Part shown: piece after piece, positions 1 through 64,000 of the stretch | Position numbering within the stretch: position 1 is the first letter of the stretch | Layout: each line of letters begins with the position of its first letter | NCBI GenBank assembly: GCA_964016885.1 | Contig: OZ024755.1 | Coordinates: forward strand, 5,456,001-5,520,000 | Source: Eledone cirrhosa | Lineage: Eukaryota | Length of the DNA: 64,000 bases | Reading direction: 5' to 3' | The notes under the pieces: generated by a model | What the model was told of the DNA's origin: nothing | Database searches by the model: none | Seen by the model: the letters and a program-made list of their open reading frames with translations, nothing else | Program-made: the position numbers and the translations under genes

Positions 1-244
1 GGCGCCAAGAAATAAGGTAATTACAGTTGAAATCACGGGATTCATGTGAGTTAATTTACATATGTGTGTGTACGAGTTGATATTTTTATGTAAAATTTTT
101 CTATGAGTACACGTGTAATTGTTTGCGAGTTTGAGTGAATGTATATATGATTTATGTCTATGTGTATATATTTACAAATGCATTTATGTGTGCGTGTGTA
201 TGATGTATGATCTTAAAGGTGTTATTTTTTTTCCACTTCCCCAG

Positions 245-356
245 CTTCAAGCTAGAAACATGTCGCAGGAAATCGATAGTATTGGAGGGGCAAGGGTTCT
301 TCACACTCCTCAGAGATCAAGATCTACTGATTGCAATACCAGAGACGATCGTTTAA
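245..356 (+). CDS. Candidate terminal coding exon (FKLETCRRKSIVLEGQGFFTLLRDQDLLIAIPETIV*)
   Basis: Strong acceptor ttttttttccacttccccAG (AG at 243-244). Non-repetitive, GC-richer sequence. The frame from 246 is open to TAA at 354-356. No homology recognised. Confidence 0.3.
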
Positions 357-1046
357 TCCATTGAACTCTTTACATTGGTTCCGTTGTTGGTATGTAATGT
401 CGCACTGCTGCCCCACACTCAGGTTTTAGCAGCAACAGCGGGCTCTTTCAGGCTTTCATCAGAAAGTCTTTTGAAAGACTTTTTAGTGTGGATAAAGGAG
501 TTTTGTTAGGTTATATAGTGTGTGTTTGTATGTAAGTGTGGGAGAGAGAGAGGTGGGGGGAGAAAAGTAGAGGGGGGAGTAGAGAGAGAGAGAATGAGAT
601 GACAAAAGAGAGAGAGAGTGAGAGAGCGTAAAAGACTGTCAAATAGGTAGAGAGGAAAAAAGAAAGTGACTTTGTAAGGGAAGGAATTTTAATAAAAGAG
701 TGGAAGATGAGAAGGAAAAAATAGACATCGTTTATTAAAAAATTTTAAAGTCATACACACATACTTACATCTACACACACATACATACATCTATTTACAC
801 ACGCACTCACATACATACATCTATTTACGCATACACATATCTATCTATTTACACACACATCCATCTATTTACATACATACACACATTTATTTATTTACAC
901 ACCCAGGCAGAATGACAGCTGATTTGTATCGAAACTAATTTAAAACACGATTTATTACCGAGAAACCTCCATTCCAGAAAGAGTGGAAAGATGTATTTTG
1001 GTTTTGTAAAATATAATTGTTTTCAAATATTGAAGTCAAATATATG

Positions 1047-3693
1047 GACAAGGCCGGTGCTATCATTAAGTCCAACTAGGCAGTCAAGCAGGACGCATAG
1101 AGGGGGGGGGGGGGGGCTAGTGCTACCATCAAGTTCAGCTAGGCAGCCATTTAAGGCGCAGAGAGAGAGAGAGAGACAGGGCTGGTACTAACATTTAATC
1201 AACTAGGCACCCATCTTGGGCACAGACCTCAGAGAGACAAGGCAAATTAAATCAACTAGGTAGATATCAAGGGCGTAGACCTCAAAGAGACAAGGATGGG
1301 ACTAACATTAAGTCCAGCTAGGCACCCAGCTAGGTGGCAAAGAGAGAGACAGAGCTGGTACTAACATTAAGGCCAACTATGTACCTATCATGGACGTAGA
1401 TCACAAGAGACACAGCTGGTACTAACATTAAGGCCAACTATGTACCTATCATGGACGTAGATCACAAGAGACACAGCTGGTACTAACATTAAGGCCAACT
1501 ATGTACCTATCATGGACGTAGATCAGAAGAGACAGAGCTGGTACTAACATTAAGTCCAACTATGTACCTATCATGGACGTAGATCACAAGAGAGAGAGCT
1601 GGTACTAACATTAAGGCCAACTATGTACCTATCATGGACGTAGATCACAAGAGAGAGCTGGTACTAACATTAAGGCCAACTATGTACCTATCATGGACGT
1701 AGATCACAAGAGAGAGAGCTGGTACTAACATTAAGGCCAACTATGTACCTATCATGGACGTAGATCACAAGAGAGAGCTGGTACTAACATTAAGGCCAAC
1801 TATGTACCTATCATGGACGTAGATCACAAGAGAGAGCTGGTACTAACATTAAGGCCAACTATGTACCTATCATGGACGTAGATCACAAGAGAGAGAGCTG
1901 GTACTAACATTAAGGCCAACTATGTACCTATCATGGACGTAGATCACAAGAGAGAGCTGGTACTAACATTAAGGCCAACTATGTACCTATCATGGACGTA
2001 GATCACAAGAGAGAGCTGGTACTAACATTAAGTCCAACTATGTACCTATCATGGACGTAGATCACAAGAGAGAGAGCTGGTACTAACATTAAGGCCAACT
2101 ATGTACCTATCATGGACGTAGATCACAAGAGAGAGCTGGTACTAACATTAAGGCCAACTATGTACCTATCATGGACGTAGATCACAAGAGAGAGAGCTGG
2201 TACTAACATTAAGGCCAACTATGTACCTATCATGGACGTAGATCACAAGAGAGAGAGCTGGTACTAACATTAAGGCCAACTATGTACCTATCATGGACGT
2301 AGATCACAAGAGAGAGAGCTGGTACTAACATTAAGGCCAACTATGTACCTATCATGGACGTAGATCACAAGAGAGAGAGCTGGTACTAACATTAAGGCCA
2401 ACTATGTACCTATCATGGACGTAGATCACAAGAGAGAGAGCTGGTACTAACATTAAGGCCAACTATGTACCTATCATGGACGTAGATCACAAGAGAGAGA
2501 GCTGGTACTAACATTAAGGCCAACTATGTACCTATCATGGACGTAGATCACAAGAGAGAGAGCTGGTACTAACATTAAGTCCAACTATGTACCTATCATG
2601 GACGTAGATCACAAGAGAGAGAGCTGGTACTAACATTAAGGCCAACTTTGTACCTATCATGGACGTAGATCACAAGAGACAGAGCTGGTACTAACATTAA
2701 GGCCAACTTTGTACCTATCATGGACGTAGATCACAAGAGACAGAGCTGGTACTAACATTAAGGCCAACTATGTACCTATCATGGACGTAGATCACAAGAG
2801 ACAGAGCTGGTACTAACATTAAGGCCAACTATGTACCTATCATGGACGTAGATCACAAGAGAGAGAGCTGGTACTAACATTAAGGCCAACTATGTACCTA
2901 TCATGGACGTAGATCACAAGAGACAGAGCTGGTACTAACATTAAGGCCAACTATGTACCTATCATGGACGTAGATCACAAGAGAGAGAGCTGGTACTAAC
3001 ATTAAGGCCAACTATGTACCTATCATTGACGTAGATCACAAGAGATAGAGCTGATACTAACATTAAGGCCAACTATGTACCTATCATGGACGTAGATCAC
3101 AAGAGACAGAGCTGGTACTAACATTAAGGCCAACTATGTACCTATCATGGACGTAGATCAGAAGAGACAGAGCTGGTACTAACATTAAGGCCAACTATGT
3201 ACCTATCATGGACGTAGATCAGAAGAGACAGAGCTGGTACTAACATTAAGGCCAACTATGTACCTATCATGGACGTAGATCACAAGAGAGAGAGAGAGCT
3301 GGTACTAACATTAAGGCCAACTATGTACCTATCATGGACGTAGATCACAAGAGAGAGAGCTGGTACTAACATTAAGGCCAACTATGTACCTATCATGGAC
3401 GTAGATCACAAGAGACAGAGCTGGTACTAACATTAAAGCCAACTATGTACCTATCATGGACGTAGATCACAAGAGAGAGAGCTGGTACTAACATTAAGGC
3501 CAACTATGTACCTATCATGGACGTAGATCAGAAGAGACAGAGCTGGTACTAACATTAAGGCCAACTATGTACCTATCATGGACGTAGATCACAAGAGAGA
3601 GAGCTGGTACTAACATTAAGGCCAACTATGTACCTATCATGGACGTAGATCACAAGAGACAGAGCTGGTACTAACATTAAAGCCAACTATGTA
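1047..3693. repeat. ~59-bp tandem satellite, about 40 near-identical units (1343-3693) preceded by degenerate units
   Basis: Unit agagctggtactaacattaaggccaactatgtacctatcatggacgtagatcacaagag; length varies mainly in the (GA)n linker. Confidence 0.98.
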
Positions 3694-4642
3694 ATCGATA
3701 CTAGATAGGTGCATTACTGAACTTTAAAAAAAAAATCGAAGGTTTATACAAATTTCTAAAATTAAATTAAATATATAAAGATTTTCTACAACCAATAAAT
3801 AAATCCTTAAACATATTTGATATGTAGCAACGTTTCAAAAAATTACCAAAGTGGAGGACAGGGTCGAATTGTGTTATGACCCATAACATGATTTGGCGTA
3901 GGTGGGTGTTAACTGTACATGCTTAGTAATTTTCTTATTGGGGTCTGAGCAAGAGATATAAAATAATTAGGTGTTTCAGATTACCAAACTGTAAGTTGAT
4001 AATTCTTTTGAGAGAACGACACGCTTAACTGAGAGAGGGGGAACGCACGTGGTAGGGTTAGGGTTATCTGAAGGCCCTATAACCTAGACCCGCTCTGGAT
4101 ATAATAGATGCATCTCATAATAAATATCGTAGACAATCTTTAGTAACGTTGAAAAATATAAAAAACAATTCCCATTTCAAAGAAACTTAATATATTCGAA
4201 ATATATCAAATTTTAAATAATATAAATTTGATTGCTGTTGTTTTCACGGGAAAACAAGTTAGACCAAGATTGTAGTAATTGTGAATTCTAAATTGAAGAC
4301 AACCGTTCATATTTATCATTTGTTAAAGAACAAAAAATAAAACAGGGATAATATTGGTTACTGGTGAAGGATATTATCTGAGAGGTGAGGAGTTACAAAC
4401 ATCGATTGATTAACAGGGATATAGAATACAATAATTCGATGAGAGTTGTTTAGTTAGATAACTGGATACAAGATATATAATTACCACCTTTAACTTACTC
4501 CTAGAGAACTCTAATAACAGAGTTTAAAACGAAATCAGAATACGAACAGAAACGTTTCCATCCCTTTAACCTTTCATGGCTGTATTTTTAATAAAATACA
4601 CTCTAGTTTAATTATTGAACATTTCCGAAGGGCTTCTTTTTT

Positions 4643-4755
4643 TCCGCTCACTTATTCCTGTTAAGATCATGGAGGCAGACTCCTCAAACACTCCTTTCAG
4701 CGGGTCCTGTCAGAAACAACCATTTCCAATTGATCTAATTGGATCTCCAAGCCTT
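4643..4755 (-). mobile_element. 3' end fragment of RTE-type LINE
   Basis: Same family as 53020-53215 (cctttcagcg.gtcctg.cagaa.caacca...ggatctccaagc). Confidence 0.6.
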
Positions 4756-5483
4756 TTTTTTAAAAAACAATGACACGAACATATACTTTGGGGGAGAGGG
4801 ATATAGTCGATTCTAACACTTGACTGGTATTTATGTTATCGACCCTAGAGAAATAAAAGTTAAAGTGGATTTCGGTGGGATTTGAGCACGGAACGTAAAG
4901 AAGAGCAAGTAAATACCGCAAGGTATTTTGCCTGACAATATAACGATTCTGCTAATTGACTGCTCTTATAGGAGCTTATGGATGTTATCCAACCATCTTT
5001 AACTAACTCCTGCAGAATATTCTCTAACAGGGTTCAATAACCCCCCCCCCCCATTCAGTTGACTGTTGACACACAGAATATCCATGATATAGAAAGATGA
5101 ATGTGGTTCAACTTCCTTTTAATGTTGTCAAACATTAAAAGGAAGTAAGGGAGTGTTGTTGAACAAGAGCTTTCACAGTTGAAGCCAATTCACTACATGT
5201 ATGCCAACAACACTTTTCTAAAAAACATTACCATACCAACACTCTATCTTCCTTCCTTTCTGTCAAATATACAAGAAGGACATTTATGACACTTCTGAAC
5301 GAAAGCAATGTTTTAAAAGGATTTCAAATATGTAAAAACAATATTCTCTTTTTTTTATATATTTAGTAAATTGTAAATAAAATGTTTGTAGTTGAAGTGA
5401 ATTTTCTCACGTCGGCAGTGTTTATTTTTAGCACATTTCACAGAGAAAATCATAAGTATAGGATTTTCCTTCTCAGCTAGGGG

Positions 5484-5499
5484 TGACTCAATGACGTCA
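5484..5499. promoter_or_regulatory. Adjacent AP-1 (TGACTCA) and CRE (TGACGTCA) consensus sites
   Basis: TGACTCA at 5484-5490, 1-nt spacer, TGACGTCA at 5492-5499, in unique sequence. Confidence 0.35.
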
Positions 5500-5644
5500 A
5501 CAAAGGTTATAGGTCTTCTTTTACACAAGTCCATCTAACATTTACTACACAATGAAGTCTTTATTCCAGAGTTGCTTCACAATATTTTAGGTCATCCACT
5601 TTTTTTTTCTGGGGTAATGTTAAATAAATAAGTATTTCTTAAAG

Positions 5645-5812
5645 GGTGGTGTTAGTAGTGTTGGTGTTGGTGATGGTGGTGTTGGTGATGGTGGTGTTAG
5701 TGTTGGTGGTGGTGGTGGTGGTGTTGGTGATGATGGTGGTGGTGGTGGTGTTGGTGATGTTGGTAATGGTGGTGTTGGTGATGTTGGTAATGGTGGTGTT
5801 AGTGTTGGTGAG
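5645..5812. repeat. GGT/GAT/GTT trinucleotide low-complexity tract
   Basis: Direct reading. Confidence 0.95.
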
Positions 5813-6040
5813 GGGGTTAGATATCGTTAGTAAATACTTTCAAAGAGGTATCAATTGGAATTGATATATTGAACCGTGCTCGCAAAAATAAATAAATAAA
5901 TAAAATAAAAAATATAAAAACGAAAAAAAAAAAATCATTTACAGTCATCAATTTGTTTTTATTTATGTTGATGACTTTTAAATTGAATTCCTCTTGATTA
6001 ATTATTAAAAATCTCTATTGTCATAAACTTCAATAATAAT

Positions 6041-6418
6041 AATTGTTTCTACTTTTGGCACAAGGCCAGCAATTATCCCAGTGGTACTTTATTTTATCGA
6101 CCCCATAAGGATGAAAGGCAAAGTTAACCTCGATGGGATTTGAACTCAGATCATAAAGGGCCGTAACCTTTTGCTGCAAAGCATGGTGGCCGACCCTCTA
6201 ACGATACTGCAATCCATCAATAATAATTATTTCTGATTTAGGCACGAGGGGAAAGTCGATTAAATCGATTCCAGTACATTACTGGTACTTTATTTTATTG
6301 ACCCCCGTAACGATGAAAGGCAAAGTTAACCTCGGCGGGATTTGAACTCAGATTGTAAAGGACCGTAACTATTCCACAAAACATGGTGTCCGACCCTCTA
6401 CTGATACTGCCAGTCCAA
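6041..6418 (-). mobile_element. Two tandem copies of tRNA-derived SINE family A
   Basis: Reverse complement of GGATTGGCAGTATCGGTAGAGGGTCGGAC...GAGTTCAAATCCCGCCGAGGTTAACTTTGCCTTTCATCC...GTCGATAAAATAAAGTACCAG...AGAAACAATT, with A-box and B-box-like motifs. Confidence 0.9.
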
Positions 6419-7071
6419 TACCCTAATAATAGTAATAATAATAATAATAATTTAAATGAAAATGAAAAATGATAAAATAAAGCTTCAAATAAATATACAA
6501 ATCTGTAAAACTGATGATAAATTGGTAACTGAGATTTTGGCAATAATTCCTAAATTTATCATTTCGAGTTTTGCCGCCAGTCCTCTTAGAAGAAGCCAAC
6601 AAGCCGCTCACAAGAATTTGGTTTATACAAAACGTCTATAAAATGACATAAAAGTTGAATATCTTCCACAGGAAACGTGTGATGATAGTTCTTGTAACTG
6701 TTGAGAACATGTTTTGGTGACATGGAAACTAAATGTAGGCTAGTATATACAATAAATAACTACACTGCCTGAGTGTGTCTGTGAAACATATACACATACA
6801 TCAGGTCCGAACAAACGAGCTCTGTCTTTACAACAAAATCGGCCCTTTCTTTCATTTCTCTATGATAACCTAAACAGCTGCTACTATTATAAATATTGGC
6901 TATCAATATTTATGGATGGAAGGGGATGAGGGCAAAAAAGTGTTGTGGGATGGGAACTAAAAGGTTTCACAGTTGCATCTCTTTAATGTTCTCAGTTTAA
7001 ATGTTACCGAGGTCCTTTTTTTCTTTTATCTTTCGATGGTCGATAAAAGAAGTACATAATATCTGACTTAC

Positions 7072-7124
7072 AGTCATAGTTGTCATTTCTGCTGCCATCA
7101 GAAATGCAGTGAATCGTTGTTCCG
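7072..7124 (-). CDS. Candidate 53-nt exon of a minus-strand gene (GTTIHCISDGSRNDNYD, or a start MAAEMTTMT in another frame)
   Basis: Minus-strand acceptor gttgtttgtgtttccAG and donor GTAAGT; two frames open. Confidence 0.55.
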
Positions 7125-7291
7125 CTGGAAACACAAACAACGATGCTATTCGTTGGTTTATGTTGTTGAGCTTAGCCATTACACACAGAGTGTAGCATGT
7201 AATATATATATATATAAATAGCTTAGAGTTTAGACTCAGAGAGGTCATTTACAATCATTTCAGCTCTAGGAATTGCTTCTGAGCAGTATAA

Positions 7292-7971
7292 ATTAATATT
7301 TGATGAACATTTACATGTTATAGTTGCAATTGACTAATAAGATCGCTAGAGTGAAAAATATTAATTCAACAACATAAGGTCTGCCTGTACGATCTAGAAA
7401 ATAATAAATCAATACTCACAGATCATATGGGCAAAAAGCCTTGGTACCTAGACACGTTTAAAATTCAAAATACAAACTTTTTCCGCAGATCGGTCAGAAC
7501 TTCAAACTTCAAACATGTTTCACAAAGGCTGTTATTTCTAGCACTATGTGTGGGACGTTAGAGGACTGGAATAAGCCGTGTGCAAAACCTCGTGTATTTT
7601 CGCTACGCTAACCAGACCTTAGATATTTTTCTAAGGTTGAGTTATTTTATTTTTATCTGGGTGCCTATTGATAAACACAGAAAAAGTTGATTAACTCACT
7701 GCTAATTAGTTAATTATTTTACTATTGTACCATCCTTTGTGAAACATGTTTGAAGTTTGAAGTTCTGACCGATCTGCGGAAAAAGTTTGTATTTTGAATT
7801 TTAAACGTGTCTAGGTACCAAGGCTTTTTGCCCATATGAGTCTGTGAGTATTGATTTATTATTTTCTAGATCGTACAGGCAGACCTTATGTTGTTGAATT
7901 AAGATTTTTCACTCTAGCGATCTTATTAGTCAATTGCAACTATAACATGTAAATGTTCATCAAATATTAAT
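7292..7971. mobile_element. Foldback/MITE-like element with ~237-bp near-perfect terminal inverted repeats
   Basis: 7292-7528 is the reverse complement of 7734-7971 with only a few differences; ~205-bp spacer; no ORF. Confidence 0.9.
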
Positions 7972-8044
7972 ATATATATATATATACACGTATATAGAAT
8001 CATAAGAATCATATATATATACACGTATATAGAATCATAAACAC

Positions 8045-8412
8045 CAGTAGCGCACTGGGGTCGATTTAATCGACTTTCTCCTCTCCTTGCAGCATAGAGT
8101 TGTGGCCCTTTACGTTCTGAGTTCAAATCCGCCAAGGTTAACCTTACGGGGTCGATAAAATAAAGCGCCAGTAATACACTGGGGTAATTGCTGGCCTTGT
8201 GCCAAAAGTAGAAATATTATTACTATTATTGAACTGTCAGAATTGGTAGAGCGTCAAACAAAAGGCTTCACGGCATATAGTTACAGTCGAGGTCAACTTT
8301 GTCTTTCATTCTTTCTTTCGAGGTTGATAAAATAAAGTACCAGTCAAATACTGGGGTATATTAATTGTATTTCACCCCCTCCTTCCCATAATTGCTGGTC
8401 TTATACCTAAAT
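8045..8412 (+). mobile_element. Two diverged SINE family A copies
   Basis: gagttcaaatccgccaaggttaac...gtcgataaaataaag...gctggccttgtgccaaaagtagaa. Confidence 0.75.
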
Positions 8413-8726
8413 TAAAACCAACAATAACAACATTATATTGAAGATTCTAGTATGACCTAAACAAAATTCATCTGATCCATGTAATGCTGAAAAATCCTTC
8501 GATAAATAAAAGAAAAAAAAACAAGGCACTGAGCTGGCCCGCCGCAGGTGTGAGCCTCGCGAGTTGGAATGGCTTTTCCAGCACGTCTCCCATGCCGTCC
8601 TCCTGGGAAATGCCTTCTCCATTCTGTCCGCCGGGGCTGTGGGGAGGACACCAATATGATTGACTGACTTTTCATTTTATCAGTCAGATGTTCTAATGAT
8701 TCTATATATATATATATATATATATA

Positions 8727-8906
8727 TAGGAACAAGTATGACCCCGACGGCAGAGCTCAAGCCGTTTCGACGGCTATCTTATGTCCAGAAATAGCCGTCG
8801 AAACGACTTGAGCTCTGCCGTCGGGGTCATACTTGTTCCTACTACCCTAAGTATTGAGTACTTTGGTGCGTTATGGTCCATCTGGTTCCTTACCACAATT
8901 CCTTCG

Positions 8907-8908
<2 letters not shown>
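8727..8908 (+). mobile_element. Palindromic hammerhead-derived mini-element in (TA)n
   Basis: Hairpin 8727-8841 (loop 8778-8790). The arms carry the HHR 3' half GAAAC-GGC-(GAGCTC loop)-GCC-GTC. Tail with GTATTGAGTAC. Homologous to 24604-24781. Confidence 0.75.
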
Positions 8909-8940
<32 letters not shown>

Positions 8941-9047
8941 GTTCATGTATCATAAGAAATGCTAAGTAGAATATAAAATACGTCAAGAAACTTCTTACAG
9001 AATAAATATATTGCAAGAAAACAAAAGAAAGATTAAATGTTACTTAC

Positions 9048-9077
9048 ATTACTGATTTCGAAATCATGAGGTTAGAC
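9048..9077 (-). CDS. Candidate 30-nt symmetric phase-2 microexon (SNLMISKSV)
   Basis: Minus-strand acceptor caattttttcAG and donor GTAAGT. Only one frame is open, and it matches the phases of the exons at 22437-22488 and 7072-7124. Confidence 0.55.
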
Positions 9078-9626
9078 CTGAAAAAATTGAACCGGTTTTT
9101 CCTAAAAGAAGTATGCAGCATCATTTTAAAATTAAATTTTCTTCGTTAATTCTCGTTTGTATCATCGAAGTTTGTATCATCCTACAAAACAAAATAGATA
9201 AAAAGTATGTGAAATTGTGCAGTGAACAGCTGAAGTATTATACTATTAATTTTTATCTGTTCAAATGCTACAGGTATTAACCGAAGCTGCGAGAAATGTG
9301 AATGTAAACACCAGTTTTTATATATTTAATATATTTTAGCATATGAACCAGTTTTAAATTCGTATTTCTCTGTTGATTGAAAAATATGAAATGATTGACT
9401 CGAGTTTCAATCTTTATTGAGATCATTGAAAACTGTTTGTCTTTCGCAGTCCATGAAAAAAACACGTAATCCAAAGATTAAGCGAAAAGGAGGGGTCAGT
9501 CATTTCTGGAATGTCGTAAGGTCAGCTCAATCAGAAGCATGTACGGCCACGAGCCGACCTAAAGCTAAGTAGTGGTAGTGCCATGAGGGATTTCAAATCT
9601 TTTTGTATCTCAAATCTTTTTGGATC

Positions 9627-9772
9627 AAGCATAGGCAACATTTTTCTGGCTGTGGGCTGCATACGATGTGGATCATCATAGAGTGGGTCGCACTATAAGA
9701 AAAAATTAAGGTCATTTTGAACTTAGGCGTGCCATTCAGAAAGCCAAACGCGCCGCAGTTTGCCCATAACTC
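9627..9772. mobile_element. Degenerate hAT-like MITE
   Basis: Ends caagcataggcaac... and ...gtttgcccataactc are imperfectly inverted. Confidence 0.4.
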
Positions 9773-10387
9773 TTTAGGACCATGGAACTCTTTATCGAAT
9801 CCTTAATCCCTCTTCAACTCAAGACATGTACTAAACTAAATCGATAATTCAATAGTAAAGAGCTACTAGAAATAGCAACCAAATCTCCTTCATATTACTA
9901 CCTACCATCTTTAAAAGAGAGAAGGACATATATAAAGTAGTGCTGCTAATTGCACAATGCCAGACAAAAAAAAAGGGCGGGTTGGTCATTGTTGGAGTGC
10001 TTTTGATCATAAGTTTAGCTCAATCAGATATTTTATTAGCAGCAAATACGGAGTCAATGTTGAAATTATAGACTGTATTGGATAAAAGTTGATTGGGTTT
10101 GATTAGGATGAATACAATACATGATAGGCGTTGCATTCGTGGTTAATTAAGCTTCGTATTTCTACCATGACGTGGGTTGCCAAATAATTGTTCATGTGAG
10201 TTACAAACAACATAATTATAGCGATTATAGTAATGGTAATGATGATGATGATGATGATGATGATGATAAAGACGACGATGGTGATGACGACTGACTAACA
10301 ATTGTGATAGCGATGAGGTTGTTCATGGGAACGGTGGACCTGATGATGATGATGGAAACATTTATGATGATAACAATCGCAATTTTC

Positions 10388-11175
10388 AACGCCAGTACAA
10401 GGAATAAAAGAATGCGGTGCCCCAGCATGGCCACAGTCTAATGACTGAAACCAGGACAAGGAATAAAGAAATGTGGTGCCCCAGCATGGCCATAGTCTCG
10501 TGACTGAAACCAGTACAAGGAATAAAAGAATGCGGTGCCCCAGCATGGCCACAGTCTAATGACTGAAACCAGGACAAGGAATAAAGAAATGTGGTGCCCC
10601 AGCATGGCCATAGTCTCGTGACTGAAACCAGTACAAGGAATAAAAGAATGCGGTGCCCCAGAATGGCCGCAGTCCAATGACTAAAACCAGTACAAGAAAT
10701 AAAAGAACGTGGTGCCCCAGCATGGCCGCAGTCGTGACTGAAACCAAGACAAGGAATAAAAGAATGTGGTGCCCCAGCATGGTCGCAGTCTAATGACTGA
10801 AACCAGTACAAGGAATAAAAGAATGCGGTGCCCCAGAATGGCCAGAGTCCAACACTAGAAACCAGTACAAAGAATATAAGAATGTGGTGCCCCAGCATGG
10901 CCACAGTCTAATGATAGAAACCAGGAACATGAAAAAAAAAATGTGGTGCTCCAGCATGGCCACAGTCTAATGATAGAAACCAGGACAAGGAATAAAGGAA
11001 TGTGGTGCCCCAGCATGGCCACAGTCTAATGACAAACCAGTACAAGGAATGAAAGACTGCGGTGCCCCAGCATGGCCACAGTCTAGTGACTGAACCAGGA
11101 TAAGGAATAAAAAGAATGTGGTACTCTTGCATGGCCGCAGTCTAATGATAGAAATTAGTAAAAGGAATAACAGAA
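10388..11175 (+). repeat. ~59-bp tandem array (~13 units) derived from a dispersed repeat tail
   Basis: Unit aaaccagtacaaggaataaaagaatgcggtgccccagcatggccacagtctaatgactg; single reverse copies at ~17652-17686 and ~23742-23763. Confidence 0.95.
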
Positions 11176-11892
11176 TAAGCGATTCAAGTAAAATATATGA
11201 GTGAATGAAGGTTCTATCGAATCTTACTAACTTAGCCCCCCCCCCCTATCATTTTGTTTATATTAAATAGCGTTCCATCGACAAAGATACTAGCAGGAAA
11301 CTAACTGTAACAGAACAAATAGTTTACATTACATATCATTACATATTACACTTGATAGATGCTAGTGAAGATCTGCTGAACTGGAAGTGCTTAAGTAGGA
11401 ATAAATACAAATAAAAGTCGTTTTAAGAAGAGCACAATCTCAGCTTGTATTGTATACTTAAGACTTGATATATGATTCATAAATAACTCTTTTAGATATT
11501 TCGTTGTTTCTTGTATTTTGGGAGGTAGTTTTGTTTTACTTCCAGAAGCATGGTGAGTTGAGTGGTGAACAGTGTAGTAAGTAAGCCAATGGTATGCAGT
11601 GCGCTGTGGAGTAAGCCAATACAAACAACAGGGAAGATTTGTGAACGACTTAAAAATAACACAGAAGAGACGAATCTGTAAGCTGAAATTGAAAACTAGT
11701 AGATCCGTCCCGTCAATGGTATTATATGATATGATATGATATGATATGGTATGGTATGATATGATATGGTATGGCATGGCAGACCTGTCAATTCTCCCCG
11801 TCCGACGGGAGATTTCCCACCCACTTTGTGGTAGGTGAGTGCTGTCTTCTCTTGTGAAAATGGGTATAGCTTTCATTATGTAAAATCTCCCC

Positions 11893-12008
11893 TGAGTTCA
11901 AATCCCGCCGAGGTTAACTTTGCCTTTCATCCTTACGAGGTCGATAAAATAAAGTACCAGTAATGTACTGGGTAATTGCTGGCCTTGTGCCAATAGTAGA
12001 AACAATTA
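11893..12008 (+). mobile_element. 5'-truncated SINE family A with TSD, nested in a TIR element
   Basis: TSD attatgtaaaatctcccc on both sides. The host element has inverted ends cagacctgtcaa (~11780) and ttggcagatctg (~12100). Confidence 0.9.
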
Positions 12009-12504
12009 TGTAAAATCTCCCCATTTTGCCTCATTTCTCCTCGTTTTGTGGCACTTATTTTCATGGTACCCGTGTGGGTTTTTAGAGGTTGGCAGATCTG
12101 GTATGGTATGGTCTGGTCCCGTAACTCCTGATAGACTCATAGGACGACATATTGAATTGACACACTCGTACGAAGTTTCTTGGGCATTTTAAGCCTGGCG
12201 GAGCCCATCCCTCCCCATGCCTGAGTACAGCAGAGTTCAACTCTTCTTATGAATAACTACATTGTTTCTTTCTAGGGACTATATTGAAAAATAAACCTCA
12301 TTTGTTCATTCTATGAGAGTATCTTGGTCAGGCTATGGACATTTCAAACGACCCTCTTAATTTATTTCTAGGATATAATTACATAAATGTTCAGAATATT
12401 TGTACAAATGACATACAAGTTCTTTAATACAATTATGAATAACAAAGCAAACGATACAGTACAATGAAGAAATATAGTTTAACGTTTGATATAGTAGGAA
12501 AAGG

Positions 12505-12542
12505 GTCTTAACGTTTCGGACACTAGTCCTTCATCAGAAGAC
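12505..12542 (-). ncRNA. Minimal type I hammerhead ribozyme (Penelope-type)
   Basis: Minus strand GUCUU-CUGAUGA-A-GGAC(UAGU)GUCC-GAA-ACGU-U-AAGAC: 5-bp stem I, 4-bp stem II, palindromic ACGU stem III, GUU cleavage triplet. Confidence 0.85.
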
Positions 12543-13049
12543 AGAATGAGAAATAAAAGAAATAGAAAGATGGAGAGTAAAAGAGAAAGAAACGGAAACA
12601 AAAATCCTTTTAGAAAAAACGCTTGTATTTAGTCAGCTTTGATTTGTATTTAAATATATCAGCGTTCAACCTATTAAATATAATTTATTTCCTTTAGCCC
12701 TTCCATACTGAATATTTTGACAAAAACCCTCGCGGATATACGTTTTATTAAACATATAGCAGTTAATATGGAAGCTTTAGGGTTACCAGAAAATTCCTTT
12801 TGAAAAAAATAAATTTTTTTCTGAATAGAATTTTAAGAAATATAGTATAAGGCTTCTTTTCGAGTAATTTTCAATGTATGTAGCTAACATAATAGATTGT
12901 ATTGAGCAGATTCCTGGCAGAACAGACTATCAGACATGTCTTAGAAATAAACTATATCTTACAAGAAGTTACAATGCTTCCAGGAATTGATTGATTTTAT
13001 TTGTCAGATTATTGACGTCTATTAGACGTATTCATACGTACATATATAA

Positions 13050-13135
<86 letters not shown>

Positions 13136-13831
13136 TTACATGCTTATACACACACGCATAACACAAATATATATACATACTTTGATTACCTGTACAGGTA
13201 TATATATATTAGAATGCTGTCGAAGTTTGTATATATTTTTTGGGACAACCTGTGTATGTATACATCGACACATATACATATGTAAAAAACAAAAGAAACA
13301 AAGGATTTAATAAAGTTGTTTATATTTTCGTGTAGCAAAATCTCTATAGAAATTCTTTATTTGACATGTTAGCTCTGACACTCTTCCTCACGGAATTGGA
13401 AGTTATTCAGATTTGCAAGAGTCTCGTATCAATGTCGACTCTGCAACACTCGCTCTCGAAAATCGTCAAAGGTTTTAAATAAATACAAATCTATATATGT
13501 AGGTTCTGACGTTTCTTATAACTTGCCACTAACTGCTTTCCAGATTTCGGATTATATTTTGTGCTATTCATATACTGACAGAAATAGGAAATAAAGGAGA
13601 AAATAAGGCATTGAATTGGGGGACACCAGGTTGTTAAAATGCCGACAGGCTTTTGATAGATTTATCGTGGAAAGGGACACCGGAACTACCTCCGTACTTA
13701 TTGGGATCGGAGGAATAGAGTCGGCCACCCGCAAGTCGAATGGCTTTTCAGCGTATCTCCCTCGTTATATTCCGGAGTTATCCCGTGTGGTGGTCGCTTA
13801 CCGGCATAGCATTAAAAGTGACCCCCCCCCC

Positions 13832-13885
<54 letters not shown>

Positions 13886-13945
13886 GGGTACGTGCACTTT
13901 TAATAGTATACGTGTATGTTTATGTATGCAAATAAATAAATCATA

Positions 13946-13985
<40 letters not shown>

Positions 13986-14459
13986 TTATAGATCTATATT
14001 ATACATATATATCACCAATTTCCATTGTTGCATAAGGTTTATGTTTATAGCCGGGGAAAAAAGCGAAAGCGTGGTTAGATATTTTGATTTATATAGTTTC
14101 CACTATCTCCAATGTCTTCATATTTCAGTTATGGCTTCCAGTTCTTCAGGCTTCCAGTGATGTCTTAATATTGATTGCTACTTTAGTTTATCTAACCACG
14201 ATAGATTGGAATTCAGAACGTAAAGAACTGAAAGAAATGTCGAAGTATATTGTCCAAAGCTCTAACGCAGCGTTTCTCCATGGGTGTTCCCCAAAACCCA
14301 AGGGTTCCGCTAGAGGTCGTTAGGGGTTCCACGAGAAACAGTGATAAAAATATATATTAAGAAATAGTTATTAATAATAATATATAATAATTTTTATGCA
14401 GGGGTTCCCTGAGACATGGGAAGAAATATAGTTTAACGTTTGATATAGTAGGAAAAGAG

Positions 14460-14495
14460 TCTTAACGTTTCGGAAACTAGTCCTTCGTCAGAAGA
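14460..14495 (-). ncRNA. Minimal type I hammerhead ribozyme, second copy
   Basis: UCUU-CUGACGA-A-GGA(CUAGUU)UCC-GAA-ACGU-U-AAGA; flanks ~14420-14598 are homologous to ~12466-12637. Confidence 0.8.
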
Positions 14496-15789
14496 TAGAA
14501 CGAGAAATAAAAGAGGAAACAGAAAGATGAAGACAGACAGAAAGAAAGGAAAAAAAAGATTTTTTCTTTTAGAAAAAACACGCGTGTATTCAGTCAGCCA
14601 TTATATATATATATATATATATAGGGTGTCCCCCCAAGAATGTATGCACACTGTTGAAGTTTGTATATATATTGGGGGGGGGGACACCCTATTATATGTA
14701 TATATAATAGAACATGGGAGTTAGCTAGCTCGAATTTTCGCTGCAACGACTCGCAGCTGATTGGGACTTCTAAATGTATCAAATATATACACCCGCACCA
14801 TTGTGTGTGTGTGTGTGTTCATAATACAAACAACATACGTGTGCACGATATGCATGCTTATCGTTTTAATGGTGAAAAACATTTCAGTGCCTACTGAACA
14901 CGAATTGTGTAGAGTTAGAGACCATTACATTTATTCCATGGAAAGTCAATGACATTTTTCTCTGTCACACAAACACACATATAATTTATACAGACAAACA
15001 CTTTCTCTTTGTCATGCAAATATACACGCATGCTTACACACATATAATTTATACAAAATCTTTCTTTTTCTTTCTCTATGTCATGCAAATATACACGCAT
15101 GATCACACACATAATTTATACATATAAACAGACAAACAAATAAACAAGCACCCATACACACGTACACTTTAAATTGTTGTCTTCGTTCTATAATAAATTG
15201 CATAAGATACTATATATATATTTTTTACAAAAGATCCGTCTGTATAACATTTCGTTGTTATTGTTATATGTGTATTCTGTCAACAATGATGCTAGGAAAT
15301 GGAATATGTAATCAACAGAAGATAACAGTCCGCCATTTTACGGTTTCGGAAGAGAGTTTGCTATCTTCTTCTTTACGTTGAATACAAATACAAACTATTG
15401 ATCAACTTACTATCTAAGAAGCTTTTTAATACAATCGATTTTCTGTCTTGAATAATTTTAAACCTATCATTGTCAAATGCATATTGCTTAAATGTAACAT
15501 TTTAAAATTATGTCCACTGATCTCGAATTTAGGCAGCTAGTCATGAAGCGAAACTATTTCTATCTCGTATGATTTGATTTAGCTCCACTAAAATTATACG
15601 TGTAAGTAGTTTTGACAATTATTGTTTATCCAAAATACCATCAAATAAGAAAGTTTATATACAAAGCTAAGAGTAATCTTAAAATGGATGCCAAACATTG
15701 TAATGTGTTGAAGTCTATTATAGTTTGGTATCAACTCTAGAGGTTTTTTTCCATCGAAATATTGGTCTCTCTCTCTCTCTCTCTCTCTC

Positions 15790-15829
<40 letters not shown>

Positions 15830-15875
15830 CACACACATACAAATATATACGCACACACACACATATATATATAAA

Positions 15876-15974
15876 TAGGGTATCCCAAAAATGTATAAAC
15901 ACTTCAACAGCAGTCTAATAAATATTGCCTGTACGGGTAATTAAAGTGTGTACACATTTTTGGGGGACACCCTG
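15876..15974. mobile_element. ~100-bp Tc1/mariner-like MITE
   Basis: TIR (C)AGGGTGTCCCCCAAAAATGTATACAC. Further copies at ~14622, 17602 (partial), 26171, 30765, 30850, 33593, 49205 and 61263 (partial). Confidence 0.85.
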
Positions 15975-16383
15975 TGTGTGCGTGCGTGTATATATATATA
16001 TATCATTTTATATTCCTTTTTATAAAAGAGAGACTTGAAAAGAAAAACCACTGCCAATAACCCTTTCAGGTTCTGCTACACCAAAGAATATATGTAATTT
16101 TGTTAGATCGATAAAATTGCTATTTCGTTGGAATATCAGGCAACTGGTTGGTTGTAGAGAAAATGTAGCAAGGAATGAGTTTCAGATGAGGGGAGGGGAA
16201 ACCTTAAAAATAAAAATGCAAACGAAAGACACAAAACTCCAGGGTCATCGGCTATTAAGGTGGATTATGGCAGTTTTGACCCGAACCAACGGTACTGCTG
16301 ACCCACCCGGGGTCACAGCATTTGACACAAGCCAAAAGCTGTCCAGTGGAGCAAGAGAGGAAAATCTCGAACGCAGAAGATAA

Positions 16384-16412
16384 CTATAAATAGAGCCGAT
16401 TGCTATAAATAA
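16384..16412. promoter_or_regulatory. Paired MEF2/TATA-like sites (CTATAAATAG, CTATAAATAA)
   Basis: Sites at 16384-16393 and 16403-16412, in a non-repetitive block that also has GGGTCA half-sites. Confidence 0.3.
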
Positions 16413-16629
16413 AAGTGGCCAGCTTATATATGTATATATATATATAGTGTGGTTATGTGTGTACGTGTCGCTACATTTCAGCAAAGTTCAGAGAATAAAG
16501 TGTTTTATCAGTGAAGGAAGAGATAATCACGAAATGTAGGCCATTGCTAGAACTGTTTTCATTGAGAGTAAGACATTGGGTTTGATACCTTTCGGTATTT
16601 GTTTCAGCTTACTTACTGCACTCTCAGTT

Positions 16630-16920
16630 TTAATCCTGCCTCATTCTACCAGGAGTTGCAATAGATAGATAGTATCAGCAACAGAAAAAAAACTAAATGG
16701 AAACATAGCTTCCTTGGTCCGATATGACGACCTGTCTCTTTATTTTTCTGCTCAGTAAACTAGCTGAAATATCAGTTCTAATCTTGCCTCATTCTACCAG
16801 GAGTTGTAATAGATAGTATCAGCAACAGAAGAAAAAATAAAATAAATGGAAACATAGCTTCCTTGGTCCAATATGGCGAACGGTCTCTTTATTTTTCTGC
16901 TCAGTAAACTAGCTGAAATA
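16630..16920 (+). repeat. ~145-bp direct duplication of a SINE-B tail segment
   Basis: ctcattctaccaggagttg...aaatggaaacatagcttccttggtcc...ctagctgaaata occurs twice; related to 29305-29565 and 37320-37410. Confidence 0.85.
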
Positions 16921-18801
16921 TAAAAGTGAACAACAAACAACCCCAAAAAATATTACAGTAAACTATTACAGTGAATTATATTCAGACTGTGCTATACATG
17001 CACCAACTTGCTTTGTCGTTTGTGTTAGTTGTGCTGGTACTGAAGAGAAGAAGAAAAATCAATCTTCATTTTCAAGGTTTTGTATGATTCTATACGATGT
17101 CTTTGATGTTAAAGTTGTGTATATGATTATTAGAAGAGATTTGAAAATATCTAACAAAGAACAAACAAATAAGATAAAATAAAATAAAATAAAATAAAAT
17201 AAAAAAATAAATAAAATATTGATTTTCTAACAGACGAAATTGGATATTGGTTAGTTTTTATTTATTTATTATTATCAGTATATTATTTTATTGAGCATTG
17301 TTTTAGCAGGATTTGGAAATGGGAATTTGTGATATTTATGGCGAGAGTAAAATGAAAAGCGAAACCGGGTCGCAATCTCAACTCAATGACAGTTTTCCTC
17401 ATGTTTTTACAATATATGACATAAAATGAACCTTAATATTGATTTCTCTCAAGCAAGCACTAAGAACTATATAAGTCGATCGAATCAGCTCCGATATCTT
17501 TCCAATACATGTTTCAACTGTGTATTGACGAAAGGCAAAGCCAACCTCCGTCAACATTTCCACGAATAATGTGTATATATATAAAGACAAAACTATATCT
17601 ACAGGGTGTCCCCCAAAAATGTATACACACTTCAACAGCATTCGAATCAAGTCAGTCATTAGACTACAGCCATGCTGGAGCACCGTTTTTGAAGGGACTT
17701 AATTCATAATATCAATCACAGTAATTATTATTTTTTTTTTTAGATCCGTGAGTTATTTTATCGACCTTTTTTAGTCAAACTGCTAAATTACGATAAATAA
17801 ATCAACAGTAAATGTAAATACTGACCAGTGTCATATTTACTATTGTGCTTAGGTGTACTTAAGCATAAGGCCCTGTTGGCCGGGAGGGGGGGGGGGGAGC
17901 TCCCCCCAATCTTTTACGCTGAATTTTTCAAATGTTTTTCAAATGTAAGGGGCCTCATAACTTAACTAACATAGGGCATCATTTGTCCTAAATCCGACAC
18001 TGATACTGACTCACACATGTTAGGTTTTAACAATTTCCCTTTATCAAATTCCTCTCACAGGTTTATGGTATGGTCAACCTGGACCTATATAGGAAGACAC
18101 GTGCCTAGGGTACCATTCAATGTGACTGAACCCTCAAACCAAGCGTTTATAAAAAAGCGGACACCTTAACGAGAACTGTGCCTATGTCAAGTTCTTTGGA
18201 GACAAAGTAAACTTTATGAGGGTGCTAGGGAGAGATGTATAGCTAAACCTAAGTTTATTACTGGCTATCATTCTTATCAATATCAGTCTTAACACAGCAG
18301 TTAACTGTGAAGATATATTAAAAATCGATGATTAGAGCTGAATATGTGATAATTCATTAAATAGATAATACAGAACGCGAGAAAAATGCATAAATATTAG
18401 AATAATGGAAGATAATAAATTTTCATAGTTTCCATGACATAAAGATATCACAAGTTTTCTATTATACACAGAATTTATATACCATAATGAAATGATATAC
18501 ATTTATGAAATAATAGAAAGAAAAATCTCTTTCCAGCTTGTAACGTTCTTATAAGCAACGTTCTGTTGATTTATTAACATAAAATTACCGCCATTGCGAA
18601 GTTGCTATAACAGCAGTTGAAATAAAGTGCTTCGTTGTATGTGTATGAAATTCTAATGATATCTATTACGAATAATTTTCTTATATAATATATATATATA
18701 TATATATTATATATTCTCATATATATGGTTTTTCTCATGTGTGCATATATATAGATATTCTCATAGATATATATTTTTTCTCATGTATGTATGTATGTAT
18801 G

Positions 18802-18842
<41 letters not shown>

Positions 18843-20015
18843 CTCATATATATATTTTTTCTCTATGTATGTATATTCTCTATGTATGTATATTCTCTAC
18901 AAGTATTTTTTCTTTAATTTATCGGCGATAGTATATTTCTGAATAGATTTATTTGAATACACATGTTTAATGGAAAACTATTAAATTTATTTTATTATCA
19001 AAATACGTTTATAATATCATAATGACAAAAAAAAAGGGGGGGAAAAGAAAAAGAAGGAAGAATTTGGGAATAAGGATGACATTACAGATTTGACAAGATA
19101 AAGTATATCTCAGCTGTATACCACGGACAAGATAGCTAAAGTGTTGCTGCGAAGAACAAAACAGCCAGCGAAATTCGCTGCATCAGCCATCCCTCCTCCA
19201 TGTAGGGATGTCTTCGTTCCGTATTATTCATAGCTAAATATCGGTTAGCATCTTCTCTATTAAGTTACAGGATATTTTGTGAACCTAATACTGTGTATAC
19301 GTGTTGATAGATAGATAGACATTGGGCAAATTAAAAACATTATTTTAAGAGCAATGATAAACATTTCTAAATTTTTTTGTTTTCTTAGCTTTGTTTCCAT
19401 ATTTTATTTTTCAGTTTAAAATTCCAAATTTATAAAACTGATTTAATTTTATAAAATGAAATCGGGTGCAAAAAAAACCCCCAAAAAACAACGAACACGA
19501 GAAATATTTTAAACAGAAATTGAAATTCAAACTAATTTAAACTCAAGAATACATAATATTCTACATAACTTAAATTTCTATCCGGTGTTATCGGGTGCTG
19601 GAAAAGCCATTCCAACTCGCGAGGTTCACATCTGCGGCTGATTGGTGAAATCCAGATGATTGTTGCTGTGCAGTGGAACTGAACCCAGGACCACACGGTT
19701 GCCAAACAACCTCCGTAACCATACAACTATATGAACGCTTATATCTATGACTTGGAAATCCTAAAGTGGAATATGTATTTACCACTTTGGAAGCTTAAAT
19801 AGAAATGTGTTTACAACGCAAGAATGATGTCATGAATCCATATAATTCAATTGTTCTGAGCTTTCGCAACACACAATAACTCAACAGAAATACATCCTTA
19901 TATAGATGCAGTCATAGCTACGTGGTTAAGGAGTTCCTTTGGCAATTGCGTGGTTTCAGGTTCAATTCCAGTACGGTGCACCTCGGACAAATTTGATCTA
20001 GCTTCGGGTTGACTA

Positions 20016-20197
20016 ATAATTGTTTCTACTTTTGGCACAAGGCCAGCAATTACCCAGTACATTACTGGTACTTTATTTTATCGACCCCGTATGGATGAAA
20101 GGCAAAGTTAACCTCGGCGGGATTTGAACTCAGTCCGTAAAGGGCCGTAACTCTGCGCTGCAAAGCATGGCGTCCGACCCTCTACCGATACTGCCAA
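20016..20197 (-). mobile_element. SINE family A, near full length
   Basis: Matches the family consensus from ataattgtttctac to gatactgccaa. Confidence 0.9.
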
Positions 20198-22436
20198 AGA
20201 GGAAAATGTGTTGGTGTGTTGGACTTAAGATCATAATGTCATGGGTTCGATTCCTGGGCTGGGTTGTGTTCTTGAGCAAAACACTCCATTTCACATTGCT
20301 TTAATATACTCAGCTGAAAATGAGTACCAGCAGTAATTGATGGTTTTAACACTACGTCCTGTCCAAGGTGGGTGCGTTAGGGGCCTTGTACTCTGTCACT
20401 TAACGCCATGGACACCGAGGTAAGCACCAACTTGATGAGCCTCCGGTTTCGAGACAGACTTTAGTAACAAGTTAGTTAAAATCATGATTACAAAACATTG
20501 GTCCACAAACCCAACCAAAAGAGATTGTAACTTTTTACGTTAGTCGCAGCCGGGAGAGGAGTTGGGCTTCACCAGGTTTAAAGACGCCCTAGAAACGCCG
20601 TATGTCAATATGGCACCCTCAGCAGGTACAGGACCATGCACACATACATGTTAGTCGTATATGGAAGCCAATTAATGCTTCAAGCAGTTACCTAATGATT
20701 AATTACTGACTGTTAATCTACTTGACACAAGTACATAGTGTTTTGTTTACAGGAGGAAATAAATTATTCTTGTCTTTATGTGATAACGATAATTAATTTC
20801 AGCATTTCTATCTGACATCATATAAACGTCTCTTTACAGGGAGAGAGAAAAGAATTCGTTAAATTTGATGTAGTATTGTGTATATAGGTGCAGGAATGGC
20901 TGTGTGTGATTAAGGATTAACTTCAGATTCACTCCCATTGCGTGGCACCTTGAGCAAGTATCTTCTACTATGGCCCCAGGCTGATATATAGCTTGTGAGT
21001 GACATTTGGTAGACAGCAACTTCAGAAGACCATCAAATGAGTGTGTCCGTGAATAAGATTACAAATTATCTAATTATAAAACCCACTTCATACTTAAAAA
21101 CTAAACAAAGAATATTTAATTAAAGAAAAAAATGAAATAATATTTTATTTTAGCTTTGGAGGACATCTGTTGCTTTGTACAACATATTACATCGCCAGCG
21201 ATTCTTTTTTCTATTATACACACGCACATTATATATAATACGTATTTTATTATAGTTGTATTATATATACACACACATTATATATATATAAAATATGTAT
21301 TTTATTATAGTTGTATTATATATACACACACATTATATATATATATAAAATACGTATTTTATTATAGTTGTATCTATTATATATATACATATAAAATACG
21401 TATTTTATTATAGCTGTATCTATTATATATATACATATAAAATACGTATTTTATTATAGCTGTATTATATATATATATAATTCTTTATATGTATAGCTAT
21501 CGGAAAAAGTAAACATCCTGGTAAAAGCTAATAGCAAAAAAAAAAAAAAAAAAAAAAAGAAATAATATAAATAAGAAAAATGTAGAGAGACAACTGTAGA
21601 TAAATTATAGACGTACTGATAGTGAAATGAAATTGAATTAAAAGATAAAAAAAAACCCCGAACGAATTTATCTGACATGAATATAGTAGAAGAAATTTCA
21701 GTTTAAAATGTCTACGAGACGAATGTTAAGCTTGTTGTGTACAACTTTTATAACATAGTTAATGATACTTGCCATGAAGTGATTGTGGTACCAGACTAAT
21801 TGTAGTAATCCTATCTAAATTCCATTAGTAAGAGCATGGGAGGTATATCGATACAATCTCAAAAAGATGTTTTTACTGATAGTGTATAGAATACGGAAGA
21901 CATTAAGATGTTGGATAGAATACTTTGCAGTATATGTCCCGACTGTCTACCCCCTCTCTCTCTCTGTCTGAGTGAGTGTACACATCTCACCGGTGTCGCC
22001 TTTGCCTTCCACCCTTTTGAGGTCGATAAATAAACTATCATTCAATACTGAGTTTGTTTCTCTATAACTTTCCACTTCCTCTCTCTTTTTCCTTAAGAAA
22101 TCAATCATGTTCAGAGCTGGGAAGGAAGGAATGGGTTCCGTTAGTTTTAAAATGCTCATGGCCTGCCTTATGTCCCTACAGCGCCACCCACCTTACGTAC
22201 AGACAGATAGATTGACAAGATACGAGGTGGAGATTTGGAGAGGAGATGGGCTCTGCCAGGTTCAGAAATGAACTAAAAACGCCGCATGTCAATACAATGT
22301 CCCCAAGACTCCCCCAGGAGATAGAATATTAAAACATCAACCGGAAGAAAGACGCATTTAAACTGTTACCCGAAAGAAATATTTATTTATTGGGTGGATT
22401 AAGAAAATTACTGGAATTTAAACCCTCAAGACTTAC

Positions 22437-22488
22437 GGAACCATGCATGCAGATTTCTTGATCTCCAGAGAACCTGATTCTATACCTC
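22437..22488 (-). CDS. Candidate 52-nt exon of a minus-strand gene (GIESGSLEIKKSACMVP)
   Basis: Minus-strand acceptor gtcgatgttttgcAG and donor GTAAGT; ends in phase 2, compatible with 9048-9077. Confidence 0.5.
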
Positions 22489-23570
22489 CTGCAAAACATC
22501 GACACACAGGCACGCTTGTATAAAGGGTCTTGAACATAAACTTATTTAGTATATTGCTGAGGAAGATTTCGTGAATATATTGACTGTATAAAATATGGGT
22601 CCCACAGTATAGAGCTTGAACAGGATTGTATTGGAAACATTTTACTTGGTGAATAAAGAAAACAATGCAAGCTGAAGTTATAGGGAGAGCATAAATCACT
22701 TAACTTCATTTATATATCGAAATATCTAGATTAGAAGAAGATGGTAATGTGAGAGAGTTGCTTGACTAATATGTAGGTCTCTATGATGATTTTAAATCTG
22801 GAGCAAGTTCTGCTCACAACGAACAAAATCACAAAAACAGACAAAACAGTGAATCTGAGATGCAAACGAAAAAAAAATTCTCAAATAAAGAACAGTTTTT
22901 AAAAATAATTTTTGAAGCTTCATAACAATAGACGCAAATGACAATAGAAGCAGACGACAATAGACAAAGTTTCGCATGCAGACAGATGTATACATCTATA
23001 CAAGACAATTTGAAAATGCACCTAGTTGGCATAGGGTCATGCACAGAGTGAACACATAAAAAAAAAAAAAACGAAAGAGAGAGAAAAATCGGAATAAATA
23101 TCCTTTTTTGCAAAATTTATAAAAAGCCTATAAAAATATGCTGATACAAGCCAATAAATTCAGAACAAATAAAACAGCATTCAACTCATTTATTTCATTC
23201 TTTAATTCATTCGATCTTCAATCGATCTGCCCCCCCCCACAATATTTTCTAAGTCAATCGGCAATTTTACATATGCAGTAGTTTTTTTCCACGTATAATA
23301 CAAATAAAATTTTGAACTAAGATTAAGGGGGGAAAAATACGTTTTCAGAAATAGTTTTAAAATATTGCTGATACGTATATATAACTGTTGTTTATACAAC
23401 ATGTTAGACATTCAGTGGTTTTATATTCTTTGATATCATGAGAAATTGGATATTGTAGTATATAACATATATGTGGTTCGATGCCCATAACTGGTTATGT
23501 CCAGTTTTATCCACCTTACGTTGAGCTTGTAAATCTATTATTTAAGTTTCTCATATATACATAAGTCGGC

Positions 23571-23644
<74 letters not shown>

Positions 23645-24160
23645 GACACGTTTAAACACACATGCCCAGACACACATACAAGAATGGAATGCACATATGG
23701 ATATTTTCTTTTCTATCTCTATTTCGTATTCCAGCCGACAGACTGAGGCCATGCTGGGACACCGATACACACACACATCTATCTATCTATCTCTATCTCT
23801 CTATATACACACACATAAAAATGGCGTGCACTAGTGTACATATGGATTACCAACCATCCACCCCCACATCACACACACATATGTCTAGTATATTATATAT
23901 ATCATATGTTGGTGAAATATCCCACTGATTTGATGACTGTGGTGAAATATATTACTGTTATATATAGCCAATCAATTTGGAAAAGAGATCCAATTATTGC
24001 CACAGTGCAACACTATTATATTTTCATGTGACCAAACAATATTCGATTATTCATTGATTGAACTTTTATTGCCTATAATACTTCTATTTTCGGTAAATAT
24101 TTTTATATACTGTAAATTCATCACTTTTTATTTCATAAAGGGCAACACATAAAATTACAA

Positions 24161-24253
<93 letters not shown>

Positions 24254-24603
24254 GAAGTTGGAAATAACACGGAAAATATATTTAAGGCTCTGTTTTTCTT
24301 TTTTTATCCTTTCTTTGGTTCATCAAAGTGACATTATTGAAAAGATAACATTATTGAAAAAATGAGAGGGACAATTCTTTTTAAAAAAAAGTTTTATAAT
24401 GTATATAAAGTATATGATGTATATAAAGTATATAATGAATTACCGGTTTCGATGTATTATTAAAAAATATCTTATCAAATGTTGAGTATTGAAATAAAAA
24501 TGAAAAAGAATAGGAGTTAAAAGCTAAAAATTAAAGATTTAAAATTCAAATCAAATGGAGTAAGTTTTCTTCCATCTTTCTTGGTGAAAATTTATATATA
24601 TAT

Positions 24604-24781
24604 GAAAAGAGTCAGGACCCCGACGGCTGAGCTCCGGCCATTTCGACAGCTAGACCCAAGTTCAGGTCTAGCTGTTGAAACGGCCGGAGCTCAGCCATCG
24701 AAGTCCTGACTCTTTTCCTATTGTATTGAGTACTCTGGTGTGTTATGGTCCACCTGATATCTTACCACACCCTCTTTGTTT
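24604..24781 (+). mobile_element. Palindromic hammerhead-derived mini-element in (TA)n
   Basis: Hairpin 24604-24717. Arm consensus GAAAC-GGC-CGGAGCTCA-GCC-GTC-GGGGTC. Tail GTATTGAGTACTCTGGTG...CTTACCACA. Confidence 0.75.
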
Positions 24782-25047
<266 letters not shown>

Positions 25048-25411
25048 GCTAGGACTGATCTCCTCAAATATTAAGAATACAATACAAGTAAGAATGATCC
25101 TGTTTGTCTCTCATAGTAAGCGGTGGTTTATGCAGCGGCCATTTATTCAGATGACCTTGGCATTGTGGACACCAGTGTCTTCGCAGATGAATGACTATTA
25201 AGCCGACAATGGGTTGGCACAAGTGGTCAAATCTATGAGTATGCATTCTAGCCATTAGAAAAAGCAAAACAAATGCTTCACCATCAACAGAGGAGTGACT
25301 GAGGAAGAAGAACGAGAAGAATTCATTCAACCACACTAAAGGATTGGTCTTACTCTTATCATTTAGGAAGTGTCTTAGATTAAAAAAAACCAAAAGCAAC
25401 TGACATCCAAT

Positions 25412-25610
25412 AATTGGTTCTATATTTGGCACAAGGCCAGCTATTTAAAGGGAAGGGGAAAGTCGATTAAATTGATCCCACTGCATTACTGGTACTTATC
25501 GTATTGACACTGTAAGGATGAAAGGCAGAATTGACCTGGGCGATATTTAAACTCAGAAGGTAAAAGGACATAAAACATATTAACCAACACTCTATCGATA
25601 CTGCCAATCA
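25412..25610 (-). mobile_element. Diverged SINE family A
   Basis: ggcacaaggccag...ggatgaaaggc...gatactgccaatc. Confidence 0.8.
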
Positions 25611-26075
25611 AATACTGTAATCGATAACGATCAATATTAGCTTATACCTGTGATCTGGAACCTAGGTTCATATGAGCCAAAAGGGGTCACAAAAATAATT
25701 TTGGCACTTTTGGCCTCTGCCCCCCCCCCCATCATCAACAATAACAACAACAAAAGAGGTTCCCACAGGATTCATCAATAAAGTTAGTTCTTCATGATAT
25801 TCTACAGTTTCTACTTTCATGTTTTCTTTTATTAAATGGGATGATTTTTTTCTATAAAGGGGGAAAAAACGACTTACATTTATGTATTGCCCCTGATCTA
25901 GTTTGTCTGTTAATTGTGGTTTGTATTGTGAATGGTTGGAGAAACCTGGTATACGCTGTAGTAATAGAAGTAGGTACCAACATAGTCACACCTGACTGCT
26001 GGCAACAAAGCACTAAACTATTTCTAATAGATTGCACACATTTATATATAAATATATATATATATCAAAATCACT

Positions 26076-26114
<39 letters not shown>

Positions 26115-26275
26115 TATATCGGACGTAAAATGATGGTGATGATATATATATATACACACACACATACATACAGCGTGCCCCCCCAAAATGTATACATACT
26201 TTGATTAGAATGCTGATGAAATGTATTTACATTTTTGGGGGACACCCTGTATATATATATATATATATATATTGT

Positions 26276-26333
<58 letters not shown>

Positions 26334-27171
26334 TGTAATTCTCTCTCTCTCTGTATGTATATATATATATATATATATATACGCTACGTTTGTTAAAGGA
26401 TTAAGCAAACTGATGTCGATATATTTATAGTACACACACTGAAGGCACATGAAAGAAGAGCAAGTATGAATGAATAAAACATGATTTACTGAGTGACTGA
26501 GTTTCTATTGGTACAATGAATTGATTGACGAAAGGAAATTAAAACGTTACATAACATTTAATGGGCCATTGGGTCACAAGCGAAGAATTTGTCTTCATGG
26601 CAGTGTGTAAAAAAAAAACAAAAAAACTAAAACCAAGTCAGCATATCGTTACACTTCCTTCTGCGGGCTATTAACTTATAACCAGATATAGCAGCCTAGA
26701 AAGAAGGAAGGAGAGAGTGAAACGAATTGGTTCAACAGAGAGCCAAACATGTTTTTACAGTCACTCTCTCCACACAGCACTCAGGCATAACTATGCTTGT
26801 GCAGTGGAATGTAAACCTTATTTATCCCTATCCCTCCTTATGCATACAGCCTTAAACCTTTCATGATAAATGTGTACTACAAAATTGAAAGGAGTTTCCC
26901 AGAAAATATTTCTTAATTCCGATTAAGAAACACACTTGAAATCCAGGCCACTTGAACCTCACCAAATATATTTGTATTCACATCTAATCACAAACATTTC
27001 GTTGAGGATACACTACCGACGTGAAATGCTTTTATATTGCTTAAACCGGTTTATTCTTGCAGCGTTACAATGTAACTTCCACGGCAAAACACCTTTATTA
27101 TCTACACTATATATATATTTTTTCCAATTCCAACCCGCCCATCCCCTCAATCTATCTTATTTCTCATTCTT

Positions 27172-27207
27172 TCTTCTGATGAAGGACTAGCATTCGAAAC
27201 GTTAAGA
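27172..27207 (+). ncRNA. Minimal type I hammerhead ribozyme, third copy of the ACGU family
   Basis: UCUU-CUGAUGA-A-GGA(CUAGCA)UUC-GAA-ACGU-U-AAGA. Flanks are homologous to the 12.5-kb copy, and the tail runs into (TA)n at ~27295. Confidence 0.75.
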
Positions 27208-27290
27208 CCCTCTTCCTGCTATATCAAGTGTCAACCTAATATATCCCTTCCATATACTGTACCGATTGTGTTGTTATTCTATTTACCTTT

Positions 27291-27334
<44 letters not shown>

Positions 27335-27944
27335 AGAGTTAAACAAGATTCAATGAATACATCAAAGAATGAGTTTTATTGATGCCATGTATTTCTTAAA
27401 ATATATTACTCAAACTCTCTCTATTGTTCGTATTACGTTTTCTCATGTTCTCAATATTAGAGTATAAATATTGAGTTTTGTCATACTGTGAAAATGCAAT
27501 AGTATATATAGAGTAATGTAAATGTTATGTGAGGTATTATGTGAGGTAAAGCCTTTATCATGAAAATATAATAGTATATATAGAGTAATGTGAATGCTAA
27601 AGGGTTAAACAACTGCAGGTGATGTTAGGTAAGAATAAGTTGCTATATCTAACAATCACAGACATGGTAAAGATCTTCAACAAAGGCCCACGCTCTGTAA
27701 GTAGTCCATCCACCCACCCATACAATACATACAGCCACCCATACATTACATACAGCCACCCATACAGCCATACATAAACATACCCTCAATATTAAAACAA
27801 GATGTGCAGAACATTAATAGATAAACATACACACACGCTTTATATATAAAAATGTTGTTTAAACGATAGTAAGCTATGTTTATATAATCTAAAAATGTGA
27901 TAGAGATAAGGAAAACTGTATAAACATATAAATACCATAGCCAC

Positions 27945-28045
<101 letters not shown>

Positions 28046-28202
28046 AGCTCCCTATATGTAAATGTATATACATCTATATTTCTATGTATGTATGTGTGTA
28101 TGTTTAGCTCCCTATATGTAAATGTATATACATCTATATTTTTATGTATGTATGTATGTATTATATATATATATACATATATATATATACGTATATATAT
28201 AT

Positions 28203-28238
<36 letters not shown>

Positions 28239-28552
28239 ATACACACACATATATATATACATATAATACACACACATATATATATACATATAATACACAC
28301 ACATATATATATACATATAATACACGCACATATATATTTACATATAATACACGCACATATATATATATAATACGCACACATATATATAATACGCACACAC
28401 ATATATATATATAATACGCACACATATATATATATAATACGCACACATATATATATATAATACGCACACATATATATATATAATACGCACACATATATAA
28501 TACGCACACATATATAATACGCACACATATATAAAACCCACACACATATATA

Positions 28553-28626
28553 TTAGTATTGTAAATATACATCACGTATGTTTGTGTGGTGGTAGTGTGG
28601 GTTTTAAATGGTGGTGGAGGGCTGCT

Positions 28627-28666
<40 letters not shown>

Positions 28667-28740
28667 AGCAGCCCTCCACCACCATTTAACACCCACACCA
28701 CCACCACACAAACATACGAGATGTATATTTACAATACTAA
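28553..28740. repeat. Inverted duplication (~78-bp arms) centred on (TA)n
   Basis: ttagtattgtaaatatacatc...gctgctgttt-(TA)n-aaacagcagc...gatgtatatttacaatactaa. Confidence 0.92.
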
Positions 28741-29299
28741 AGTGAGAAATAAGCACGCAAAGCTTTTATTGATAATTTCAGAGATCATATAATATATTTA
28801 ACACACTTAGTTATTTATTGGTGAACAGAAGGCTACAACAGCGCAAGTATATATAAAAATAATTAAACAAATAGACATAAAGTAAGAAAAGAGAGAAAAC
28901 AAGAAAATTAAATAAAGGGAAAGGGGGAAAGAGAGAGCGTGGGGGGGGGGGGGAGACTAACTCTTGGCTTGACCAGGGCTGAAATTAATGTGGGGGCAGG
29001 GCAAAAGGGGCAATTGCACCGGGACCCCTACAATTGCACAATCATCACCATCACCACCATAACCATCACCACCATCACCATCATCTCAGCCACTAGATAA
29101 TGGATAAAGTCTACTGCCAAAGAACACAGAACCAAAGGCCCAAATAAATTCAGCGAGGTGAGTAGAGTTAACCTCGGCGGGATTTGAACTCATAATAGGG
29201 TAGACAGAAGGAACATTGAAACATTTTAACACGACCTTTTTACGATAGCCATTAATTTTTTTTTTATCGATCAACATTTGCTTACAGAGTGGAATGGAA

Positions 29300-29685
29300 C
29301 TCGTCAAATTGGACCAAGGAAACAATGTTTCCATTGATCTTTCCATTGCTGATACTATCTACCAGTCACAACTCCTGGCAGAATGAGCAACTCTCAAATC
29401 GGACCAAGGAAACAATGTTTCCATTGGTCTTTCCATTGCTGATACTATCTACCAGTCACAACTCCTGGCAGAATGAGCAACTCTCAAATCGGACCAAGGA
29501 AACAATGTTTCCATTGGTCTTTCTATTGCTGATACTATCTACCAGTCACAACTCCTGGCAGAATGGGTTACATGAAATAAAATGTTTTGCTCAAGGACAT
29601 AACATATCTCCTGGCCCGGGAATTGAACACACCACCTCACGGTTGTGAATCCAAGTCTCTAACCACTGAGAAACCGTGTGCCTTC
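29300..29685 (-). mobile_element. tRNA-derived SINE family B with triplicated 90-bp tail
   Basis: Head at 29560-29685 (reverse complement of ...agtggttagag...ccttgagcaa); 90-bp unit repeated three times at 29305-29565. Confidence 0.85.
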
Positions 29686-30248
29686 ATTAGTTATTGTAAA
29701 AGCATAAAAGATATCGGTGTTGCACTTCTGAAAGCAGAATCGCTTTACTATTTTTACCAGCCGTCTTCAATGATGTAATGCACCGAATCAATAATTGAAT
29801 TTCCATTCCTATTTCAACTAAACAGGTTTGTAATAGAGAGAGAGAGACGTCAGTGGAAGATAAACAACAACAATAACATTGGAATGATAGCAGTAACAGA
29901 ACACATTCAACAGATACATAGAGTTTCATATACACACACTCACAATAGATACATAGGTTTACATATATACACACACACACTCACTCACAACAGATACATA
30001 GGTTTACATATACACACACACACAAACACCCACCCACCCACACAAACACACACATTAATACACACCCACCCACACAACACGCACACATTAATACACACCA
30101 ACACAAACACACACATATATAATTTGTTTCAGTAACATCTCCAAGATTTTAACTGTTTCATTCAGTTGAAAAACGTTTCTGGTGTTTTCAATCAAATTTT
30201 TATTACTTGAAATTAAATATATTTGAAATCTCCCGCCCCCGATATATA

Positions 30249-30345
30249 CAGGGTGTCCCCCAAAAATGTATACATACTTCAACAACATTCTAATAAATGT
30301 TGCTTGTACAGGTAATCAAAATGTGTATACATTTTTTGGGACACC

Positions 30346-30348
<3 letters not shown>
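30249..30348. mobile_element. Intact 100-bp Tc1/mariner-like MITE with TA TSD
   Basis: ta-CAGGGTGTCCC...GGGACACCCTG-ta. Confidence 0.9.
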
Positions 30349-30379
<31 letters not shown>

Positions 30380-30424
30380 TCATCATCATCTTCGTTTAAC
30401 GTCCATTTTCCACGCTAGCATGGG

Positions 30425-30462
<38 letters not shown>

Positions 30463-30505
30463 CAAAGGAAGTATGGTAAGGAACCAGTGCGTGTGTGTGT
30501 GTGTG

Positions 30506-30545
<40 letters not shown>

Positions 30546-30605
30546 TTTTAGAAATTGTTGGACTGGAATCATACAGGTTTTTCAATCATCAGCTGATGAT
30601 TGCCT

Positions 30606-30678
<73 letters not shown>

Positions 30679-31047
30679 ATAAGAGCATTACTGCCAGAAA
30701 CATGAAACCCATCTCTAGTTAAAGGATATATATGTGTGTGTATGTGTATATATATAAATACATACAGGGTGTTCCAAAAATATGTATACATACTTCTAAT
30801 CAAAGTGTGTATACATTTTTGGGGGAGACACTGTATATAAATATACAGAGAGTGAGTGTGCCAAAAAGTGTATACACACTTTGATTAGAATACTGTTGAA
30901 GTATGTATACATTTTTGGGGGACACCCTATATATATATATATCTTTTAATCTTAATGAACGCGAGAATGGGAACTCAATATTGCAATATCATAGTAGAGA
31001 TTAATAGTTCATTAAATTTGATCCAGTGGCCTTTTATTCTTTAATAT

Positions 31048-31096
<49 letters not shown>

Positions 31097-31642
31097 GAGA
31101 GAAAGGGGTAATGGTGGTGGTGGGTGGAGGGAGCTGGTTGTTTGTATGTATTCCATAGATGTCCTCATAATCATTATTTCTGTGATAGCCTCTGTAGTAG
31201 CAGTACTAGTAGAAGATTTAGTAGTATCACTGTCTTTGGAAAGCCTGTCTGATTGTCTAGCTGTGTGTGTCTGTGTGTGTGTATATATATACAGACACAT
31301 GTGTGTGTGTGAGACGCCTGATTGTCTAGCTATGTGTGTGTGTGAGTGTGTGTGATGTTTGATTTTCTAGCTATCTCTCTCTCTGTGTATAAAATTTAAA
31401 CATGAATACATTTAAATATTAAACACTATAAATATATTAGATGTAAATACTTTCATAGTAAACTCTCGTTATATATAATATATATATACACATTATATAT
31501 ATATATATATATACACATTATCTACCCTTTCCCCATCTCTCATATACACACACACATTGATATATATATGTATATATAGTGTCATAAACACACACATTGA
31601 GATATATATATATATATAAATCTATATATCTATATATATATC

Positions 31643-31733
<91 letters not shown>

Positions 31734-31735
<2 letters not shown>

Positions 31736-32065
31736 AGGCACATGGCTTAGTGGTTAGAGCATTGGCCTTGCAATCGAAAGGTTGTGAGTTCAATTCTCAG
31801 ACCGGGTGATGTGTTGTTTCCTTGAGCAAGACACTTTATTTCACATTGTTCCAGTTTACTCAGCTGTAGAAATGAGATGATAGGGACTAGGGTCCTTATC
31901 ATTCCACTGTAAAGTGGTCGTGCAGGTGCCACGGCAAAAAAAGTACCCAGCACTCACTGTAAATGAGGTTGGTGTTAGGAAGGGCATCCAGCTGTAGAAA
32001 TCAAGCCAGCATCAGTTCCCGTCCTACCCTTGCAAGCAGGGAAAAAGCGGACGTAAAATGAAAAA
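31734..32065 (+). mobile_element. tRNA-derived SINE B head followed by an RTE-tailed SINE segment
   Basis: A box TGGCTTAGTGG, B box GAGTTCAATTC, ccttgagcaagacact core; 3' ttggtgttaggaagggcatccagc...gcggacgtaaaatga tail. Confidence 0.85.
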
Positions 32066-32233
32066 TGAAATGAATATATATATCTGTGCGTGTGTGTGTA
32101 TATATATACATATATATATATCTGTGTGTGTATATATATATACATATTAGAATAAGTGTTTAAAATACATTAACTGAATGAGCACTCAATATGTGTAAGC
32201 ACAGTCCAGATTTTATTTTCTGAAGAAAAAATA

Positions 32234-32282
<49 letters not shown>

Positions 32283-32596
32283 AATATATACACACATACA
32301 TATATACATCTTCTTAAGTAGCATTGAGAAAATTGTAAGCTGCTACAATGTAGGTTAAACTGTAAAATAGTTGAACAAGTTGGACATCTAAATCCCTGAA
32401 AACAAAAGATAGTGGACTGGGTCACTGGTGGGAATTGAACTCACATCCGCTCCGACATACGGTTGATGTGAATTGGATTGCTGCAAGCCATTGTCAAACA
32501 TTTTCCTTCTTCAAGGGTTCATGGTTCATATGCTTAACCTGTTTAGTATTTTATAGTTCGTTATAGCCCCCCTCTCCCCTCTCCTTATATATATCA

Positions 32597-32925
32597 GCAT
32601 CATCATCATCATCATCGTTTAATGTCCATCTTCCACGCTTGCATGGGTTTGGATGGGAGTTTTCCCCACTTGAGGCAAGATTTGTTATCCTGCTCGTATA
32701 GGACTGTCTGGCGGGTTTTCTACGGCTGGATGCCCTTCCTAACACCAACCACATTTACATTATATATATATATAATGGTTTCTGATATAGGCACAAGGCC
32801 AGCAATTTTGGAGTAGGGGAAAATCGATTAAATTGACTCCAGTGCATGACTGGTACTTTATTTTATCAACCCTGTAAGGATAAAAGGCAAAGTTATCCAC
32901 GGCAGGATCTGAACTCAGATCATAG
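32597..32925 (-). mobile_element. RTE-tailed SINE fragment (32597-32760) and SINE A fragment (32774-32925)
   Basis: (cat)n gtttaatgtcc...ggatgcccttcctaacaccaacc; ggcacaaggccagcaatt. Confidence 0.8.
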
Positions 32926-33073
32926 AATATATGTACAATACTTGGTAAGATGCCGAGTGGGTATATATATATATATACATACATATATACACACTGAGAC
33001 AAAGTCATCGGATAGGACCGAAAATCTTCCATCGTTTTCCCACTCATTTGATATATATGGTTAGATGTAGAAG

Positions 33074-33161
<88 letters not shown>

Positions 33162-33465
33162 TGAGAGAGAGAGACACACATATATACATAGAAAGAGAGA
33201 GGGAGAGAGAGGGAGAGAGAGAACTAGCAAAAGAGTGAAAAAGAGAGCAGTGAAAGTAAAGCTTTCAATCAGCCGGTGGATTCGCACTAGTGGTTCCGAC
33301 GCCATATTTATTATGGTGGATCTCCGTTTATACGGATAATTAAGGAGTAGTGGAGCATAATTTATTCGTGTGTAACTATTTAACAGATGGCTTTTTTTCA
33401 TAAGGTTTTCAATAACATCAACATATCAATCCATCTTCCATTTTCACTCTCTTATTCATGTATAT

Positions 33466-33506
<41 letters not shown>

Positions 33507-33850
33507 CATGTTTATGTGTGCATATAAATGTGCCTGGATATACATATATATTTATGCATTTATATATATATATATATATATATAGATATATATGGTGTCC
33601 CCCCAAAAATGTGTATACACTTCAACAGCATTCTAATAAATATTGTCTGTACAGGTAATCAAAGTGTGTATACATTTTTGGGGACACTGTGTATATACAT
33701 GTTTATGTGTGCATATTATCTGCATGTATATGCCTATATATATATATATATGCCTATATATATATATATATGCCTATATATATATATATATATATGCCTA
33801 TATATATATATATATGACTATATATATATGACTATATATATATATATATG

Positions 33851-33896
<46 letters not shown>

Positions 33897-34015
33897 TATA
33901 TATATATATATGCCTATATATATATATGCCTATATATATTTACTTGATATACAAGAATCGGTGAAGGAAAAATTTAAATCAAGATGAAAAAATGATGATT
34001 TCTAACATAATGATA

Positions 34016-34064
<49 letters not shown>

Positions 34065-34889
34065 GGGGTGGGTGGGTGGTGATGATGATGGTGGAGATGA
34101 TGGTGATGGTGATGATATAATTTAGTCCACAGAAGATCTTAGCTTCATATTGATTGATTGGTTGGCTGGTTGATTGATTCTTTGCCAGTTTTAATTCAAA
34201 TCTAACGCGTCAATTAACGAGTATGTGGTTGAGTATTCCATAGATATGTGTCTTCTCCGTGACATATTTCACAAGCCGAATCAGCATGCCACAGTATATG
34301 AAAAGCCTGAACCTTTGAATTAACAAATACGATCCACCTGGTGGACTTCTGCACAGTTTCTGTCTGTCAAATGTCAGCCACATAGCAGGACCTTTGAATT
34401 AACAAATACAATGCACCTGACAGGCTTCTATATAGATTCAGTCTACCCAATTTTATTCCCAAGGCTTGAGTCGATCTGAGATTATTGTAAAGACTTTTGG
34501 TGAAATGCTACGAAGTGGGACATATGTATAAAGAAGTGTAGTATGTCTGGTGACAGAATCTGTGGTTGCGTAGCAATAATTGTACATCTAAATATATGTA
34601 TGTATGGACCCGTAACTCCTGATGGAGTCGTAGGGGCTCCCATATTGACATACAACATCGAGAAGCAAAGTTTTCAACCACTCAGTCATGTCTACATCCA
34701 TTGTGGTTCTAACAAACCAACAAGGTTTGGGAGATATGGAATAGTCAGTTACAACTAACTACAATATTTGACAACACTTCATTCCAGAACAATAGAAGAC
34801 AAAGTCTAGCCTGATGGAATATGACGGAACTGATGACGGGAAGTATTTTGTTCAATGTCTTGCCATCTCTGCTATACACCCCTCTGAAA

Positions 34890-35072
34890 TAATTGTTTCT
34901 ACTTTTGGCACCAGGCCAGCAATTATCCCAGTGCATTACTGGTACTTTATTTTATCGACCCCGTAAGGATGAAAGGCAAAGTTAACCTCGGCGGGATTTG
35001 AACTCAGATCATAAAGGGAGGTAACTATGCTTCAAAGCATGGCGTCCGACCCTCTACCGATACTGCCAATCC
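34890..35072 (-). mobile_element. Full-length SINE family A with TSD
   Basis: TSD cacccctctgaaataat at 34877-34893 and 35072-35088. Confidence 0.95.
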
Positions 35073-36130
35073 ACCCCTCTGAAATAATGAATGATGGTAA
35101 ACTAGATTTTTCAGTCTGTAGCATATTCTAGACCCTGGTCAATGATGGTTTTGTCAATTTGCGGCTCATTCTACTAATGAGGCGGGGATGCTGTGCTATT
35201 CTGGGCCCTTACTTAACCTTAATATCACTCGTTGCAGTACTGTATTTTAGCTTTTATGCCAGAACCTTTTAGATCGAAGTATCAATATTCCTCGTGACGC
35301 ACAGTTGAGTGTGTAGCTCTGAATTTGGGTTTTATAGTTTTGTTTCTTTTGTAAATCACAAACATTATATAAATTGTGTTTATATATGCAATAGACAGAA
35401 CAGAATATATTTACGACACTTTTTGGATGAAGAAAATGTTTAAAATATATTTCATTTTGTTGCTCAGGAAGTTAGGTTTAAACAGTAAATTTAATGAATA
35501 TTTACGTAGTTCACTCAAGAATTTGGTTATACTTTTCTTATATTTACCTATAACCGATTGTATACCTGATTATTGAAAGAAATTCACGTTTCTCTTCTTT
35601 ATAATTAACGAGGAGACACGTTCGGGTTGTCCCGGAAATATACTGATTGAAAATCTGGTCAAAAGTTCGGTTGCCAAACGTGTTCCGTGGTGAAATTGAT
35701 TTTTCATTCTCACAAAAATTCCACAAAGTAAACCAAACTATGATCTTTTCTTTATCCTCAGGGGAACCAGATTGAACTGATCTTTAATCTAAGATGTTCT
35801 AACCTTGATCAGTTATTTTTTCCATACATTCTGCCATCTAAGGCCTCAGTATTTAATGTCCTAACTAGGCTCTGAGGTAAACTTGTATTTTGATTCTTAA
35901 AAAATAAGTAAATTTGTTTTGAAACAGCAAGCAAGTTTGAAAATAGAAATAGAAGCTTGCGCCATAATTTTGACTAAAGAAATTTTAGCCTGATACATGT
36001 ACATCAATACTCATCTTTTTCCATTTCTTAGAGGGTTCTAAACCTCACTATCAGGCTAAATTTTCTTTAGTAAAAAATACAGCTAAAGCTATTTCTATTT
36101 AAAAAAAATAATTTAACATTTCCCCTTAAA

Positions 36131-36179
36131 AAATTGTTTTTCCATTCCTTGTTTTGTCCTCTCTTTCTTATTTTTCTTA

Positions 36180-36216
<37 letters not shown>

Positions 36217-36265
36217 ATTGAAAATAAAAAAAGAGAGGACAAGACAAGGAATGGAAAAACAATTT
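36131..36265. repeat. Inverted duplication (~45-bp arms) centred on (TA)n
   Basis: aaattgtttttccattccttg.tttgtcctctcttt ... aaagagaggacaagacaaggaatggaaaaacaattt. Confidence 0.85.
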
Positions 36266-36399
36266 ATATATATATATATATTAAACACATAAATATGATG
36301 ACAAGTTTTGTGGTGCTACGTGACTGTTTGGTCACTAAATTTACATCGAGATCACTGGTTGGTATTGTATCTTATAGCAGACGTTTGCAGACATACCAA

Positions 36400-37000
36400 T
36401 AACAAATAGTACTAACGACAGCGCCAACAGTAGCAGCTACAGCAGTAACAACAACAAAGTGTCTAGCTGCATTTCCTCTAGTTTCACCACCACCACCACT
36501 ACTACTACTACTACAATCAGTATCAATGTCACCACCACTCAACTACAACTACTACTAACACTACTACTACTACTATTACTACTATAATCAACAGCAACAC
36601 TATGACTTTGTTCTAACTACCACTGCCAACATTACTCAAATTAAACAGCACCATCATCATCATCATACTCCTCATAATCCAACTCATCATCATCACTAGC
36701 AACACTATTCGTCATCATCATCAGCTGTAATTTCATTACCACCACCACCACCATTCCTGAAACACCATCACCACTAATACTATAATGGTTATCATCACCA
36801 TCATCACCACCATCACCACCCATCATCATCATCACCACCACTATCACCACCACCAACATCACCACCACCATTATCATCACTGTCAAAACCACCATCATCA
36901 CTGTCATCACCACCATCATCACCACCACCCCATCATCATCATTACCACCACTATCACCCCACCCCCCATCACCACCACCACCATCATTGTTACTAATGCT
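36400..37000. repeat. CAC/CAT/TAC trinucleotide low-complexity region
   Basis: Direct reading; similar tracts at 39825-40640, 41080-41270, 41700-41820 and 46780-46960. Confidence 0.95.
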
Positions 37001-37206
37001 AGTCATATCAGAAAGCTGTATTAATGTTATTAAAATGTGAACTGATGTATGACAAATATGGAACAGACCAAACAACATATGTTAAAATGTTGCACAAGAA
37101 CCAAACTGAAATGTTTTACAATATGTAGTTTCATTGCTCCAGGTTCTGATATCAAATCCCACCAGAGTTGGTTTCTGTTTCATTTCTATTACACATACCA
37201 CAGATG

Positions 37207-37410
37207 TGAAGGCGTGTGGCTGAGTGGTTAGAGAATTGGATTCACAATCTTGAGGTTGTGAGTTTGATTCATGGACCGAGTGATACGTTATATCCTTGAG
37301 CAAGACACTTTATTTCACGTTGCTCCTTCTACCTGGAGTTGCGACCGATAGATAGTACTAGCAACTAGAAAGACCGATGAAATCATTGTTTCCTCGGTCC
37401 GATTTGATGA
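37207..37410 (+). mobile_element. SINE family B
   Basis: ggcgtgtggctgagtggttagag...ccttgagcaagacactttatttcac...cctcggtccgatttga. Confidence 0.85.
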
Positions 37411-38139
37411 AAGTCGATTGTTCCTTTTTTATACCACAGATATTGTAACACACAACTCTTATAAATAAATGGTTTTGGTTGGTTAATCTGTTCATGGATC
37501 AACCAACCAAAACCTTTTATTTTTTTAATTGAAATGTACAGCTAACACCTCTCTAGATTTATCTGGCTTCAGATAAGTTACACATCACAGAAAGCAAGAT
37601 TTTCATTTGCAACTCTTAGAAATGGTTTTAGTTGGTTCATCTGTTCAGAGTTCAACCAACCAAAACCCTTTTATTCTTGACACACAGACAGTTAGCCTGA
37701 TTTAATCTCATTCATGTTGGACAAGAGAAGGCAAGATTTTCATCCGAATTCACTCATCTGTTAATGTACCAAGAAAATAGAATGTAGAATCCACATTACA
37801 CCCTTGCAAGAACCAGGGCTGTAGTGAAGATAACCGAAAAAATAAACAAACAAAAATACCCCCTCCCCAAAAAAACCCAACAAAAACAGTGACAGAACGA
37901 ACAGAAAACCAACCTTCAAAGATTTTAATCATTATTATATTAACATTAACTCAAGTGATCGTAGCGCCCTCTACCATACCGAGTCATTCAAATAAGTGGT
38001 TAGAAAGACCGGAATGAAAACAAAAGTAAAATAAGACAAAACAAAGTTACAATTGTATCTTATATCTCATGTTATTTCGGGGGTTGAGGGCCGGTATCAA
38101 AAGAAAGTAAATGGAGTGAAGGTTATGATGGTCAGCTGG

Positions 38140-38730
38140 GTTAGTTTACCATGATATATCTATTAAAACGAGCACGACATACCTACTTTACTATGATATA
38201 TCTATTAAAACGAACACTACATGTCTAGTTTATCACGATATATCTATGAAAACGAGCGCCACATACCTAGTTTATTACGATATATCAATTAAAATGAACA
38301 CCACATACCTAGTTTATCACAATATATCTATTAAAACAAGTGCCACATGTCTAGTTTATCACAATATATCTATTAAAATGAGCACCACATGTCTAGTTTA
38401 TTACGACATACCCATTTAAACAAAAGCAGCATGCCCATGTTACCACAACAAAACAATTAAGACTAACAATATATGCCTGTTGTACCGCGATATATCCATC
38501 TTAACTTAACTCAATATCACAGTAGCGAAAATAGATTATATGAAAGATGAAAAACTTTGCAGATTATTCTCGAGTATTTGGTTGGGCCCTTCAAGAACAA
38601 TTAATTTGGTCTACCTTTCTCGAGTATTTGGTTGGCCCCTTCAAGAACAATTAATTTGGTCTACCCTTCTCGAGTATTTAGTTGGCCCCTTCATGAACAA
38701 TTAATTAGGTCTACCCTTCTCGAGTATTCT
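38140..38730. repeat. Two minisatellites (~42-bp unit at 38140-38410; ~49-bp unit at 38568-38730)
   Basis: atatctattaaaacgagcaccacatacctagtttatcacg; ctcgagtatttggttggcccttcaagaacaattaatttggtctacc. Confidence 0.85.
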
Positions 38731-39236
38731 CAAGTATTGACCAGCTCATCATTAAATGTTGGTTCAAGAACAATTAACTTGCTCTACCCAACAATAGTAA
38801 TTTACTATAATTATTTTAAAATATATAATTTCTTAATTAAGGCAGTAAGTCTAATTGAATATCAATTACATGTGTGAACTGTTATCCAAGAACACAGCAT
38901 TAGTGTAATCAGGTATGCAGTAGTTTAGTAATACTGCAGTATTGAATATATCGAACATAACTAAACATAATGATTTTTTAATTAGACAGGAAACTATGGA
39001 GTGGTTGTGGTGGTGGTGGGGGAAGTAAAATGTTGTGGAGGAGGAGGTTGAAGATATTATTAAAGCTGCATGGTTAAGAAGTTTGTTTCACAATCATGAG
39101 GTACAGGGATTGATCCTATAGTAGTCCTGGGTCAACTCAAGTACTGGGTGCAACACATACGTCTATCTATGCCAAGGTCAGTCTATATGTCAGTGTGATC
39201 TCTATTATTATATTAAGAGTACGGTGGGTTGGGGGG

Positions 39237-39422
39237 TGGATTGGCAGTATCGGTAGAGGGTCTGACACCATGCTTTCCAACATAGAGTTACGTCCCTTTA
39301 CGATCTGAGTTCAAATCCCGCCGAGGTTAACTTTGCCTTTCATCCTTACAGGGGTCGATAAAATAGTACCAGTAATGCACTGGGGTAATTGCTGGCCTTG
39401 TGCCAAAAATAGAAACAATTAT
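39237..39422 (+). mobile_element. Full-length SINE family A
   Basis: ggattggcagtatcggtagaggg...agaaacaatt. Confidence 0.92.
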
Positions 39423-39467
39423 ATTAATTCAAAATATTAACAAAATAGATATTCTTGTGATCAATTA

Positions 39468-39534
39468 TATTTTATTATACATATTTCAGAGGTACTGAGT
39501 TAAGTTCAACAGTACGTCCTCATCAGATAAAATA
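39468..39534 (-). ncRNA. Type I hammerhead ribozyme candidate with long stem II
   Basis: Minus strand UAUUUUAU-CUGAUGA-GGA(C)GUACUG[loop]CAGUAC(C)UCU-GAA-AUAUGUAU-A-AUAAAAUA: 8-bp stem I, 9-bp stem II, quasi-palindromic stem III, AUA triplet. Confidence 0.7.
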
Positions 39535-39632
39535 AAATGATACATGACATACCCTGACAATCTGTTGAGTGCTTCCAATCTATTGTAAAACTCATTCTTT
39601 GATGTATTCATTGAACCTTGTTTAACTCTTAA

Positions 39633-39689
<57 letters not shown>

Positions 39690-41271
39690 AAGACGCTACC
39701 ATCATCTCATAATTAAAACATTCCAGTGAGAGATGCCGGTTAAGAGAGGGTGTAATAAAGGAAAGTAAAGCAAGCAGCGATGACGGATTGTTTCAAAACT
39801 TTGTCTGGAGCTGCTGTCGTTGAGGTCTACCACCATCACCACTACTACTACTACTACTAGCACCACACACCCGCCAACATCACCACCAACACCACCATCA
39901 CTAATACTACTAGCACCACCACTACCACAACACCACCACACCAGCACCACCACAAACATCATCACTGTTACCATCGCCACTACGACAATACCACCACCAC
40001 TACAACAATACCAACACCACCACCACCACTACTACCAGAACATAACCACCATACCACCACCACCACTACTACAACCAGAACATAACCACCACCACCATCA
40101 CCACTATAACAACAACATTACATGGTGTACTAACACCACCCCCATCAGTACTCAAAACCAACACCAGCACTACCAAAAACAACAATCCCTACCATCCCCA
40201 CTACTACTACTACTACTACCACCACTACTACCACCACCACTACCACTACTCCCCCCCCACTACTACTACAAGAACCTTTATGGATTTTGTTTGTTCTTTC
40301 AATTATTTTCTTACAGGTGTTACTACTACTACTACTACTACTACTACTACAACCACCACTACTAATACAACTACTACTATACTACTAGTACTACTACTAA
40401 CATCAATAACCCCCAACATCACTTCAATTACTATCAACACCACTAATACCACCACCTACACTACCACCACCATCTACACTACCACCACCACCATCTACAC
40501 TACCACCACCACCATCTACACTACCACCACCACCACCACCACCTATACTACCTACACTACCACCATCACCACCACCTACACCACTACCCCTAAAACCACC
40601 ACCACCACCACCACTAAAACTACCACCACTACTACTACAATTTCTGTAAAACAGCTGCTACTATGTTGATGGTCACACAAACAACTACTGCCACCTGTTG
40701 TCAGTATCCTGTATTAAGTCTGCCATTTTGTTCTTTAGTTACAGTCATGAAATGGAACTACCCTTAGCAGCAGCAGCAATGGTAGCAGCAACAGCAGCAG
40801 TAGCAGTGGCAGCAGCAGCGTTAGGGCTTCCATCAGTGTTTCATTTGATGAGTGTTTCATTTATATTGGAACAGCCTGCTTAAGAAATAAACGTGCAAGT
40901 GGCTGAGCATTCCATAGACATGTGTACTCCGAATTACTGGTACGACTGAGTTGGCTGAAAACAACGTGAAATCAAGAGTCTTGCTCAAGGATGCAATGTG
41001 GCGCTGAGATTAGATCTCATGCCCTTACAATCGTGCACTGAACACCCTAACCATTAAGCCACGCAATTTCACTAATAACAACTGTTGCAGCAATAGCAGC
41101 AACAACAATAACAGCAACTACTGTTGCTGTTGTCATTGCAGTGAGTAGCAGCAATCACAGCAGCAACAGTAGATGCAGCGACAACAACAACAACAACAAC
41201 AACAGCTGTCATTGCAGTAAGTAGTAGTAGTAGTAGTAGTAGCAGCAACAATAACAAAAGCCACCAAAACA

Positions 41272-41688
41272 ATAATTGTTTCTACTTTATAGGCACAAGG
41301 CCAGCAATTTGGGGGGAGGGGAAAGTCGATTAAATCGACCCCAGTGTATTACTGGTACTTTATTTTATCGACCGCGTAAGGAAGAAAGGCAAAGTTAACC
41401 TCGGCGGGATTTGAACTCAGATCATAAAGGGCCGTAACTCTACGCTGCAAAGCATGGCGTCCGACCCTCTACCAATACTGCCAATCCACCGCAGCAAAAC
41501 AATAATTGTTTCTACTTTAGGCACAAGGCCAGCAATTACCCAGTGCATTACTGGTACTTTATTTTATCGACTCCCGTAAGGATGAAAGGCAAAGTCAACC
41601 TCGGCGAGATTTGAACTCAGATCGTAAAGGGACGTAACTATGCTGGAAAGCATGGCGTCCGACCCTCTACCGATACTGCCAATCCATC
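41272..41688 (-). mobile_element. Two tandem full-length SINE family A copies
   Basis: Copies at 41272-41490 and 41502-41688. Confidence 0.92.
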
Positions 41689-42249
41689 CACCTGAAAATA
41701 GTGTTACTACCACCACTACTACTACTACTGCTGCCACCACTACTACTACTGCCACCACTACTACCGCCACTATTACTTCTACCATCACTACTACTGCTAC
41801 TACTACTGCCACCACCGCTGCCATAATGTCATCAAAATCTTGTAGATTTGAGATTATGTGTGGTAAAGACTTTACCATGAAAATACAATAGTAAATATAA
41901 AAGTAATGTAAATGGTAGAGGGTTAAAATATACAGTTTTGTATCATAGAAGCAGAAATGGTTTTAGGGGAGTTGGTATTGAAATAGTTAAGAAACAAATA
42001 TCTTACAAGAATAGACTGGTAATCACTAAAGATGAGGAACACATTTGCAATGTCAGATACATAATACCCGAGGTGGTCATGGATGGAGTGTCTATGATTA
42101 CAGATCTTTAGTCAGGGCATATCTGAGCCCAACAGTATCACAACCAACAACACTATTAAGATGATATTTGGAATATAATTCAATGATGATGGAATGTTTT
42201 TAAAATACAGTTTTGTATTATAGAACCTTAATCCCCTCCATTTCTCCCC

Positions 42250-42671
42250 TTAACCCTTTAGCATTTAAACCGGCCATATCTGGCCAGAATTCTCTCACTT
42301 CTTTCTGTTCAAACTGGCCATAACTGGCCGCTCAAACTGACGTTATGGTATTGATCTCAAAATAAATAACATCAAAACCTCTTAGATTCAATATTATGTG
42401 AGATAAAAAAAAAAGCTCCCAACACTCACTGTAAATGAAGTTGGTGTTAGGAAAAGCATCCAGCTGTAGATCCAGAATCAGTTGCCGTATGAGCAAGACA
42501 AGGTCAACCGACTGGACACTGCCCACAACAGGATAACCCGTCTAACCCATGCTAGTGTGGAAGAATGGACGTAAAATGGTGATGATGATGATGAATTATG
42601 TGAGGTAAAGACTTTACCACAAAAATACAATAGTATATATATAAAGGGTAATGTAATTGCTAAAGGTTTAA
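42250..42671. mobile_element. piggyBac-like (TTAA-CCC) MITE interrupted by an RTE-tailed SINE (42415-42595)
   Basis: ttaaccctttagcatt...gctaaaggtttaa ends; attatgtgag duplicated around the SINE; other copies at ~27470-27608, 41835-41926 and 44800-45080. Confidence 0.7.
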
Positions 42672-42734
42672 AGCCAACAATCCCATTTTAAATTTGTGAT
42701 CATAAAAGCCTTAGTCTTAGGTCCTTCTATGTCC

Positions 42735-43075
42735 CGGGGTATATGAGGCAATGAGTCCTCTCTAATTTACACGATCAGCGATGGCATCTTGCATAGTTTC
42801 CCAGTCCAGTCTAATCCTCTGGAGATCTTCATTGAAAAGTTGAGCGCCAGGTTTTCTTGGGTCTCACTTTTTCCCCCTTACCACTGCTTTCCACCAACTA
42901 GGGTCCATCTCATTGCCACAGAGGGGGTTTCCGGTACTCAGACATGTGCAGTATGTGTCCAGCCAGTTTCAGTCACCTTTCAGCAATGGTGTCAGTCAGT
43001 AGCCCCTGTTTACTTCTCTTCAGCACCACTACATTAATAATCCTGACTGTAATCCCACTGTTTATATTGCTTTGC
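42735..43075 (-). mobile_element. Degenerate 3' end of a LINE ORF (RTE-like)
   Basis: Minus-strand frames give LKLAGHIL, SVAMRWT and RPKKTWRST. Confidence 0.7.
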
Positions 43076-43304
43076 CTGTATTTTTTGACACTATTTTACG
43101 AGTGGCTCTATGGTACCTCTGTGGTGACTCTGTGGCCCCTTCCTCCTTTCTTTTTCCTTTGCCTAATAATCTTTGCTCTTTCCCTCCTTTTCCTCTCATG
43201 GCATTTATAGTCTTTTCCAATGCTGCGTTTCTTTTGCTATGTTTGACCAATTTATAGTTTTATCAACAATAAATTTATTTATTATCCAATATCCATGAAT
43301 TAGA

Positions 43305-43820
43305 AAGACTATCTACTAGTATTTAGGGGTGGTGGGGTATGTAGTATTAGACTATCTATTAGTAATTAGTGGGGACTATGTGGTATCTATTAGACTATCT
43401 ACTAGTATTGAGAGGGGCTTATGTGGTATCTATTAGACTATCTACTAGTATTGAGAGGGGCTTATGTGGTATCTATGAGAAAGACTATCTACTAGTATTG
43501 AGAGGGGCTTATGTGGTATCTATGAGAAAGACTATCTACTAGTATTGAGAGGGGCTTATGTGGTATCTATTAGACTATCTACTAGTATTGAGAGGGGCTT
43601 ATGTGGTATCTATGAGAAAGACTATCTACTAGTATTGAGAGGGGCTTATGTGGTATCTATGAGAAAGACTATCTACTAGTATTGAGAGGGGCTTATGTGG
43701 TATCTATGAGAAAGACTATCTACTAGTATTGAGAGGGGCTTATGTGGTATCTATTAGACTATCTACTAGTATTGAGAGGGGCTTATGTGGTATCTATGAG
43801 AAAGACTATCTACTAGTATT
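43305..43820. repeat. 43/47-bp minisatellite
   Basis: agactatctactagtattgagaggggcttatgtggtatctat(t/gagaa). Confidence 0.97.
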
Positions 43821-43901
43821 TAGAAGTTTTAACTGCTCTGCAAGAGATATATGATCGAAAAGAAAAAAAATCGGATTGATATGAAGATTTTGAAAACCCC
43901 T

Positions 43902-43959
<58 letters not shown>

Positions 43960-44187
43960 GTGTGTGTGTGTGTGTGTAAATGTATATGTGTATATATATA
44001 TGTGTGTGTGTGTTGTTTAAAAGAACAGTGAATCAATAAGACCAGCTGACAAGTAAGAGCCACTGTAATCCATGAAATGTCTTATAAATACTAAGTCATT
44101 TGACATCAGCTGTGTGTTTGTGTGTGTGTGTGTGTATATATGCGCAAACCTGTGTGTGTGTCTGTTGTATGAGTGTATGTGTATTTA

Positions 44188-44223
<36 letters not shown>

Positions 44224-45671
44224 TTTATACTTGTATATAATTATTTATGTATATATATTTATATATATATCATTGTATATTCATACATATGAATGTATAT
44301 ATATATATATTTATATATATATATATATTGACTCATCAACAATGGGCAATAGCGAACAACACAAGTGTTCTCGATCGATACTTTCTTTATCTAACACAAC
44401 TGTGATAAGCAGAATAGTTTCTAAAGACAACTGAAGCCAGTTGTCTTTCCTTTATGGTTTTAATGCTCAATGGAAAGTCATGGCATAAACATGAACATAT
44501 AAACATCACATTCCCTATTTCTCCTTCCCATAAAATACAGAGCCTTTGTAATTTATCAATAAGAATCCTGTATTTCTATGCCTTAAAAGTACTTCTAACA
44601 ACAATTACAACTACAGTAACAACTACAACTACAGTATATTGTCTTTATGTTATCACTAGCTACAGTTGTAAGATCTAGCAAAGAGATGGCCCTCGAAATG
44701 AAAGCATTCCTTCTTAAAAGTATGAAGTAGACATGAATAATAATCTAGACACACAGAGAATAATATGAATGGTACTCCTCATTGAAATGTTTTTCATTAT
44801 TAACCCATTAGCATTTAAACTAGCCGTATCCGGTCAGAATTCTCTCACCTCTTTCTGTTCAAACTGGCCATAGCTGGCCACTTGTACTGATGTTAAGGTA
44901 TTGTTCTTAAAATAAATAATATCAAAATCTCATAGATTCGATATTATGTGAGGTAAAGCCTTTACTGTGAATGTTAACCCTTTAACATTCACATTACTCT
45001 ATATATACTATTATATTTCCATGGTAAATGCTTTATCTCACATAATTACCTCACATAATATCGAATCTATGAGATTTTGAAAGTATTTAGATAGGATCCA
45101 CTCCTTGCAACAGTAAAAAGACAAAAGCTCGCCTATTACAAGCACATGCATCCCCACCAGGGTTTGTTGTCCTACACTATCCTCTATGTTACAGCTGATG
45201 GAGGATGAAGATGAAGCAAAGAAAATGCTGGTCCGGCAACATCGGGGACTGGTGAGGGCTCCATACTGTGATCCTTCTACTTATAATAGAGAACAGATAG
45301 AGAATAAAGGTGATTGTAGCTGACTGCAAACAGGTCTAGATTGATCTCCAAATAACTGACTGCATCAGTTATGAGAATATGAGGATGATGATGATGATGA
45401 TATATTTTAGTTCATAGCTCTTAGCTCAACAAACAACAACAACCACCTCAACAATAGCTGCAACAATAACAACAACAGCCACCTCCACAATAACAACAGT
45501 ATCAACAGCAACAACGACAATAGCAAATATCACGAGGCAAATTATACTGTTATAAAACAGTTGTTTTGAAAGCTGAAAAGCTATAAATTGATGCCCCATG
45601 AGAACTAAAGAGAAATTTGTTGGAAAACATACTTAGCTCGAAACATTAATCTCAAATTTATATCTCAACTC

Positions 45672-45840
45672 AGCAGAAGTCCCAGGGGTAGGCTCCAAGC
45701 AAGATGGCTGGATAACATCTATGAGCTTGGCTAGTCTAAGTTGGAGACAGTTGATTTTGACAGGACCCACTGGAAAGAGTGCTTGAGGATTCTACCCTAC
45801 CCCCATGACCCTCTCAGGAATAAGTGGGTGAAGAAGAAGA
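45672..45840 (+). mobile_element. RTE-type LINE 3' end
   Basis: RSPRGRLQARWLDNIYELG, ending in (gaa)n. Confidence 0.7.
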
Positions 45841-46214
45841 ACTCAGCAATAAACTCATCTCAGTTTATATTTTAAATCTTTCAGCACACTCACATTATTA
45901 CTTGACCTGTATAACCTAGCAATTCTACTTAGTGAAGTCAACGATGGGTTATACACAGTGAATCGATTTAGTAGGTAGACCCAGAAAAACCTGGGATGAT
46001 TTGATAAATTCCGACCTTACACACTTGCACCTCTCTAAGACAATGTCACTGGACCGAGATCTTTGGCGCCATGCAGTAATACAGAAGACCCGCCTTGCCT
46101 ATGTACAAAGCGAAACCTACAGTCAGTAGGCACCTCCTAACCAAATATACACCTCAACCCACTACCCCTACTCCCACTTTCACCAACACCACCCCTTTCT
46201 CTATAAAGTTATGT

Positions 46215-46495
46215 TGGTACCACAACATCCAGTCCAAAATAATGAGGTCGTGTAGGTGTCACGACAAAAAAATACACAGTCCACACTGTAATGTGGTCGT
46301 GTAGGTAACACGGTAAAAAGTTCCCAGTCCACACTGTAAATGTGGTTGGTGTTAGGAAGGGTATCCAGCCATAGAAAACCTGCCAGATAGTCCTATATGA
46401 GCGAGACACGGTCACCCGACCAATCTTGCCTCAAGTGGGACAATTCCCGTCTAACCCATGCTAGCGTGGAAGATAGATATTAAACGATGATGATG
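46215..46495 (+). mobile_element. RTE-tailed SINE
   Basis: cacactgtaaatgtggttggtgttaggaaggg...aacccatgctagcgtgga...(gat)n. Confidence 0.8.
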
Positions 46496-47326
46496 AATTG
46501 TCTAATTTTCCTCAAATCACACCCTACTGTTTAAAAATAAAAAAAAATATTTAAAAAAAAGCCGATCGTTAGATTAGATCAAGAAAACTATACTTCCAAA
46601 TATATTTCCATTACTGATATTATCTGTCGATAACATCTCTTGGAAGTAACATAAGAATAGACACACTGGATAATGTAGTCCGAGCTACACAATAGCGAAA
46701 ACAACAACAACAACAGAAACAAATAAGTTGGTCACAGCTGGAATAGCTCTGATCATATCAGAGTTGTTTCAGTATGTAATAATAATAACAGCACAAGCTG
46801 AATCAACAACAACAACAGCAGCAGCAAAACAACAACAGCAGCAGCAAAACAACAACAACAACAACAGCAGCACCACCACCAACAACACACAAGCAGAAGA
46901 AGATTCATCATCATCATCATCACCATCACCACCATCACCAGCAGCAACACACCAGCACCAACACACAAGCTGCAAGAACAACTCAGTACTCTAATTCAAA
47001 TGTACTTGTTTAACATTCATATTGAGGATGTTTAAGTTATTATATTTCATCAATGGAGATGATCGAATCAAAAAGCAATTTTAAAATATAACTTCAACAT
47101 AATTAGGAAAATGGCCGAGAGAAAGGACCTCAGTGTGACGGTGACATCTGTATATTAAACAGAAATAGTGTTGGGTCTCACATATTTGAACTAAATATTG
47201 CCAGAGTCATTAGGGTGACAGAGAGAATGCTTTGTGATATTTGTTTTTTGGAACCTATGTATCATACTCGATGACAAATCTTGTATCAAGATATATGTGT
47301 TACACAACTCCACCAACCATATATTA

Positions 47327-48335
47327 TATAGTGTTGGTATGGTACATAGTGAGGTGAAATAGTGTTGGTATGGTATATAGTGAGGTGAAATAGTGTTGGT
47401 ATGGTATATAGTGAGGTGAAATAGTGTTGGTATGGTATATAGTGAGGTGAAATAGTGTTGGTATGGTATATAGTGAGGTGAAATAGTGTTGGTATGGTAT
47501 ATAGTGAGGTGAAATAGTGTTGGTATGGTATATAGTGAGGTGAAATAGTGTTGGTATGGTATATAGTGGGGTGAGATAGTGTTGGTATGGTATATAGTGA
47601 GGTGAAATAGTGTTGGTATGGTATATAGTGAGGTGAAATAGTGTTGGTATGGTATATAGTGGGGTGAGATAGTGTTGGTATGGTATATAGTGAGGTGAAA
47701 TAGTGTTGGTATGGTATATAGTGAGGTGAAATAGTGTTGGTATGGTATATAGTGAGGTGAAATAGTGTTGGTATGGTATATAGTGAGGTGAAATAGTGTT
47801 GGTATGGTATATAGTGGGGTGAGATAGTGTTGGTATGGTATATAGTGGGGTGAGATAGTGTTGGTATGGTATATAGTGAGGTGAAATAGTGTTGGTATGG
47901 TATATAGTGGGGTGAAATAGTGTTGGTATGGTATATAGTGGGGTGTGATAGTGTTGGTATGGTATATAGTGAGGTGAAATAGTGTTGGTATGGTATATAG
48001 TGGGGTGAAATAGTGTTGGTATGGTATATAGTGGGGTGAGATAGTGTTGGTATGGTATATAGTGGGGTGAGATAGTGTTGGTATGGTATATAGTGAGGTG
48101 AAATAGTGTTGGTATGGTATATAGTGGGGTGTGATAGTGATGTGAAATAGTGTTGGTATGGTATATAGTCAGGTGAGATAGTGTTGGTATGGTATATAGT
48201 GAGGTGAAATATGGTATATAGTGGGGTGAGATATGGTATATAGTGAGGTGAGATAGTGTTGGTATGGTATAGAGTGGGGTGTGATAGTGTTGGTATGGTA
48301 TATAGTGGGGTGAGATATGGTATATAGTGAGGTGA
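47327..48335. repeat. 31-bp minisatellite, ~32 units
   Basis: atagtgttggtatggtatatagtgaggtgaa. Confidence 0.98.
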
Positions 48336-48629
48336 GGGGGAGGGGGCAGAGAGAGAGCGAGAGAGAATCGATCCTGATACGAGATTGATGGTTTCTGGTG
48401 GGATGAAGTAAAGAATTTTACAACATATAACACATCGACCCTCTTTTTATCTTCCATTAATACCGCAAAACCTTCTATCCGACGTTCTAATGACTGTTAA
48501 TTCACCGCCTTATAATGTAGTATATTATTGTGATGTGCATGGAGGATGATGTGCATGGAGGATGACTGCAGGGTAAAGAAGTGCATGGAGGATGACTGCA
48601 GGGTAAAGAAGTGCCAAGAAATGCCAGTA

Positions 48630-48800
48630 GAAGAAGACCACGAAAACATGGGCGGAGGTGGTGAGAGCGGACCTCAGATCGCTGAAACTCACGGAGGAGA
48701 TGACGAAGGACCTTGACAAGTGGAGAGATGCTATGCTGAATAGGACCCGTCCCGCCCTTGCAAGCAGGGAAAAGCGGACGTAAAATGATGATGATGATTA
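48630..48800 (+). mobile_element. RTE-type LINE 3' end sharing its tail with the SINE at 31880-32065
   Basis: KTWAEVVRADLRSLKLTEEMTKDLDKWRDAML...; tail cccttgcaagcagggaaaagcggacgtaaaatgatgatg. Confidence 0.85.
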
Positions 48801-49167
48801 CTCTTACAATAAAGTGAGAACTATTGCAGTTGATCAAATAAATTAAGTATTGCTGAGAAGTGGTAGGCTTGCGGTAAAATTGTCCAAACACAATTTGGTG
48901 TCGATTCACTTCTAAATAGAAATAAACTTTGAAAGGAATCTAATTAAGAATTTATACAGCTTATCTAATTGAATTGTACAATTAAATTATTGTTATTGTG
49001 GTTATTGTTATTGTGGTTGTTGTTATTGATGGATCTTCGTCGGTTCTGGTGATGAGTGTCTCGGTTGTTAAATGGAATAGCCTGCTCATGAAATTAACAT
49101 GCAAGTAGCTGAGTATTCCTTAGAAACATAGCTCTCAGGGAGATTCAACATATATTACACACACACA

Positions 49168-49206
<39 letters not shown>

Positions 49207-49312
49207 GGGTGTCCCCCAAAAATGTATACACATTCTAATAAATATTGCCTGTACATGTAATCAAAGTATGTATACATTTTTGAGGGAAAACCTATGTGTG
49301 TGTGTATATACA

Positions 49313-49367
<55 letters not shown>

Positions 49368-49371
49368 TAGG

Positions 49372-49541
49372 TAGTGGGTCTTGTTACTCTGGAGTTTCGT
49401 GTGTTTATCATAAGTTCATCAGATGACCCTGTGATAAACAGGCGACTCCTGAGTAACAAGACTTACTATATAGCTTTAGTAAAATGAATTTTAAAAAACT
49501 CTACTTCGGTATTGAGTATTCTTTTCTCTCAACCGTCAACT
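49372..49541. mobile_element. Palindromic hammerhead-derived mini-element in (CA)n
   Basis: Imperfect hairpin 49372-49468 folded at TCATCAGATGA. Arm consensus CTGATGA-c-CCTGT(GATAA)ACAGG-c-GAAACTCCnGAGTA. Tail GTATTGAGTAT. Confidence 0.65.
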
Positions 49542-49689
49542 ACACACACACACATATATATATATTAAGTGTTTCCATAGGAAGGGTAAAGAAAAGCAGA
49601 GTGCTCTATGTCTTACACACATACACATTATCTCCTCATCACACACACACAACCTCTTTGTCATTCACACACATAACACGCACTCTTAC

Positions 49690-50060
49690 ACACATACAAC
49701 CTCATCTCTCACACACACACACACAACCTATTTATCACACACTGTTACACACAACCTCATCTCACACACACACACACTTACACACAACCTCATCTCTCAC
49801 ACACAACCTTATCTCTCTCACACACAACCTCATCTCTCACACACACCCTTACACACAACCTCATCTCTCACACACTCTTACTTATACACACACACACACA
49901 CTTACACACAACCTCATCTCTCACACACCCTTACACACAACCTCATCTCTCACACACTCTTACTTATACACACACACACACACTTACACACAACCTCATC
50001 TCTCACACACCCTTACACACAACCTCATCTCTCACACACTCTTACTTACACACACACACA
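49690..50060. repeat. CA-rich minisatellite (cacacaacctcatctctca)
   Basis: Direct reading. Confidence 0.9.
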
Positions 50061-51374
50061 CGTACACACATCCAAATAAACAAATATGCTGAAGTGTAAC
50101 AGCTTTTCTCAGAGTTAATCTTCATAAACCAAATCAGGTATGTATGTCTTGAATGAAGTCAATATCGATTTATTCCAATTGGGTAGAAATTCCTTGTGAG
50201 TAGTTTAGTTTTACTAAGCTGCCAATGTTTACATTGGAGGTGGATATGGCGAAATCAATCGCTCTGTCCGTATATTGCAGATATTTGCTTATTTTATTGA
50301 CTTCACCGAAGGACGAGTGACAACTTCATTTCATGGAGTTTCAACTGAAATTTGAAGAGGTTGAAACTAAATGTAAATAGTTTGAGAATATGATAAAAGT
50401 ATCAGCGTTGTTTGATTATGAAAAATAATCTTATACGTTGGCCATGCATATATGTATGTATGCATGTATGCATGTATGCATGCATATATGCATATATGTA
50501 TGTATGTATGTATGTATGTATTATGTATGCATGTATGTATGCATGCATACATTTTCCTGTAACTCTTGAGAGAGTCGATGGAGCGCCCATATCGGCATAC
50601 AGCGTTTCTAGGACCTTGTTTTAAACCTGGCGGAGCCCAATACTCTCCAGGTATGAAAACAGCAAATTTCTTCCAGAGAAGCATAGAGGGACTGAGAGAA
50701 AGATATAAAGGAAGAATCGACCCCAGTACTAGACGGGTACTTTTTTTATCGACTTCGAATGGATGAAAGGCAAAGTTGACCTCGGTGGGGTTTGAACTCA
50801 GCGAATACAGCAAAACACACTATCCGACGTTCGAACGATTCTGTCAATTCACCGTCCATAAGTTGAGCATAAACCCTGAAGACAAAACAAATTTGTACAG
50901 CACCAAATTTGTTCCGCCTTCGTTGAACGAGTCTAAAAACAGATTGAAATGGAATAGATTTGATGCTGCGTTGCATTACTTTATCTAACTGTATGGCATG
51001 GACTTCTGTCAGTTTGTCGATGTGGTGGTGGTGGTGGTGGTGGGGGGGGGCAAGGACTCTAGGGCCACAGAAGAAAAGGAGAGGGAGAGGGTGATAGGCT
51101 CTGGGCCTGGGGCGGGATGGTGTTGGGGCTGCGCTCCGTGGACAATGGCCAGCGACACCCGCTGCAACAAGTGAAATAATTAATAAGTTATCTTAGGAAT
51201 GTTGTCTTCGATTGTATCTCGGTGCAGAATTAGTTCTCTTGTGAACTCCACAGAAAAAAAACAGAAGTGTTCTGGTTTTGTAATCCTATAATCCACCATG
51301 TCGTCTGCTGAAACGTGAAATTTTATATATTTTTTTATTTCATGCTAAAAAGTTATTTTAAACGTTGAACTTAC

Positions 51375-51451
51375 CAGAATAATAATGATTTCACTCCAAT
51401 CTACTTTATACGTAATCCTTCTTTCAATCCACACGTGTGTAAGCAAGCAAT
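51375..51451 (-). other. Candidate 77-nt exon (UTR, or coding CLLTHVWIERRITYKVDWSEIIIIL)
   Basis: Very strong minus-strand acceptor ttttcttttgtttctttcAG and donor CTG|GTAAGT. Confidence 0.55.
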
Positions 51452-53019
51452 CTGAAAGAAACAAAAGAAAAATTTGAATAATGTGTGTTTGAAATGTGTG
51501 TGTCCAATCACAAATGACCATAATAATGATAATTATATATATATATATCAGACAAGTCTTAACGTTCATTCCTGTATGTGTGTATGTATTTATCTAAGAG
51601 AGATGGATGGACGGAGAAGTAGATAGTTAGAGAGATAAATAAGTAGATACACAGGTAAGTAGTTAGATATATAAATAAACAGACTGGCAACAAGTTAGAT
51701 AAGGAGGTAGATAGACCGATAGATAGACAGAGCGATAGATATATTTCTCTATTTGCCACAAGGACGCACAATAAAAGGGGACAATACAAAGACATATGGC
51801 GGGGATTTTACATACAGCCGTGTAAAAAAGTTTTAACATGAAAATATAACAATCGAAATCCCCAGTAGGTGGGAGGCGTTACAAATGGTTTGCTTTATAC
51901 CCCGTAGATAGGACAACCCTCAACTTCAGGAGTATGTTGTGCAAGTGCTCCTTTCTTCTTTTCGCTCTCTTCTTCAACCTACAGGTTTATATATAAAGAA
52001 GGCCCAATCACTCAGGCCATTCTTGCCACATTCACCCACCTTTCAGTAAATTTACTGGGGTGCAGTATCTCCCTCTCCACTCTGGTTCTCCTTCTAAAGT
52101 GGTATCTAAAGAAGGGAATGAGTTGTTGTCGGATAGGCAGATAGTTCGATAGGTAGGCAGATAGTTCGATAGGTAGCTAACGGTTATGATGATATTATGC
52201 AGCCATGTTATGGGTTGACGCTTAACTAAACACAGTGTTTGGCACACAGCACTAGTTGTACTTATGAAGAAAATCGAGATTTAATGGGTGTAACAGTTGG
52301 AATACTTACATAACATATTTCTAAAAGCATTGATGAGATCGACATGAATATATTTCTTTGGCAAGCTATTGCAGTAATTGACTCTCGTTACAAATGAAAT
52401 GCCATTAATGTCTAAGTTATTATTAATTGAAAGCAATGCAAGAAATGGCTACTACTTTTGATATAACTAGTCACTCAGATGGAAATATGGTTATTGCTAG
52501 TTAGAATGCAGAAGTCTTGTTCCAATAAAGAGTTTGAGACTAGTTTATTATATCGGCAACTATAAAAATAACTTTATATTCTTCCCTTACATCAATAAAT
52601 GCTTTCTTTCCTGTGGTGATACACACTGCGTTTATTTATACGGAGTTTATTACATGATATATAATTCTTTGATAATAGGACAATAGTATTCAAATGAAAC
52701 CATCACGTGGATAAGAAAGAATAACAACCATGAAGAGAAGTGTGTGTGTTTGGGAGGAGGGGTGACCTTCAATTAAACAGTAGTTTTTATTCAGATGTAT
52801 GTTTATTTTGAGATATGTTTAGGAAGCTAAAGTTACCTCTGTCGATACCGCACGCTCTTCAACTCCATGGAAGTCAAATAAATGATTTTACGGTTATTAA
52901 AGGGTCTATTTTGGGTGTCATTAGAGACTTCAGATTGTCCAGGAGAAATATTATATGATCGATTGATGTAACTTCGAGTACGACCTATGGCTAAGTGGAA
53001 AGAATATCGGATCTGATAA

Positions 53020-53215
53020 CCACTTATTTCTGAGAAGGTCGTGACGGAAGAATCCTCAGACATTCCTTTCAGCGAGTCCTGGCAGAAGCAACCACCTCCA
53101 ACTGATCTGGCTGGATCTCCAAGCGAGATCAGCCAAGCTCATGGATGTCATTCAACCATCTTATTCGGGGTTTACTCCTAGGTCTCTTGCCGGTTGGTTT
53201 TGCCCGTAAAATCAG
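53020..53215 (-). mobile_element. RTE-type LINE 3' end
   Basis: ILRAKPTGKRPRSKPRIRWLNDIHELG*SRLEIQP...; in-frame stops. Confidence 0.85.
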
Positions 53216-53224
53216 TGCTGCAAA

Positions 53225-53274
<50 letters not shown>

Positions 53275-54625
53275 CGGCGCAGCAATAACTTCAAACAAAA
53301 ATATTTACAGATTTAGAGAGGGGGGAGAGGGAGAGAGAGAGAGAGGAAGAGGGAGGGAGGGAGAGAGAGAGGGGAGAAATAGATAGATAGCATACACTTA
53401 AAGAAAAAAATATGATAAAGCAGAAAGCCATGTTAAAATTGATGACACCCTAGATTTGGTGTTAGTTCTGAATAGATACCTCAACCAACTCTTGACCACT
53501 AACTGGAAAACATCAGCACACCGTATCTAAATATCATTAATTATCTCATAAACATTATTTAGTAAGTTGATAACACATTTCTCTACCAACTTTATTCATG
53601 AGGCAAACTTTCGTTGCGTAATTAAATTGATTCATTTGATACTGAAGAATGAAGATACCGAAATATGTACATACCACGGTGCTTATAAAACGTGGAAAGT
53701 ATTTTTATAATATGTTTTATTCAAGAAATGAATGTGTCTAACTGTTTATGAGACTTTTAGCCTTACTAAGTTTGTTATTTATAACGCAGGCAGCTCTTTA
53801 AGGGACTCTCCCCCATCTTACCATTCTGCTGATTTCGTCTGATTCGGCAGAATGCCAATGTTTGCAAACGTGTGAGATAGTCGACATTGATACTACAGTT
53901 CCTCAAGTTTTTATGTTTTACTTATCAAACCATGGAAAGAAAGAAAAAAAGAGTTGATTGTCAGATCGGAAAAAGGAAACAAGGTTTCCATTTTTTCCCA
54001 TTGATGAAGATACTATCTGCCGGGCGTAACTCTCAGTAAAAGTAGACGGGATTTGAACTTAAAAATGCACAGATACAGATCAGACACCATATTGCATTCC
54101 GTTTGAATTTTAACAATTTACGCCAGTCCCCCACTCCTTGACTGCTACTTTACACCAACCCTCCCATTTTTGGACTGCTAGTTTACGCCAGCCCCACTCC
54201 TTGGCTACTATTGTTTATCGATCCCCAGAGGATGAAATGACTAAGTTAACCATGACAGGGTTTAAATTCAAAATGCAGTAAGCTCGATCTGAGGTATTGA
54301 ATCTGACGCCATAAAGACTCGTCGCCATTCCTGTCAAGCTATTCACAACCAGATTTAAATCAAAACTTAAAAATAAGATATGAATCATTGTGAAGCATTT
54401 ATCCCGGGTCTGGTCTCTATAATTCATGTTAACCTACTGCTCCCCGCCCTCTCCGTTCAATTCTAATATTGATTTTCTTTTCAACACAGGCATATGTTTC
54501 GAACTGATAGATAGTTATTTTATCGATAACGAAGAATGATAGTTGAAGTTGACTATGATGGGAATTGAACAGAGACCATAGAGGGTCGTAAGAACATACC
54601 ACAAGGTATTATATTTTGTTGGTCG

Positions 54626-54815
54626 GTGGATTGGCAGTATCGGTAGAGGGTCGGACGCCATGCTTTGCAGCAAAGAGCTGCGGCCCTTTATGATCTGAGT
54701 TCAAACCCCGCCGAGGTTAAACTTTGCCTTTCATCCTTACGAGGGGTCGATAAAATAAATTACCAGTAATACACTGATATAATTGCTGGCCTTGTGCCAA
54801 AAGTAGAAACAATTA
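54626..54815 (+). mobile_element. Full-length SINE family A with TSD
   Basis: TSD attatattttgttggtcg at ~54608 and ~54812. Confidence 0.95.
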
Positions 54816-55424
54816 TATTTTGTTGGTCGCTCTACTTCATATCCACCGCTTATTGTTATCTTATTATATATCTGAATATAAAGATTATTTCAACAGTGAA
54901 AGAAGTAGAGATAGAAATAATAGGGAAAAGATGTCTTAAGTCTAAGACTAAGCAACAAGTGAGAAAGATCCAACGAAAACGTCAGTTCTGACGTCATAGC
55001 GTTGTTCCTAACAACCCACATGACGACATGTAAAGAATAAGAAGAACTAAAGTTACTAAGTAAGCAATTTCTTTTCACCGTCTTTCATTAAATTAGTCAG
55101 ATTCCCCTTTCAAGCAAGCGTCATTACATTAATATACAATGAAAAACACGGTTGTCTATTACATGCATTTATTGAAACGGCATTAAATATTTAAAATTAA
55201 TTATAAACTTGTATTATATTTTCATTTTCAATTTAAGTCAAGATTTACACATTTTCCTTTAATAAAAAGATGGAAACCAAAGTGGTCAATAGTTTTCCTA
55301 CAAATATTTCGCCTTCCACCCACGTAAGACATTCAATTTTTCCTTGTAACTTTCAGCATTGCTTCATTTATTTAAATGGCAATTTAGGATCTTATTGACG
55401 TAAAAATTGTGATAATAATAATAA

Positions 55425-55700
55425 TAGGTCTACCTTTAGCACAAGGCCAGCAATTATCACAGTGTATTACTGGTACTTTATTTTATCGACCCCGTAAGGA
55501 TGAAAGGCAAAGTTAACCTCGGCGGGATTTGAACTCAGATCATAAAGGTCCGTAACTCTTTGCTGCAAAGCATGGCGTCCGACCCTCTACCGATACTGCC
55601 AATCTACCACAGCTGTGATAATAATTGTTTCTACTTTTGGCACAAGGCCAGCAATTATTCCAGTGTATTACAGGTACTTTATTTTATCGCCCCCGTAAGG
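55425..55700 (-). mobile_element. SINE family A, one full copy plus one partial copy
   Basis: Consensus match; further partial copies at ~60112-60270 and 61143-61263. Confidence 0.9.
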
Positions 55701-56839
55701 CTATATATACATGGAATATACGTGTAGTCAGAACCTGTAGCTCAAAGAGTCAGCCTTGTCACACACAGTGTCACGCTGAATCTCGCCAATAATCACGTTC
55801 AGGATACACGTGTCTGTGGAATACTAAATCACTTACATGTCAATTCCATGATTACCTTGGTTCGTACTATTCCACATTCATACACACAGCTATATATACA
55901 CACAGCTATACATACATACATACATACATACATACACACAGCTATACACATATACACAGCTATTCACTCATACATACATACATACATACACACATACATA
56001 CATACACACATACATACATACACACACACAGCTCTACACACGTACACGGCATGTATAAATGACTGAAACAAAGCGAAGGAATGTTATTCTTCTACTTAAG
56101 ATGTTCCACTCTCCACACAAAAGCCCATCCCATAATAATTGACAATGCTTTCTTACTCCTATTTCCATACAAAGAAAACATCTGTGACAACGATTAATGA
56201 ATTCATAATTTAAAACAACAACAACAAATCTTGGGAGTGAGTGTGTTGGGTTTTCTTCAGTTCTGACGAGGAGTGTCCCCAGTGAGTCGATCATCGATAT
56301 TAACATAGCTAGCTAGGGCAATTAACTGATAATTCCACAGATGTGTACACCCTTAAGCTCTAGTTCACTCGTTCGATGGAGCGTTTGCTACACATCTCGG
56401 AAGTTGCTTTTCGCTAATTTCCAATAGCCCAAATGCGATTCTCGCTAATTTATATATATATATATATATATATATGTGTTCAATTACGTTACCGGTCTCG
56501 CGATATCATCAGGCAGCATCAATGGACCGGGCAAAAATGATGTTTTCTTAGCCGAAGTCCGTTCCCCAACCTTACTACTTCTATATACCTGGCCTTATAC
56601 CACATTACTATTATAACTAACTTTACTACTTCTATATACCTGGCCACTATTATAACTAACTTTACTACTTCTATATACTCATCTTAATCCTCGGCGGGAT
56701 TATGTCTGATTTTCTTCGACAGAAAAAATTCTAAGTCAGACTGTTGACTATTATGAAAGATCCAGAAAAAGCTCGTGGGATCAATTCCATGGTCGCCCGC
56801 TGTTTTCATAACATCAATAGCATTCTTAATCTGTTAAGT

Positions 56840-56887
<48 letters not shown>

Positions 56888-57173
56888 CTTCTCCAACAGC
56901 TGACTTATTTCACTGTCTGTGTCTGTCTCAATAGAGTATATATATATACCTTGTTTTGTTTACAATTGGTTGGCCTCCCTTCACTCTATCTACCTATCTA
57001 GAGAGTGTATGTGTGTGTGTGTGTGTGTGTGTGTACAATTGATTTACTGATCTATCTATCTATGTTTTTCTGTGAGTGAGTGAGTGAGTGTTTACAATTG
57101 ATTTGCTCCCCACTCTATATTTCTCTTTGCCTATCTATCCATCTGTGTGAGGTACAGAGAGTGAGAGAGCGAG

Positions 57174-57221
<48 letters not shown>

Positions 57222-57789
57222 ACTGGTTGGCTACACATACATACATATGTATGTATGTATCTTTCCTTGCTTCTACTTCTATCCCAGTGTTTCTGAATCA
57301 GACGAGACCAAAATATTTGAGGAATTACAATAAATAAATAAATAAATAAATAAATAAATTCCAACTATTTCAGCCAACATTGCATCCTCAGCCAGCTTAA
57401 TTTAACACAAAAACCATTTAGTAATTGAGATGGAATGGACCTCCGTGTGTGTCGACGATGAATGCTCCAGTTGTTCTTATAAACAGAATGACTTGCTGGT
57501 GAAATTAAATGTGCAAGTGGCTGAGTACTCTGCAAAGATGTGTACCTTTAACGTCATTTTCAGGGAGATTCAGTGTGACTCAGTGTGACAAGGGTAGCCA
57601 TTGCGACAGACAGACTTCCAGACAGTTTCTGTCTACGCAAATTTCATCTCAAGAAGGTGCTGTGGTGTATAATGGAATGTGGAGTATAAAAGTGCCCTGG
57701 TATATAAAGTCAGAAGAGAGAATATTCAGAGTAGATAAATTTATCAAGATTTGTATTCAAGCAAACAAAAAGCAACAACATTTAAAGAC

Positions 57790-59480
57790 TCGAGTAATTA
57801 GTGTTGTTGATGAAAATGAAGCACCAGACGTGACCAAGTGATAAAATCAAGAATATAATGGAAGACGTAAAAATCAGATAAACACCAGATGAAGACGAAG
57901 GACCCATTCAGATCCTCGAAAAAGAAAAAAAAAAAAAGGATCCAGTTTGTTGGCAGGAAGCCAATCTTCACAATATCTATCAACTGAAATAAAACCCTCG
58001 GTAGCTAGAATGGTGACATTAGATATTTTAAATCTACAAACCCATCAGCCTCTTCCTGACTATTTTCTACAAACTATTCACCAAAGTATTCACCAAAGTA
58101 TTTAAAGATGGCGTCAATACCTTTTCAGACTTTACCCAAACAAGGGAACGGCGAGAAGAAAGGTTTTTAACAATTGACGACTTAAAGGTCAGAAAGGAAG
58201 ATATCGGAGAACTTAGGCTACCATTGTGTTCAAGCTTTATTGATTCTGAGAAAACCTTCGATAGCATTGAAAGTCCAGCTGTGCTTGAAGCTCTTATTGA
58301 TCAGAGAATACTTGAAACTTGTATAAAGACTGTTAAGACATTGTAGAGCGAGGAAACGTTATCTCTGAGACTTCACACTGAATGCGAAAATATCAATATT
58401 AGAAGAGAAATAAAATAAATGGATATGATATCGCCCAAATTCTTTAATGCTGCACTGGAAGGAATCTTTAAAAAGCTTAACTGGGATGAAAAAATAAATA
58501 AACAGAAATGGCAAAATGTAAGGTCATTTAGGTTTGCTGATGGCGTTCTCCGCTTCAGAAATGGTGGCTAATGATCTGGAACAAATATTTAAAGAACTCA
58601 AGAAGGTGAGACTAAAAATAACTATGAAGAAATCTCATGAAGTCATGTTGAAGAGCCATGCAACAAGTGAAGTCACCAAAGTTAACCATGATACTATGAT
58701 TATAAATATTTTGGAGAGCTGGTAAAAGTGGAATACAGCTATTTAGATGATGTAAGAAAAAAAAAAAGAAGAATCCAAGCTGGTCGATGTGATTTTCGTG
58801 AATTAATTATAGAGTTATATTTGAGGAGAGTCAAGTTGCCCGAAAAATATAGTAAAACACACTGTTTGGTTTGGTTTTCGCTTCAGTATAACCTTTATAT
58901 TTCTATAAACAATTTTGCTGGCAATCAATGTATGTTTATCATTGATTGACCGACAATTAAAAAATATAAATATAGTTTCTCAGAATTCTTTCGTCACACA
59001 TATCTGTAACATCATCAGTGATTATGTTTCTATGTTTCCCCCGTTGTGCTCCTATAATTATAGAGTGTTTGACCAGAGTATCCTACCAAGCAGCAGTGTA
59101 TTATACTTATGGAGGAGCAGAGACATGGTTAATTACAAAATAACATGGAGGAGAAACTTAGAACAAGATATTGTGAAATATGTATTTTAAGAACCTCTTA
59201 AAAGGACAGAAGTATTTGTCAGGGTAAAATAGAGAAAACAGAAGTTTAAGACAACGTAAAGTATATTAAGGAGAGAAAATATAGGTGAGCTGGTCACGTG
59301 ACGTTGGTCATGTGACAACAGACGGACAAAGCCGTGTACAGAAAGACTGAAGAAGATAACATCAGTAGGAGGACAATGGATATAGCAGAAATATGTGATC
59401 GATATATTTATGGGCGTTACATGAAGAAGATCGATAAATGCTATGAGGACTGATTGGAAATTAGGTTGGACAGGTAACTT
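57790..59480 (+). pseudogene. Decayed non-LTR retrotransposon reverse transcriptase (RTE-like)
   Basis: Fragments YKPISL/YKLFTKV, LPLCSSFIDSEKTFDSIE..AVLEAL, ISPKFFNAALEGIFKKLNW, RFAD, RRIQAG, VFDQSILP, TYG..ETW, AGHV; many stops and frameshifts. Confidence 0.9.
58816..59054 (-). mobile_element. Insertion within the LINE carrying a hammerhead-like core (58978-59022)
   Basis: Flanked by direct repeat TAATTATAGAGT (58804-58815, 59055-59066). Minus strand CUGAUGA-U-GUUACA(GAUAUG)UGUGAC-GAAA-GAAUUC-UGAG. Confidence 0.55.
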
Positions 59481-59647
59481 CACTGTAATGACGACAATGA
59501 TGATTATGATGGTGATGGTGGTGGTGATGATGGTGATAGTAATGATGATGATGTGAGTTACATAGAGCAGGACCAGTTGAGGTTAAAATGTTAAAAGACT
59601 TTAACAACTGTGACGACGATGTATTTGTTTTGCAAGGTTTTTTAAAA

Positions 59648-59793
59648 ATATGAAATCGTGTGTTGAAACAGATAGTGTTATATTTGGGGAGGGTTATGTT
59701 GACCCAACATTGCCAAAAATATATTTTGTGGCAATATTAGGACATGACCCTCCCCAAATATAACCATAGCTATTTCAACACACGATTTCATAT
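59648..59793. mobile_element. ~146-bp palindromic MITE-like hairpin, followed by a partial repeat
   Basis: atatgaaatcgtgtgttgaaa...tatttggggaggg / ccctccccaaata...tttcaacacacgatttcatat. Confidence 0.75.
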
Positions 59794-62093
59794 CATATTT
59801 TGTGGAAATATTAAAACAACATGACCCTCTCCGAATATAACAACTTTAACAAGTATGGGTGATATTTAAACTTGATGCTAACATCATTTGAGCAATACTG
59901 GTAGAATATTTTCCACTCTACATTGTAGAAATGATGGTGTACACATAGCAGAGGTTCAGAGAATAAAAATTAAGTTATTACATGTAATTTTATATACTAT
60001 ACATACTTTAATCTATGCATATCATCACTCGGTGTCATAAACAACTCAAGTAGGTTTAACAGGACCATTAGAGATGTTATATTTAACAAAAAAGAGAATA
60101 ATGATAATGGTTTGTTTCTAATTTAGGAACAACGTTTGCAGTTTTGAATTTTGAGGCAGGGAAAAAAAAAATCGATTAAATTATCCCCAGTACTTGACTG
60201 GTAGTTTATTTTATCGACCGACTCCGGAAAAATGAAAAATAGAGTTGACCTCGGGAAGATTTGAACTCAGTATATAAAGAACCGTTATTTAAATGCTGTA
60301 AAGCGTTCTTTTTTATTTGGGAGCTTTAACAGTTCTGATGGCAAATATTATACAACTAGAAATGTTTTTCAACACGCTGAAGTGTATATGTATATGTGTG
60401 TGCGTATGTGTATATGCATCCATTTATATGTATGAGTATACAAATATAAACGTCCAAACACAGACACATTTACAAAAATACACACTCACAGACATACATT
60501 CACATAAATACACAAACATTCACACAAACACAACATACATTTACACAAACATACACAGGCACATACACACACATACATTTACAGGCACACACACACATAC
60601 ATTCACACATATGCACATAAACTCAGACAGCGTAACAAATGGAACGTAAGCCTCTGTTTTGCTATAGTATTTTTCACCATCCCCTTCTTTCCTTTCACAC
60701 AAACACATATATTCACACAAACACACACACACACACACACATACTGTGACGGACGGAAGTGACTTAAATTTATATATAGTTATATATAGATGTAGCGTTT
60801 GAAATGTAGTTTGAATTCAAAGAATTTACATTCTCATTTTCCACATATAATTCTACAGAAATAAATAAATAAATAAGATGTTGGTGGGGGGCGGAGAGTT
60901 CGACCATAATGGTATCATCTCCCAGTGGCCTAGATCTATATTGGACTGATTTACGTATTGACCTGTCCAAATAGGCTGGCCACTCGGATCGTTTCATGTC
61001 ATCTCAGATTACAGTCAAGTAGGACGTAATTAAGATATATGAACAGACTTTAATGTAGAAGTGCTTAGCTAAATGATGTAAATGAGACGTGGGTGAGAAA
61101 GGCTTCAACGTACGCTCACTTGTCAAGCAACTATAACTACGAAATAATTGTTTCTACTTTTGGCACAAGGCCAGCAATTATGCCAGTGTATTACTGGTAC
61201 TTTATATTTTATCGACTTCGCAAGGATGAAAGGCAAAGTTAACCTCGGCGGGATTTGAACTCAAAAATGTATACATACTTCAACAGCATTCTAATAAATA
61301 TTGCCTGTACAGATAATCAAAGTGTGTATACTTTTTCTTGGTACGCTCTGAATTGGTAGAGCGCCGGTCGGATAAAATTCCATTGCAGTATTTGAACCGT
61401 CTCTTTACGTTCCCTGTTCAAATCCTGCTGAGTAAAGTTTTACCTGGGATTGGTTTAATCAACTTTGCCCTCCCCTTAATTATGTTAGCCCTGTGTCTAA
61501 ATTAGAAATACATATACACGATTGATTGCAAGATTTTGCATTGTATAGCTTAATATTGATCTTTTAACTCCGACCCGCCTGAAATTGACCCTAGCTCTAC
61601 GATACAAAATTGTTTGTTTTCAAGATATAATATTTATCTACAAACCTTCGGTTATAATGTTAAGAAAGACATTTTAAGTTATGTTCTAAATTCTAGAAAT
61701 CCTTCAAAAATTCCTGATTTTTTTCAAAAATTATTAAAAAAATTCACTGACAAAGTTTTTCATTGGAAAAAAATCTAGTAACGAAAATATTAAACAATGA
61801 ATCTTTAAAGTAAGAAATAACCAGCTTCGACCTAGATGTTTTTAAGATATAAGACATACGATAGGTTACAAATTGTTGCATTTTATACCATTTTCAAAGA
61901 ACCATTCCAAGTACTAAAAGCACAGGTAGGTTTTAAGTCAATAAAAGCCGACGACTGCGCGTTGAAAAAGTGAGTAAAATTGTCGAAGACGATTGCATGT
62001 CGGAACCTTTTATGTGAGCCGCCGCCGCCGCCTTTCATATGTCGTCTCTTGGAAACTATACAAAGACTAATGCATTTATAGACACGTCAACCA

Positions 62094-62140
<47 letters not shown>

Positions 62141-63210
62141 TGTGTGCTCGTGTGTAAGTACACGCGCACACACAGACAGACACACATTATACATACATAT
62201 ACAAATATATATATATATATATATATATATTTGTATATGTATGTATATATATATATATATATATATATAATGCAAATTATGTTTGGGAAACGCAATTATG
62301 CTCTGAATAATTGATTCTTATTTATTCCTTCATCGAGCAAAGTTGGTGTCTTTTGGACTCTTTCATATGTATATACCTAGAGAGAGAGAGGGGGGGGATG
62401 GAGTGTGTGTGTGTATACACACTCACACAATGTATGTGTATGCACATATATACACACTCTCACACAACAATGTATGTGTATGCACGTATGCACACACACA
62501 CATATATATATATACACATAGCTATAATTAAATATATGTATATATGGTGAAGTGACCTTAGTTTCTCTATCAGATAAACTCACCAGCAATTAACGCTTGT
62601 CTTATAATTATTATAGCGTACAACATACACAACAATATGCCCACATATATATACGATAATATAAGCATCATATACTATAATATACACATCATATACTATA
62701 ATATACACATCATATACTATAATATACACATTATGTATAGAGACCTGACCAGACAAGATGCTTTCAAATAGGTTGCAATGATTAGATTTTATTAAATAAT
62801 ATTAATGGAAATATGTTTTTATTGACTGAAATTACGAATCAAATGGAACAGAGTAGTAAGACTTCATTACAATCAACCCACATCTTACGCGGTTTGTACA
62901 AAGTGGTTTTTCAGCATACGCGGCCACAAAACATTTTTTGAAGACTCAAAAAATATTCTAAGACTCTTACCGTTCTGTTCCACATGAAGTGATATAAAAA
63001 CAAACAAATAAACAACACAACACAAAACAACCCCTACCAACCTTTTCAAGAGTTTTCTTAACCTCCAGAGAACTTGACGTTATGCGGGCTACAAAACGTT
63101 GTCGTACATAGCAACGTTTATATAACGAGTCGTGGAGATGCGTGGTTGTTTTAGTATATCGCAGGGATACACACACTCTCTCTCTCTGAATGTGTATATA
63201 TATATATATT

Positions 63211-63410
63211 TAATATAGAAAAGGCTTCTACAGGACTAGAACTGTTTCATTCGGGAGAAATCATCAGGGCTTCCTGATGATTTCTCCCGAATGATACAGT
63301 TCTAGTCCTGTAGAAGCCTTTTCTATATTATATAATAAATATTCATACCTGCTATGTATTCAGTACCTTATTTACTATGCTTACCCCCGATAGAACCCGG
63401 CATAAACTTT
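63211..63410 (+). mobile_element. Palindromic hammerhead mini-element in (TA)n
   Basis: Near-perfect 120-bp palindrome 63211-63330. Plus-strand HHR at 63268-63318: GGCUUC-CUGAUGA-UUUC(UCCC)GAAU-GAUA-CAG(UUCUAGUC)CUG-UA-GAAGCC. The other arm has intact GAAA. Tail GTATTCAGTACC. Confidence 0.8.
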
Positions 63411-63713
63411 ATATATATATTACATATATACATATACTCACATGCATATACACACACACACACACATATATATAGTTACTTAAGTGATTTGGCATTACGA
63501 AAGAGTGAGTTCTCGATATGTAAACAGAGGTAATTTGTATATTTCAAGATAATACTAATACAATATATTAATGTGTGTGTATCTGAAATAGTTGGGAAAA
63601 TCATAATTTAGACAAGTAAATTCTTATATAAATATATAATTTTCATCTCCTATCAATCCTATACGTATATATGCGTGTATATGCCAATATTTTTACACAC
63701 GCACAAAATATAT

Positions 63714-63764
<51 letters not shown>

Positions 63765-64000
63765 TAAACGTAAAGCAATGGACTAGATTGCTGTTGTTTG
63801 CGCCAACAGATACCGATTAAATGTATGTATGGCTGCTGAAAGAGAATTCTCCGCGTTCTGTTTAGTACATCATGTGAGCAATATATGTAAATTTTATTTC
63901 CAGTGAAAGGAACAGAACAAGAATTTAATTAGTAACTACCATTAAGGTGTAGTGCCAATAAATTGAAACAGTAGAATAAAACGGAGCCATAAGAATCATA

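Follow-up and report, generated by a model that had tools for sequence, protein, structure and literature searches.

Two minimal hammerhead motifs upstream of a Shaw/Kv3 channel gene in Eledone cirrhosa: stubs of a Penelope-like element of likely common local origin

Two minimal hammerhead ribozyme motifs, here called A and B, lie on the minus strand of a 64,000-nt stretch of Eledone cirrhosa DNA (the window). Each has for its stem III a loopless, self-complementary ACGU, so that neither can form this stem as a monomer. Does the pair act as a dimer in cis within the precursor mRNA of a host gene, or are the two motifs remains of a transposable element, and in that case of one insertion or of two? 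We have approached these questions through the structure of the motifs, the repeat in which they are embedded, the DNA between them, their kinship, the gene on their strand, and the predicted folding of the RNA.

An earlier note on this DNA had reported two minus-strand hammerheads with intact cores, about 1.95 kb apart, each with a GUU cleavage site and the loopless stem III described above. Inspection of the sequence, together with folding, bore out this description, including the cleavage sites (Table 1); the 2 motifs are 1,954 nt apart. On the minus strand, in which A is the upstream copy, the core of A runs from CUGACGA (14491-14485) through an extra A and stem II to GAAACGUU (14471-14464), and that of B from CUGAUGA (12537-12531) through the same elements to GAAACGUU (12517-12510). 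All the features of sequence and structure that the available text of Cervera and De la Pena (2014, PMC4209133) gives for minimal hammerheads of metazoan Penelope-like elements (PLEs) could be seen in both copies: the CUGANGA ... GAAA ... UH core, palindromic positions 15.2-16.2 (ACGU) with no helix III loop, an extra nucleotide (A) between positions 9 and 10.1 followed by a G10.1-C11.1 pair, and a short helix I (4-5 bp) together with a helix II, the latter degraded in A. Copy A is structurally damaged, having lost one pair of stem II (3 bp, with a stem I of 4 bp), as compared with 4 bp and 5 bp in B, whose stem I is one pair longer than that of the family majority. Helix II, at 4 bp (3 in A), differs from the 7-8 bp that the same partial text gives for the Schistosoma families.

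The window contains 3 matches to the pattern CTGANGA-N8-25-GAAACGTH, as compared with 0.01 on average (maximum 1) for 200 dinucleotide shuffles; the third match is the plus-strand copy C, which is antisense to the host gene described below and has a damaged stem II. None of the 3 motifs was detected with Rfam at the gathering threshold, and an E-value scan of the A/B pair gave no hammerhead either; the Rfam family models do not cover a loopless stem III. A substitution common to A and B creates a second palindrome, AACGUU, about 30 nt downstream of the cleavage site (minus strand, 14436-14441 and 12482-12487); by pairing with the palindrome of stem III, it could act as a decoy.

Table 1. Features of the hammerhead pair, its surroundings and the neighbouring channel gene (window positions unless a locus is named)
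Feature	Position	Strand	Remarks
Hammerhead A, minimal type I	14460..14495	-	stem I 4 bp, CUGACGA, extra A, stem II 3 bp, GAAA, ACGU palindrome, GUU site 14464/14463
Hammerhead B, minimal type I	12505..12542	-	stem I 5 bp, CUGAUGA, extra A, stem II 4 bp, GAAA, ACGU palindrome, GUU site 12510/12509
Copy A, family 2 (older PLE subfamily), short pLTR stub	14420..14601	-	begins at the family's common 5' boundary; lacks the family 3' end beyond TATATTTCTTC
Copy B, short pLTR stub of family 2	12438..12640	-	3' end about 20 nt short of the one usual in the family
Copy C, the third stub with a hammerhead, of the younger subfamily (family 1)	27115..27295	+	outside the pair
Spacer, about 1.78 kb	12641..14419		mostly unique DNA, microsatellites, short repeat remnants
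8-nt direct repeat, upstream copy	14712..14719	-	candidate target-site duplication around MITE-like element and copy A
8-nt direct repeat, downstream copy	14414..14421	-	exactly at the end of A's family similarity
Short palindromic MITE-like repeat	14623..14690		in a TA run 5' of copy A
32-nt stretch with 3-nt deletion, copy A	14420..14451	-	only exact genome twin is 12466-12497
Twin 32-nt deletion-bearing stretch, copy B	12466..12497	-	exact genome match
Shaw/Kv3 gene pieces	L211:8516-9249, L212:5925-6986	-	11-24 kb past the window's low end
Candidate upstream exon of the earlier note, 52 nt	22437..22488	-	AG/GT borders; would be Shaw/Kv3 5'-UTR, non-coding
Candidate downstream exon of the earlier note, 30 nt	9048..9077	-	AG/GT borders; would be 5'-UTR, non-coding

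Each motif occupies the middle of a longer repeat copy of 180-200 nt, and copies A and B could be aligned at 82.8% identity over 203 nt. We searched the 3.0-Gb genome (the window lies on a 45-Mb contig) with B and obtained 2,771 candidates; among 40 that were scored, 39 were copies other than B itself, at 81-87%. A 33-place core pattern had 3,436 exact matches in the genome and 0 in a reversed control, and a 34-mer of family 2, with up to 3 mismatches allowed, had 3,841 (control, 0). The repeat comprises 2 subfamilies, the younger family 1, to which C belongs, and the older family 2, which includes A and B. The copies have a fixed 3' end in common and vary at the 5' end; of the 137 tails examined, 92 continue into a TA/CA-type microsatellite. 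When 60 family-2 copies were picked only by a 3' anchor, 21 were observed to start within -12 to +15 of one motif, relative to which A starts at +2 and B at +6; 36 of the other 39 were shorter, and 3 gave a longer local alignment, only one of which was a real extension by eye. This 5' boundary motif presumably resembles a YY1 site. The 137 tails held no shared sequence that would point to a tandem body on their 3' side, and we found no full-length tandem of either subfamily. Family copies with an adjoining inverted piece of themselves, which is typical of PLE insertions, were seen at loci L033, L036, L090, L098, L200, L240, L244 and L259.

Since about half of the spanning family-2 copies in one sample keep an intact core (16/33; 22/75 in another sample), the presence of two intact cores in the pair is unremarkable. 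Close neighbours are also known from the family at large. A same-strand copy lay within 2.5 kb of 3 of 60 sampled copies, some second match lay within 4 kb of 14 of the 60, and same-strand pairs 200-4,500 nt apart were found at 12 of 264 loci. Extrapolation from these sampled loci to thousands of copies suggests that close same-strand pairs in the genome may be of the order of a hundred or more.

We traced the repeat to its parent element by following long copies in the 5' direction. Upstream of family-1 copies we encountered ORF fragments in which a YIDD motif, a linker of the form C-x4-C-x2-C and the YIG motif of the endonuclease were present, in the order reverse transcriptase (RT), then C-terminal GIY-YIG; in these broken pieces Pfam gave GIY-YIG at E 0.002 and RVT_1 at E 0.003, both under the curated cut-offs. 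For family 2, a related ORF remnant was present upstream on the same strand in 3 of 30 loci chosen for 5' extension (tblastn E 5e-26, 2e-23 and 1e-10). These remnants span the linker and the GIY-YIG part, with C-x4-C-x2-C read across a frameshift in locus L177, and are joined to the hammerhead repeat by continuous sequence common to the long copies; a Pfam search of 4 family-2 ORF fragments gave no match. A stretch common to the upstream regions of 2 family-2 loci, L006 and L013, was set aside as another repeat; of 30 loci, just one besides the query locus contained the hammerhead pattern. The family's master element was not among 30 GIY-YIG loci picked by Pfam, one of which (L072) had an opposite-strand stub. 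Other hammerhead-like motifs were noticed at several loci. At L063, L066, L070 and L077 a different hammerhead-like motif family lies near GIY-YIG/RT ORFs of a different PLE, with open frames of up to 1,096 aa; the hammerhead motif at L067 (minus strand, 8899) and L068 (plus strand, 7986) is nearer to canonical type I, since its stem II is long and its stem III has a loop; and on the plus strand of L071 three hammerhead motifs (7568, 8079 and 8562), about 500 nt apart and 3 kb downstream of a PLE ORF, look like a tandem retrozyme-like array.

Judged from these ORF remnants, the repeat is the end (pLTR) of a Neptune/Nematis-type PLE, and the earlier note's assignment of the motifs to the PLE class of minimal hammerheads can be maintained. 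In the portion of PMC8557442 available, a CX2-5CxxC linker before the GIY-YIG domain marks the Neptune and Nematis clades. The endonuclease-bearing PLEs of these clades, as that portion describes them, resemble the elements seen here in the C-terminal GIY-YIG after such a linker, a hammerhead close to the 3' end, TA/CA microsatellites at the ends of copies, and inverted 5' pieces at some loci; they differ in that the window carries only the non-coding end repeat. The tandem hammerhead pairs treated in the available text of PMC4209133 flank a PLE ORF of about 3 kb, whereas the A/B pair flanks non-PLE DNA. Non-LTR retrozymes, according to the part of their description at hand (bioRxiv 10.64898/2026.07.22.740005; for general background on PLE-related hammerheads see also the accessible part of PMC6765202), are likewise PLE-related, non-coding repeats with type I hammerheads. 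They form head-to-tail arrays with a hammerhead in each unit, however, while A and B are dispersed stubs with an unrelated spacer between them. We rejected an identification with such retrozymes, as there is no tandem array at the locus and the similarity of A to B is confined to the stub.

A second proposal of the earlier note, that A and B mark the two pLTRs of a single decayed Penelope element, was not supported. The spacer shows no similarity to PLE protein or 3'-UTR, B starts at the 5' boundary usual for the short form, and a separate candidate target-site duplication accompanies A. Comparison with PLE proteins, which the note had recommended for the spacer, gave no match anywhere in the window (tblastn with PLE proteins from the genome itself). 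The unique stretches of the spacer likewise had no match, and hence no PLE UTR, in 864 kb of fetched loci that included family-2 copies with their upstream UTR and ORF. Because no PLE sequence was found in it, we do not regard the spacer as a decayed element body. A long paralogue or donor of segment 13290-14310 was sought in the genome and none was found by a DNA search whose yield is a lower bound. The 8-nt direct repeat around A, which would occur by chance at a rate of 1.4% when tandem arrays are left out and of 6.4% when they are included, favours A as an insertion in its own right, which would have been copied from B or later converted. The element between this repeat and A is a putative MITE, to judge by its inverted ends and its other copies in the window. 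A tandem segmental duplication with retained flanks was considered and rejected; the 3-kb regions around A and B have in common only the stub and MITE-like pieces. Downstream of A there is a DNA-transposon-like remnant, of which 1.6 Mb of loci contained no full copy. Elsewhere the window has tandem arrays at 1225-3800, 10392-11176 and 47173-48309 (units of 61/59, 59 and 31 nt, respectively), and, at 7287-7976, a 136-nt inverted repeat (arms 99% complementary, separated by 418 nt) that is likely to be a young non-autonomous DNA transposon.

Are A and B more closely related to each other than to the remainder of their family? Both lack the same 3 nt downstream of the cleavage site. The 32-mer that bears this deletion had 2 exact matches in the genome, namely A and B, as compared with 105 for the form without the deletion. 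At up to 3 mismatches there were 13 matches to the deletion form versus 3,841 to the other, or about 0.3% of family matches; it should be noted that the 13-match pattern includes the tail, which A lacks, so that A itself cannot match it. Over the 98-nt 3' half, A and B were 94.7% identical, a value equalled by 0 of 74 other copies in comparison with A and by 1 of 74 in comparison with B. In an alignment-free comparison, rare shared 9-mers were as frequent as between A and B in 5 of 2,775 control pairs (11-mers, 10/2,775; 7-mers, 97/2,775).

Other observations were less discriminating. The 5' halves of A and B were 77% identical, like those of unrelated copies; automatic alignment gave just 2 substitutions common to the pair, a number equalled by 42% of control pairs; the 3-nt deletion recurs independently at other loci; and a likelihood tree of 89 copies, which ignores gaps and had not converged, did not group A with B. 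Six shared features picked by hand were present as 5/6 in A, 6/6 in B and at most 1/6 in others, but these were picked after viewing A and B, and we do not count them as evidence. It may also be that the identity of the 32-nt stretch is an artefact of polishing or assembly. Three DNA contig sets, all from one sample, cover unique pieces of the spacer and show no differences there; they provide no independent check of the shared 32-nt stretch. Because the shared deletion is so rare (13 versus 3,841), we consider it likely, from this comparison of sequences, that A and B share one local origin.

The nearest gene that we found is on the same minus strand as the pair, which agrees with the sense orientation given in the earlier note. 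In the flanking 200 kb, BTB_2 and Ion_trans domains (Pfam) identify a Shaw/Kv3 potassium channel gene, with a Shaw T1 domain at E 8e-72 and a protein 97-98% identical to Octopus bimaculoides Shaw. Its ATG, at window position -10972, agrees with the start of the annotated relative and places the pair 23.5-25.4 kb upstream. The exon that bears this ATG has a strong acceptor 221 nt upstream of it, which implies one or more additional 5'-UTR exons in the 5' direction. The pair is thus likely to lie in a 5'-UTR intron of Shaw/Kv3, and the whole window may belong to the same intronic region. For 8500-18400 no RNA data set was listed as a match, a result that carries no information on expression. Among 150 of 167 filtered ORFs of the window, Pfam found nothing over cut-off, and among 60 flanking ORFs from a list of 176 it found, over cut-off, only Kv, a LINE RT and, within that LINE ORF, a PHD domain; neither search would detect short exons. 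LINE-type RT ORF pieces lie downstream of the Shaw gene on the minus strand (L218:388-4749).

Can the pair cleave the RNA in which it lies? A double hammerhead requires a stem I formed across the copies, and this arrangement is topologically nested in cis. We used folding models in which tertiary contacts, Mg2+ and proteins are omitted, so that the energies serve as relative guides. As a short fragment, B alone was predicted to fold stems I and II, with a probability of about 0.9 for most pairs, and to lose stem I in a longer context; stems I and II of A alone were predicted to be unfolded (pair probability at most 0.12). In a two-strand model the active A-B form was at -11.9 kcal/mol as compared with -24.3 for the best inactive duplex, and the active B-B form at -18.3 as compared with -25.5. 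In the model of the natural 2,045-nt RNA, the full double hammerhead was 17.6 kcal/mol above the ensemble. A half-dimer in which the core of B would cut the site of A, with 5+4+4 bp, was 7.8 kcal/mol above it, and the other half 11.0. The ACGU segments of A and B paired with a probability of about 0.16 in this RNA, and thus the palindromes can meet; for the pairs of the cross-copy stem I the probability was <0.001.

We also compared divergence of the core with that of the flanks, in copies not selected on the hammerhead. The respective values were 23/332 and 115/1279 in 34 copies (p 0.27), and 11/174 and 88/1059 in 19 copies (p 0.45). A first test, in which the majority sequence came from a different subset, had given p 0.007 for core conservation, but this result was gone when sample-specific majorities were used. 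Because stem II of A is damaged, the active folds lie 8-18 kcal/mol above the ensemble, cores decay like flanks and similar neighbours occur in 3/60 copies, cis cleavage by the pair appears unlikely from these models, and the earlier note's suggestion that the pair could cleave the host pre-mRNA is not supported. Published work bears on the point as well. In the available part of PMC4209133, single minimal hammerheads are inactive and dimers weak, even designed dimers cleaving poorly. In that of PMC11167929, hammerhead cleavage requires a PLE protein, uncut RNA serves as the principal template, internal priming occurs in vitro, and the anole RNA discussed includes no reads ending at the hammerhead site.

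In the aggregate, we think it probable that A and B are minimal hammerheads in two pLTR stubs of an old, high-copy PLE, that one stub likely owes its sequence to the other through local copying or conversion, and that both are predicted to be inactive in the host transcript. Three other readings of the pair were weighed. The whole of A, spacer and B might be one insertion, in which two direct pLTRs of one template enclose captured host DNA or a wholly replaced body, as in rotifer PLEs. The direct orientation of A and B and their shared rare deletion would be accounted for in this way, and the length of the spacer is like that of the unique spacers of 0.9-1.5 kb and of the unrelated DNA captured between solo pLTRs that are described in the text available from PMC3846280. 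The solo pLTRs of Adineta vaga reported there are similarly direct, about 1-2 kb apart, and have unrelated unique DNA between them. They differ from the present case in two respects. We found no convincing target duplication that encloses A, spacer and B together (the repeats seen were of 7 nt or had mismatches, and did not lie at the ends), while the 8-nt repeat brackets A alone; and no donor was found for 13290-14310 (again as a lower bound, in a genome-wide search that covered this one of the two unique parts, the other being 12645-13015). Taken with the lack of PLE sequence in the spacer, these observations make a single insertion unlikely. Less likely again, in our judgement, are two fully independent insertions of this abundant family 2 kb apart, with the deletion shared by chance. 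Neighbouring copies are indeed common, the tree does not join A and B, their 5' halves look unrelated, and the deletion recurs elsewhere; yet a form present in about 0.3% of family matches, a 32-mer exact only in A and B, and a 3'-half identity at the top of the family range are not readily expected of independent copies.

A functional pair, that is, a double hammerhead that cuts the 5'-UTR intron of the Shaw/Kv3 pre-mRNA at one or both sites and thereby frees a 1.95-kb RNA or damps the transcript, is in our estimate improbable. Points on its side are that both cores are intact, as against 16/33 and 22/75 of sampled family-2 copies, that the pair is sense to the Shaw gene, and that a dimer is topologically possible, with palindromes that can meet and a B-core half-dimer that can be drawn. 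However, an intact core is how the pair came to be noticed and so gives no independent support; A is short of one stem II pair, the full and half forms are high above the ensemble, the cross-copy stem I is rarely formed, and the family cores show no selection. The poor cleavage by designed dimers and the anole reads, within the parts of the 2 papers cited above, point in the same direction. The most elaborate form of the idea, to which we give the smallest chance of all, would be that local pLTR duplication built a long-range double hammerhead in the Shaw/Kv3 5'-UTR intron, in which each partner completes a dead core across 1.95 kb and the cut is made co-transcriptionally, perhaps only with a PLE protein or chaperone.

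The preferred reading, of 2 locally related and inactive stubs, suggests the following course of events. Stubs would arise when the PLE reverse-transcribes uncut RNA with priming at the 3' tail; synthesis would often run to one 5' boundary, maybe an internal start site of the pLTR. Tail priming on uncut RNA fits the in vitro behaviour of the PLE protein in the available text of PMC11167929, and a common 5' boundary as an internal start site fits the internal promoter that Penelope has, according to the accessible part of PMC2377424. The second copy at this locus would have come from a local templated insertion (in the case of A, with the candidate 8-nt target duplication) or from gene conversion between neighbours; we favour such local events because the similarity of A and B stops at the edges of the element. 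In the life cycle of the PLE itself, the hammerhead would act in dimeric form or assisted by the PLE protein. In the Shaw/Kv3 5'-UTR intron, it would be spliced out before reaching its rare active fold.

In the literature that we searched, through listings and the beginnings of abstracts, we found no description of Neptune/Nematis-type families in octopods that carry these hammerheads. Penelope families are listed in a repeat annotation of octopus (PMC13282606); in the part of the article available, its main text contains neither 'hammerhead' nor 'ribozyme', and its supplements may list families. The motifs themselves are new members of an already described kind, and the unusual detail is their likely shared local ancestry next to a Kv3 gene. 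Most likely, the pair is ordinary genomic debris, and a further example of PLE minimal hammerheads that are scattered by the thousands. Two side results are of modest value, namely these octopod families themselves and the clustering of copy starts at one 5' boundary, with the cleavage site spanned uncut, which fits internal priming on uncleaved RNA as seen in vitro. If it were true that the pair cleaves in cis, split and dimer-dependent ribozymes could act over kilobases inside host introns; and if a long-range double hammerhead were formed here, a neuronal K+ channel would be tied to transposon activity, and the close same-strand pairs in the genome, likely hundreds, would be a hidden class of conditional RNA breakpoints.
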